Shown: positions 1 to 43,177 of the stretch, one piece after another
Position numbering within the stretch: position 1 is the first letter of the stretch
How the letters are laid out: every line of letters begins with the position of its first letter
From: Parcubacteria group bacterium
Lineage (GTDB): Bacteria; Patescibacteriota; Minisyncoccia; Phycocordibacterales; Zambryskibacteraceae
Length of the DNA stretch: 43,177 bases
Direction of reading: 5' to 3'
Assembly: GCA_028286565.1 (NCBI GenBank)
Contig: JAQBRH010000006.1
Location: forward strand, 1-43,177
Position numbers and translations under genes: made by a program
The notes under the pieces: generated by a model
Database searches by the model: none
What the model was told of the DNA's origin: nothing
Seen by the model: the letters and a program-made list of their open reading frames with translations, nothing else

Positions 1-872
1 AAATCCGTTGATATCATGGGGAACACCAAAAGCGAAGGCAATTCACTGGCGCATTCCTGACACTGAAACACGAAAGCGTGGGTAGCGAACGGGATTAGAT
101 ACCCCGGTAGTCCACGCCCTAAACGATCTCTACTAGCTTTGGGAGGAATCGACCCCTTCCGAGGCGTAGCTAACGCGTTAAGTAGAGCGCCTGGGTAGTA
201 CGACCGCAAGGTTAAAACTCAAAGGAATAGACGGGGACTTGCACAAGCAGTGGATTATGCGGTTTAATTCGACGACAAACGAAAAACCTTACCAGGGTTA
301 GAAATCTACGTGAAGCCATTTGGAAACAGATGGCGTCCGCAAGGACTCGTAGACAGGTGATGCATGGCCGTCGTCAGTTCGTGATTTGAATTGTTCCCTT
401 AAGTGGGGTAACGAACGCAACCCTCGTTGCCAGTTACAAGTGTCTGGCGAGACTGCCCCGGTTTGTGCGCGTGAACCGATATGAATAATATTGGGTTCGC
501 GAATACAAACCGGGGAGGAAGGCGAGGATGACGCCAGGTCAGCATGTCCCTCTGATACCCTGGGCCACACGCATAATACAATCGCCGCTACAACGGGTCG
601 CGACGCCGCAAGGCTGAGCTAATCCTAAGAAAAGCGGCGCCAGTTCGGATTGGGGGCTGCAACTCGACCCCATGAAGCCGGAATTGCTAGTAATCGCAGG
701 TCAGCTATACTGCGGTGAATACGTTCTCAAGTCTTGTACTCACCGCCCGTCAACTCAAGGGAGATGGGAGTACCCGAAGTCCCGTTTATGCGGGCCTACG
801 GTAAGCTCATCGACAGGGAGTAAGTCGTAACAAGGCACGGGTAGCGGAAGCTGCTCGTGGAGTAATTCAATT
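1..872 (+). rRNA. rrs: 16S rRNA gene, 3' half (5' part outside window; mature 3' end approximate)
   Basis: Conserved 16S blocks GGATTAGATACCC, AAACTCAAAGGAATAGACGGGG, CGCAACCC, TTGTACTCACCGCCCGTC, AAGTCGTAACAAGG, and helix 45 (836-845 / GGAA / 850-859). Shortened h39 and h44 and the GGAATAGAC variant fit Patescibacteria. The end coordinate assumes a canonical tail length. Confidence 0.97.
456..515 (+). other. Extended hairpin insertion in 16S helix 40
   Basis: CCCCGGTTTGT (456-466) pairs perfectly with ACAAACCGGGG (505-515). The inner stems are GTGAACC/GGTTCGC and GATAT/ATATT. It lies between ACTG and AGGAAGG, where most bacteria have a ~15-nt hairpin. Confidence 0.85.
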
Positions 873-1040
873 TGAAACACTCTATCGAAAGGTAGATGAT
901 CGAGTCGATATTGTATGGCTCAATTGACCATATAATGGATTGTAGAGGACTCCTAGAACCTCTATGACACTTGGAAAGACAAGCGCAGCCCAACATGAAA
1001 GTGAAGGGTAAAGAGAACGGAGCAGAATAGAGAACGATAA
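862..1040 (+). ncRNA. Structured 16S 3' trailer/extension (tandem hairpins), function unknown
   Basis: Hairpins at 881-896 (GAAA loop), 910-936, 940-967, 970-983 and 988-1009 (GAAA loop), then a purine-rich tract with AGAGAACG twice, ending at a terminator. Confidence 0.55.
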
Positions 1041-1068
1041 GCAAAAGCCGCCCTCGGGCGGCTTTTGT
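1041..1068 (+). terminator. Intrinsic terminator ending the 16S transcript (potentially bidirectional)
   Basis: CAAAAGCCGCC-CTCG-GGCGGCTTTTG perfect inverted repeat with A- and T-tracts. Confidence 0.85.
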
Positions 1069-1069
1069 G

Positions 1070-1098
1070 TTGCACAATAAAACTAAAAAGTGTACAGT
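1070..1098 (+). promoter_or_regulatory. Sigma70-type promoter of the orphan membrane-protein gene
   Basis: TTGCAC (1070-1075), 17-nt spacer, TACAGT (1093-1098). Confidence 0.6.
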
Positions 1099-1128
1099 GC
1101 AAAAAGACCTTACCTAGGGAGATTCCCC

Positions 1129-1347
1129 ATGAAAACCACGTTTAGGTTCGATAGCCCCCGGATCACCGGTACACCGCTTGCGGCTCCGCCAAACCCTCGT
1201 TTTGGCGAGGATGAAGCCCCGAGGAAGTCTCGGCTCGCCGCCTTTGTGGACGGCCTCATCTGCGGGCTCCTCGTCCTCTGCCTGGGCGGCCTTCTGATCT
1301 ATGTTGCCGGGAGCCTCGCGCTCTTTTTGTGGCACCGGATCTTTTGA
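1129..1347 (+). CDS. Small hypothetical membrane protein (72 aa, C-terminal hydrophobic segment)
   Basis: ATG at 1129 is preceded by GGAGA (1118-1122) and has its own promoter and terminator. Hydrophobic stretch GLICGLLVLCLGGLLIYVAGSLALFLW. The track start at 1090 lies inside the promoter. Confidence 0.7.
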   Translation: MKTTFRFDSPRITGTPLAAPPNPRFGEDEAPRKSRLAAFVDGLICGLLVLCLGGLLIYVAGSLALFLWHRIF

Positions 1348-1357
1348 AGGTGCCCCG

Positions 1358-1381
1358 CCTTGCCTTCCGGCAAGGTTTTTT
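1358..1381 (+). terminator. Intrinsic terminator
   Basis: CCTTGCC-TTCC-GGCAAGG followed by TTTTTT. Confidence 0.8.
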
Positions 1382-1493
1382 CTTGTTTAAATAGGCTATT
1401 TTTGATATGTTGATGCAGCGGCGCTTGTCTCTACGAGACACGCGCTGCGCTCGGAGATAATGAAAAAACAAGCTTTTTCATTCCTCCTCGCTT

Positions 1494-1569
1494 GCGCGTG
1501 TAGCTCAGCTGGTAGAGCAATCGACTGATACTCGGTAGGTCCCAGGTTCGACCCCTGGCACGCGCACCA
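1494..1569 (+). tRNA. tRNA-Ile (anticodon GAT) with encoded CCA
   Basis: Acceptor stem GCGCGTG/CACGCGC-A-CCA, D arm GCTC/GAGC, anticodon arm ATCGA-CTGATAC-TCGGT, T arm CCAGG-TTCGACC-CCTGG; 76 nt. Confidence 0.96.
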
Positions 1570-1847
1570 TGGGAATATTCTTTGATGATACAAAGCCTCA
1601 TGTCGGGAAGGACGAACTGAAAAAGGTCCGCAATTCTTTGGCCATGCATGACTTCACATCGAAGGAGCTCGACCTTGTCGAATCATTTTTCTCCGGGGAC
1701 ATGAACGAAGAGCGTTCGATCGATAAGGGGATCGACAAGGAGGAGATCGAGCGGGGCGTAGAAACGTTAAGGAAGAATCCGGAGATCTATCACCTCACCG
1801 AGAAGAAGCTCATCATCCTTGAAGAGAAGCTTAAGGAACACCTCTAA
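1569..1847 (+). CDS. Hypothetical protein (92 aa) with an EF-hand-like acidic loop
   Basis: Helical, charged ORF coupled to the next gene by TAATG. DMNEERSIDKGIDKEE resembles an EF-hand loop with an insertion. Confidence 0.75.
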   Translation: MGIFFDDTKPHVGKDELKKVRNSLAMHDFTSKELDLVESFFSGDMNEERSIDKGIDKEEIERGVETLRKNPEIYHLTEKKLIILEEKLKEHL

Positions 1848-2695
1848 TGCAGAACCTCACGATCGGATTCATCGGGCAGGGATTCGTCGGCAAGAACCTG
1901 GCCGACGATTTTGAAGAAAGGGGATTTACCGTTGTCCGCTATTCGCTCGATCCGGAACACGCGGGGAATAAAGATAAGATACAAGAATGCGACGTGGTAT
2001 TCATCGCCGTGCCCACTCCAACGCTTCCGTCCGGCTTTGATGATTCGATCCTCCGGGGAGAGATGAAGCTCGTCGGCAAGGGGAAGACCATCGTCATCAA
2101 ATCCACCATTCTCCCAGGCACGACCGAATCGATCCAAAAAGAAAATCCGGATATTTTCGTCTTGCATTCTCCCGAGTTTTTGGTGGCGGCGACAGCCAGG
2201 GAGGATACGCGGAAACCCGAAAGGAATCTGGTCGGCGTTCCCCAGGACACTCCCGAATACAGAGAGAAGGCCGAACTCGTGCTTTCGATCTTGCCCCATG
2301 CTCCGTATATGAAAGTTCTGCTTTCAAAAGAAACCGAACTTATAAAGTATATCGGCAACAATTTTCTCTATACCAAAGTGGTGTTCATGAACATGATGTA
2401 TGATCTCGCGCAGTCGATCGGCGCGGACTGGAGCGAGGTGAGCCAGGCGGTGGCCAAAGATCACCGCATCGGGGAGACCCATATGCAGCCGGTCCATACA
2501 TCCGAGCGATCCAAGGGGCGAGGGGCGGGCGGACATTGTTTCCCCAAAGATTTTGAGGCGCTTCTCGGATTCTATATAGAAAAGATCGGGGATGAGGAGG
2601 GAATTCGTTCGCTTGAATCTATTCGGGATAAAAACATGACTCTCCTCAAGACAAGCGGCAAGGATCTCGACATCCTCAAGGGTATCTACAATTAA
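1847..2695 (+). CDS. UDP-glucose/GDP-mannose dehydrogenase family protein, short form lacking the C-terminal domain
   Basis: GQGFVG Rossmann motif, FIAVPTP, IKSTILPGT, SPEFL, catalytic GGHCFPKD; only 282 aa. Confidence 0.88.
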   Translation: MQNLTIGFIGQGFVGKNLADDFEERGFTVVRYSLDPEHAGNKDKIQECDVVFIAVPTPTLPSGFDDSILRGEMKLVGKGKTIVIKSTILPGTTESIQKENPDIFVLHSPEFLVAATAREDTRKPERNLVGVPQDTPEYREKAELVLSILPHAPYMKVLLSKETELIKYIGNNFLYTKVVFMNMMYDLAQSIGADWSEVSQAVAKDHRIGETHMQPVHTSERSKGRGAGGHCFPKDFEALLGFYIEKIGDEEGIRSLESIRDKNMTLLKTSGKDLDILKGIYN

Positions 2696-2696
2696 T

Positions 2697-3191
2697 ATGC
2701 ACCACTTCTACCTCAAATCGATTCCTGCCGCGCTTGCGCACATCTCCCGCCTTAACTATCCGGAGATCTTCCTTATTATCATCGCGAGCGGGCACCCGCT
2801 GCCCGTGCCCGAAGGAATTATATTTATCGGGCTTGGCGTCCTCGCGGCGCATGGCGGGAGTTTCCTCGGCTACTGGGTGACCGCCGTGCTCGCCGTTTTC
2901 TGCTACGATGTTGTGCTCTTCGGCCTCGCGTATGCCGGCTCGCGCCTTGCGGAAAAGATGTCCCGAAAAATAAAAGCCGATTGGATAGAAAAATACACGG
3001 GAGCATCCGGCGGAAGGGCGCTTTTCCTCGTCTTCGTTTCTCATTTTGTGCCCGGGTGGAGGATGGTCAATCCGCTCATCTGCGGAGCTCTTCGCCTGAA
3101 GCCGAGAGACTTCTTCTTTTATACGATCTGTTCCGCGCTCGTGTATCCGGCTTTATACCTTGCGATTGGTTTCTTTCTTTTTTTGAGATAA
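2697..3191 (+). CDS. DedA/VTT family membrane protein
   Basis: PLPVPEG motif, hydrophobic helices, FVSHFVPGWR...GALRLKPRDF pattern of DedA. Confidence 0.8.
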   Translation: MHHFYLKSIPAALAHISRLNYPEIFLIIIASGHPLPVPEGIIFIGLGVLAAHGGSFLGYWVTAVLAVFCYDVVLFGLAYAGSRLAEKMSRKIKADWIEKYTGASGGRALFLVFVSHFVPGWRMVNPLICGALRLKPRDFFFYTICSALVYPALYLAIGFFLFLR

Positions 3192-3200
3192 ACTAGACCC

Positions 3201-3542
3201 ATGCCAAAATCGAAGATCATCCTCGCTCTCGGATTCCTCATCGCCCTCCTCCCGGTCTTGGGCTTTCCTCATTCATGGGAATCGTTCTTCCAGGTCTTGT
3301 TCGGGCTCTCGATCGTCCTCCTGTCCGTCCTTATCTCCGTCGACCGCCGCCTTTCGTTGAAAGCTCGAGTCCAGAAGAGACAGGCGAGAAAGAGAGCGGT
3401 TATCGAGACCAATCCTGAGGTCCAATTCGGCCGCCGAGCCTCGGATGTCGCCGAAGTTCCTCGATCGCGTTTCGGCCGCCGGGCGTCTGACCCCGTGATC
3501 CCTGTCCCGATCCTCGAAGAGGAAGGACCTGAAGTACAATAA
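3201..3542 (+). CDS. Small two-TM membrane protein with a duplicated FGRRASD motif in its tail
   Basis: Two N-terminal hydrophobic helices around LPVLGFPHSW and a basic tail with FGRRASD twice; followed by a terminator. Confidence 0.8.
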   Translation: MPKSKIILALGFLIALLPVLGFPHSWESFFQVLFGLSIVLLSVLISVDRRLSLKARVQKRQARKRAVIETNPEVQFGRRASDVAEVPRSRFGRRASDPVIPVPILEEEGPEVQ

Positions 3543-3573
3543 AACTGCAATTCCTCTAAGGGTTGCAGTTTTT
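3541..3573 (+). terminator. Intrinsic terminator (potentially bidirectional)
   Basis: AAAACTGCAA...TTGCAGTTTT inverted repeat directly after the stop codon. Confidence 0.75.
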
Positions 3574-3590
3574 CATTTTTGTGATATAAT
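3563..3590 (+). promoter_or_regulatory. Sigma70 promoter with extended -10
   Basis: TTGCAG, 16-nt spacer, TG-A-TATAAT (3585-3590). Confidence 0.7.
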
Positions 3591-3624
3591 ACCTACCAGA
3601 CCACCCGTTCAACCAGGAGATCCA

Positions 3625-3909
3625 ATGATCGCAGTATCGCAATTGGTTCCAGATGATCGTGGAAGAGAGAAGCATCAGATCCTCGCGAGCAATGATCCCC
3701 GCAGATTCGCCGAGGTGGCCCGCCGGCTTTTCCAGGAGGGATCCGCGATCTTCATGCGGTCGGAGACCGAGGAAGGCCTCGACCTCGTCGATGAAGCGCT
3801 CCACTATGCGGAGTCCGGCCATCCCGAGTTTTGCGACCCCGGATTGCTGGGGCAGATCAAAGATTTCAACGGCCGGCTCGGGAGAAACGAACCTCTCGAT
3901 CACGACTGA
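3625..3909 (+). CDS. Hypothetical protein (94 aa), monocistronic orphan
   Basis: Own promoter, AGGAGA 4 nt before ATG, terminator after the stop; no family recognised. Confidence 0.7.
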   Translation: MIAVSQLVPDDRGREKHQILASNDPRRFAEVARRLFQEGSAIFMRSETEEGLDLVDEALHYAESGHPEFCDPGLLGQIKDFNGRLGRNEPLDHD

Positions 3910-3925
3910 ACTCGCATTTTGTACT

Positions 3926-3952
3926 GAGCGGACCTTCGGGGCCGCTCTTTTT
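3926..3952 (+). terminator. Intrinsic terminator
   Basis: GAGCGG-A-CC-TTCG-GG-G-CCGCTC followed by TTTTT. Confidence 0.8.
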
Positions 3953-3977
3953 CTTTGTTTGTTATATAATGGGACAA

Positions 3978-5723
3978 ATGGACGATCCAAATAAGGTTAC
4001 ATACTTCGGCGAGACGGATTCCAGGAACAAACGCGTTGCCTTTGGCATTAAATCCAAAGACCGGGCCAAGCATATGTACGTGATCGGGAAGACGGGCATG
4101 GGAAAGTCGACCCTCCTCGAGAACCTGGCTATTCAAGACATCCAGAACGGGAACGGCGTGGCGTTCATCGACCCGCACGGAGGCACGGCAGAAAAACTTC
4201 TTGAATATATCCCGCAGGACCGTATTAAGGACGTACTCTACTTTGCACCCTTTGACCTCGAACACCCGGTCTCTTTTAATGTGATGGAGGACGTCGGCGC
4301 GGACAAGCGCCACCTCGTGGTGAACGGGCTCATGTCGACCTTCGAGAAGATCTGGGTCGACGCTTGGAGCGCCCGCATGGCCTACATTTTAAATAACACC
4401 CTCCTTGCCCTCCTCGAATTCCCCGGAGCGACGCTCCTCGGCGTGAACCGCATGCTCGCGGATAAGGAATATCGAAAGAAAGTTGTGAATAATGTAAAAG
4501 ATCCGTCGGTCAAAGCGTTTTGGACCGAAGAGTTTGCGGGCTACACCGAGAAGTTCGCCGCCGAAGCCACTCCGGCTATTCAAAACAAGGTTGGACAGTT
4601 CACATCGAACCCGCTCGTGCGAAACCTCATCGGTCAAAGCGTTTCCACATTTGATATTAGGAAATTCATGGATGAGAAGAAGATCCTCATTGTGAACCTC
4701 TCGAAGGGCCGCGTCGGCGAAGGCAATGCGAACCTCATAGGTTCGATGCTCATCACCAAAATTTATCTCGCGGCCATGAGCCGCGCCGACCGAAGCGAGG
4801 CCGAACTCTCAAAGCTTCCGAATTTCTATCTCTATGTGGACGAGTTCCAATCGTTTGCGAACAAATCATTCGCCGATATTTTGTCCGAAGCCCGCAAATA
4901 TAAATTGAACCTCACCATCGCCCACCAATACATCGAGCAGATGGAAGAAGAAGTGAGGGATGCGGTGTTCGGAAACGTAGGCACCATGATCGCCTTCAGG
5001 GTGGGTGCCTTTGATGCGGAAGTTCTGGAAAAGGAATTTGCTCCGACCTTCACCGCCGAGGACCTCGTCAATCTCGGATTCACCCAAGTCTATCTAAAGC
5101 TCATGATCGACGGCGTGTCATCCCAGCCCTTCTCGGCCACAACGACCGCCCCGATCCCTCGTCCGCCGGTAAGCTACAAAGAAGAGGCCATCGAGAGCTC
5201 CCGCGCCCAATACACGAAGCCTCGCGCAGAGGTAGAAAAGAACATCAATGACTGGCACGAAGAGGGCAAGGTCGAACGACCTGCCCGCGCACCGGAGCGG
5301 TCTGCCCGCCCTGCAAGCGAGAGCTCTCCCGGCAGGTACGAGCGCCCGGAGCGGTCAAGCGAGGCTCCCGCTCGAAGGTCTGAACCGGCGCCGATCGATA
5401 TCCGCGGGAGGAAACCGGAAAGAGAAGCTCCTAAACAAGAGCGCCGTACTCCTCCGCCGGCCGGAGACGACTTCAAGCCCCTTGCCTCGATCTCCCTTGC
5501 CGACCTCAACAAAAAAAGCGACAACCAGCGTCAGCCGAGCCCGAAGAATATTTCCGATCTCAGAAGCGTCCTTGCCACGATCGTGAAGACTCCGGCCGAA
5601 GCGAAGCCTGCTCCTCATTCCGCGCCGAATCCCCAGCCTCAATCGACCCCGGCCCCAAAGCAAGATACGCCAAAGGAAGTTCCCGAAGCCGAGCTTAAAG
5701 CGCTTTTAGGAGTAGACGAATAA
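3978..5723 (+). CDS. VirD4/TraG/HerA-like (FtsK-HerA superfamily) P-loop ATPase with a low-complexity C-terminal tail
   Basis: Walker A GKTGMGKS, FIDPHG, Walker B LYVDEFQ, EARKYKLNLTIAHQ. Start placed at ATG 3978, 7 nt after TATAAT; the longer track ORF crosses a terminator. Confidence 0.88.
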   Translation: MDDPNKVTYFGETDSRNKRVAFGIKSKDRAKHMYVIGKTGMGKSTLLENLAIQDIQNGNGVAFIDPHGGTAEKLLEYIPQDRIKDVLYFAPFDLEHPVSFNVMEDVGADKRHLVVNGLMSTFEKIWVDAWSARMAYILNNTLLALLEFPGATLLGVNRMLADKEYRKKVVNNVKDPSVKAFWTEEFAGYTEKFAAEATPAIQNKVGQFTSNPLVRNLIGQSVSTFDIRKFMDEKKILIVNLSKGRVGEGNANLIGSMLITKIYLAAMSRADRSEAELSKLPNFYLYVDEFQSFANKSFADILSEARKYKLNLTIAHQYIEQMEEEVRDAVFGNVGTMIAFRVGAFDAEVLEKEFAPTFTAEDLVNLGFTQVYLKLMIDGVSSQPFSATTTAPIPRPPVSYKEEAIESSRAQYTKPRAEVEKNINDWHEEGKVERPARAPERSARPASESSPGRYERPERSSEAPARRSEPAPIDIRGRKPEREAPKQERRTPPPAGDDFKPLASISLADLNKKSDNQRQPSPKNISDLRSVLATIVKTPAEAKPAPHSAPNPQPQSTPAPKQDTPKEVPEAELKALLGVDE

Positions 5724-5724
5724 C

Positions 5725-6858
5725 ATGAGGATACTGATTTTTTCCATCGCCTATCACCCAATGATCGGAGGCGCAGAGGTTGCGGTCAAAGAGATCACGG
5801 ATCGCTTGCCGGAGCATGAATTCGAGATGGTGACGCTGCAATTCGATCCGAGCCATCCAAAGGTGGAGCGGATCGGGAACGTGGTCGTGCACCGCATCAA
5901 TACGTCGAAACTGATGTTTCCTTTTGAAGCGAGCTTTTATGGCAAGAAGCTTCATAAAGAAAAGAAGTTCGACGCGATCTGGTCGATCATGGCGGCCTAC
6001 GCCGGATTTGCGAGCCTCTTTTTCAAAATGGCCAATCCCGAAGTGCCGTATATCCTCACTCTTCAAGAAGGGGATCCGATAGAATCCATCAAAGCCAAGA
6101 CGTGGTTCGTCTCGCCGATCTTTCGAAAGATATTCATGCGAGCGGACAAGATCCAGGCCATCTCCTATTTCCTTGCGGACTTCGCCGAAGCTATGGGCTA
6201 TAAAGGCAAGACCGAGGTCATCCCGAACGGGGTGGATTTCAGATCCTTTGCTGCGACTCCGGCCCCGGATCGGTTGCAGGAGATCATAGAACGATTCGAA
6301 AAGAAGGGCGAGACCTATCTCATCACCACTTCTCGCTTGGTGAAGAAAAATGCCGTGGACGATGTTATCAAAGCTGTCGCCCTATTGCCCGATACGGTGA
6401 AATTTCTAGTAGTGGGGGTCGGTCCGGATCAAAAGATCCTTGAGAGCCTTGCGCGGAGATGCGGAGTGGAGAACAGGGTGAAATTTTTGGGGTATGTGGA
6501 TTATAAAAATATTCCGCTGTATCTCCACGCCTCCGATATTTTTATCCGCCCGTCGCTTTCCGAAGGATTCGGGAATTCGTTCATCGAAGCGATGGCTGCG
6601 GGGTTGCCGATCATCGCCACCCCGGTCGGGGGTATCGTCGATTTCGTCTTCGATCCGGACAAAGATCACGACATGCCTCCGACGGGGTTGTTCGTGAATG
6701 TGAAGGATCCGGAGAGTATTAAGACCCAAGTCTTGCGTCTCATGAACGATATGCCTCTTCGAGACAAGCTTATAGAGAACGGGCGAAAACTTGCCGAAGA
6801 AAAATACGACTGGAACCTCGTGGCCAAGGAGATGAAGGAGAAAGTATTCATACAATAA
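5725..6858 (+). CDS. Glycosyltransferase family 4
   Basis: GGAE N-terminal motif, IPNGVD, RPSLSEGFGNSFIEAMAAGLPII. Confidence 0.93.
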   Translation: MRILIFSIAYHPMIGGAEVAVKEITDRLPEHEFEMVTLQFDPSHPKVERIGNVVVHRINTSKLMFPFEASFYGKKLHKEKKFDAIWSIMAAYAGFASLFFKMANPEVPYILTLQEGDPIESIKAKTWFVSPIFRKIFMRADKIQAISYFLADFAEAMGYKGKTEVIPNGVDFRSFAATPAPDRLQEIIERFEKKGETYLITTSRLVKKNAVDDVIKAVALLPDTVKFLVVGVGPDQKILESLARRCGVENRVKFLGYVDYKNIPLYLHASDIFIRPSLSEGFGNSFIEAMAAGLPIIATPVGGIVDFVFDPDKDHDMPPTGLFVNVKDPESIKTQVLRLMNDMPLRDKLIENGRKLAEEKYDWNLVAKEMKEKVFIQ

Positions 6859-6859
6859 T

Positions 6860-7855
6860 ATGCGCATCCTTATCACATCCGGGCTGTCGGCGAGGGATAC
6901 GGGCGGGCCGGCGCAGTATGGGCCGAATCTGGCGAATGAATTCAAAAAGCTCGGGCACGAGGTCGACGTCGTGTGTTATGAATTTGAAAAGAAGCTGCCC
7001 GTCGGCATCCGCCACCTCTGGTTCTTCGAGCGCATTATCTCCAAGGTCTGGAATGCGGATCTTGTGTTCGCTCTTGATACGTTCAGTGTCGGAGTGCCGT
7101 CGGTGGCCGCGGCCGCCCTCCTCGGCAAGCGCTCGATCGTCCGAGTTGGAGGGGACTTTTTGTGGGAATCATATATTGCCCGCACCAAAGAGAAGCTTCC
7201 GCTGCCGGCGTTCTATGAGTCGCATCCGGTCTTTAATCTCAAGGAAAGGATCATCTTTGCATGTACGAAATTTTTGGCGAACTCATCGATCCTCGCGTTC
7301 AATACGGAGTGGCAGAGAGGTATCTGGAAAGAGCCGTACGCTCTGGATATGACGCGTACAAAAGTAGTAAAGAATTTTATCCCTCCGCGCCGGGAAGGAG
7401 CGGAACCGAATGAGAAGAATTTCTTGTGGGCCGGCCGGAAGATCACTCTGAAAAATCTTGATCTTCTTGGCCGAGCAATGGAAAAAGTGCGGACAAAATA
7501 TCCGGACGTGAAGCTCGAGATCGTCACCAAGCTTTCCCGAGAGGCGCTCGAAGCAAAGATGCGTGCCTGCTACGCCGTCGTCCTCCCTTCACTCTCCGAC
7601 GTCTGTCCGAATGTTATTCTCGAGGGCGCCTCGTTCGGGAAGCCGTTCATCATGACCACGCATACGGGCATACATGAGATCTGTCCGGACGGAGGCATCT
7701 TTGTTGATCCGCTAAGCCAGCGGGAGATGGAAGAGGCCATAGAGAAGATGCTTGATCCGGAAGCGTATGCGGAGTTCAAGCGAAAACTTTCGAATATGGA
7801 GATCCATCGTGCCTGGAGCGATCTCGCGCACGAATACTTGAGTATAATAGGCTGA
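6860..7855 (+). CDS. Glycosyltransferase family 4
   Basis: MRILI...GGP start, LPSLSDVCPNVILEGASFGKPFI. Confidence 0.88.
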   Translation: MRILITSGLSARDTGGPAQYGPNLANEFKKLGHEVDVVCYEFEKKLPVGIRHLWFFERIISKVWNADLVFALDTFSVGVPSVAAAALLGKRSIVRVGGDFLWESYIARTKEKLPLPAFYESHPVFNLKERIIFACTKFLANSSILAFNTEWQRGIWKEPYALDMTRTKVVKNFIPPRREGAEPNEKNFLWAGRKITLKNLDLLGRAMEKVRTKYPDVKLEIVTKLSREALEAKMRACYAVVLPSLSDVCPNVILEGASFGKPFIMTTHTGIHEICPDGGIFVDPLSQREMEEAIEKMLDPEAYAEFKRKLSNMEIHRAWSDLAHEYLSIIG

Positions 7856-9012
7856 TGGAACCGGCAGGAATCAAAGTGCTGATGATCTCAACCGACCGCA
7901 ATGAAGCGGTCGAATATAGCGCTGCGGCGGAAAGGATGAAAGAGTACGGAGAACAAGTCGAAGAATTGCACATCGTCCTCCTGTCGGACAGAAAGCACGG
8001 GCTCAAGAATGTCCAGCTCTCGGGGAATGTCTGGGTATATCCGACCAATTCGTTCTCGAGATGGCTCCGCCCGCTCGGCGCGGCGCGGCTAGGCAAAAAA
8101 ATAATCTTTGATAAAAAATTCGTACGAGGAAGATCCCTCATCACCGCCCAAGATCCCTTTGAAGCGGGCTGGGCGGGAAGATCGATACAAGAGGCCTGGA
8201 GGCTCCCGCTCGAGGTTCAGCTTCACACCGATCCGTTCTCTCCGTATTTCAGCGGATTCCTTAATTCGATACGCAAAAGGATCGCAGAAAAAGTGATTCG
8301 AGCCGCCGATTCTATTAGAGTCGTCAGTGCTCCTCTCAAAAATGAAGTGGTTACCAGATTCGGCAGAGAAGAGAAGGATGTATCCGTGCTGCCGATATAT
8401 GTGGACATAGAGAGAATTCAAAAGGAAAAGGTGGCCTTTGATCTCCATGCGCGATACGGCTGGCACTTTATTATTCTGATGGTTTCTCGCCTGACCGCAG
8501 AGAAAAATATTCCTCTCGGGCTCGAGGCCTTCAGCCGGTTGAAGAAATTTTTCCCGGATTCGGGTCTTGTTATTGTCGGATCGGGTCCGGAAGAGAGAGC
8601 GCTCAAGGCTCGAGTGAAAGAACTCGGCCTCAAGGCCAATGTGGCCTTTGCCGGCTGGCAGGAACACCTTGCCTCGTATTATCGAAGTGCGAATCTCTTC
8701 CTCCAGACCTCCAAATTCGAGGGGTACGGGCTTTCCCTGATCGAGGCCGGAATATCGGGAGTTCCCGTGGTAACCACGCCTGTAGGGGTCGCAAATGAGC
8801 TTAAAAACGGCCAAGATGCCTATATTTGCCCCCAAAATGACCCAGAATACGTGTTTAAGGCTATGTACGACCTTCTAGAGAATAACCCAAAAAGAGAGGT
8901 TTTAAAGGCCAATTTGAAGCATACGCTCGAGGCCCTTCTTATCCCTAGAGAGGAGTATCTGAAGCGGCAGAGAGAGTCGTGGATTGAAACTGCAGGTAAG
9001 GTTAAGGCCTAA
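7855..9012 (+). CDS. Glycosyltransferase family 4
   Basis: VSRLTAEKN, VGSGPE, TSKFEGYGLSLIEAGISGVPVV. Confidence 0.92.
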   Translation: MEPAGIKVLMISTDRNEAVEYSAAAERMKEYGEQVEELHIVLLSDRKHGLKNVQLSGNVWVYPTNSFSRWLRPLGAARLGKKIIFDKKFVRGRSLITAQDPFEAGWAGRSIQEAWRLPLEVQLHTDPFSPYFSGFLNSIRKRIAEKVIRAADSIRVVSAPLKNEVVTRFGREEKDVSVLPIYVDIERIQKEKVAFDLHARYGWHFIILMVSRLTAEKNIPLGLEAFSRLKKFFPDSGLVIVGSGPEERALKARVKELGLKANVAFAGWQEHLASYYRSANLFLQTSKFEGYGLSLIEAGISGVPVVTTPVGVANELKNGQDAYICPQNDPEYVFKAMYDLLENNPKREVLKANLKHTLEALLIPREEYLKRQRESWIETAGKVKA

Positions 9013-9931
9013 AGAACGCCCGTGCGCCGGACACGGCTACCTCCACGCTCTTTCTGTCATGCAGGGCATCCATGGAGATCCTTTTGAGGATATACCGGTC
9101 CGTTTTTGTCGTCGTGATGCCTTCGAGCGTGCTGAGAGCCCCGGCAAATTCTGCTTTTGTTTCTTGGAGCACGTCCCGGTTGATGTCTTCCGATTGGCCG
9201 TTCGGGTAGCAGAAGATATTTGAAATACTCCCGATCTTTTCTTTAAGGAGATCCTTAGATCCCTTGATCTCCGCCTCGAGTCTATCTCTTTTTATTTTAC
9301 TGAGGATCGGATGAGACTTGGTGTGAGCGCCGAATTTCATGCCGGCGTTCTGCATTTCACGGATCTCATCCAAGGTGAGGGGCGCATACACAGATCCGCT
9401 CATATTGTCAGCGAGTTTTTTGTGGTGGTCTTCCTCGAGCCGTACGAGCCTTGCTTCTTTTTCTTCATCGGACAGAGATTTAAGCTGTGTACGTATGGAT
9501 GCGTCGTTCGGAAGCCCTAAATATTCAAGCCGGTCCATCCACAGAGGCTTTCCTTCAAACACAAAATCCGTCGGAAGGAAAAAGGCGGCAGTCATGCGGG
9601 CCTTTTGAAGAGCGGGAAAGGCGTGTTCATAAAAGTTCTTATAGCCGTCGTCGAAGGTGATCACGAGCGGATTCGGAGGAAGCATCCCCGCCTGTTGTTT
9701 CTCCAGGGCTTCATCAAGGTCGAGGACGCTATAGTGCTTCTGTATATGCTCGAGGTGCCTAGCGAACACGTCCGGCGGGATGAATTTTCCCCGGTAGTTA
9801 TACATGCCTCGGTCTTCGTGCGGAGCCACTCCGTGGTAGAGGAGGATGGTCAGGTCGCGCCGGTGGGTATGCCTCATGAGGCTCGGGACGCCCGCGAGAG
9901 CGAGAAGGCCTATAATGAAGCGCTTAAGCAT
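9002..9931 (-). CDS. Polysaccharide deacetylase (CE4/NodB-like)
   Basis: LLYHGV, VITFDDGY, FGAHTKSHPIL, FCYPNG. Start at MLKRFIIG (9931) avoids overlap with the divergent GT. Confidence 0.9.
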   Translation of the reverse strand: MLKRFIIGLLALAGVPSLMRHTHRRDLTILLYHGVAPHEDRGMYNYRGKFIPPDVFARHLEHIQKHYSVLDLDEALEKQQAGMLPPNPLVITFDDGYKNFYEHAFPALQKARMTAAFFLPTDFVFEGKPLWMDRLEYLGLPNDASIRTQLKSLSDEEKEARLVRLEEDHHKKLADNMSGSVYAPLTLDEIREMQNAGMKFGAHTKSHPILSKIKRDRLEAEIKGSKDLLKEKIGSISNIFCYPNGQSEDINRDVLQETKAEFAGALSTLEGITTTKTDRYILKRISMDALHDRKSVEVAVSGARAFFRP

Positions 9932-9952
9932 TATCCCTGTATAATAACCCAG
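9932..9952. promoter_or_regulatory. 21-bp bidirectional promoter between divergent start codons
   Basis: TATAAT (+, 9940-9945) is 7 nt before ATG 9953; the overlapping TATTAT (-, 9946-9941) is 9 nt before ATG 9931. Confidence 0.65.
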
Positions 9953-10981
9953 ATGAGGCTTATTATCTGCACTCAGAAACTCGATCAAAAAGACCCGATC
10001 TTGGGCTTTTTCCACGCCTGGGTCGAGGAGTTTGCCAAGCACTGTGAGCTCGTGACCGTGGTGTGTTTGGAGGAAGGTGCGCACGATCTTCTCGAGAATG
10101 TCCGCGTATTCTCTTTGGGCAAAGAGAAGGGCCGGTCGCGGCTCGCATACCTTTCTAATTTCTATAAAACTATTGTAAGAACGCGACACGACTACGATAC
10201 GGTCTTTGTGCATATGAATCCCGAATATGCGGTGCTCGGCGGTCCGATATGGAAAATGATGAATAAAAAGATCGCTCTCTGGTATACGCATCGGGAAGTC
10301 GATGAGAAGCTCCGCATCGGCGAAAAGTTCGCCGACATTATCTTCACCGCTTCCAAAGAAGGATTCGGCTTGCAGAGCCGCAAGGTGCGGGTGGTCGGCC
10401 ACGGCATCGATATCAATAAATTTCCGCCGATCACTTCGGACCTGAGCAAGGATAGAGAGATCCTCTATTTAGGCCGGATCACAAAGATAAAAAATATCGA
10501 AACCATCCTCCAGGCCTTCCCCCTTCTTCCGGATGTTTCGCGCCTTCGTCTCGCCGGCCCGACGGTGACGCGCGAAGATGCCGTATACAAAGCCGCCCTT
10601 GAGAAAATGATCGAGGCGCTCGGCATCGGGCAAAAGGTCGTGTGGGACGGATCGGGAGAGGATGATCGGACCTTTACTCCAAGCACTATTTCCGTGAACG
10701 CCTCTCCGGACGGCGGAATGGATAAAGCCGTCCTCGGGTCGATTGCGGCCGGAGCCCCCGCTTTTGCTTCGAACGCCGCCTTCAGGAATGTGTTCGGAGA
10801 ATATGCGGATACATTTTTGTATCCATATGGAGATGAGAGATCGCTCGCGGAGAAGATCAAAGCTTTTCTGGCCTTGCCCGATGATGTCCGCGCTCACACC
10901 CTCGAGACCCTCAAAGGAAAGGTCCGCAGGGAATACAGCACGGAGGCGGTAGTAGGAAAGATAATGGCCGAGCTTTCATGA
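9953..10981 (+). CDS. Glycosyltransferase family 4
   Basis: MRLIICTQKLD start, GHGID, LGRITKIKN, GGMDKAVL (divergent acidic motif). Confidence 0.85.
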   Translation: MRLIICTQKLDQKDPILGFFHAWVEEFAKHCELVTVVCLEEGAHDLLENVRVFSLGKEKGRSRLAYLSNFYKTIVRTRHDYDTVFVHMNPEYAVLGGPIWKMMNKKIALWYTHREVDEKLRIGEKFADIIFTASKEGFGLQSRKVRVVGHGIDINKFPPITSDLSKDREILYLGRITKIKNIETILQAFPLLPDVSRLRLAGPTVTREDAVYKAALEKMIEALGIGQKVVWDGSGEDDRTFTPSTISVNASPDGGMDKAVLGSIAAGAPAFASNAAFRNVFGEYADTFLYPYGDERSLAEKIKAFLALPDDVRAHTLETLKGKVRREYSTEAVVGKIMAELS

Positions 10982-11658
10982 AAAAAAAGATACACGGCAT
11001 CTTGGAGAACATAAAAACTTTTATAAAAAGACACGTTGTCGTAGACAAGCTTTTTATCGCCCGAGAGCAATTCAAGCTCGATAATGCGGAGTTCGGACTG
11101 CGATATGCGTATCCGCTTGATGCGAACAGCGTGGTGGTCGATCTCGGCGGATATACCGGAGAATGGGCCGAGAAGATCTCGAACATGTACGGCTGTACCA
11201 TATATGTGTTCGAGCCTATAGAGGAATTTGCGGACCAGGCCAGAATGCGGTTCAAAGATAACCCGCGTATTCATATATACACCTTCGGGGTCGGAGACAA
11301 GGACGAACAGGCAACCATCTCACTCGACGGAGTCTCTTCGAGCGTGTTTGCGGGGAAAAAAGGAAGAACTATCGAATTAAGAGATATACAAAAGGTTTTT
11401 AAAGAGCTGAATATTACAAAAGCGGATCTATTAAAAATGAACATCGAGGGCGGCGAATACAACGTACTGCCGAGGATGATCGAGACGGGTCTCGTGCCTC
11501 TCTGCCAAGATATGCAGATAGAATTTCACCACTTTTATCCTGACGCGGAAGCACTGCGAAGCCGTATCCAAGATTCTCTTAAAAAGACCCATTATCTCAC
11601 TTACGATTATCCGTTCTTTTTTGAGAACTGGAGAAAGATCGCCGACACACATATATGA
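10978..11658 (+). CDS. FkbM family methyltransferase
   Basis: VVDLGGYTG, VFEP, LLKMNIEGGEY, QIEFH. Confidence 0.9.
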   Translation: MKKKIHGILENIKTFIKRHVVVDKLFIAREQFKLDNAEFGLRYAYPLDANSVVVDLGGYTGEWAEKISNMYGCTIYVFEPIEEFADQARMRFKDNPRIHIYTFGVGDKDEQATISLDGVSSSVFAGKKGRTIELRDIQKVFKELNITKADLLKMNIEGGEYNVLPRMIETGLVPLCQDMQIEFHHFYPDAEALRSRIQDSLKKTHYLTYDYPFFFENWRKIADTHI

Positions 11659-12728
11659 AAAAAATAGGCTTTTTCGGCATTTACGATCGGGAATATTCGA
11701 GGAACAAAGTTATCATCCGAGGACTGGAAGAGAACGGCTACTCGATCGTGCACGCGCATATCGATCCGAAGGTCCACAAGGGCCTCAAAAAATATTGGCT
11801 TCTCGCCAAGGAAGCGCAGAAATTCAGAGGAGAAGATCTGGAATTCATCTTTGTAGCCTTCCCCGGCCACACCTGCGTCTGGCTTGCCAAGCTCCTGTTT
11901 CCGCGCAAAAGAATCGTCTTTGATATCTTCATCTCCCAATACGCATCGAATGTCGTAGATAGGAAGGTCCACAAGCCATACAGTCTTAAGGCATACAAGG
12001 ATTACTTTTTGGATTGGTACAGCATCCGAGCGGCGGACGTGGTGGTCATTGACGCGAACGAGCACATCAAAGCCTTCGGCAGGAATTACGGATTAAAGAA
12101 GGAAAAGGCTATCCGGATCTTCCTCAGCTCCGCCCTGACGCCGGTCGAGCATCCGAAAGATACGAGCGGCCGGGAAGAATTCATCGTCCATTACCACGGG
12201 ACGTTTATCGGCGTGCACGGGGTCGAACACATCATCCGCGCGGCGAAGATGGTCGAGGGGAATCCTCGGATCGTCTTCAAGATGATCGGCGGAGGCCAGC
12301 TTCAAAAAGAGATGAAGACACTCGCCGAATCCCTCGGCCTTCGCAACATGGAATTCTTCGGGCGCATCCCCGATTATCAGGATGTCTTAAAACGGATCGA
12401 TGACTGCGACGTGCTTCTCGGCGCTTTCGGCACTACCGAAAGAGGCCACTGGGTGATCATGAACAAAATTTTTGAAGGCATGGTATTCGGGAAGGCCATG
12501 GTCTCCGCCGATACTCCGGGCATGCGGGAATTGTTCACCGATCGAGAGAACGTATCGATGTGCAAAGCCGGAGACCCGTCGGACCTCGCGGAAAAGATCC
12601 TCGAGCTCGAGAAGGACGAAGCCTTGAAGAAAAAGATCGGCCAGGCAGCCCTCGACCTTTTTAAGGCCAAACTTTCTCCAAAGATGCTCGTTCAAGAATT
12701 CCTTATAGACCTATACAAGATCATATGA
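11655..12728 (+). CDS. Glycosyltransferase family 4
   Basis: YSRN, YHGTFIGVHG, NKIFEGMVFGKAMV. Confidence 0.88.
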   Translation: MKKIGFFGIYDREYSRNKVIIRGLEENGYSIVHAHIDPKVHKGLKKYWLLAKEAQKFRGEDLEFIFVAFPGHTCVWLAKLLFPRKRIVFDIFISQYASNVVDRKVHKPYSLKAYKDYFLDWYSIRAADVVVIDANEHIKAFGRNYGLKKEKAIRIFLSSALTPVEHPKDTSGREEFIVHYHGTFIGVHGVEHIIRAAKMVEGNPRIVFKMIGGGQLQKEMKTLAESLGLRNMEFFGRIPDYQDVLKRIDDCDVLLGAFGTTERGHWVIMNKIFEGMVFGKAMVSADTPGMRELFTDRENVSMCKAGDPSDLAEKILELEKDEALKKKIGQAALDLFKAKLSPKMLVQEFLIDLYKII

Positions 12729-13486
12729 AGCTCCTGGCCATCCTTAGGATCAAAGATCAGATAGCGACGATCGACGGCTGTCTTTCGAAACTTTCAAGCA
12801 TCGCCGACGAGATCATCCTTATAGACAACGGCTCGACCGACGGGACGCTTGAGAAGTACAAAGCGTATCCAAAGATAGTGAAGATCATGTATACCGAAGG
12901 ATACGACGAAGGGAGGGACAAGATCATGCTCCTTGAAGAAGCCAAACTCCGCGAACCAGGGTGGATCCTCTGGATCGATGCGGATGAAGTGTTCGAGGAT
13001 CATTTTACCCGCGAAGTGGCTGAAGGGTACATGAGGTCCGGATACAATCGCATCACCTTCAGGATGTGCAATTTCTGGCTCGATACAAAGCACTGCCGGT
13101 TCGACGGACAATATTATCTCTATAACCTCCATCCGCAGAGAAGCATGTGGAAGAATGTCCCGAGCGCCTACTTTCGGAACAAAAAGCTTCACAACGGAGA
13201 CATCTTCGGCGTGCCGGGCAAAAGCTTCCTCTCGCCCTACCGCCTCAAGCACTACGGGTATGTTGACCGCAGGAAGATGCAGGAAAAGCTTGACCGATAC
13301 CTTGCCGAGGACAAGAGCGGGGACAGGGATTATATAAAGTTCATCGATCCGAACCTCCCAAACCGGACGTATGTGTGGAGAGAGTTCAAGAACAAGAAGC
13401 TGAACTATGCATATATACTTATGTATAAATACATATGCAATCTGCTTTGGCTCATAGAAAGGCTGCGGCTTAAAATATTCAAATAA
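12725..13486 (+). CDS. Glycosyltransferase family 2
   Basis: IDNGSTDGT, WILWIDADE, LKHYGY. Confidence 0.9.
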   Translation: MKLLAILRIKDQIATIDGCLSKLSSIADEIILIDNGSTDGTLEKYKAYPKIVKIMYTEGYDEGRDKIMLLEEAKLREPGWILWIDADEVFEDHFTREVAEGYMRSGYNRITFRMCNFWLDTKHCRFDGQYYLYNLHPQRSMWKNVPSAYFRNKKLHNGDIFGVPGKSFLSPYRLKHYGYVDRRKMQEKLDRYLAEDKSGDRDYIKFIDPNLPNRTYVWREFKNKKLNYAYILMYKYICNLLWLIERLRLKIFK

Positions 13487-13487
13487 T

Positions 13488-14102
13488 ATGCGACCTTGGG
13501 AAACATTTTTTAAAGAAAGAACTAAAAAGATCTTCACAGAAAAGAAGTATATTTTAGACATTGGCGGCGGGCTCCGGGTAGTTAAAGAGAAGGGAAATAG
13601 ATACGATCCGACAAGAGAATGGATCAGGCCGTATATAGAAAAGGTTGATTATAAAGTACTTGATGTGGTCGATACATATCATCCGGACATGGTAGGAAAT
13701 ATTCACTCACTCCCATTGGTAGATGATAGTATCGAAGGATTATTCGCGATAGCGGTGCTTCAACATGTGGAAGACCCAAAGCAGGCCTTCAAAGAAATTC
13801 ATCGAGTGCTCGCCCCTGGGGGCTACGCCTTTATCTACGTGCCGTTCCTCTACTACTATCACGGAGAGAAGGGCTACTACAAAGATTATTGGAGATACAC
13901 CGAAGATTCGCTTCGCCTGCTCGGTAAGGATTTTTCAAAGATAGAAATAGTGAATGTCAGAGGGGCCATCGAGACCTGGATCAAGATCTCGCCCTTGGGC
14001 AGGGTCGGATTTTTGAATGATCTCGGATATCTCCTCGACCGCCTGACCGGCAAGCTCTCCTCCAAACAAACGAGCGGCTACAATGTCTTTTTGACCAAAT
14101 AG
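13488..14102 (+). CDS. Class I SAM-dependent methyltransferase
   Basis: ILDIGGG, VLQHVEDP, RVLAPGG, VPFLYYYH...DYWRYT. Confidence 0.88.
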   Translation: MRPWETFFKERTKKIFTEKKYILDIGGGLRVVKEKGNRYDPTREWIRPYIEKVDYKVLDVVDTYHPDMVGNIHSLPLVDDSIEGLFAIAVLQHVEDPKQAFKEIHRVLAPGGYAFIYVPFLYYYHGEKGYYKDYWRYTEDSLRLLGKDFSKIEIVNVRGAIETWIKISPLGRVGFLNDLGYLLDRLTGKLSSKQTSGYNVFLTK

Positions 14103-14117
14103 TGTACTATTAAGGCC

Positions 14118-15218
14118 GTGAAAATCACCTATATAGCAGACGTCAGGCTTCCAACGGAGAAGGCTCACGGGATCCAAATTATGAAGGCCTGCGAGGCATT
14201 CGTACAAAGCGGAGCCGAGGTCGAGCTTATCATCCCGGACCGTGAGAATCCTATCACCAAGGACCCTTTTGATTATTACGGAGTTCAGAGGATCTTTGCC
14301 ATCCGGAAGATCTCGAGCCCGAGCCTCATGCGATTTGAGAAATATCTCGGAGGCCTCGCCTTTCGTCTCCAGGTGCTCGGATTTCTTGCACGGCTCGTCT
14401 TTTTCAAAGTTCCAAAAGACCGCATCGTCTATACCCGCAGCGCAGAGGTGGCTTGGCTTTTTTCTCACCGAGGATACACGACCGTCTTCGAGGCTCATCT
14501 CTGGCCCGAGACGAAGGCCGGTCTGTATGAAAAATTATTACGGAAGGTCTTTCTCATCGTGGGTAATTCCCGAGGTACGGAAGAAGAATTCAAAAAAAGA
14601 GGCATGCATACGCTCGCGGTGCCGAACGGGGTCGACCTGCAGATGTTTGATATCACTGCGGACAAGCAGGCGCTTCGAGAAAAGCTCGGTTTGCCTCTCG
14701 GGAAGATCGCTCTCTATACCGGACACCTCTACGGCTGGAAGGGCGTAGACGTCGTCTTTGAAGCGGCTCGAGCTCGGCAAGATACCGATTTTGTCTTTGT
14801 CGGAGGCACGCAAAAGGACCTCGAGAAATATAGGCAAAGGGTTGGAACGGAGCACCTTTCAAACGTCCTTTTGCTCGGACACAAAGAACAGAAGGTTCTC
14901 CCCGAGTATCTCAAAGCGGCAGACGTGCTCCTCTTGCCGAATGTCCCCATCTCTATTGAATCCGAGAAGTACACCTCTCCGATCAAGATGTTCGAATACA
15001 TGGCGAGCGGGACGCCGATCGTGGCTTCGGATCTGCCTTCCATCCGAGAGGTGCTGAACGCCGAGAACGCCGTTCTGGTAGAGCCGGGAAATGCGAAGGC
15101 TCTCCTGGAAGGCATTGCGCGTGCTTTTAGTTCTTCCGTAGGAGAGCGGGCACATACAGATGCTCGGGAGTATACATGGATCAAGCGCGCAGAAAAGATC
15201 CTTCAGGCCCTAAAGTAG
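14118..15218 (+). CDS. Glycosyltransferase family 4 (GTG start)
   Basis: PTEKAHGIQ, VPNGVD, YTSPIKMFEYMASGTPIV; TACTAT 7 nt before GTG. Confidence 0.92.
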   Translation: MKITYIADVRLPTEKAHGIQIMKACEAFVQSGAEVELIIPDRENPITKDPFDYYGVQRIFAIRKISSPSLMRFEKYLGGLAFRLQVLGFLARLVFFKVPKDRIVYTRSAEVAWLFSHRGYTTVFEAHLWPETKAGLYEKLLRKVFLIVGNSRGTEEEFKKRGMHTLAVPNGVDLQMFDITADKQALREKLGLPLGKIALYTGHLYGWKGVDVVFEAARARQDTDFVFVGGTQKDLEKYRQRVGTEHLSNVLLLGHKEQKVLPEYLKAADVLLLPNVPISIESEKYTSPIKMFEYMASGTPIVASDLPSIREVLNAENAVLVEPGNAKALLEGIARAFSSSVGERAHTDAREYTWIKRAEKILQALK

Positions 15219-16018
15219 GAGGGGATATCTTTAATGAACCGGGCCAGGATAAGAAGCGTTGATTTTATTTTAAGGAAAAAAGTGGGTGCGTTGAGGAGGG
15301 CGAACATGATATTCGCCCCGAGGTTCGAAGAAGATCTGCGGGAGAAATATTTTGTGAGGAACGGCCAGGCTTTCTCGCCGTGCTTTTCTTTGCTGTATAT
15401 AACGGCCTCATAGGACATGAGAAGAGGGGATCCGGCGCGCTTTGCGCGTAATGAAAAGTTCATATCCGCCGCGTGGTGAGGGAGAAGAGGGGTGAACAGG
15501 CCTGTTTTCTCGAATACTTCTGCAGGCACAAGCATGCCTCGGGTAGTGAGGGCATCAACCGGCTTTATCGAAAGGGAAGGGTCATACTCCCGATTGGGGA
15601 AAGAATACGTGTTCCAGTCGATCTTGATGCCCGCATCCTGGATGTGCTCGTCATAAAAGTTCTTCACCAAGGATCCCACCACGGCCCCGTGCTCTCGGCT
15701 TATCTTTTCAAGAGCCGCAATATACTCCGGCTTAACCTCGGTATCGTTGTTCATGATAAGGATGGCATCTCCTTTGATGCTCTTAAGCAAAACTCTTTGG
15801 AGGCCCATATTCACGGACTTGGCCCACCACCACCCGCCGGGGCCGCTGACAATATTCACCTTCGGATACAGTCTTCTGATCTCTTCGACCGAACCGTCCG
15901 TCGAACCGTCGTCAATGACGGTGATCTCGATATCTTTATATGTTTGAAGAGATAAAGAAGCCAGGCATTCAAGGGTCAGCTCTTTTCTATTGAATACGGG
16001 GAGGATGATGCGGATCAT
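15203..16018 (-). CDS. Glycosyltransferase family 2
   Basis: IILPVFNR, IDDGSTDGS, MNNDT; start at MIRIIL with ATGA overlap. Confidence 0.9.
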   Translation of the reverse strand: MIRIILPVFNRKELTLECLASLSLQTYKDIEITVIDDGSTDGSVEEIRRLYPKVNIVSGPGGWWWAKSVNMGLQRVLLKSIKGDAILIMNNDTEVKPEYIAALEKISREHGAVVGSLVKNFYDEHIQDAGIKIDWNTYSFPNREYDPSLSIKPVDALTTRGMLVPAEVFEKTGLFTPLLPHHAADMNFSLRAKRAGSPLLMSYEAVIYSKEKHGEKAWPFLTKYFSRRSSSNLGANIMFALLNAPTFFLKIKSTLLILARFIKDIPSYFRA

Positions 16019-16995
16019 TCTTTTGTGGCATATATGACGAGGCAATCTCCGAGGCCAAAGAGGTCCGTTGTTCGATTAAAGACCGTGATGAGGGCAACGA
16101 CCGTTTTAAAGACGTACGGTTTTAAGGAAAATGTTTTTTTCACGGCCGCCTTCTCGGCCTTTTCTTCCTTTGGCTTTCCGCTCCAGTAGGGATTTTTCTT
16201 GCCGATCTTTTGAGGATGGCGCACCGCGTAGAGGTGGTGAAGCGTCCAGGCGGTCGGGCTCACGGTCTTCGTCTCTCTCACTTTGAACTCGTGTTTTTGA
16301 AGGAGGATTTGGAGGGACCCTTTGGTGAAGATCTGCTGATGATAGGGAATGTGCCAATTGACCCAGGCTCGGCCGAAGAGTTTCCTCTGAAGGCTCCCGG
16401 CATTCGGCGTACTTATGATGATGGTCCCTCCGGGTGTAAGGAGCTTGCGGGCGGCGTTCATAAAGCTCTCCAGGTCGACGATGTGCTCGACGAGCTGGTT
16501 CGCGATGATGATATCGAACTTTTCGGGCAAGGACGGGTAGTCTTCAATGGTGCCGATGTAGATATCGAGGCGAAGCTCGTCCTTTATCCTGCGGATGTTC
16601 TCATCCGCCTCAATACCGCAGGCTTCGTAGCCCAGGGCCTCCAGTTGGAGAAGAGAGCGCCCGTCTCCGCAGCCGACGTCGAGGACGCGGCCAGTGCCGG
16701 GAGGAAGCATGTAGTGGATGCGGTGGTTGCCTCGGAGCCAATTGTGAAAGCGCTCACGCTCCGTCAATTCGGGCTTGAATCCGGTGCGGATCTTTTTCGG
16801 ATCCACATCGTTGTAGGGATAATGATTCGTATACAAAGGACCTACTTCGCTCTGAGTAAGTGGAGGCAATGTTTCCAAAAGACCGCAGGCCGGGCACTTG
16901 AATATGTCGAACGGTTTTGGGTACCCGTATCGATCGTCGAACATGTCTTTCTTATAGAGGCGGAGCTCCGTGCCGCAGACTTTGCAGGAATTCAT
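16015..16995 (-). CDS. Class I SAM-dependent methyltransferase with N-terminal zinc ribbon
   Basis: CKVC...CPACG, VLDVGCGDG, VEH, TPNA, HIPYH. Confidence 0.9.
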   Translation of the reverse strand: MNSCKVCGTELRLYKKDMFDDRYGYPKPFDIFKCPACGLLETLPPLTQSEVGPLYTNHYPYNDVDPKKIRTGFKPELTERERFHNWLRGNHRIHYMLPPGTGRVLDVGCGDGRSLLQLEALGYEACGIEADENIRRIKDELRLDIYIGTIEDYPSLPEKFDIIIANQLVEHIVDLESFMNAARKLLTPGGTIIISTPNAGSLQRKLFGRAWVNWHIPYHQQIFTKGSLQILLQKHEFKVRETKTVSPTAWTLHHLYAVRHPQKIGKKNPYWSGKPKEEKAEKAAVKKTFSLKPYVFKTVVALITVFNRTTDLFGLGDCLVIYATKE

Positions 16996-17873
16996 GACCG
17001 TGGTCCGTATGAACTAATGACATTTTTGATCCCGTCTCGGAGGCTTACTTCCGGCTTCCAGCCGAGGGCTTTGATCTTTGAGATGTCGAGGTAGTTGCTG
17101 CCCATTTCGAACGGTTCGAGTTCAGCCGGGAAGGGTCGTTCTTCATAGGTTCCGCTTCCGCATTCTTCTATGATCATATCCGCCGTTTCTTTGAGGGTTG
17201 TTCCTTCTCCGGAGCCGATGTTGTATACCTCATGATGATACGGAAGGAGGGCCAGCTTTTCGAATGCCGCAACAACGTCGTCGATATGTATAAAGTCCTT
17301 CAGGTCTTTCCCAAAGCCGTTCAGATAGAACTTCTCATTTTTCATAATCTCGTCTATGAAAAAATTTATCGGATTTGTCATCCTCATATTTTCCCGGTGC
17401 GGTCCGTATACCTGCGGCAAGCGGACAGAGACCGTTTTTAAGCCGTATGCTCTGTTGTATAGATGAGCGTATGCTTCCGCGGTCATTTTATGTATCCCGT
17501 AGAGAGAGATCGGTGCCTGAGGGCCCGTTTCTCGAACAGGCAGATCTTTTTCTTCAAGCTTCGCGTATTGCGCCCTGCTTCCGATAGAAATATGAATCGC
17601 CTCAGAACCGCTCTCTTTTCTTGCCTCAAGGATATTCAAAGATCCTCTGAGGTTCACCTCAAGGTCAAGATACGGATCGAACTTTCCTCCTACCTGGACC
17701 ACCGCCGCACAATTAATGATCACGTCCTTGCCTTGAATGAGGGAATACACTTCGGCCTTATTGGTGACATCGCCTTCGATTGTTACTACGGCGCCCTGCG
17801 ACTCGAATCGAGCCCGCAGGTGAGAGCCTACATAGCCGTTCCCTCCGAAAATGATGATCTTCTTGTCTTTCAT
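16992..17873 (-). CDS. NAD-dependent epimerase/dehydratase (extended SDR)
   Basis: GGNGYVG, YGIHK catalytic motif, VYGP, DFIHIDD; start at MKDKKIII, 1 nt after the upstream TAG. Confidence 0.9.
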   Translation of the reverse strand: MKDKKIIIFGGNGYVGSHLRARFESQGAVVTIEGDVTNKAEVYSLIQGKDVIINCAAVVQVGGKFDPYLDLEVNLRGSLNILEARKESGSEAIHISIGSRAQYAKLEEKDLPVRETGPQAPISLYGIHKMTAEAYAHLYNRAYGLKTVSVRLPQVYGPHRENMRMTNPINFFIDEIMKNEKFYLNGFGKDLKDFIHIDDVVAAFEKLALLPYHHEVYNIGSGEGTTLKETADMIIEECGSGTYEERPFPAELEPFEMGSNYLDISKIKALGWKPEVSLRDGIKNVISSYGPRS

Positions 17874-17874
17874 G

Positions 17875-18771
17875 CTAATAGTGGACGAGAGTGCTGTATT
17901 TGTTCTCAAAATATCCGCCCTTTCCCTTATAATAGTCCCAATCTATCCTTTTATTGAAGACAATGAAAGGCTTGTCCCCATAATATGAGGCATAGGCTCC
18001 AAAGGTGCTATTCGAGCCCATGATGCTGTCCGCATGAGCCAATGCGTATAGGTCCTCGACTGGCGTGCCTTTTGCCACTTCGATCCGCAGCCCATCGAAT
18101 ACAGGAAGATCGACGGGGCCGTCCGAACAGATAAGAAAGATAGTTCGTTCGGTGAGACGGCCCGAAAAGGCGAGATACTCGTCGAGCATGATTCGAACGT
18201 CAGGCTGTTCAAAATAATACCGCCCTCCTTCCCAAACTTTATAATCTCCCTGGCGGATGTGCACTCCGACGATGTGATCAGAGCTTTCCTTCAGCCTTGC
18301 TATCTTCTCACTGATCCTGCGCAGAATGCCTTTCTTTGGCGTAAAGTACGAAATGATCTCCTGCCTATGCTTTTGAAGGCCGATCGGATTCCTAAAGAGC
18401 CAGCCGTTTGTATATATGGTCGAGTATTCCTTGGAGCTGAAGGGATCCGCTTCGGCCGAGGGGGGCAGATAAAGAGGGCTAGAGTTATCGGATACGATCC
18501 TCTCTTGATACAAGAACTTCATTGTTCTCACAAACCTGTCCGGAATCCCGAGCATTCGAAACCATTTGTACCGGATGAGCTTTCCAAAGAGAAGCGATCG
18601 GACAAGCGGGTTTCGCGGAAGGGGAATAGAAAAATCTTCCGCGTATCTCCAAAAGGAATAATTCTCAAGGCAGTACCCTTTTTCTAGGGAAAATGCGTAC
18701 AGGCTTATGAAATTCCACAGCTGGTTCGCGAGCCGTCCGCCGTTGTGGTCAAGAATGATTATCTTTTTCAT
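17875..18771 (-). CDS. GT11 alpha-1,2-fucosyltransferase-like protein
   Basis: GRLANQL, VGVHIRQGDY, CSD, NSTFGAYASY motifs of GT11. Confidence 0.85.
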   Translation of the reverse strand: MKKIIILDHNGGRLANQLWNFISLYAFSLEKGYCLENYSFWRYAEDFSIPLPRNPLVRSLLFGKLIRYKWFRMLGIPDRFVRTMKFLYQERIVSDNSSPLYLPPSAEADPFSSKEYSTIYTNGWLFRNPIGLQKHRQEIISYFTPKKGILRRISEKIARLKESSDHIVGVHIRQGDYKVWEGGRYYFEQPDVRIMLDEYLAFSGRLTERTIFLICSDGPVDLPVFDGLRIEVAKGTPVEDLYALAHADSIMGSNSTFGAYASYYGDKPFIVFNKRIDWDYYKGKGGYFENKYSTLVHY

Positions 18772-19758
18772 CTATCGTCCCTTGATGAGGCCGAGGAAGA
18801 ACCTTTCCGCTTTCGAACCGCCGCCCGTAGAATTTCTGATCTGGCAGAGTCGGATATATTCGGGGAGATATTCCCGGAGAGTGTGTTTCGGCTTCCATCC
18901 GAGAGCTCTGATCTTTGAGGAGTTTACCGAATAGCGGAGGTCCTGGCCGGGCCGATTCTCGACGAAGGTATAAAAGTCTTTTGGCATGCCCATAACATCG
19001 TGGATAATCTCGACCACTTCGAGGTTCGAGTGCTCCTCATTTGTAGAAATGTTGTATACCTCGCCGTCTTCTCCCTTTTCCATTACCAAAAAAATACCTT
19101 CGCAGTTGTCTTGCACCTGCATCCATTCGCGCGTGTATGAGCCGTCCCCATGGAGTATCATTTTCTGATCTTTGAGGGCAAGCTTAATGGTGCGGGGGAT
19201 AAGCTTCTCCGCGAACTGCCCGTAGCCGTAGTTGTTGCCCGAGCGGCAGATGCGATATTTGATGCCATAGCTTCTGCCCCAGCCGAATACGAGCTGATCG
19301 GCCGCGGCTTTGGTGGCCGAGTACGGGCTCGAAGGATGAAGCGCGTCGGTCTCTGCGGCGGATCCTTGCAAGAGATCGCCGTACACTTCATCGGTGGAGA
19401 TATGAATAAGAGTGGGTCGGTCCTTTTTGTCCTTTGCGCGTATGAGGTCGAGGAGGTTGTACACCCCTTGGACGTTCGATCTAAAGAACACGACGTTCGC
19501 CGCGAGGGAGTTGTCGACGTGTGATTCGGCTGCGAAGTTCACTATATATTCGATACCGGAAGGCAGACTCTTGAGGTCGGAGATATCTTCGCGAATGAAC
19601 GTATAGTTCGGATGCTTAGAGAAGCTTATGTCGTCCCTGGCGGCGTAGGTCACTTTATCCACGTTTGTGACGTTATAGCCCCTTTCCAAGGCCATTTCTA
19701 TGAAATTTGAGCCTATAAAGCCGAGGCCTCCGGTGACTAAAATTCTTTTGGTATTCAT
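18772..19758 (-). CDS. rmlB: dTDP-glucose 4,6-dehydratase
   Basis: TGGLGFIGSNF, FAAESHVDNS, HISTDEVYG, PSSPYSATKA, RPGQDLRY. Confidence 0.92.
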   Translation of the reverse strand: MNTKRILVTGGLGFIGSNFIEMALERGYNVTNVDKVTYAARDDISFSKHPNYTFIREDISDLKSLPSGIEYIVNFAAESHVDNSLAANVVFFRSNVQGVYNLLDLIRAKDKKDRPTLIHISTDEVYGDLLQGSAAETDALHPSSPYSATKAAADQLVFGWGRSYGIKYRICRSGNNYGYGQFAEKLIPRTIKLALKDQKMILHGDGSYTREWMQVQDNCEGIFLVMEKGEDGEVYNISTNEEHSNLEVVEIIHDVMGMPKDFYTFVENRPGQDLRYSVNSSKIRALGWKPKHTLREYLPEYIRLCQIRNSTGGGSKAERFFLGLIKGR

Positions 19759-19779
19759 TGATGGACCATTATAACAGGT

Positions 19780-20778
19780 TTAGGAACGGCCGGCCCCCAC
19801 CGATCCTCGTAGCAGAGTACGGATAAGTGGAACCACATCTTGACGAATTTGTTTAAACATATTCGGCCGCGGCTTAGATCCTTCTTTGAATCCGGGTCGG
19901 ATCTTTTGTATCCGTTTCATCTCCTTGAATATCTTATGAATATATTCATCATACATGAGAGTTTTTTCGGGAGCGGGAAGGGTATAGTCAAAACTCGTCG
20001 TCGGACCATTGGGAAGGATGAAGCGAGAGGGATAATAAAAGTTAAAGAGGGAAAAGTGGAAACAGATAAGCGGAGTCCCAAGAGCCATGATCGTTCCGTT
20101 CTGTTTTTTTATCGTCCCGCGATAATTCTTTACGTTCCAAGGCGCCACATCGACCCCGAGGTTTTTCGAAACCAGTATCCCTTCAAATTGTTCGGCGAAA
20201 TAATCCAAGTATTTTTGATCTCCGAGCCGGCCGGGCTCCTCTTTGTGGTAGCACCATTCGTTGCATTTCTGCCTCCACCATTCAAGGCAGGCGCGGCCAT
20301 TTGTGTCGTTCCTGAACATGATCATGCCGGCGTTATACTTGCCCACATCATTTTCTTTGGCTTGTTTTCCTCCTTGGAGCCTGTGGGGAAAAAGGATAAC
20401 CGAGTGGCCCTCGAACTCCTCATAGATCGGCTGAGGCGAGTGATAAAAATAGATATCGCTATCAAGATAAAAAAGGGTTTCTATGTTCGGATACGTTGTA
20501 AAGAGAAAATTTGCCACAGAAGGCTTCATGGTCCAGCTGTATTCGCGGAGAGTGCGGGTTTTCTTTGCCTCGAGGAGATCCGCATCCTCGATGTCCTGAA
20601 GCGAGAGGAAGCGGGTATTTGCCAGGCCAAGCTCCTTGAGGATCGAGAAGCATTTGTCATCGAGACAAAGGACCCAGAGAGTGAACCCCCCAGGGCAATG
20701 CCGCACGAGGGAGTCGTGTAGTGCGAGGCCTTTGGCCAAGAATTCAGTATCGAAGATGGTATAGAAGGTATAGGTCAT
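19780..20778 (-). CDS. GT-A fold glycosyltransferase (GT8-like / nucleotide-diphospho-sugar transferase)
   Basis: YLDSDIYFY (DxD), YNAGMI, GDQKYLD, VAPWN, FHF. Confidence 0.8.
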   Translation of the reverse strand: MTYTFYTIFDTEFLAKGLALHDSLVRHCPGGFTLWVLCLDDKCFSILKELGLANTRFLSLQDIEDADLLEAKKTRTLREYSWTMKPSVANFLFTTYPNIETLFYLDSDIYFYHSPQPIYEEFEGHSVILFPHRLQGGKQAKENDVGKYNAGMIMFRNDTNGRACLEWWRQKCNEWCYHKEEPGRLGDQKYLDYFAEQFEGILVSKNLGVDVAPWNVKNYRGTIKKQNGTIMALGTPLICFHFSLFNFYYPSRFILPNGPTTSFDYTLPAPEKTLMYDEYIHKIFKEMKRIQKIRPGFKEGSKPRPNMFKQIRQDVVPLIRTLLRGSVGAGRS

Positions 20779-21740
20779 TTCTTGGCTGCGAACAGATAGT
20801 AGTTATTTTTTAGGAGAGGGATCTTTTCATGATGCGTGATCGCGTAGTCTTCCATCCGCCCGATTATTTCTTCGGAGTAAGGAGTGGAATTTGATTTTGC
20901 CTGATGGGCCAACAGAAGCTTATCCGCTCCAAAGAACGAGAGAGATCCCACTTTGTCGATCGAGTACAAAGAAGACTCGCTGAGGGCCCAGGTGCTGAGG
21001 AACACATCGGCGTTTCGGATAGCCAGGCGCTCAAGGATGCCTTCTTCAAGCGGGACTATGTTGATCTTGCCGGGAAGAATGCTAGAGTCTTTCCCCAATA
21101 AAAGATTAACATTTTCGGCGCCTTCCACGGTCGATAAGTACAGGGACTGAATAAAGGAAAATATCGGTAAATCAATAATTATATATGTGGTGTCCGGGTT
21201 GATTTTTCGAAAGATCCTCGCGATATTGCCGTATCCTCCGCCCCACTCCACTAGGGTCTTGACCTTAAGCAGGTCTGTTTTTGTGTGCTCGATGAATTTT
21301 TCTAAATGGCACAAATGATGAATGGAGTTATGAGAGGTCCAATAGCGGAAATTAGTGAGGGTCGGGTGCCCGACGCGGTCTTCTTTTATTAAGCTTTTCA
21401 TTTCTTGCTTTCCCATAACCGATTCGAGGTAGTCAAGTTCGTTCTCCTGCTGCTCGCCGGCATAATCCATGAACATGGCCATGCGTATGACCCGATTGTT
21501 CAGAAACCCGTAGCTGAAATCTTCAAGGAAATTCCTGCTTATCTCCTGCTTGTTCTGCTCCCACATCGGAAGGATATAGTTCGTATGATCGTGCCGCTCG
21601 TTCTCATAGGTCTTAAAGAGATCCTGATGGCGTTTAAGGAGAGAATAAAACTCTTTTTTGGAAGACCAGTCGAACACATAGAGAAGCCTCGACACCGCTC
21701 GGTAGAAGTTCCTCTGGTTAAGGTGTCTGATGATTATCAT
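20775..21740 (-). CDS. Putative sugar O-methyltransferase
   Basis: VEWGGGYG, YIIIDLP, FLSTWALSE. Confidence 0.8.
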   Translation of the reverse strand: MIIIRHLNQRNFYRAVSRLLYVFDWSSKKEFYSLLKRHQDLFKTYENERHDHTNYILPMWEQNKQEISRNFLEDFSYGFLNNRVIRMAMFMDYAGEQQENELDYLESVMGKQEMKSLIKEDRVGHPTLTNFRYWTSHNSIHHLCHLEKFIEHTKTDLLKVKTLVEWGGGYGNIARIFRKINPDTTYIIIDLPIFSFIQSLYLSTVEGAENVNLLLGKDSSILPGKINIVPLEEGILERLAIRNADVFLSTWALSESSLYSIDKVGSLSFFGADKLLLAHQAKSNSTPYSEEIIGRMEDYAITHHEKIPLLKNNYYLFAAKK

Positions 21741-22528
21741 GGTCGCGGATCTTTTGATTTTTTAAAGTGATACATGCCTGTACCGAATCCGCTGGTCGGA
21801 TCATATGACTCAACGATATTCCTTCCGTATATGTATTTCTCCTCGGCAAGCTCTAGGGACGGGAATAGGCGAAGGGCGTGGTCGCGGGTGAATGCTCGGT
21901 GAGCGTTGAAGTATATCCTGCTTTCTGTATCTACCGGGAGAGATATGTACAAGTTGCCTCCCGGGGCGAGGATCCTCGAGAGCTCCTTAGCCGATTTTTC
22001 GGATCCGAACGGGTCTAAGCTGTCCCCGAACCTGCCGAGTCCGATATGCTCCACCACGCAGATCGAAGACAAAGAAGAGACCGAATTATCTGGAAAGGGC
22101 ATGGCCAGGATGTCCCCCTTAACGAAAGAGAATCCCGGCATGGAAAGGTTGACCGGGCGGATGTCGACCATGGTAGTAGGTACAAACTGAGAGACAATGC
22201 CCACAAATCCTGTTTCCGAACCGACGTCCACGTGATGGTCTGGCGATGCTTGGAATATCTTTCCGGCGCACCAGGCGTCCTGATAAAAATAAGTGGGATC
22301 AACGATGGTTTCGCTGAGGCGCTCAAAGATCATGGGCTTCAGGTTCTCCCTTCTCATGTTGAAGTCGGGGTTCTTGCCGAGTTTTTTGTACGCGGCCAGT
22401 TCCATATAAAAAGACGATAAGAGCCCTATCTTTTCAAAGATCGAATGCTTTACTGCAAGTGTGCGAAATCCCGCCAATAATTCTTGGACATAGGGAAATT
22501 GTTTGATCTTTTTTTTGAATTTAGGCAT
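21737..22528 (-). CDS. DUF268-like SAM-dependent methyltransferase
   Basis: YFYQDAW, HVDVGS, VEHIGLGRFGD, FNAHR. Confidence 0.82.
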   Translation of the reverse strand: MPKFKKKIKQFPYVQELLAGFRTLAVKHSIFEKIGLLSSFYMELAAYKKLGKNPDFNMRRENLKPMIFERLSETIVDPTYFYQDAWCAGKIFQASPDHHVDVGSETGFVGIVSQFVPTTMVDIRPVNLSMPGFSFVKGDILAMPFPDNSVSSLSSICVVEHIGLGRFGDSLDPFGSEKSAKELSRILAPGGNLYISLPVDTESRIYFNAHRAFTRDHALRLFPSLELAEEKYIYGRNIVESYDPTSGFGTGMYHFKKSKDPRP

Positions 22529-22530
22529 GG

Positions 22531-23445
22531 TTATATTTTTCTATATATCGCGGTGATGCTGTGGCCCACGATGTGCGGAGCGAGGGCGTAAGCGCCTAAG
22601 CGGAGGATCTTGTCGCCTATGAATCTAAGGCCCGGGATCCAGGCGAGGCCTCTTCTCTTAAGCTTTGTTTCGAACGACTCCATGGCCACTCTGCGGGCGA
22701 ACTGCACGTGCTGGGGCTGGAGAGATTCTGAGCGTATATCAATGAGGGCGATAGGGAAAGCTCGAGTGAGGGCGACAAGCGAGTGCGCATCCCAGATGCC
22801 CATGTGATGCGGAGGCATATTGAGGAAAATGTCTCTGCCCGTATGAAAGAGCACCGAGCCGTTGTTCGGAACGCAGATGATAAGCTTGCCGCCGGGCTTA
22901 AGGGCATCGATGGATGCTTGCATGAACGCCCCAATGTTCGCGATGTGCTCGGCGACCTGGAAGGAGCAAACGACATCGTATTCATGGGGGTTGGCTTTCG
23001 CGTGGTCCTCGATCGATTCATGGAGAATGTTGAATCCCTTGGCTTGCCCGGCCTGTACGGCGTTTTCGTTCAGCTCAAGCCCCGTGACGTTGATATTTTT
23101 CTCTTTTGCCTTGTGTAGGAATTCTCCCCGGCCGCACCCTATCTCAAGGAGGGTTTTTGCATCACCGAGGAAATTGATAGCTTCCGAATGCTCGAGCTTT
23201 GTGTCTACGTAGTACCACGGATATCTCTCAAGCTCTTCGTAAAATGCGCCGTCTCCGGCGAGAGTGAGCGGATAATAAAATCGGTATCCGGTGCTGTCTT
23301 CGTAGATACTTATCGAGTCCAAATCCTTAAAATATTTTTGGACATCAATAGCAAGCTCGTCCTTGTATCCCCGGACAATGTCTTGAACAGGAATATCTTT
23401 GATCTTTTTTGCATCTGAGCCGGTGAGGGGAGAGATGATCGTCAT
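22531..23445 (-). CDS. Class I SAM-dependent methyltransferase
   Basis: LLEIGCGRG, FQVAEH, LKPGG, NMPPHH; start at MTIISPLTG with ATGA overlap. Confidence 0.88.
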   Translation of the reverse strand: MTIISPLTGSDAKKIKDIPVQDIVRGYKDELAIDVQKYFKDLDSISIYEDSTGYRFYYPLTLAGDGAFYEELERYPWYYVDTKLEHSEAINFLGDAKTLLEIGCGRGEFLHKAKEKNINVTGLELNENAVQAGQAKGFNILHESIEDHAKANPHEYDVVCSFQVAEHIANIGAFMQASIDALKPGGKLIICVPNNGSVLFHTGRDIFLNMPPHHMGIWDAHSLVALTRAFPIALIDIRSESLQPQHVQFARRVAMESFETKLKRRGLAWIPGLRFIGDKILRLGAYALAPHIVGHSITAIYRKI

Positions 23446-25019
23446 TTCTTTATCATATAACAGACACCGTTCGGAGTCCGCTGTACTTCTTCCTGTATCC
23501 CTTGTCCCTTCCGATACTCTTCTACCGCCTTCCGGCATCCTTCCCATGTGTCATAATCATCGATGATCACCGCTCCTCCCTTGGCAACGCGAGGATAGAG
23601 GTTCTCCAAACATGTGCGCGTGGATTCGTACCAATCTCCATCGAGACGGAGGATCGCTATGGGTTCGTCGGAGGTGAAGTTCGGGAGAGTTTCGTTGAAC
23701 CAGCCCTTGATGATTCGCACATTTTTCGCTCCGGACATTCTCATGGCGTTCTCCGCGAAGGTCATTTCAGCCTTGCAGTTGTCGAAATATATCGGAGAGT
23801 TTTTGTCACTCTGCCAGGCTTTGGCCGCCTGTCCATCCACCTCTTGGGCCGGCGGCAAGCCCTCAAAGCTGTCAAAGAGGTGGTATGAACGGCCGGATCC
23901 TAAAAGTTCCGCCAGACCCGCACTCATGCCTCCTCGCCAGACACCGCATTCGACGACGGAGCCTTTGATATCCGCAAATCTCAGAGCGAGACGCAGATTT
24001 TCCACAAATATTTTCTTGGGGATCATCGTGAAGTCCGCATACTTTCTCTGAAGCCGGCCTTCCAGATCGCCCTTCGGTCCGAGCATTGTCTTGACGATGT
24101 CTTTGATTCTGCGCGGAGTGATCTTAAACATGAATGATTTCAGTTTTCTGCCGAGCTGCCTCTTTGGCTTAAAAAGATTTTTAAATGTGAAGTGGTCCGC
24201 CTCTTTGTCGGGAGATATCTCGGTAGGATGAACCAGGGGAAAGATCATGGATTCCGTCGGAATATTTGCGAACATGCTCGCGCTTGATAAGGTGTGCGTC
24301 CCGTGAGCTCCGAAGCCTATGTTCGAGATAAGGTTCACGTTGGGCATGACGCAAAGGCCTCCGCGCTCGAATATAGTATAAACCCATACATAGTCCCATG
24401 TTTTAAAGGTCCCGGTATACGATTTCTCGAAAGTGTCCATCCATACCCGCTGCTCGTCGGTCCTCGACAGGATGGTCTGGATCGTTCTCTTTTCCTTGAA
24501 GAGAGGAAAACTCTTCATATCAGGATCAACGTGCTTCCAGGCTCTTTTCCAGGTTGCCCAGCCCCAGCTGTTCGGATAGACCGAGAAATAATAGCTTGCG
24601 TTCCCTCGCTTTCTGCCGAATTGGAAATTGTCTCCGCTGATATGCATCACTCTTTCGTCATCCCTGTATTTCTCAAGCATTTCTTCGACAAAGGGGAAGA
24701 AGGTCGGGTCGGGGAGGCAATCATCTTCAAAGATCATCCCTTCTTCCACATGATCGAAAAACCAAGAGATGGCCGCCCTCATGCCTTCCATGAATCCCAT
24801 GTTCTTTTCAGGGAACATCGTTTTTACTTCACATTCCCAATCGATCTGCTTCAGCAGATCTTTGACCGCCTCGAGCTTAGGCCCGTCCTCCGGGTGAGTC
24901 TCACGCGGTCCGTCCACATACATAAAAAATCTCTTCGGTTGTACGCGGCGGATCTCATTGAAGATCTTTTGAGCGGTATCGAGCCGGGTGAAGGCCATGA
25001 GGAGAACGGGCGTGTTCAT
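23442..25019 (-). CDS. Fusion of a GT-A nucleotide-diphospho-sugar transferase and a TylF/MycF/NovP-type O-methyltransferase (525 aa)
   Basis: N-terminal TPVLL...FEDDCLP...WGWATWKRAW...WDY; C-terminal VECGVWRGG, FDSFEGLP, KGWFNETLP, LRLDGDWYEST, IIDDY; no stop between them. Confidence 0.88.
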   Translation of the reverse strand: MNTPVLLMAFTRLDTAQKIFNEIRRVQPKRFFMYVDGPRETHPEDGPKLEAVKDLLKQIDWECEVKTMFPEKNMGFMEGMRAAISWFFDHVEEGMIFEDDCLPDPTFFPFVEEMLEKYRDDERVMHISGDNFQFGRKRGNASYYFSVYPNSWGWATWKRAWKHVDPDMKSFPLFKEKRTIQTILSRTDEQRVWMDTFEKSYTGTFKTWDYVWVYTIFERGGLCVMPNVNLISNIGFGAHGTHTLSSASMFANIPTESMIFPLVHPTEISPDKEADHFTFKNLFKPKRQLGRKLKSFMFKITPRRIKDIVKTMLGPKGDLEGRLQRKYADFTMIPKKIFVENLRLALRFADIKGSVVECGVWRGGMSAGLAELLGSGRSYHLFDSFEGLPPAQEVDGQAAKAWQSDKNSPIYFDNCKAEMTFAENAMRMSGAKNVRIIKGWFNETLPNFTSDEPIAILRLDGDWYESTRTCLENLYPRVAKGGAVIIDDYDTWEGCRKAVEEYRKGQGIQEEVQRTPNGVCYMIKK

Positions 25020-25930
25020 ATGAATCTTTGTATAAAATTTTTTATTTTTTGTTTTCTTCCGATATTTCTCTGAAAGAAGCGGGAAAAAGTACGTGCATCT
25101 GCTGCTTCGTCCAATGCCGTTGTTGTGGGCTGAACCAGCGGAGAAGGGACTGCTCCGAGAGTCAGTCTCGAAAGGAATGCGTCCGGATCGCGGGTGTGGG
25201 TCGCGTCTCTGCCGACCCCGATATTTATCACCAAGTTCTCTTTGGGAGTGATCGAAAACCCTCGATGAGACCAGATCGCGTACACCCATTGATAATCCCA
25301 CGTATCCTTGCCTCGCCCTTCATAATACCGATCAAAGATCTCCAGCCAATAGGTTCGGGCCTCCCTGTTCGGAAGGATCTCCTCCAACTGCCCACTTTCT
25401 TTAAAGGCCGGGTATGAGGCCATGCGCACATCATAATGTTTCCAAGCTCTCTTCCACGTTGCCCAGCCCCAGATATGGGGATATATCGAAAAATAGTAAC
25501 TCGCGCCCATATGGCTTCCGCCTTGGAAATTATTGCCTCCGATATGCATGATCCGCTCATCATCTCTGTGTTTTCCTAAAAGCTCTTCGCAATACCTGAA
25601 GAAGGTCGGATCCGGAAGGCAGTCGTCTTCGAGGATGATGCCTTCGTCGACATTCTCAAAGAACCACGTAATGGCCCCGCTTACTCCCAGCCTGCAGCCG
25701 AGATTTTCTTCCCGAAATAATGTGTGAACCTCGCATTCCCAATCCACTTGTTTCTCAATATCTCTGACCGTCCGGACCTTTTCTGCTTCTCCGGGTTGCG
25801 TGCTTCTCGGCCCGTCCACCGCTAAAAAAAGCTTCTTTGGCCCGGCCTTCCTGATCTCATTAAAGATCTTTTGAGTAGTTTCCGGGCGATTGAATGCTAT
25901 GAGAAGAACCGGAGTAGAAAGCTCCTTCAT
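25016..25930 (-). CDS. GT-A nucleotide-diphospho-sugar transferase (paralog of the adjacent fusion's GT domain)
   Basis: TPVLLIAFNRP, ILEDDCLP, WGWATWKRAW, WDYQW, NIG; start at MKELSTP. Confidence 0.88.
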   Translation of the reverse strand: MKELSTPVLLIAFNRPETTQKIFNEIRKAGPKKLFLAVDGPRSTQPGEAEKVRTVRDIEKQVDWECEVHTLFREENLGCRLGVSGAITWFFENVDEGIILEDDCLPDPTFFRYCEELLGKHRDDERIMHIGGNNFQGGSHMGASYYFSIYPHIWGWATWKRAWKHYDVRMASYPAFKESGQLEEILPNREARTYWLEIFDRYYEGRGKDTWDYQWVYAIWSHRGFSITPKENLVINIGVGRDATHTRDPDAFLSRLTLGAVPSPLVQPTTTALDEAADARTFSRFFQRNIGRKQKIKNFIQRFI

Positions 25931-25931
25931 A

Positions 25932-27206
25932 TTATTCCTCTTTAATGCTCCAGTGCTGTTCGAGAAGGATGGGGCTGTGCTTGATGTCTGCTCCGGTGCC
26001 GTAGAAGTTCCCTTCCTGCACTTCAAAGACCCCGAGGTTCTTTATGTAATCTTGGATGGTCTCTCCGCTAAAGAGATTAGCCGAGATGTGATAGAGCCCG
26101 GGAGCGAAAGGGAATTTCTGTCTGATCTCGCAGCGGATAATCCCTTTGGCCGGCGCCGTATTCTTGTCTTCGTTCGTATATCGGGACCAGTTCAGGGAAA
26201 GCGGGGCGTTGTCCGGTCCCGTGATCGCAGAGGCGACACTGAGGTCGTGTGCTTCTCTGCCGTCCTTTGTCTCATAGCCAAAGCACAACGTATAGAGGCC
26301 TCCTGAGAAAATGTTATTCACCCGCTCTCCCTTCTCGTTCTCTACGAAGAAAGAAGAGAGCTTTATGTTGCCTTCGCCTCTCCTGTCCTTTCGCGTCTTC
26401 AGGCTTCCTTCCTGGGTAAGGGGATTCGACTCGAGATATGCGGCGATCACTTCATCTGTCTTGCCGATCATCTTGACCTTGCCGTGCTCGAGGAGGATGG
26501 TGCGCTTGCAGAGCTTCTGGATGGCGGACATGTTGTGCGAGACGAAGAGGACGGTGCGGTGCGCGGTCTGAGTGACCTCGTCCATCTTGCCCAAGCATTT
26601 CTTCTGGAACTCCGCGTCTCCGACGGCGAGCACTTCGTCGACGATGAGGATGTCCGGTTCCATATGAGCGGCGACGGAGAAGGCCAGGCGGACATACATG
26701 CCCGATGAATATCGCTTGACCGGCGTGTCGATGAACTTCTCGACGCCCGAGAACTTCACGATGTCGTCGAACTTTGAAGCGATCTCTTTTCGAGTCATGC
26801 CGAGGATGGCGCCGTTGAGAAGGATGTTCTCGCGACCGGAGAGCTCGGGATGGAACCCTGTGCCGACCTCAAGGAGGGAAGCGACCCGTCCGCGGAGAAC
26901 GACCTCTCCTTCGGTCGGAGGAGTGATCTTTGAGAGGATCTTTAAAAGCGTTGATTTGCCGGCACCGTTCGAACCGATGATGCCGATAGCTTCGCCCTTC
27001 ATCACTTCGAAATCGATGCCCTTCAAGGCCCAGAACTCTTCCTGGGTTTCTCGGCCGATCATCGACTTCGCCTTGGATTTTAAGAACCTAAAAGGATTTC
27101 TGAACGCGTTCGCGATGATATCGCGCAAAGCGATATAGCCGCCGCGCTGATGCGTGATGTTGTATTTCTTCGAAAGGCCTGTAACTGTGATGATCGGTTC
27201 GTTCAT
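25932..27206 (-). CDS. wzt: Polysaccharide ABC exporter ATP-binding subunit with C-terminal carbohydrate-binding domain
   Basis: GSNGAGKST, YSSGMYVRLAF, IVDEVLAVGDAEFQKKC, plus a ~160-aa C-terminal extension. Confidence 0.95.
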   Translation of the reverse strand: MNEPIITVTGLSKKYNITHQRGGYIALRDIIANAFRNPFRFLKSKAKSMIGRETQEEFWALKGIDFEVMKGEAIGIIGSNGAGKSTLLKILSKITPPTEGEVVLRGRVASLLEVGTGFHPELSGRENILLNGAILGMTRKEIASKFDDIVKFSGVEKFIDTPVKRYSSGMYVRLAFSVAAHMEPDILIVDEVLAVGDAEFQKKCLGKMDEVTQTAHRTVLFVSHNMSAIQKLCKRTILLEHGKVKMIGKTDEVIAAYLESNPLTQEGSLKTRKDRRGEGNIKLSSFFVENEKGERVNNIFSGGLYTLCFGYETKDGREAHDLSVASAITGPDNAPLSLNWSRYTNEDKNTAPAKGIIRCEIRQKFPFAPGLYHISANLFSGETIQDYIKNLGVFEVQEGNFYGTGADIKHSPILLEQHWSIKEE

Positions 27207-27209
27207 GGT

Positions 27210-28043
27210 TTATACAATATCGGCGAAATATCTCTCCGTCTTCTTGAAGAAGTAGACTCCGATGGTCATGAGGACGGATACGGCGACGAGCGAAATGCCG
27301 AGGAGAAGCCAGTTGATCGGCTCTGTCCCGAGGATGGCCCCGCGGGCGGCTTTGATCACGCCGGTCATCGGATTGATCGCGAGTATCCACGAATATTTGC
27401 CGGCGATAGAAGCGGGATAGATGACCGGCGTGATGTAGAGGAGGAGCTGGATAAAATAAGGAAGGATGTAGCGGACATCCCTGTATTTCACATTGATCGA
27501 GGCCAAGAAGAGACCTCCGCCGACGGATGCGAGGAACGTGATCAGGAGAAGGAGAGGAAGGATGAAGAGTCCGGCGAGATGGGGAGTGTAATGATAATAG
27601 AACATGAGGGCGATGAGCATGGCCGTCGCCACCAAGAAGTCGACGAGCTGAGTGATGACCGCCGAGAGCGGAAGGATGAGGCGGGGGAAATATACTTTAG
27701 TGATGATCGATTGGTTGCCCAAGAGCACGTTCGAAGTTTCAGAAAGTGCGCCGGAGAAAAATTGCCAGAAGAGGAGCCCGGTGTAGACAAAGATCGGATA
27801 CGGAACGCCGTCGGACGGAACCTTGAGGAGCCTGCCGAAAAAGACCGAGAAAACAATCATGGTCATGAACGGCTGGAAGATCGCCCAGGCGACGCCGATG
27901 GCTGTCTGTTTATAGCGGACCTTGAGGTCTCTCCATGTGAAAAAGTACAAGAGTTCCTTGTACTGCCAGATCTCTCGAAGGTCCCCTAAGCTAAAGGTCT
28001 TTTTGGGCCGGATGACCGTTATTTCCGCCTTTTGTGTGGCCAT
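27210..28043 (-). CDS. wzm: Polysaccharide ABC exporter permease
   Basis: RDLKVRYKQT..G..W, KVYFPR, YRDV, TPVIYP, NPMT, FADIV. Confidence 0.95.
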   Translation of the reverse strand: MATQKAEITVIRPKKTFSLGDLREIWQYKELLYFFTWRDLKVRYKQTAIGVAWAIFQPFMTMIVFSVFFGRLLKVPSDGVPYPIFVYTGLLFWQFFSGALSETSNVLLGNQSIITKVYFPRLILPLSAVITQLVDFLVATAMLIALMFYYHYTPHLAGLFILPLLLLITFLASVGGGLFLASINVKYRDVRYILPYFIQLLLYITPVIYPASIAGKYSWILAINPMTGVIKAARGAILGTEPINWLLLGISLVAVSVLMTIGVYFFKKTERYFADIV

Positions 28044-28054
28044 ATTGCCCGGTT

Positions 28055-28083
28055 ATTGTAGCAGAAATAAGCATATTTTCCAA
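28055..28083 (-). promoter_or_regulatory. Sigma70 promoter of the wzm operon
   Basis: TTGGAA, 17-nt spacer, TG-C-TACAAT, 11 nt before ATG. Confidence 0.65.
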
Positions 28084-28084
28084 T

Positions 28085-28107
28085 AAAAAAACCCGACCGA
28101 AGTCGGG
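28085..28107 (-). terminator. Intrinsic terminator of the epimerase gene
   Basis: On the minus strand CCCGAC-TTCG-GTCGGG followed by T7. Confidence 0.85.
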
Positions 28108-28110
28108 GTG

Positions 28111-29079
28111 CTACACCAGAGATCCCTGCTTGATCCTCGACTCGACCCAGTGATAGGTCGCGGCGAGGGATTTGCGAAGGTCGCGCCTCGGCTTCCATCC
28201 GAGCTTATCCTGCGCCAGATCGTTCGACGCGTGCCTGATCTGGCCGCCGGTCGGACCCTGAATGTACTTCTTGACCAGGGTCTTGCCGGCCGCTTCGGAG
28301 ATGATGTCCACCAAGCCGTTGATGGTGATCGACTGCGAATCGTCCGGCCCGAGATTCACGGGGCCTTCGAAGTTTGACGTCATCAGAGCTTCGATGCCGT
28401 CGAGGAGATCGTCGATGTAGATGAACGGACGAAGCTGTTCGCCGTTGCCCCAGATCTCGATCTCCCCGCCGTCTTCGGCCATAGCCACCTTGCGGGAAAT
28501 GGCGGCGGGGGATTTCTCCCGGCCTCCATCGAATACTCCGCCCGGTCCGAAACAGTTGTGGAAACGGGCCACGCGGATCTTCAGACCGTGATTGTCCGCG
28601 AACGCCTTGTACATGCGCTCGCTGTACATCTTCTCGTAGCCGTAGTTCGAAGGGGGATGAACCGGGTAGGCGTCCTCCTCGTGTCCTTCGACGTCATCTG
28701 GGTAGATGCACACCGAGGAAGAGTAGAAGACGAGGCCGTCGAACTTGGCCTCCATGAGGCGACGGAGGACATGCATGTTGATGAGTGCGGAGTTCACGAG
28801 GATCTCCGCGTCATTGTCTCCCGTGAACACGTGTCCGGCTCCGCCCATGTCGGCGGCGAACTGGTACACGCGGTCGAACGAGTGTCCGCGATCGATGAGG
28901 GCGCCGACGTATCGGGGGTCCCTCAGGTCGACGAGATGAAAATCATCGGCCGGCGTGTCTTCGAAGGACGGTTCCTCCAGATCCGCTCCCACAACCTGCC
29001 ATCCTTCTGTCTTCAGGAACTTGACCATGTTGTGGCCAATGAATCCTCCGGCTCCGCAAACCAAGGCTCTTTTCTGCAC
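28111..29079 (-). CDS. GDP-mannose 3,5-epimerase-like extended SDR (GTG start)
   Basis: GAGGFIG, AADMGG, SSSVCIYP (Cys retained), YGYEK, RFHNCFGP, GGREKSPAA (Lys retained). Confidence 0.85.
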   Translation of the reverse strand: MQKRALVCGAGGFIGHNMVKFLKTEGWQVVGADLEEPSFEDTPADDFHLVDLRDPRYVGALIDRGHSFDRVYQFAADMGGAGHVFTGDNDAEILVNSALINMHVLRRLMEAKFDGLVFYSSSVCIYPDDVEGHEEDAYPVHPPSNYGYEKMYSERMYKAFADNHGLKIRVARFHNCFGPGGVFDGGREKSPAAISRKVAMAEDGGEIEIWGNGEQLRPFIYIDDLLDGIEALMTSNFEGPVNLGPDDSQSITINGLVDIISEAAGKTLVKKYIQGPTGGQIRHASNDLAQDKLGWKPRRDLRKSLAATYHWVESRIKQGSLV

Positions 29080-29124
29080 GATATTCTCCGTTGAGTGGTG
29101 TAGTTGGTACGTAGGTCCGGCAAA

Positions 29125-29152
29125 ACTATAGCACTTTAATCTTTAATTTCAA
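29125..29152 (-). promoter_or_regulatory. Sigma70 promoter with extended -10 for the epimerase gene
   Basis: TTGAAA, 16-nt spacer, TG-C-TATAGT. Confidence 0.65.
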
Positions 29153-29203
29153 GCCCACGGCATGCAAAGAAAATTACCCATTGATTTGGGGTATAATGGC
29201 CAA

Positions 29204-31369
29204 ATGCAAAAATATCTGAAAAACATCATCTATATAGGGCTTTTCCTTGTGCCGTTCGTCCCATTCCTCGTGTCCGGCAACTTTTTCTTCCCCTTTATTA
29301 CCACCAAGGCTTTCGCTTGGAGGATCATCGTCGAGGTCGTGTTCGCCGCCTGGGTGCTCCTTGCCCTCGTCGCTCCGGAATATAGGCCTAAAAGATCGCT
29401 CATCCTCTACGCCCTCCTCGCTTTCATCGCCATCATCGGGGTAGCCGATCTCTTCGGCGTGGCGCCTCTGAAGAGCTTCTGGTCGAACTACGAACGCATG
29501 GAAGGATTCATCACTCTTCTCCACCTCGGAGCGTTCTTCCTCATCATAGGATCGTTCTTCAAGGAGAAAGAATGGAATTGGTGGTGGAATGCGAACCTCA
29601 TCGCTTCGTTCATCATGGTGCTCTACTGCTTCTCTCAGCTCCTCGGAATTACCGCTATCCATCAAGGAGGCGTGCGCGTGGATGGGACGCTAGGGAACGC
29701 AGCCTACCTTGCGGTCTACCTTCTCTTCAATATTTTCATCGCCTTCATATATGCGGTCCGCGCCAAGGGGAACACCGCGCTTCGCTATATATATAGTATC
29801 CTCGTCTTTCTCGAGCTCGTGGTGCTCTACTATACGGCGACCCGCGGGGCCATCCTCGGGGTCATCGGCGGCTTCCTGCTCATCGCTCTCCTTAATATAC
29901 GAAACAAAGAGTCAGCCACTATCCGTAAGTGGAGCATAGGGACGATCGTCGGCATTGTCGTACTGCTCGGAGGATTCTACCTCGTTCGCACCGCGTCGTT
30001 TGTGACGAATAGCCCTGTGCTCTCGCGCTTCTCGTCGATCAACGCCGCTGAGATAAAGACCGAAGGGCGCTCATTCGTCTGGCCGATGGCGCTTCAAGGG
30101 ATACAAGAGAAGCCTCTCCTCGGATGGGGACAGGACAATTTCAACTATATCTTTAACGAGCATTACGACCCAAAGATGTATAGGCTCGAGCCCTGGTTCG
30201 ACCGCGCCCACAACATTTTCCTCGATTGGGGAGTGGCGGGAGGCCTTTTGGGGCTCCTGGCCTATCTCTCGCTCTACGCCGTCTTCTTATACGGTGTCTG
30301 GAAAAAGGCCCGCGATCTCTCCTATATAGACAAGTCCATCTTAACGGGACTCTTGGCGGCATATTTCTTCCACAACCTCTTCGTCTTCGATCATCTGGTG
30401 AGCTATATCATGTTCATCTCGATCCTGGCGTTCGCGCATACTCACACCGCGCGCGGTGTCCGCCCGGAACAGAAAGGGGTAAGCGAAGAGAGCGCCATGA
30501 CCTTCGCCCTGCCGCTCGTTATCATCGCGGCCGGATGCATCCTCTATGTATGGAACATTCGCCCGATGATGGCGAACGCCACGCTCATTCAAGCGCTCCA
30601 GGATTCGCAGGGCGATAATGGAGCAATAGCGAACTCTCTCGCCGATTTTAAAAGCGCCTATAGCACTCGGCTTGGCCGGCCCGAGACGGTCGAATGGATC
30701 ACTTCCTCCGCCGAAAGCGTGCTCCAAAGCGGTTTGTCCACGGAAGAAAAGAACGCATACTTCACCTTCGCCAAGCAGGCTGTTGAAGATCAGGCTGCGG
30801 AGTTTAGCGGCGATGCCCGATATCAGATCATTGCCGGGATCTTCTTCCTAAAGACCGGATTCTCAGACGAGGCGTTGAAATATCTTACCCGGGCAAAGCA
30901 ACTTATTCCGGGCAAGCAGGTTGTCTACTTTGAGATAGGGGAAGTGCTCTTAGGCAAGAAAGATTATGCGGGCGCTCTTGGGGCCTTCAAGCAGGCGTAT
31001 GAGATGGCGCCCGAATACGGCGAAGCCAAGCGCCTGTATCTCATCGGAGCGATCTACGCCGGCGACAACAAGCTTGCGAACGAGCTGTCTGGGGGCATTC
31101 CGGAAAAGGATCTTACGAGCGATGACCGCATTGCCGGGGCGCTTCTCAACACCAATCGCCTCGCCGAGCTCGTCGCCTTCCTTCGGAAAAAAGTAGAGTA
31201 TTATCCGAATGATCCGCAGGCCTATACCTCTCTGGCCGCCGCATATTTGAAGATGGGCAACAAAACCATGGCTCTACAGACGCTCAAAGAAATGGGGGAT
31301 AAGATCCCGGGAGCCAAATCCCAAGCCGACCAATACATCAAAGGCATTCAAGACGGAACGATAAAATAA
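29204..31369 (+). CDS. O-antigen ligase family (Wzy_C) membrane protein with C-terminal TPR-like repeats
   Basis: Many TM helices, GTLGNAAYLA, TATRGA, PLLGWG, FDRAHNIFLD, helical-repeat C-terminus; start 6 nt after TATAAT. Confidence 0.9.
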   Translation: MQKYLKNIIYIGLFLVPFVPFLVSGNFFFPFITTKAFAWRIIVEVVFAAWVLLALVAPEYRPKRSLILYALLAFIAIIGVADLFGVAPLKSFWSNYERMEGFITLLHLGAFFLIIGSFFKEKEWNWWWNANLIASFIMVLYCFSQLLGITAIHQGGVRVDGTLGNAAYLAVYLLFNIFIAFIYAVRAKGNTALRYIYSILVFLELVVLYYTATRGAILGVIGGFLLIALLNIRNKESATIRKWSIGTIVGIVVLLGGFYLVRTASFVTNSPVLSRFSSINAAEIKTEGRSFVWPMALQGIQEKPLLGWGQDNFNYIFNEHYDPKMYRLEPWFDRAHNIFLDWGVAGGLLGLLAYLSLYAVFLYGVWKKARDLSYIDKSILTGLLAAYFFHNLFVFDHLVSYIMFISILAFAHTHTARGVRPEQKGVSEESAMTFALPLVIIAAGCILYVWNIRPMMANATLIQALQDSQGDNGAIANSLADFKSAYSTRLGRPETVEWITSSAESVLQSGLSTEEKNAYFTFAKQAVEDQAAEFSGDARYQIIAGIFFLKTGFSDEALKYLTRAKQLIPGKQVVYFEIGEVLLGKKDYAGALGAFKQAYEMAPEYGEAKRLYLIGAIYAGDNKLANELSGGIPEKDLTSDDRIAGALLNTNRLAELVAFLRKKVEYYPNDPQAYTSLAAAYLKMGNKTMALQTLKEMGDKIPGAKSQADQYIKGIQDGTIK

Positions 31370-31375
31370 ACAACC

Positions 31376-31397
31376 AACCCGCTTCGGCGGGTTTTTT
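31376..31397 (+). terminator. Intrinsic terminator
   Basis: AACCCGC-TTCG-GCGGGTT followed by a T-tract. Confidence 0.85.
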
Positions 31398-31501
31398 GTT
31401 CCGGACATTTCCGCAGCGAAAGACGCGCGGCGGGCGCTTAAAACTTTTTAGAAAATATTTTTGAAAAATAAATTCAAAAAATATTTTTGAAAATAAAAAA
31501 G

Positions 31502-31510
31502 TTATCCACA
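31502..31510 (+). promoter_or_regulatory. Perfect DnaA box
   Basis: TTATCCACA in an intergenic AT-rich region. Confidence 0.6.
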
Positions 31511-31528
31511 CATTTTTTAAAAGTTCTC

Positions 31529-31557
31529 TTGTATGCATGTGTGCGACGTACGATAAT
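31529..31557 (+). promoter_or_regulatory. Sigma70-type promoter for the micropeptide
   Basis: TTGTAT, 17-nt spacer, GATAAT. Confidence 0.55.
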
Positions 31558-31662
31558 TATTAACGAGTCGCACGTAGAAAAATATTTTTGTTTCGAAAGT
31601 TGCAAAAAATATTTCTCTGCGACCTTACCAGTAATTTGTGTCCGTACGGACCAAACAACATC

Positions 31663-31740
31663 ATGGCAGCAAAAAAGAAAGCTAAGAAAAAGGCAGCTCC
31701 TAAGAAGAAGGCAAAGAAGTCTTCAAAGAAGCGAGCATAG
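31663..31740 (+). CDS. 25-aa Lys/Ala-rich histone H1-like micropeptide MAAKKKAKKKAAPKKKAKKSSKKRA (absent from the ORF track)
   Basis: Read directly from ATG 31663 to TAG 31740; 13 Lys + 1 Arg; flanked by a promoter and a terminator. Confidence 0.8.
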   Translation: MAAKKKAKKKAAPKKKAKKSSKKRA

Positions 31741-31754
31741 TCTTCAAGGCTAAC

Positions 31755-31786
31755 GAAAACCACCTCCCCGCAAGGAGGTGTTTTTC
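31755..31786 (+). terminator. Intrinsic terminator of the micropeptide gene
   Basis: GAAAAC-CACCTCC-CCGCAA-GGAGGTG-TTTTTC. Confidence 0.8.
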
Positions 31787-31825
31787 TATGTAAAAAGGCT
31801 TCACATATGCTAAAATAGCGTTCTT

Positions 31826-34336
31826 ATGGGACTTTTTGGCTCACTATTCACAGGACCAGAAGAAAAAAAGCTCCGCTCGTGGGGGCCTCTTGTGGCACAG
31901 ATCAATTCATTCGAAGAACCGTATTCGAAACTCTCCTCAGCGGAGATGAAAGGGAAGACCGCGGAGTTCAAGGAGCGTTTGGCAAAAGGCGCGAGTCTCG
32001 ACGATCTTTTGGCCGAAGCCTTTGCGGCCGTCCGCGAGGCATCAAAGCGAACACTCGGCCAGCGGCATTTTGATGTTCAATTATTGGGAGGCATCGCCAT
32101 GCACAAGGGCGGCATCGCCGAAATGCGCACCGGAGAAGGCAAGACCTTAGTGGCTACGCTTCCCGCCTACCTGAACGCCCTCACGGGCTCGGGCGTCCAT
32201 GTGGTGACGGTGAACGACTACCTGTCCAGGCGCGATGCCGTGTGGATGGGCCAGATCTATTCATACCTCGGACTCTCCGTCGGCGTATTGAACCACGCGG
32301 CCTCATTTTTGTATGACCCGGCTCACATCAGCCAGGGGGAAAGCGCCGATGAAGAGCGCGATGAGACGGGATCGTTCCATGTAGTGCACGAATTTTTGAG
32401 GCCGGCCACCAAGCAGGAGGCCTATAGGGCGGACATCACGTACGGGACGAACAACGAGTTCGGCTTCGATTACCTCCGCGATAACCTTATATATAGAAGG
32501 CAGGACCTGTCCCAAAGAGAGTTCGCTTTTGCCATCGTCGACGAGATCGACTCCATCCTTATCGACGAGGCCCGCACTCCTCTTATCATCTCTTCGAACA
32601 CCGGAGCGGCGGGGGACCTCTACGGCAAGTTTGCAGCCGTAGCCGAGAAGATGATCCCGGAGGAGGACTTTGTCGTAGATGAAAAGTTGAAATCGATCAG
32701 TTTGACGGATGCGGGCATCACCAAGGCCGAATCCATCCTCGGTCTTGAAAATATCTATACCGAAGGAGGAGTGAAGTACGTCCACCACCTCGAGACCGCA
32801 GTTCGAGCCAAGGCGCTGTTCCATAAAGACGATGAATACGTGGTGAAAGATGGTGAAGTGCTGATCGTCGACGAATTCACCGGACGCATCCAGCCCGGCC
32901 GCCGATGGTCCGAAGGCCTTCATCAGGCTATCGAAGCCAAAGAAGGGGTGAATATAAAGGAGGAGTCACGCACGTTCGCCTCGATCACCTTCCAGAACTA
33001 TTTCAGGATGTACAAGAAGCTCGCCGGCATGACCGGCACCGCCATGACCTCCAAAGAAGAGTTTTATAAGGTCTACGGGCTCGAAGTGTATGTCATCCCG
33101 ACCAACAAATCTGTGGCCCGCATCGACCACAACGATCTTATTTTCCAAACTCAAGCGGGCAAGATGAAAGCCGTGGCCAAAAAAGTGAAGGAAGTGAACG
33201 AAGGAGGCCAGCCCGTCCTTATCGGCACTGTGTCGATCGAGAACAACGAGCTCCTTTCCCAATACCTCACGGGCGAAGGCATCAAGCATGAGATCCTGAA
33301 CGCCAAGAATGCGAGCGTCTATGAGCGCGAAGGAGAGATCATCGCTCAGGCCGGCAAGCGCGGAGCCGTCACCATCGCCACCAACATGGCGGGCCGCGGA
33401 GTGGATATCAAGCTCGGAGGCAACCCGGGTACGCCCGAATCCCAAGAGGAGATCCGATCCCTCGGCGGGCTCTTTGTCTTGGGCACCGAGAGGCACGACG
33501 CGCGCAGGATCGACAACCAGCTGCGAGGGCGATCCGGCAGGCAAGGGGATCCCGGAGAAACGCAATTCTTCGTTTCTCTGGAGGACTCGCTCATGAGGAT
33601 ATTTGCGACCGATGCCATCAAGACGATGATGGGCAGGTTCAACATCCCCGAAGACGAGGCCATCGAGAATAAGCTCATCACGAATTCTTTGGAGAAGGCT
33701 CAGGAAAAGATCGAAGGATTCAACTTCGACGCCCGCAAGCACGTCTTGGAGTTCGACGATGTCTTGAACTACCAGCGAAGCATTATTTACAACAGGCGCC
33801 GAGGCATCTTGACCGGAGGAAAGGCCGAGATCGACGCATACCTCGACGAGGTGATCTCGCTCGTAGACGAGGGTACGGCCGGAAAGATCGAAGCCAAGCG
33901 CGAAGCCCTGGAGAAGCCGGAGATCGCCGAAGCGCTCCAGAGGGTGATCCTCCAAACTATCGACATGTTCTGGGTCGATCATTTGGAAATGATGGATTAT
34001 CTCAGAAACTCGGTGAATCTCCGCGCCTATGGCCAGCGCGATCCGCTTGTTGAGTACAAAAGAGAGGGGCTGCAATACTTCAAAAACATGGAATCTTCGA
34101 TCGCGCGGCAAGTCGGAGAATTCTTGGCCGTGCTCGAGCCCGAAGCCTTCAGCGGCGTACGGGCCACAACGATCGAGCTCGATGCCGCCGCAGTGGCGGA
34201 TACTCTCCGTTCCATGCCGGGCGAGATGATAGGCAGGAATGATCCGTGCCCGTGCGGAGCCGTCAATCCGGAGACGGGCAAGTCCTACAAATACAAGCAA
34301 TGTGGGCTGATTAATGCTCCTCATCATAAAGGCTAA
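31826..34336 (+). CDS. secA: Preprotein translocase ATPase SecA
   Basis: MRTGEGKT, VVTVNDYL, IVDEIDSILIDEARTPLIIS, ATNMAGRG, QLRGRSGRQGDPG, C-terminal GRNDPCPCG. Confidence 0.99.
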   Translation: MGLFGSLFTGPEEKKLRSWGPLVAQINSFEEPYSKLSSAEMKGKTAEFKERLAKGASLDDLLAEAFAAVREASKRTLGQRHFDVQLLGGIAMHKGGIAEMRTGEGKTLVATLPAYLNALTGSGVHVVTVNDYLSRRDAVWMGQIYSYLGLSVGVLNHAASFLYDPAHISQGESADEERDETGSFHVVHEFLRPATKQEAYRADITYGTNNEFGFDYLRDNLIYRRQDLSQREFAFAIVDEIDSILIDEARTPLIISSNTGAAGDLYGKFAAVAEKMIPEEDFVVDEKLKSISLTDAGITKAESILGLENIYTEGGVKYVHHLETAVRAKALFHKDDEYVVKDGEVLIVDEFTGRIQPGRRWSEGLHQAIEAKEGVNIKEESRTFASITFQNYFRMYKKLAGMTGTAMTSKEEFYKVYGLEVYVIPTNKSVARIDHNDLIFQTQAGKMKAVAKKVKEVNEGGQPVLIGTVSIENNELLSQYLTGEGIKHEILNAKNASVYEREGEIIAQAGKRGAVTIATNMAGRGVDIKLGGNPGTPESQEEIRSLGGLFVLGTERHDARRIDNQLRGRSGRQGDPGETQFFVSLEDSLMRIFATDAIKTMMGRFNIPEDEAIENKLITNSLEKAQEKIEGFNFDARKHVLEFDDVLNYQRSIIYNRRRGILTGGKAEIDAYLDEVISLVDEGTAGKIEAKREALEKPEIAEALQRVILQTIDMFWVDHLEMMDYLRNSVNLRAYGQRDPLVEYKREGLQYFKNMESSIARQVGEFLAVLEPEAFSGVRATTIELDAAAVADTLRSMPGEMIGRNDPCPCGAVNPETGKSYKYKQCGLINAPHHKG

Positions 34337-34881
34337 TGACCGAATTCCTCCGTCACTTGGTATTAGAACCAGGGCTTTGGGGAGCGGTCGGACTTTTTTT
34401 GGTCTCGGGCATCGATGAGATCATTGCTCCCATCCCGTCGTCATTGATCCTCGTCGGCGAGCTTTTATTTTTGAAAAACCCGATCACGTGGTCGACGCTC
34501 GCGACCCTCGTCTTCTATGTAGGGCTTCCGATTGCCCTTGGTACGACCGTCGGGTCCTTTGTGATCTATGGGGCGGCATATGCCGGGGGCAGGCCGGCCC
34601 TGGAAGGATTAAAGACCCGGCTACGTCTAAAAGGAGGCCAGTTCGAAAAATTCGAGGACAAGTTCAAGAACAACTGGTACGACGAACTCTTGTTCCTTTT
34701 CTTCAGGGCGACGCCTTTGATGCCCACCATGCCGATAACCCTTGTGGCGGGGATCATCCGAATGAAGCCGTGGAAGTATGCTTTTCTCACATTTTTTGGC
34801 ATCTTCATCCGGGTCATGCTGACGCTTGTGATCTTGCGCATGGGCGGGGAAGCTGTCTTCACTCATTTATTTAATCTATAA
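34336..34881 (+). CDS. DedA/VTT family membrane protein
   Basis: EIIAPIPS, GTTVGS..IY, FFRATP, AGIIRM; TAATG-coupled to secA. Confidence 0.82.
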   Translation: MTEFLRHLVLEPGLWGAVGLFLVSGIDEIIAPIPSSLILVGELLFLKNPITWSTLATLVFYVGLPIALGTTVGSFVIYGAAYAGGRPALEGLKTRLRLKGGQFEKFEDKFKNNWYDELLFLFFRATPLMPTMPITLVAGIIRMKPWKYAFLTFFGIFIRVMLTLVILRMGGEAVFTHLFNL

Positions 34882-34888
34882 TACGAAT

Positions 34889-35272
34889 ATGAAGAAACAA
34901 CATATTATATGGCTCGTCGTTCTCGTCGCTTTTATCGGATTTGTAGTATGGCTCGTTCGTACGCCGGGGAGGCAGGTCGTTTCAAAATATGATTCATTCG
35001 CAACATGCTTGAAAGACAAGGGGGTGACCTTTTACGGCGCGTTCTGGTGTCCTCATTGCCAGGCTCAGAAAGCCCTCTTCGGCAGCGCACAGAAACTTCT
35101 TCCGTATGTTGAGTGTTCGAATCCGGACGGCAATTCTCAGAATGAGACCTGCAATGCGGCAAAGATCGCGAGCTATCCTACATGGGTCTTCCCGAACGGC
35201 GATCGCCTGACCGGAGAACAAACGTTCGAAACCCTCTCCTCTAAGAGTTCCTGCGAACTTCCGGCCGCATAA
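34889..35272 (+). CDS. Membrane-anchored thioredoxin-fold protein (VKOR-associated/DsbA-like, CPHC)
   Basis: N-terminal TM, FYGAFWCPHC, YVEC, SYPTW. Confidence 0.88.
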   Translation: MKKQHIIWLVVLVAFIGFVVWLVRTPGRQVVSKYDSFATCLKDKGVTFYGAFWCPHCQAQKALFGSAQKLLPYVECSNPDGNSQNETCNAAKIASYPTWVFPNGDRLTGEQTFETLSSKSSCELPAA

Positions 35273-35284
35273 TACATATTATTT

Positions 35285-35818
35285 ATGTCTACCCTCATTA
35301 CGCCTCTTTTTTCGTATGCTACCATTGTCGCCCACGCGGTCTTCGTGGTTATCATTCTCGCCGCCGTTTTCTATAGATCATGGGGCAGACCTCTCGTCGA
35401 ATTCATCGGCCGGCACGCGCTCGTGCTCGGATTCCTGGCCGCCCTTAGTGCGGTCGTCGGGAGCCTTCTCTACTCGGGCGTCGTCGGCTATGCGCCGTGC
35501 GAGCTCTGTTGGTGGCAGAGGATATTCTTGTACCCGCAGGTCGTTTTGTTCGGCATCGCTCTCTACAAACGGGATGGAGGAGTGTTTGCCTACAGTGTCG
35601 TTCTTTCAACCCTGGCCGGAGCGGTGGCGCTTTATCATTCGTATATCCAGCTCGGAGGAACTCACTCCGTGCTTCCGTGCACGGCAGAAGGCGCCGCGTG
35701 CGCCAAGGTATTCGTGAATGAGTTCGGCTACATCACTATCCCGACCATGGCCCTCACCGTGGCTGTTGGGCTTCTTCTTATCGCCCTTTGCCGCCGCTTA
35801 TATAAAAGAATGTCATGA
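35285..35818 (+). CDS. dsbB: Disulfide bond formation protein, DsbB/BdbC family
   Basis: PCELCWWQRIFLYP, second Cys pair PC...C, FGYITIPTMA. Confidence 0.9.
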   Translation: MSTLITPLFSYATIVAHAVFVVIILAAVFYRSWGRPLVEFIGRHALVLGFLAALSAVVGSLLYSGVVGYAPCELCWWQRIFLYPQVVLFGIALYKRDGGVFAYSVVLSTLAGAVALYHSYIQLGGTHSVLPCTAEGAACAKVFVNEFGYITIPTMALTVAVGLLLIALCRRLYKRMS

Positions 35819-36684
35819 AAACGATCGTTACCCACAGCGGCATGTTCCATATTGACGAAGTTTTCGCCGTTGCGACGGTCCTGTTGGTATATCCGGACGC
35901 TAAGGTCATCCGTTCGCGTGATATGGAAGTGATCAAAGCGGCGGACATAGCGATTGATGTGGGGATGGAATATGATTCTGAGAGTCTGCGCTTTGATCAC
36001 CATCAGGAAGGAGGAGCGGACGTGCGTCCAAACGGCATCCCATATGCTTCTTTCGGCCTTGTCTGGAGGGAGTACGGCTTTCGTTTGGCTCGAGACGGAA
36101 AGGATATCATCGAAGAAAAATTGGTCATCCCGATAGACGGACCGGACAATGGGGTGTCGATCTATGAACCAAAGTTTGAAGGTATCGAGCCATATACCAT
36201 TCGAGATTTCATCTATTCATTCTTGAGCTATGATGATCGATCCGAAAACCGTATTAACGAGGCCTTTATGTCGGCGGTCGAGCAAGCTAAGGGGGTTCTG
36301 GAGAGAGAGATCACGAAGGCCGAGGAGCGGGCCATCGGTATGAAGGAAGTGCGCAAAATATATGACAGTGCCGTAGACAAGCGGATCATCGTTTTGGATA
36401 AAGATCTTCCCTGGGAACCGGTACTTGCCCCCACTCCCGAAGCGATGTTTGTCGTCTATCCAAGAAAGGAGGGTAACTGGGGGACCAAGGGAGTGCCGGT
36501 AAAAAATTTCGGCTTTGAAAGAAAAAAACTTTTTCCCTATGCGTGGGTGGGCAAATCAGCAAAGGAATTAGCGAAGGTGACCGGGGTCCCCGATGCTTGC
36601 TTCTGCCACAACGGCCGATTCATTACTACTGCAAATTCTAAAGAAGGAGCCATGAAGCTTGCGGAGATCGCTTTAAACGCATAA
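35815..36684 (+). CDS. MYG1 family DHH-type exonuclease
   Basis: IVTHSGMFHIDE, DVG, FDHHQ, FCHNGRF. Confidence 0.9.
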   Translation: MKTIVTHSGMFHIDEVFAVATVLLVYPDAKVIRSRDMEVIKAADIAIDVGMEYDSESLRFDHHQEGGADVRPNGIPYASFGLVWREYGFRLARDGKDIIEEKLVIPIDGPDNGVSIYEPKFEGIEPYTIRDFIYSFLSYDDRSENRINEAFMSAVEQAKGVLEREITKAEERAIGMKEVRKIYDSAVDKRIIVLDKDLPWEPVLAPTPEAMFVVYPRKEGNWGTKGVPVKNFGFERKKLFPYAWVGKSAKELAKVTGVPDACFCHNGRFITTANSKEGAMKLAEIALNA

Positions 36685-36693
36685 GGTACGCAT

Positions 36694-37653
36694 ATGTTCA
36701 TCGACGAAATATCATTACATCTAAAAGCCGGACGCGGAGGAGACGGGGTTGAACGCTGGCTCCATGAGAAAGGCAAAGACCTCGGCGGCCCTTCGGGCGG
36801 GAACGGCGGCAAGGGCGGCGATGTGTTCGCCGTAGCCATTCGCGACATCGGCATCCTGTCATCGTATAGAAAAGAAAAAATATTTGAAGCCAAGCGCGGA
36901 GAAGACGGAGCAAAAAATACATGGCACGGAGGCGACGGGGAAGATATAGAAATAAAATTTCCGATCGGCTCCATTATCACAAATCAGGAAACGGGCCACG
37001 TCTTTGAGCTCATGGAAGACGGTCAAAGGATCAAACTTCTTTCAGGCGGACGCGGAGGGCTGGGGAACGAGCATTTCAGATCGTCGACGAACACGAGCCC
37101 TGTAGAGACGACCCTCGGGGTTGAAGGAGAAGAAGCGGATTTCCATATTGAGGTCGAACTGGCGGTTGACTTTGGCCTCATCGGGTTGCCAAACGCAGGG
37201 AAGTCGAGTCTCTTGAATGCCCTTACTCGAGCGCGTTCTAAGGTGGGAGCCTTCCCGTTCACTACTCTCGAGCCGTCCCTGGGAGATATGTACGGGGCTA
37301 TCATCGGGGACATCCCGGGGCTCATTGAAGGAGCCGCCGAGGGCAAGGGCCTTGGTCATAAGTTCTTAAGGCATATAAAACGTACTAAAGGGTTGATACA
37401 CCTTATATCCTCAGAAGAGCAAGATCCATTAGAGACTTATAAGGTTGTACAACGTGAATTGGAACTCTATAACAAAGCAATTCTCAAGAAGCCTGAGATC
37501 ATCCTTTTGACTAAAGTGGATATGGTGAATGATGCGGAGAGGGAAGCCAAGCTGGAGGCGCTTCGAACCTTGGGGAAGGAAGTCTACCCAATGTCGGTGA
37601 TTGATGATACGCTCATAAAAGCTTTTAAGGATATACTTTCACAGAAGACATGA
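36694..37653 (+). CDS. obgE: GTPase Obg/CgtA (no C-terminal domain)
   Basis: MFIDE...AGRGGDG, GGPSGGNGGKGG, GLPNAGKS, PFTTLEP, DIPGLIEGA, TKVD. Confidence 0.96.
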   Translation: MFIDEISLHLKAGRGGDGVERWLHEKGKDLGGPSGGNGGKGGDVFAVAIRDIGILSSYRKEKIFEAKRGEDGAKNTWHGGDGEDIEIKFPIGSIITNQETGHVFELMEDGQRIKLLSGGRGGLGNEHFRSSTNTSPVETTLGVEGEEADFHIEVELAVDFGLIGLPNAGKSSLLNALTRARSKVGAFPFTTLEPSLGDMYGAIIGDIPGLIEGAAEGKGLGHKFLRHIKRTKGLIHLISSEEQDPLETYKVVQRELELYNKAILKKPEIILLTKVDMVNDAEREAKLEALRTLGKEVYPMSVIDDTLIKAFKDILSQKT

Positions 37654-39029
37654 GCGGATATACCCCCACGGTCGGCCTAGAGATCCACGCAGAGCTTCGT
37701 ACTAAAACGAAGATGTTTTGTAGCTCAAAAAACGATACGGAAGAGAAGCGGGCGAACGCAAATATCTGTCCCGTATGCATGGGCTACCCGGGAACTCTCC
37801 CGGTCATAAATAAAGAGGCGGTGCGCCTTGTGCTTTCGCTTGGAACCGCCGTGGGAGGGGAGCTCGCGGATTATACAGAATTCGATCGCAAAAATTATTT
37901 TTATCCGGATATCCCAAAGGGCTACCAGATCAGCCAATACGCGTACCCCCTCGTGAAGGGCGGAGAGATCGCGGGAGTGGCGCTGACTCGAGTGCATCTT
38001 GAAGAAGATACAGCCAAGTCAACGCACGATACCGGGGATCAAAGTCTTCTTGATTTTAATCGAGCCGGAGTGCCGCTTATGGAGCTGGTAACGGAACCCG
38101 TTATTCACGATGCGGAAAGTGCGGCGCGCTTTGCCAAAGAGCTTCAACTGCTCCTCATCTACCTCGGGGCAAGCTTTGCCAATATGGAAAAAGGCGAGAT
38201 GCGCGTCGAAGCGAACATCTCCGTATCCAAGGATGATACGCTCGGCACAAAGGTCGAAGTAAAGAATTTGAACTCCTTTAAGGCCGTGGAAAAATCCATC
38301 CGCTATGAGATCGAACGGCACGTAGCTCTCCTTGAGAAAGGGGAGAAGGTCATGCAAGAAACCCGCGGATGGGATGAGAACAAAGAGGCGACGTTCTCTC
38401 AGAGAGCCAAAGAAGATTCCCATGATTATCGCTATTTTCCCGACCCGGATCTACCCAAGCTTTTTGTGCGCGAGATGCCGGAATTTTCTACCGAAGCCCT
38501 CAGGGCCTCCCTTCCGGAGCTTCCGTGGCAGAAGCGAGAGCGATTCCTGAGGGAATTCGGGATCAAATCCGAGGACGTCGAATTCTATGTCCGAGACCGC
38601 GCCTGGGGCGCATATTTTGAAACAGTCGCCCCGAGCCTCGAGAAGGAGATGTACCAGCTCGCCTCGAACTACATCTTGTCCGACCTCAAAGAGCCGATCG
38701 ATCCTGAGAGCTTCAAAGAAGTGATCCGCATGATCCATGGGGAAGAAATTTCATCCCGCGGCGCGAAAGATATCTTGAAATATTTACATGAGAACGACGG
38801 TGATCCGAAAAAGATCGCTGAAGAAAAAGGACTCATCCAAAAAAGCGATGCGGGAGAATTAAAATTAATAGCAGAAAAAGTTATCGCCGAGAACGCCGCT
38901 GCGGTGCAGGAATATAAGAACGGCAAAGTCTCATCGCTCCAGTTCCTTGTTGGCCAAGGCATGAAGGCTTCCAAGGGGAGCGCAAACCCCGGGGTGCTGA
39001 AGGGTGTCCTCGAAGAGATGCTCGCATAG
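37650..39029 (+). CDS. gatB: Asp-tRNA(Asn)/Glu-tRNA(Gln) amidotransferase subunit B
   Basis: VGLEIHAEL, FDRKNYFYPD, HLEED, DFNRAGVPLMELVTEP, EVKNLNSF, DYRYFPDPDLP. Confidence 0.98.
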   Translation: MSGYTPTVGLEIHAELRTKTKMFCSSKNDTEEKRANANICPVCMGYPGTLPVINKEAVRLVLSLGTAVGGELADYTEFDRKNYFYPDIPKGYQISQYAYPLVKGGEIAGVALTRVHLEEDTAKSTHDTGDQSLLDFNRAGVPLMELVTEPVIHDAESAARFAKELQLLLIYLGASFANMEKGEMRVEANISVSKDDTLGTKVEVKNLNSFKAVEKSIRYEIERHVALLEKGEKVMQETRGWDENKEATFSQRAKEDSHDYRYFPDPDLPKLFVREMPEFSTEALRASLPELPWQKRERFLREFGIKSEDVEFYVRDRAWGAYFETVAPSLEKEMYQLASNYILSDLKEPIDPESFKEVIRMIHGEEISSRGAKDILKYLHENDGDPKKIAEEKGLIQKSDAGELKLIAEKVIAENAAAVQEYKNGKVSSLQFLVGQGMKASKGSANPGVLKGVLEEMLA

Positions 39030-39034
39030 TCCCC

Positions 39035-39074
39035 AAATAAAAACACTCTCCCATTCGGGAGAGTGTTTTTATTT
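39035..39074. terminator. Bidirectional terminator between convergent gatB and the MerR-type gene
   Basis: Perfect 18-bp inverted repeat AAATAAAAACACTCTCCC-ATTC-GGGAGAGTGTTTTTATTT. Confidence 0.9.
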
Positions 39075-39314
39075 CTCGTCCTCAAGGTGCTGGATCATCA
39101 GTTTCTTGATCCTTTTCTCGGCGTTCGACTTCGTGGTCCCTCCTTCAATATCTTCGATAACGTGCTCTAGTGCGGAGAGCTTGTAGACCCGGTAATTGTT
39201 CATGGGATGCCTGTTGGCTTTGAACTTGCCAAGCTTGTCCCAGTTCCTTAGGGTGAGGGGAGACACTCCAAGTATCTCGGCAGCCTCCTTAATTGAAAAG
39301 TAAATTTCTTTCAT
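39069..39314 (-). CDS. MerR-type helix-turn-helix DNA-binding protein (81 aa)
   Basis: SIKEAAEILGVSPLTLRNWDKLG...R.PMNNYRVY. Confidence 0.88.
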   Translation of the reverse strand: MKEIYFSIKEAAEILGVSPLTLRNWDKLGKFKANRHPMNNYRVYKLSALEHVIEDIEGGTTKSNAEKRIKKLMIQHLEDEK

Positions 39315-39600
39315 TGGTTTAGATGCATAAACATTGATAATCTTCTATAAATATAGTATCACAATTTAACAAGCTCTAATAAGGTTTAAGTGTTGATAAA
39401 CTCGCTTTCAAAAATTACCTGAAATTTATTGTGCCTGTTCTGCCTATGCTAGTTTAATTAATCGTTGAGAAACGGCTATTTCATTGCATATCGTAAGGAA
39501 GTTCTAAATTAAAATTATTCTGTATATGCTCATCGGCTATCCCCATTTTTGCCTGAAATGGGTTTTGATATTGATGAGCCGAGATTTATAATTTATGTTG

Positions 39601-40488
39601 ATGAATAAAGGTCTTTCTTTCGATGGTAAGGAATATATCTCGGCAAGCCGAGCTGCAGAAAAGCTAAGTTATGCTCAGGATTATATTGGCGCGTTGATTC
39701 GAACCGGAAAAGTTCCCGGCCGCATGATCGGCCGTTCTTGGTATGTTGACTATGATTCTCTCCTTGCCCATAAAAAAGGCAGAAAAATAAAAAAGGAAAA
39801 ATCTCAGAATAATTTCCAGACAGAAGTTCCTTCTCAGGCAAAAATTGAATATGAGGATCTGCTTGCCGCAAATGAAGAAATTCCTTTGATGCAAAAGGCC
39901 GCGGCCGAAGAGACCGCTATGCCTCTGAGAACCTTTTTCAAATATGAGCAGGATGTACAACCTCGGCTACCCGAGCTTTCAAAACCCCATAGTAGCCCTA
40001 TAAGAAAAGGTAATTTCGTTCAGCGTACCGCGATCGCTGTTGCAGTGATTACACTCATTATCTCGAGTCTGCCCTTGATGGAGCATGCCTCCCCCAGACT
40101 TTCTGACAAGTTTAATAGTGGTGTCGCGTCTTCAATGGCCGTTTTGGAAACCGGATCAAATCATGCCGCCTCGATCCTGGGGCTTTTCAATATTGAGATG
40201 GCGCCGTTCCTTAGAAAAATGCTCGGCTTTGAGCCAAAAGTAGTGCCCGCTCTTACCGGCGAGCCCTTGGTCACCGAGGCGCAAACTGCGGGAGGCCTCG
40301 TGGTCTTGCCGACAGATGAAAATCATGACGCCGAGGTAGCCCGCATACAGAGCGCCTTCTCGGATCCGGTGGCGGTGCTCGCCGATACGAGCGGAGATTC
40401 AGGCGTGATCACCCCCGTTTTTCATCCCGGAGACGACACTCGGGGATATACATATGTCCTTGTTCCCATACAATCCAAAACGCAATGA
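39601..40488 (+). CDS. N-terminal HTH (excisionase/HTH_17-like) protein with a central TM segment (alternative start 39595)
   Basis: YISASRAAEKLSYAQDYIGALIRTGKVPGRMIGRSWYV, then hydrophobic AIAVAVITLIISSLPL; TATAAT 8 nt before ATG 39601. Confidence 0.8.
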   Translation: MNKGLSFDGKEYISASRAAEKLSYAQDYIGALIRTGKVPGRMIGRSWYVDYDSLLAHKKGRKIKKEKSQNNFQTEVPSQAKIEYEDLLAANEEIPLMQKAAAEETAMPLRTFFKYEQDVQPRLPELSKPHSSPIRKGNFVQRTAIAVAVITLIISSLPLMEHASPRLSDKFNSGVASSMAVLETGSNHAASILGLFNIEMAPFLRKMLGFEPKVVPALTGEPLVTEAQTAGGLVVLPTDENHDAEVARIQSAFSDPVAVLADTSGDSGVITPVFHPGDDTRGYTYVLVPIQSKTQ

Positions 40489-41918
40489 TCTCCTCTTTTA
40501 AAAAACTTATTGCAGCTTCTCTTCTTATCATGCTTGTTCCTTCTCTTTCTTTTGCACAGGTCCGTTCATCAAGCGCCTACAAGATCCAATCCGATAGCAT
40601 TAATTTTGCCGGAGGATTTGGCGCAAGCGCAACGTATAAGGTAGAGTCGGCGCTCGGAGAAACGGGCACGGGGAGACTGGCGAGCGCGAGCTACGGCTTA
40701 TTTGATGCCGGGTATCTGCATCCCGCGCCTTCTTCCGGAGGGGCTGCTCCGAACGCTCCATCGTCGGGAGGAGGATCCTCTTCGCCGAGCTCAAGTCATC
40801 CGGTGGTGACGAGCTCGCCCGACGAACCGCTTTTTTACATTGCGACGACGGACACAAGCGCGATCGTTATATTTCGAACGAGCATGGATGTGACCGCCCG
40901 CATCGCCTGGGGTGAAAATGCCGGCTATGCATCAGGCTCGGCCGCCGAGGTCGGGTACGGGGCATATCATAAATTCCTCCTCAAGAATCTTGCGCCGGGT
41001 ACTTCATACACCATGAAGGCGGTCATCACAACCGGCACGGGTAAAACGAATTCGTATGAAAATATCGAGTTCGCTACGCTTCTTCATCCGTTCGTAAATC
41101 TTCCTCTGAACGTCCTGTCATTCTCGGCCGCGCCGGGGACGCGCGCCATCGATCTCGCCTGGAAGCTCCCGAACGATCCCAATGTAGTTGCGAAGAGGAT
41201 CGTGCGCTCGACGAATTTTTATCCTACGTCTCCGGAAGACGGAGAGATCATATTTAACGAGCGGATGAGCGGGACGGAGAACTTCTCTGATACCAATGTA
41301 AAGCCGGGCGTCACGTACTACTATGCGATCTTTACCGAAGATCTGGCAGGCAACTTTTCCTCAGGCGCCATAGATTCGGCGCGCATCCTGCTTCACGGCG
41401 AGGCGCAGGCGACCTCTACCCCGCTTGAGAACATCCCGGATGCAGAGAACGTCGATCCGCTGATCGCCAAGCTGTCTTTGATCAATTTCACTTTCAGCCA
41501 GGACGGAGCTGTCCTCGATCCGAACGGCGAGATCGTCACCATCGACGGCAACAAGAACCTCAAGATCTCTCTCAGGTACACCGATCTGCCGAAAGTGCTG
41601 AAGACGGTGGCGGTTACGCTCGTCACCATCGAACCCGAGCCAAAATCGTTCACCTTTATCCTCCGGGCAAACAGCGCAAAAACGAGATACGAAGCCACGA
41701 TCGGATCTCTGGGTAAAACAGATAGCTATAGGCTGAAGATCACCATTATTGACTTCAAGAACCAGGGATTGAAAAAGATCAACGGGGCGCTGGTCGTGCA
41801 TTCGGGAGATCCGGCCTCCTACTCTGATGATGACATCAACAGGCTCCTTACATACCTTCTCTTGATCCTCGGCCTGTTTGTGATCGTCGTGTACCTTTTC
41901 AGGAACCGCCATGAATAG
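40485..41918 (+). CDS. Secreted, C-terminally membrane-anchored protein with Ig/FN3-like domains
   Basis: Signal peptide ...SLSFA, Ser/Gly linker, LKNLAPGTSY and FSDTNVKPGVTYYYAIF (FN3-like), C-terminal TM followed by RNRHE. Confidence 0.8.
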   Translation: MISSFKKLIAASLLIMLVPSLSFAQVRSSSAYKIQSDSINFAGGFGASATYKVESALGETGTGRLASASYGLFDAGYLHPAPSSGGAAPNAPSSGGGSSSPSSSHPVVTSSPDEPLFYIATTDTSAIVIFRTSMDVTARIAWGENAGYASGSAAEVGYGAYHKFLLKNLAPGTSYTMKAVITTGTGKTNSYENIEFATLLHPFVNLPLNVLSFSAAPGTRAIDLAWKLPNDPNVVAKRIVRSTNFYPTSPEDGEIIFNERMSGTENFSDTNVKPGVTYYYAIFTEDLAGNFSSGAIDSARILLHGEAQATSTPLENIPDAENVDPLIAKLSLINFTFSQDGAVLDPNGEIVTIDGNKNLKISLRYTDLPKVLKTVAVTLVTIEPEPKSFTFILRANSAKTRYEATIGSLGKTDSYRLKITIIDFKNQGLKKINGALVVHSGDPASYSDDDINRLLTYLLLILGLFVIVVYLFRNRHE

Positions 41919-43177
41919 ATCTCTCGCCTACATCATCATCCTTTCCGCCGTTATCGTTTCTTTTGTGACGCCTGCGAACGCGGCGACGTGGAATGCGAGC
42001 TTCACTCCGGAGATCAATTATCAGGGCCGCCTCGTCACTCCGGCCGATGCGGCTGTTCCTGACGGGCTCTATAATATACGCTTCAAGCTCTACACCGCTT
42101 CATCGGGAGGAAGTCCGATCTGGACGGAAACGCTGTCCGGGGCTAATCAGGTTCAAGTGACCTCGGGCCTCTTTTCGGTCATGCTCGGAGCGGTCACTTC
42201 TCTCACTACTATTGATTTTAACCAAGTGCTGTATTTGACGATCGAGGTCGGAGGCACCGGAGGTTCTCCGAGCTGGGACGGGGAAATGACGCCGAGAAAG
42301 GTGCTCGGTGCGGTTCCCGCTGCCATGACCGCCTATACGCTGAATGGCCTCGACTCGACTCAATTCGTACGCAGCGACGCGAATTCGACCATTACCGGAG
42401 ACCTCATCATCAACGGCAATTCTACGACCACCGCGGCTACGACTACCCGCTTTTTCTCCACCACCGGCACGGTGACCAATCTGTCCGCCTCTACGTTTAC
42501 CGGCGCGGGCCTTACCACATGCAACAACGCATCCTCCGCCTTGATGTGGAATGCGGGGACGTTTAGCTGTCATACGATCTCGGGGGGCGGAGGAGGCACG
42601 GATGTTAACTGGTCGTTCTTCAACGGTTCGGGCATCATGCTCGCTACCACGACAAACCAAGTCTTGATCGGCGGATCTGCTACCACCTCGACCGCCAAGC
42701 TCGAAGTTGTCGGAGGCATTCAAGTATCCGCCTCGACTACGCTCCAGGACTTCACTTTTACGAACGCCACAGGCTCACAGGCGACCACTACGTCTCTCTT
42801 CTTCACCAAAGCTCAGGGCGGGTCGCTTATTGCGAGTGGCCTCGGAACTTTCCAGAATCTGCTTGTTCTCGGATCAACGACGCTCCAAGATTTTACAGCG
42901 CACACATCAACGTCGTCCCAAGCCACCACGACAAATTTCTTTACCACTACCGGCACGCATACCAATTTGTATTTCACGACCGCGAACGGAGCGACCGAAA
43001 CCCTCACCGGCACTCTCACTGCGGGGAATCTTCTCGTCAATGGCTCCTCCACTCTCCAAAGCTTCACCTTCGTCAGTGCTACCGGCACGCAAGCCACCAC
43101 CTCGCGTTTCGCTATCTCGAGCATTACGTCCAAGCTTCTCAAAGCTGATGCCAACGGCTCGGTCATCGGAGCCATCG
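41911..43177 (+). CDS. Large secreted Thr-rich repetitive surface protein, 3'-truncated by the window (absent from the ORF track)
   Basis: Open frame from ATG 41911 to the window end. Signal peptide ...TPANA, INYQGRL...RFKLY...WTET...GLFSVMLG domain, LNGLDSTQFVRSD, and three STTLQDFT...QATTT-like repeats. Confidence 0.88.
   Translation, partial: MNRSLAYIIILSAVIVSFVTPANAATWNASFTPEINYQGRLVTPADAAVPDGLYNIRFKLYTASSGGSPIWTETLSGANQVQVTSGLFSVMLGAVTSLTTIDFNQVLYLTIEVGGTGGSPSWDGEMTPRKVLGAVPAAMTAYTLNGLDSTQFVRSDANSTITGDLIINGNSTTTAATTTRFFSTTGTVTNLSASTFTGAGLTTCNNASSALMWNAGTFSCHTISGGGGGTDVNWSFFNGSGIMLATTTNQVLIGGSATTSTAKLEVVGGIQVSASTTLQDFTFTNATGSQATTTSLFFTKAQGGSLIASGLGTFQNLLVLGSTTLQDFTAHTSTSSQATTTNFFTTTGTHTNLYFTTANGATETLTGTLTAGNLLVNGSSTLQSFTFVSATGTQATTSRFAISSITSKLLKADANGSVIGAI

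Follow-up and report, generated by a model that had tools for sequence, protein, structure and literature searches.

A start-anchored GGAG core on GC-rich accessory genes of a Parcubacteria genome that lacks the anti-Shine-Dalgarno sequence

In the genome of a Parcubacteria bacterium, several dozen stand-alone genes that are rich in GC and vary between strains keep a GGAG sequence anchored to their start codons, whereas its core genes are without it. Between species that lack the anti-Shine-Dalgarno (anti-SD) sequence, this GGAG core is the best-kept part of the leaders of the gene class. SD:anti-SD pairing is the classical way for bacterial ribosomes to find start codons, as in E. coli and B. 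subtilis. The genome (G000) belongs to a tiny soil bacterium of the CPR and measures 667 kb at 97.6% completeness. The window, i.e. the whole stretch of DNA that was analysed, comprises 43,177 nucleotides, for which a first-pass annotation had proposed two initiation regimes in one genome; that interpretation is partly supported. Judged from the sequence comparisons described below, there is about an even chance that the GGAG is a functional, start-anchored 5'UTR element that is read by something besides the classical anti-SD.

The 3' part of the 16S rRNA gene, the sole 16S gene of the assembly, occupies positions 1-872 of the plus strand (Rfam model positions 684-1533). After helix 45 (836-859), the 3' tail at 860-873 of the same strand reads GAGTAATTCAATTT where GATCACCTCCTTA would stand, and CCTCC is absent; the RNA form, GAGUAAUUCAAUUU, is likewise without CCUCC. 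The loss of the anti-SD that had been read from the window proved genuine and order-wide, with CCTCC missing from the tail at 29/29 relatives' loci and the same tail type present there. The canonical tail was found in 40 of the 201 sampled genomes of the class and in none of the same-order genomes listed. No second 16S gene was found in G000, G007, G034, or G004, of which G007 and G034 are near-complete with one SSU each. The SSU search gave no match at threshold in G017 and G040, whose 16S pieces lie at contig ends. Because the only 16S gene lacks CCUCC and the order does likewise, classical SD:anti-SD pairing is unavailable. The ribosomal protein uL1 (PF00687) was not found in G000 by a search that matched 14/14 control genomes. 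The 16S transcription unit is closed by a terminator-like, palindromic hairpin at 1042-1067 on the plus strand (listed by the scan on the minus strand), and TTTTG comes after the hairpin in the plus-strand direction.

Three monocistronic genes of the window had been described as sharing a promoter, a leader of 30-45 nt, GGAGA 4-6 nt before the start, and a terminator of their own, and this description holds. ORF1129 (1129-1347, plus strand) starts with ATG and encodes 72 amino acids with a C-terminal hydrophobic stretch and no Pfam family, at GC 0.61 and GC3 0.71. Its promoter (1070-1098, plus strand), which is kept in G017, consists of -35 TTGCAC (1070-1075) and -10 TACAGT (1093-1098) separated by 17 nt. 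The leader (1099-1128, plus strand) carries GGAGA at 1118-1122 with a spacer of 6 nt, the distance from the -10 end to the start being 30 nt, and the terminator at 1357-1386 of the same strand is formed by a hairpin (1357-1376) and a T run. The slot of this gene contains another small ORF in G017 and no ORF in G007. ORF3625 (3625-3909, plus strand; ATG) encodes a 94-residue orphan at GC 0.59 and GC3 0.68. It is preceded by an extended -10 element, TGaTATAAT, at 3582-3590 of the plus strand, to which no -35 was assigned, and by a leader (3591-3624, plus strand) with GGAGA at 3616-3620, a spacer of 4 nt, and 34 nt from the -10 end to the start. A terminator-like hairpin (3926-3947) with a T run, together spanning 3926-3956 on the plus strand, was read by eye and is absent from the hairpin-scan list; the gene downstream has a leaderless start at 3978, behind TATAAT. 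In G007, the ORF3625 slot is taken by 1.6 kb of different DNA.

The third unit, on the minus strand, is a gene for an NAD-dependent epimerase/dehydratase (28111-29079; GTG at 29079; 322 amino acids, GC 0.60, GC3 0.78). Its promoter (29152-29125) combines -35 TTGAAA (29152-29147) and -10 TATAGT (29130-29125) over 16 nt, its leader (29124-29080) bears GGAGA at 29089-29085 with a spacer of 5 nt and 45 nt from the -10 end to the start, and its terminator hairpin lies at 28107-28092. CCTAC and TCAAC, which had been noted as common to two of the leaders, were both confirmed in those of ORF3625 and the epimerase gene. The epimerase leader of G017 has an unchanged GGAGA with differing adjoining bases. 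The epimerase protein is 79% identical to its G017 copy and about 50% identical to all others, and no close donor of the gene was found.

Genome-wide counts were based on 686 starts from a crude home-made gene finder, which takes longest-ORF starts and leaves SD information unused. GGAG begins at positions -12, -11, -10, and -9 in 7, 9, 18, and 9 genes, respectively, with the mode at -10 and 0-4 genes at most other positions. Among genes with an upstream gap of at least 40 nt, GGAG or GAGG occurs within -16 to -4 in 59/326, compared with 21/326 and 19/326 in control windows; about 20 of these 59 called genes are expected by chance. With an upstream gap below 10 nt, the corresponding numbers are 11/212 versus 22/212 and 31/212. 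A separate scan of small uncalled ORFs gave 25 with the motif and 12 with a control-window motif, i.e. roughly a dozen extra, and recovered both ORF1129 and ORF3625, which had escaped the gene finder. The first-pass annotation had named a lack of positional GGAG enrichment as a reason to abandon its proposal; because enrichment is present genome-wide, this refutation fails, and its second ground, recent transfer of the genes from SD-using donors, may or may not apply. Across 81 GGAG sites in four anti-SD-less genomes, the spacer from GGAG to the start is mostly 5-8 nt.

Separate start-site classes do coexist in this genome: leaderless genes, tightly coupled genes, shared genes with A/U-rich leaders, and GGAG-led stand-alone genes. 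In the leaderless class, which counts 51 genes, 5-9 nt separate the end of the -10 box from the start, and one of these genes has the motif. Leadered genes, defined by a promoter 25-59 nt upstream, carry the motif in 34/53 cases when unshared with the congener G007, versus 2/34 when shared (p = 2.6e-8); the latter count fits the earlier remark that operon heads are devoid of it. The reciprocal test on leadered genes of G007 gave 13/34 for unshared and 0/37 for shared genes, with a flat control window. The words TAGA (27/123, z = 5.2) and CTCA (34/123, z = 4.2) are enriched in the leaders. Leader folding is no better than that of shuffles (z = -0.02), indicating selection neither for structure nor for its lack, and the GGAG core is paired in 64% of the MFE structures, a figure that has no matched control set.

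The motif is linked to base composition in the relatives as well, three of which were covered in part, with 506 kb of G017, 280 kb of G040, and 400 kb of the anti-SD-bearing G224. In G007, 18/36 GC3-rich stand-alone genes have it (control 1/36) versus 7/221 of the remaining genes, and the corresponding fractions in G017 and G040 are 6/9 and 4/9. The class in G007 has GC 0.577 and GC3 0.755 versus 0.42 and 0.41; in G000 the GC is 0.550 versus 0.53, with a lower codon score. Class genes appear as single-gene GC-rich islets amid surroundings of GC 0.41-0.47. An intermediate, ameliorated class is missing in G007, where the motif was found in 2/49 genes at a dGC3 of 0.05-0.20. Only 6/59 class genes of G000 are shared with G007 and 15/59 with G017, compared with 73-76% of packed genes. 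A Pfam family is absent in 46 of 57 class genes, two mis-started genes (a UvrA-like gene and C7 23442) having been excluded from the run; because there is no matched Pfam control set, the claim that the class is enriched in orphans rests on sharing with relatives and not on Pfam. Two members have their nearest named relatives among proteins of Gemmatimonadota and Acidobacteriota, and many members show signal peptides or membrane helices, as read from their sequences. The class promoters belong to the bacterium's own type, which is AT-rich and sigma-70-like. Three queries against viral contigs returned nothing beyond one weak 47-residue partial match, and no prophage context was seen for these three; a metagenome scan with the fam438 alignment gave four weak partial matches (4/64 parts scanned). 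The odd composition and fast turnover of the class agree with recent import, and under that scenario the conservation could stem from selection acting in the donors.

Conservation of the core was assessed in homologue pairs of G000 and G017, a single species pair. Cross-genome clustering of auto-called class genes gave too few motif partners, and the longest-ORF starts of G017 are often too long; therefore, starts were re-derived from alignments. Three of the 15 pairs were dropped, namely the UvrA-like gene and C7 23442, whose starts were miscalled, and an ABC-transporter paralogue with 26% identity. The motif is retained in 12/12 usable pairs, as against 68/276 (25%) for control 4-mers of the same leaders (binomial p = 5e-8). 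In 11/12 pairs an identical core is found no more than 3 nt away; elsewhere in the leader the counts are 0-6/12, except for the 4-mer one base past the modal core (9/12). The proteins of these pairs are 33-80% identical, compared with 84-88% for core proteins, and the coding DNA is conserved at 0.55 versus 0.77, whereas the upstream flanks of class and ordinary genes are equally conserved (0.64 each).

A metzincin-like protease family and one further class family were not found in any of the 119 other genera of the order. Because the order sample holds one genome per genus, the search was repeated within the genus, where five genomes were found to encode the metzincin-like protein at 22-38% identity with an invariant HExxHxxGxxH. 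In all five members, GGAG(G/A) lies 4-7 nt upstream of the ATG, within leaders that are otherwise unrelated, and all five are GC-richer than their own flanks. In the ORF1129 and fam438 slots, the promoter and early leader are common to the genomes while the ORF differs. Allele exchange with common flanks therefore needs donors that have the same flanks, i.e. anti-SD-less congeners.

The motif of the four anti-SD-less genomes was also compared with that of G224, the one anti-SD-bearing relative analysed. The base following GGAG is A in 44% and G in 33% of the anti-SD-less set versus G in 75% of G224 sites, and the mean length of the longest canonical SD match is 5.1 versus 6.5 (p = 6e-5). In the 12 nt upstream of the core, C makes up 36% in the anti-SD-less genomes versus 21% in G224. 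The spacer in G224 peaks at 6-7 nt (16 sites), and GC3-rich genes are linked to SD there as well (11/17). A shorter, less canonical motif could also be a partly decayed SD.

If the GGAG is read in the cell, its partner might lie in another stretch of the rRNA or its precursor, and a displaced anti-SD, the CTCCT at 950-954 about 90 nt downstream of helix 45, had been offered as one. This word exists, as does a second CCTC-type word in the trailer, CCTCT at 959-963. Both are, however, strands of a conserved trailer fold (937-964, plus strand), in which GGAT (937-940) pairs with (A/C)TCC at 950-953 and TAGAGG (943-948) forms an interleaved stem with CCTCTA (959-964), both stems covarying among relatives (GGAT/ATCC versus GGAC/GTCC). 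Furthermore, CTCCT was seen in G000 alone, same-genus relatives having ATTCC, GTTCC, AGTCC, or AATCC in its position, and the 16S part of the window (1-872) contains no CTCC and two CCTC, both buried. The CTCCT was dropped as a partner, and pairing with any such stretch appears very improbable. The 16S tail itself offers GGAG, by inspection, just a 3-bp match (GGA:UUC). The opposite arrangement, an inverted SD in which GGAGU of the tail would pair with ACUCC in the leaders, was rejected, ACTCC being present in just 5/123 leaders. A trans-acting anti-SD was sought without success among 203 non-coding CCUCC sites, whose persistence was checked in G017, G007, and G040; those kept in both congeners lie at tRNA genes or at contig ends presumed to be rRNA, and a few more persist only in G017 or to some extent in G007. 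Among proteins, CsrA acts on targets with GGA sites that overlap the ribosome-binding site, and a CsrA/Rsm-type protein on the class leaders would suit a motif that contains GGA in this position. This suggestion of the first-pass annotation is not supported, since no CsrA gene was found: the best match to PF02599 in G000, within a 394-residue four-domain S1 protein, scored 20.4 bits and thus stayed below the cut-off of 27. No excess hairpin structure surrounds the core either, and we consider such a binder highly unlikely. A cold-shock domain was not found in the genome, and a search for bS21 gave a sub-threshold match (22.7 bits versus 27).

Alternatively, the motif could be a passenger on genes imported from donors that use SD and are GC-richer, or from a pool passing through anti-SD-bearing Parcubacteria, with the SD idle here and alleles replaced faster than the site decays. 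An acquisition relic had been among the first proposals, and the atypical composition and patchy distribution agree with it: the GC3 excess in G007, the higher GC and lower codon score in G000, the single-gene islets, the little sharing with G007 and G017, the many members without a Pfam family, and the orphan ORF3625. The relatives in Gemmatimonadota and Acidobacteriota, the GC3-rich/SD link in G224, and a motif that falls short of the G224 one in length, as expected of partial decay, point the same way. What speaks against a relic is that the motif is conserved between anti-SD-less species, far above the control words, on genes in orthologous slots whose flanks equal those of ordinary genes in conservation, and that the ORF1129 and fam438 slots imply exchange among same-flank, anti-SD-less congeners. 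In addition, across the 120 sampled genera of the order the two tested families occur in this genus only, the epimerase gene lacks a close donor, ameliorated intermediates are missing in G007, and the metzincin-like genes stay GC-richer than their flanks in every host despite their divergence. On balance, a passenger origin of the present motif is possible but doubtful. The class mRNAs might also be meant for the anti-SD-bearing ribosomes of a GC-rich host cell, if this is a bacterium of the episymbiont type. An SD together with GC-rich codon use, where the bacterium's own ribosome cannot pair, would make sense in this setting, as would two members with nearest named relatives in GC-rich soil phyla. 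However, the promoters are of the bacterium's own type, the signal peptides and membrane helices make sense in the producer, and a relative that does bear the anti-SD has this class too; we know of no route for mRNA transfer. This reading is the most far-fetched of those considered.

A class unit consists of a sigma-70-type promoter, a C/A-rich, G-poor 5'UTR of 25-45 nt with GGAG 5-8 nt before the start, and its own terminator, while core genes have leaderless starts, starts coupled to the gene before them, or A/U-rich leaders. Under the favoured reading, that of a functional GGAG, the core would most likely still be a site of ribosome recruitment or translation control, probably inherited from an SD-using past of the flexible gene pool, and its present reader may be a protein or a different ribosomal site instead of the 16S tail. 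Tentatively, GGAG and a reader other than the 16S tail might even constitute a second route of initiation or control that is reserved for fast-evolving accessory genes, with core genes being leaderless or coupled; this stronger proposal seems rather unlikely.

A natural anti-SD-less lineage thus retains a core that resembles the SD, apparently under constraint and on accessory genes alone, where surveys, in the parts drawn on here, expect no SD (Amin et al. 2018, PMC6107228). If the core is functional, GGAG can be read without the 16S tail, and the rules of translation or control differ between the core and flexible genes of a single minimal cell. If it is a passenger, these genomes provide a natural experiment on the expression of foreign genes after the host discarded their signal, and the motif is a cheap marker of the CPR flexible gene pool. 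Either way, gene finders with a single start model would miss or mis-start the class, as the home-made finder did in missing two of the three window genes.

The class resembles classical SD-led genes in having leadered mRNAs with a GGAG(G/A) core that ends 5-8 nt before ATG or GTG. It differs in that the partner CCUCC is missing, the core is shorter and more often followed by A than by G, and the leader is C/A-rich and G-poor. Phage 'morons' are self-contained, horizontally acquired stand-alone genes. Like these, like genomic islets, and like the 'atypical' genes of GeneMarkS-2, class members are promoter-gene-terminator units of odd composition, patchy spread, and mostly unknown function. In the GeneMarkS-2 text cited here, atypical genes are more often GC-poorer than the host (bioRxiv 10.1101/193490), whereas this class is GC-richer. 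Unlike islets and morons, class genes occupy orthologous slots with conserved flanks and carry a translation signal that the host rRNA cannot pair with. Bacteroidota have kept the anti-SD and initiate independently of SD, with rpsU among the few exceptions that are SD-led. The present genome is like theirs in combining most genes without SD and a small SD-led set, which in Bacteroides ovatus amounts to about 3% of genes according to the same part of the GeneMarkS-2 report (bioRxiv 10.1101/193490). It is unlike theirs in that the anti-SD is lost and that accessory genes, instead of a ribosomal protein gene, make up the SD-like set.

A literature search found no published account of such a motif class. 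The loss of the anti-SD in Parcubacteria is itself already published (Tsurumaki, Saito, Tomita, Kanai 2022, RNA 28:1041, PMC9297842); in the sections of that paper used here, the anti-SD-lacking subgroup overlaps the uL1-lacking group, as G000 does with no anti-SD and no uL1 found. Those sections concern rRNA only and presume that SD helices are not formed; an SD-like motif on a subset of genes, absent from that portion of their account, goes beyond it (PMC9297842). Organisms without a CCUCCU tail were surveyed by Amin et al. (2018, PLoS One 13:e0202767, PMC6107228) and, in the part of the survey relied on here, have in general no recognisable SD either. In contrast to that general picture, the present genome has a minority SD-like class on accessory genes, of a kind that whole-genome motif finding would miss.

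The three sites for which the first-pass annotation had described one shared architecture could all be located, and promoter, leader, GGAGA, start codon and terminator are arranged as it described. ORF1129 is preceded by TTGCAC (1070-1075) and, after 17 nt, TACAGT (1093-1098), with GGAGA at 1118-1122, ATG at 1129 and a terminator at 1357-1376. ORF3625 has an extended -10 box (3582-3590), GGAGA at 3616-3620, ATG at 3625, its stop at 3909 and a hairpin with a T run at 3926-3956. The minus-strand epimerase gene has TTGAAA, a 16-nt spacer and TATAGT (29152-29125), GGAGA at 29089-29085, GTG at 29079 and a terminator at 28107-28092. The -10 box lies 30, 34 and 45 nt from the start, respectively, and the three genes have a GC content of 0.59-0.61 and a GC3 of 0.68-0.78. 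Neither ORF1129 nor ORF3625 was assigned a Pfam family, and a search with ORF3625 across 5.8 billion protein clusters returned only itself. The gene 3' of ORF3625 has its ATG at 3978, seven nt past a TATAAT box (window 3964-3980), and so starts leaderless; taking its longest ORF would extend it too far, to TTG 3831, and into ORF3625.

The window is contig C7 of the source assembly (666,698 bases in 7 contigs, GC 0.516, completeness 97.6%) and begins inside the assembly's only 16S rRNA gene (1-872). The 16S tail past helix 45 (836-859) is GAGTAATTCAATTT in place of GATCACCTCCTTA, and the classical partner of GGAG, the 16S anti-Shine-Dalgarno (anti-SD) sequence, is absent. This tail type, GGA[G/A/T]T..TTC.., is common to the loci of 29 relatives, drawn from the genus and from 16 other families of its order, with CCTCC in none of the 29, and the canonical tail is present in 40 of 201 genomes sampled across the taxonomic class. 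The anti-SD was lost in about half of Parcubacteria according to Tsurumaki et al. 2022 (PMC9297842), and the failure to find a uL1 gene in the source genome agrees with the group described there. The 16S unit is closed by a terminator-like hairpin (1042-1067) and followed by a protein ORF, a tRNA-Ile gene (1494-1569) and further protein-coding ORFs instead of the 23S gene, so the rRNA genes appear to be unlinked. Compared with the Rfam model of bacterial SSU rRNA, the 16S gene carries a 48-nt insertion (about 440-520) with a short deletion adjoining it; such insertions are typical for CPR rRNA genes. Kept across the genus is a pseudoknot-like fold of the 16S trailer (937-964), in which a stem of 6-7 bp interlocks with a GGAT:ATCC pairing. 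Covariation among relatives is seen in both stems (GGAT/ATCC vs GGAC/GTCC and TAGAGG/CCTCTA vs GCAAG/CTTG, among others), and the fold may be a processing signal. ARAGORN also called a tRNA with anticodon TTA ('tRNA-Stop', which would read UAA) on the minus strand of contig C2 (190667-190743), two tRNA-Ile(TAT) genes and, on C3, one tRNA whose anticodon loop is unusual.

Genes were called with a crude home-made finder, which scores codon log-odds learned from long ORFs, takes longest-ORF starts and uses no SD information; it yielded 689 genes. GGAG begins at -12, -11, -10 and -9 in 7, 9, 18 and 9 of 686 genes, and in 0-4 genes at most other positions. With an upstream gap of at least 40 nt, GGAG or GAGG stands at -16..-4 in 59/326 genes compared with 21/326 and 19/326 in two control windows, which bears out a genome-wide positional enrichment before starts. 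For gaps below 10 nt the count (11/212) is lower than in the controls (22/212 and 31/212). Distances between a start and its best promoter match have a bimodal distribution. The motif occurs in one of 51 genes with a match 5-9 nt away (leaderless), and in 33 of the 71 with a match at 25-59 nt and a gap of at least 40 nt. A separate scan of small uncalled ORFs behind a promoter gave 25 with the motif, ORF1129 and ORF3625 among them, vs 12 with a control-window motif.

The distribution of the motif was compared with that in three relatives that also lack the anti-SD: G007, a congener assembled completely in 3 contigs (GC 0.434); G017, the nearest relative, of which 506 kb were analysed (GC 0.485); and G040, from a different family of the order (280 kb analysed). 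G017, G040 and the anti-SD-bearing G224 were covered in part, and starts are the finder's longest-ORF starts. A match in G007 (tblastn, E <1e-5, at least 60% of length) was found for 6/59 motif genes, mostly paralogues or mis-called starts, and for 155/212 and 107/143 packed genes. In G017, 15/59 motif genes have a match, at a median identity of 48%; for other genes the counts are 161/212, 104/143 and 167/267, at 84-88% identity. For source-genome genes whose promoter lies 25-59 nt ahead of the start, the motif count is 34/53 in those without a homologue in G007 but only 2/34 in shared ones (p = 2.6e-8). Core genes do not carry the GGAG core, in keeping with the first-pass annotation's remark on the operon heads it had inspected. 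The reciprocal test in G007 gave 13/34 vs 0/37, with a flat control window (1/34 vs 3/37). Motif counts were 30/220 in G017 (controls 10 and 8) and 9/104 in G040 (controls 1 and 5). A Pfam family was assigned to 11 of 57 motif-gene proteins submitted: HD (two), ComEC, response regulator (two), M16 peptidase, thymidylate kinase, Big_2, ABC transporter, Band 7 and epimerase.

The motif genes of the source genome are shorter, have a lower codon score and reach a GC content of 0.550 vs about 0.53. In the AT-richer G007 their GC is 0.577 and GC3 0.755, vs 0.42 and 0.41 (p = 1e-9 to 1e-13). There they form single-gene islets of GC 0.54-0.62 amid 0.35-0.54, the GC-rich part extending from within the leader to the terminator. 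Stand-alone genes of G007 with a GC3 more than 0.20 above the genome median carry the motif in 18/36 cases (control window 1/36), the remaining ones in 7/221; for GC3-rich stand-alone genes the counts are 6/9 in G017 and 4/9 in G040. Stand-alone genes of high GC and fast turnover form a discrete class with a start-anchored GGAG core.

Several of these genes occupy variable slots. At ORF1129, G017 matches the promoter, the opening bases of the leader and the terminator tail at about 88% identity, the interior is unalignable, and G017 has another small hydrophobic ORF behind ...CAAGGAGATgcacATG; the corresponding locus of G007 has no ORF. In this slot, between the 16S terminator and tRNA-Ile (window 1099-1376), the small hydrophobic ORF is wholly different from that of G017, with promoter and terminator tail in common. 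The slot looks like an allele or cassette replacement with breakpoints within the 5'UTR and the terminator. At ORF3625, G007 holds 1.6 kb of different DNA between the same two conserved genes. For the epimerase, identity is 79% to G017 and about 50% across many phyla; its GGAGA is retained in G017 with adjoining bases changed. Over all pairs of the source genome and G017, conservation in the 100 nt upstream is 0.64 in class and other genes alike, and in coding DNA 0.55 vs 0.77. Two alleles of a metzincin-like protease family, fam438 (source genome C2:170977-172290 and G017 contig C14), agree almost completely in the promoter, the early leader and the first ~36 nt of the ORF (signal peptide) but reach an overall identity of only 36-38%, a mosaic pointing to intragenic recombination.

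Conservation of the core was assessed in one species pair, the source genome and G017, and in fam438. Three of the 15 class genes with a G017 homologue were left out (two mis-called starts, one 26%-identity paralogue). GGAG or GAGG stands at -18..-3 in 12/12 remaining pairs, compared with a recurrence within 3 nt of 68/276 (25%; binomial p = 5e-8) for control 4-mers taken from these leaders. The identical core recurs in 11/12 pairs, other leader positions in 0-6/12 except the 4-mer one base past the modal core (9/12), and spacer positions in 1-3/12. The fam438 genes, found in 5/22 genomes of the genus at 22-38% identity with HExxHxxGxxH invariant, have GGAG[G/A] 4-7 nt before ATG in 5/5 cases behind otherwise unrelated leaders, and 5/5 are GC-richer than their flanks. 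Judged by these alignments, conservation between anti-SD-less species is far higher for the core than for its surroundings.

There is roughly an even chance that the core is functional in these cells and read by something other than the classical 16S tail. The main rival is a passenger SD carried by imported genes. The atypical composition and fast turnover of the class speak for it, and the nearest named relatives of two members, low-identity Gemmatimonadota and Acidobacteriota proteins, are a hint to origin, nothing more. However, class genes lie in orthologous slots, allele exchange requires congeneric, anti-SD-less flanks, two class families seem restricted to the genus (fam438 and a second family had no match in any of 119 other genera in the order), and no decayed intermediate class was seen. 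A passenger origin is considered less likely. No viral relatives were found for three queries.

As for readers of a functional core, the two partners proposed in the first-pass annotation fell away. The displaced CTCCT (950-954) is unconserved in relatives and is one strand of the covarying trailer fold, and no CsrA gene was found in the source genome as a GGA binder. The 16S part within the window contains no CTCC, and no second SSU gene exists in the source genome or in the near-complete G007, G034 and G004. Conserved non-coding CCUCC was not found outside tRNA and rRNA genes. Leader ACUCC, which could pair with GGAGU of the tail, is not enriched, and leader structure shows neither excess nor deficit. 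The source genome yielded a four-domain S1 protein, a sub-threshold bS21 match and no cold-shock domain. No account of accessory genes keeping an SD-like motif in bacteria without the anti-SD was found in the literature covered.

The 12 nt before the core in class leaders contain 36-47% C and 3-15% G, TAGA(A) is over-represented close to where transcripts are predicted to begin (27/123 leaders, z = 5.2), and shared-gene leaders are A/U-rich. In the anti-SD-bearing G224 (400 kb analysed), SD use is low too and skewed to unshared genes (17/81 vs 5/70 shared, gap at least 40 nt), with an SD in 11/17 genes that lie more than 0.15 above the genome median in GC3. Since shared genes are rarely SD-led there although the anti-SD is intact, SD scarcity in core genes appears to be older than, or independent of, anti-SD loss. 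The motif itself differs. In G224 it is the full (A)AGGAGG, with G after GGAG in 75% of sites and A before it in 69%, whereas across 81 GGAG sites of the four genomes without an anti-SD the next base is A in 44% and G in 33%, so that GGAGA, as first annotated, is the typical form. The longest canonical SD match averages 5.1 in the anti-SD-less genomes and 6.5 in G224 (p = 6e-5), and the upstream 12 nt contain 36% and 21% C, respectively.
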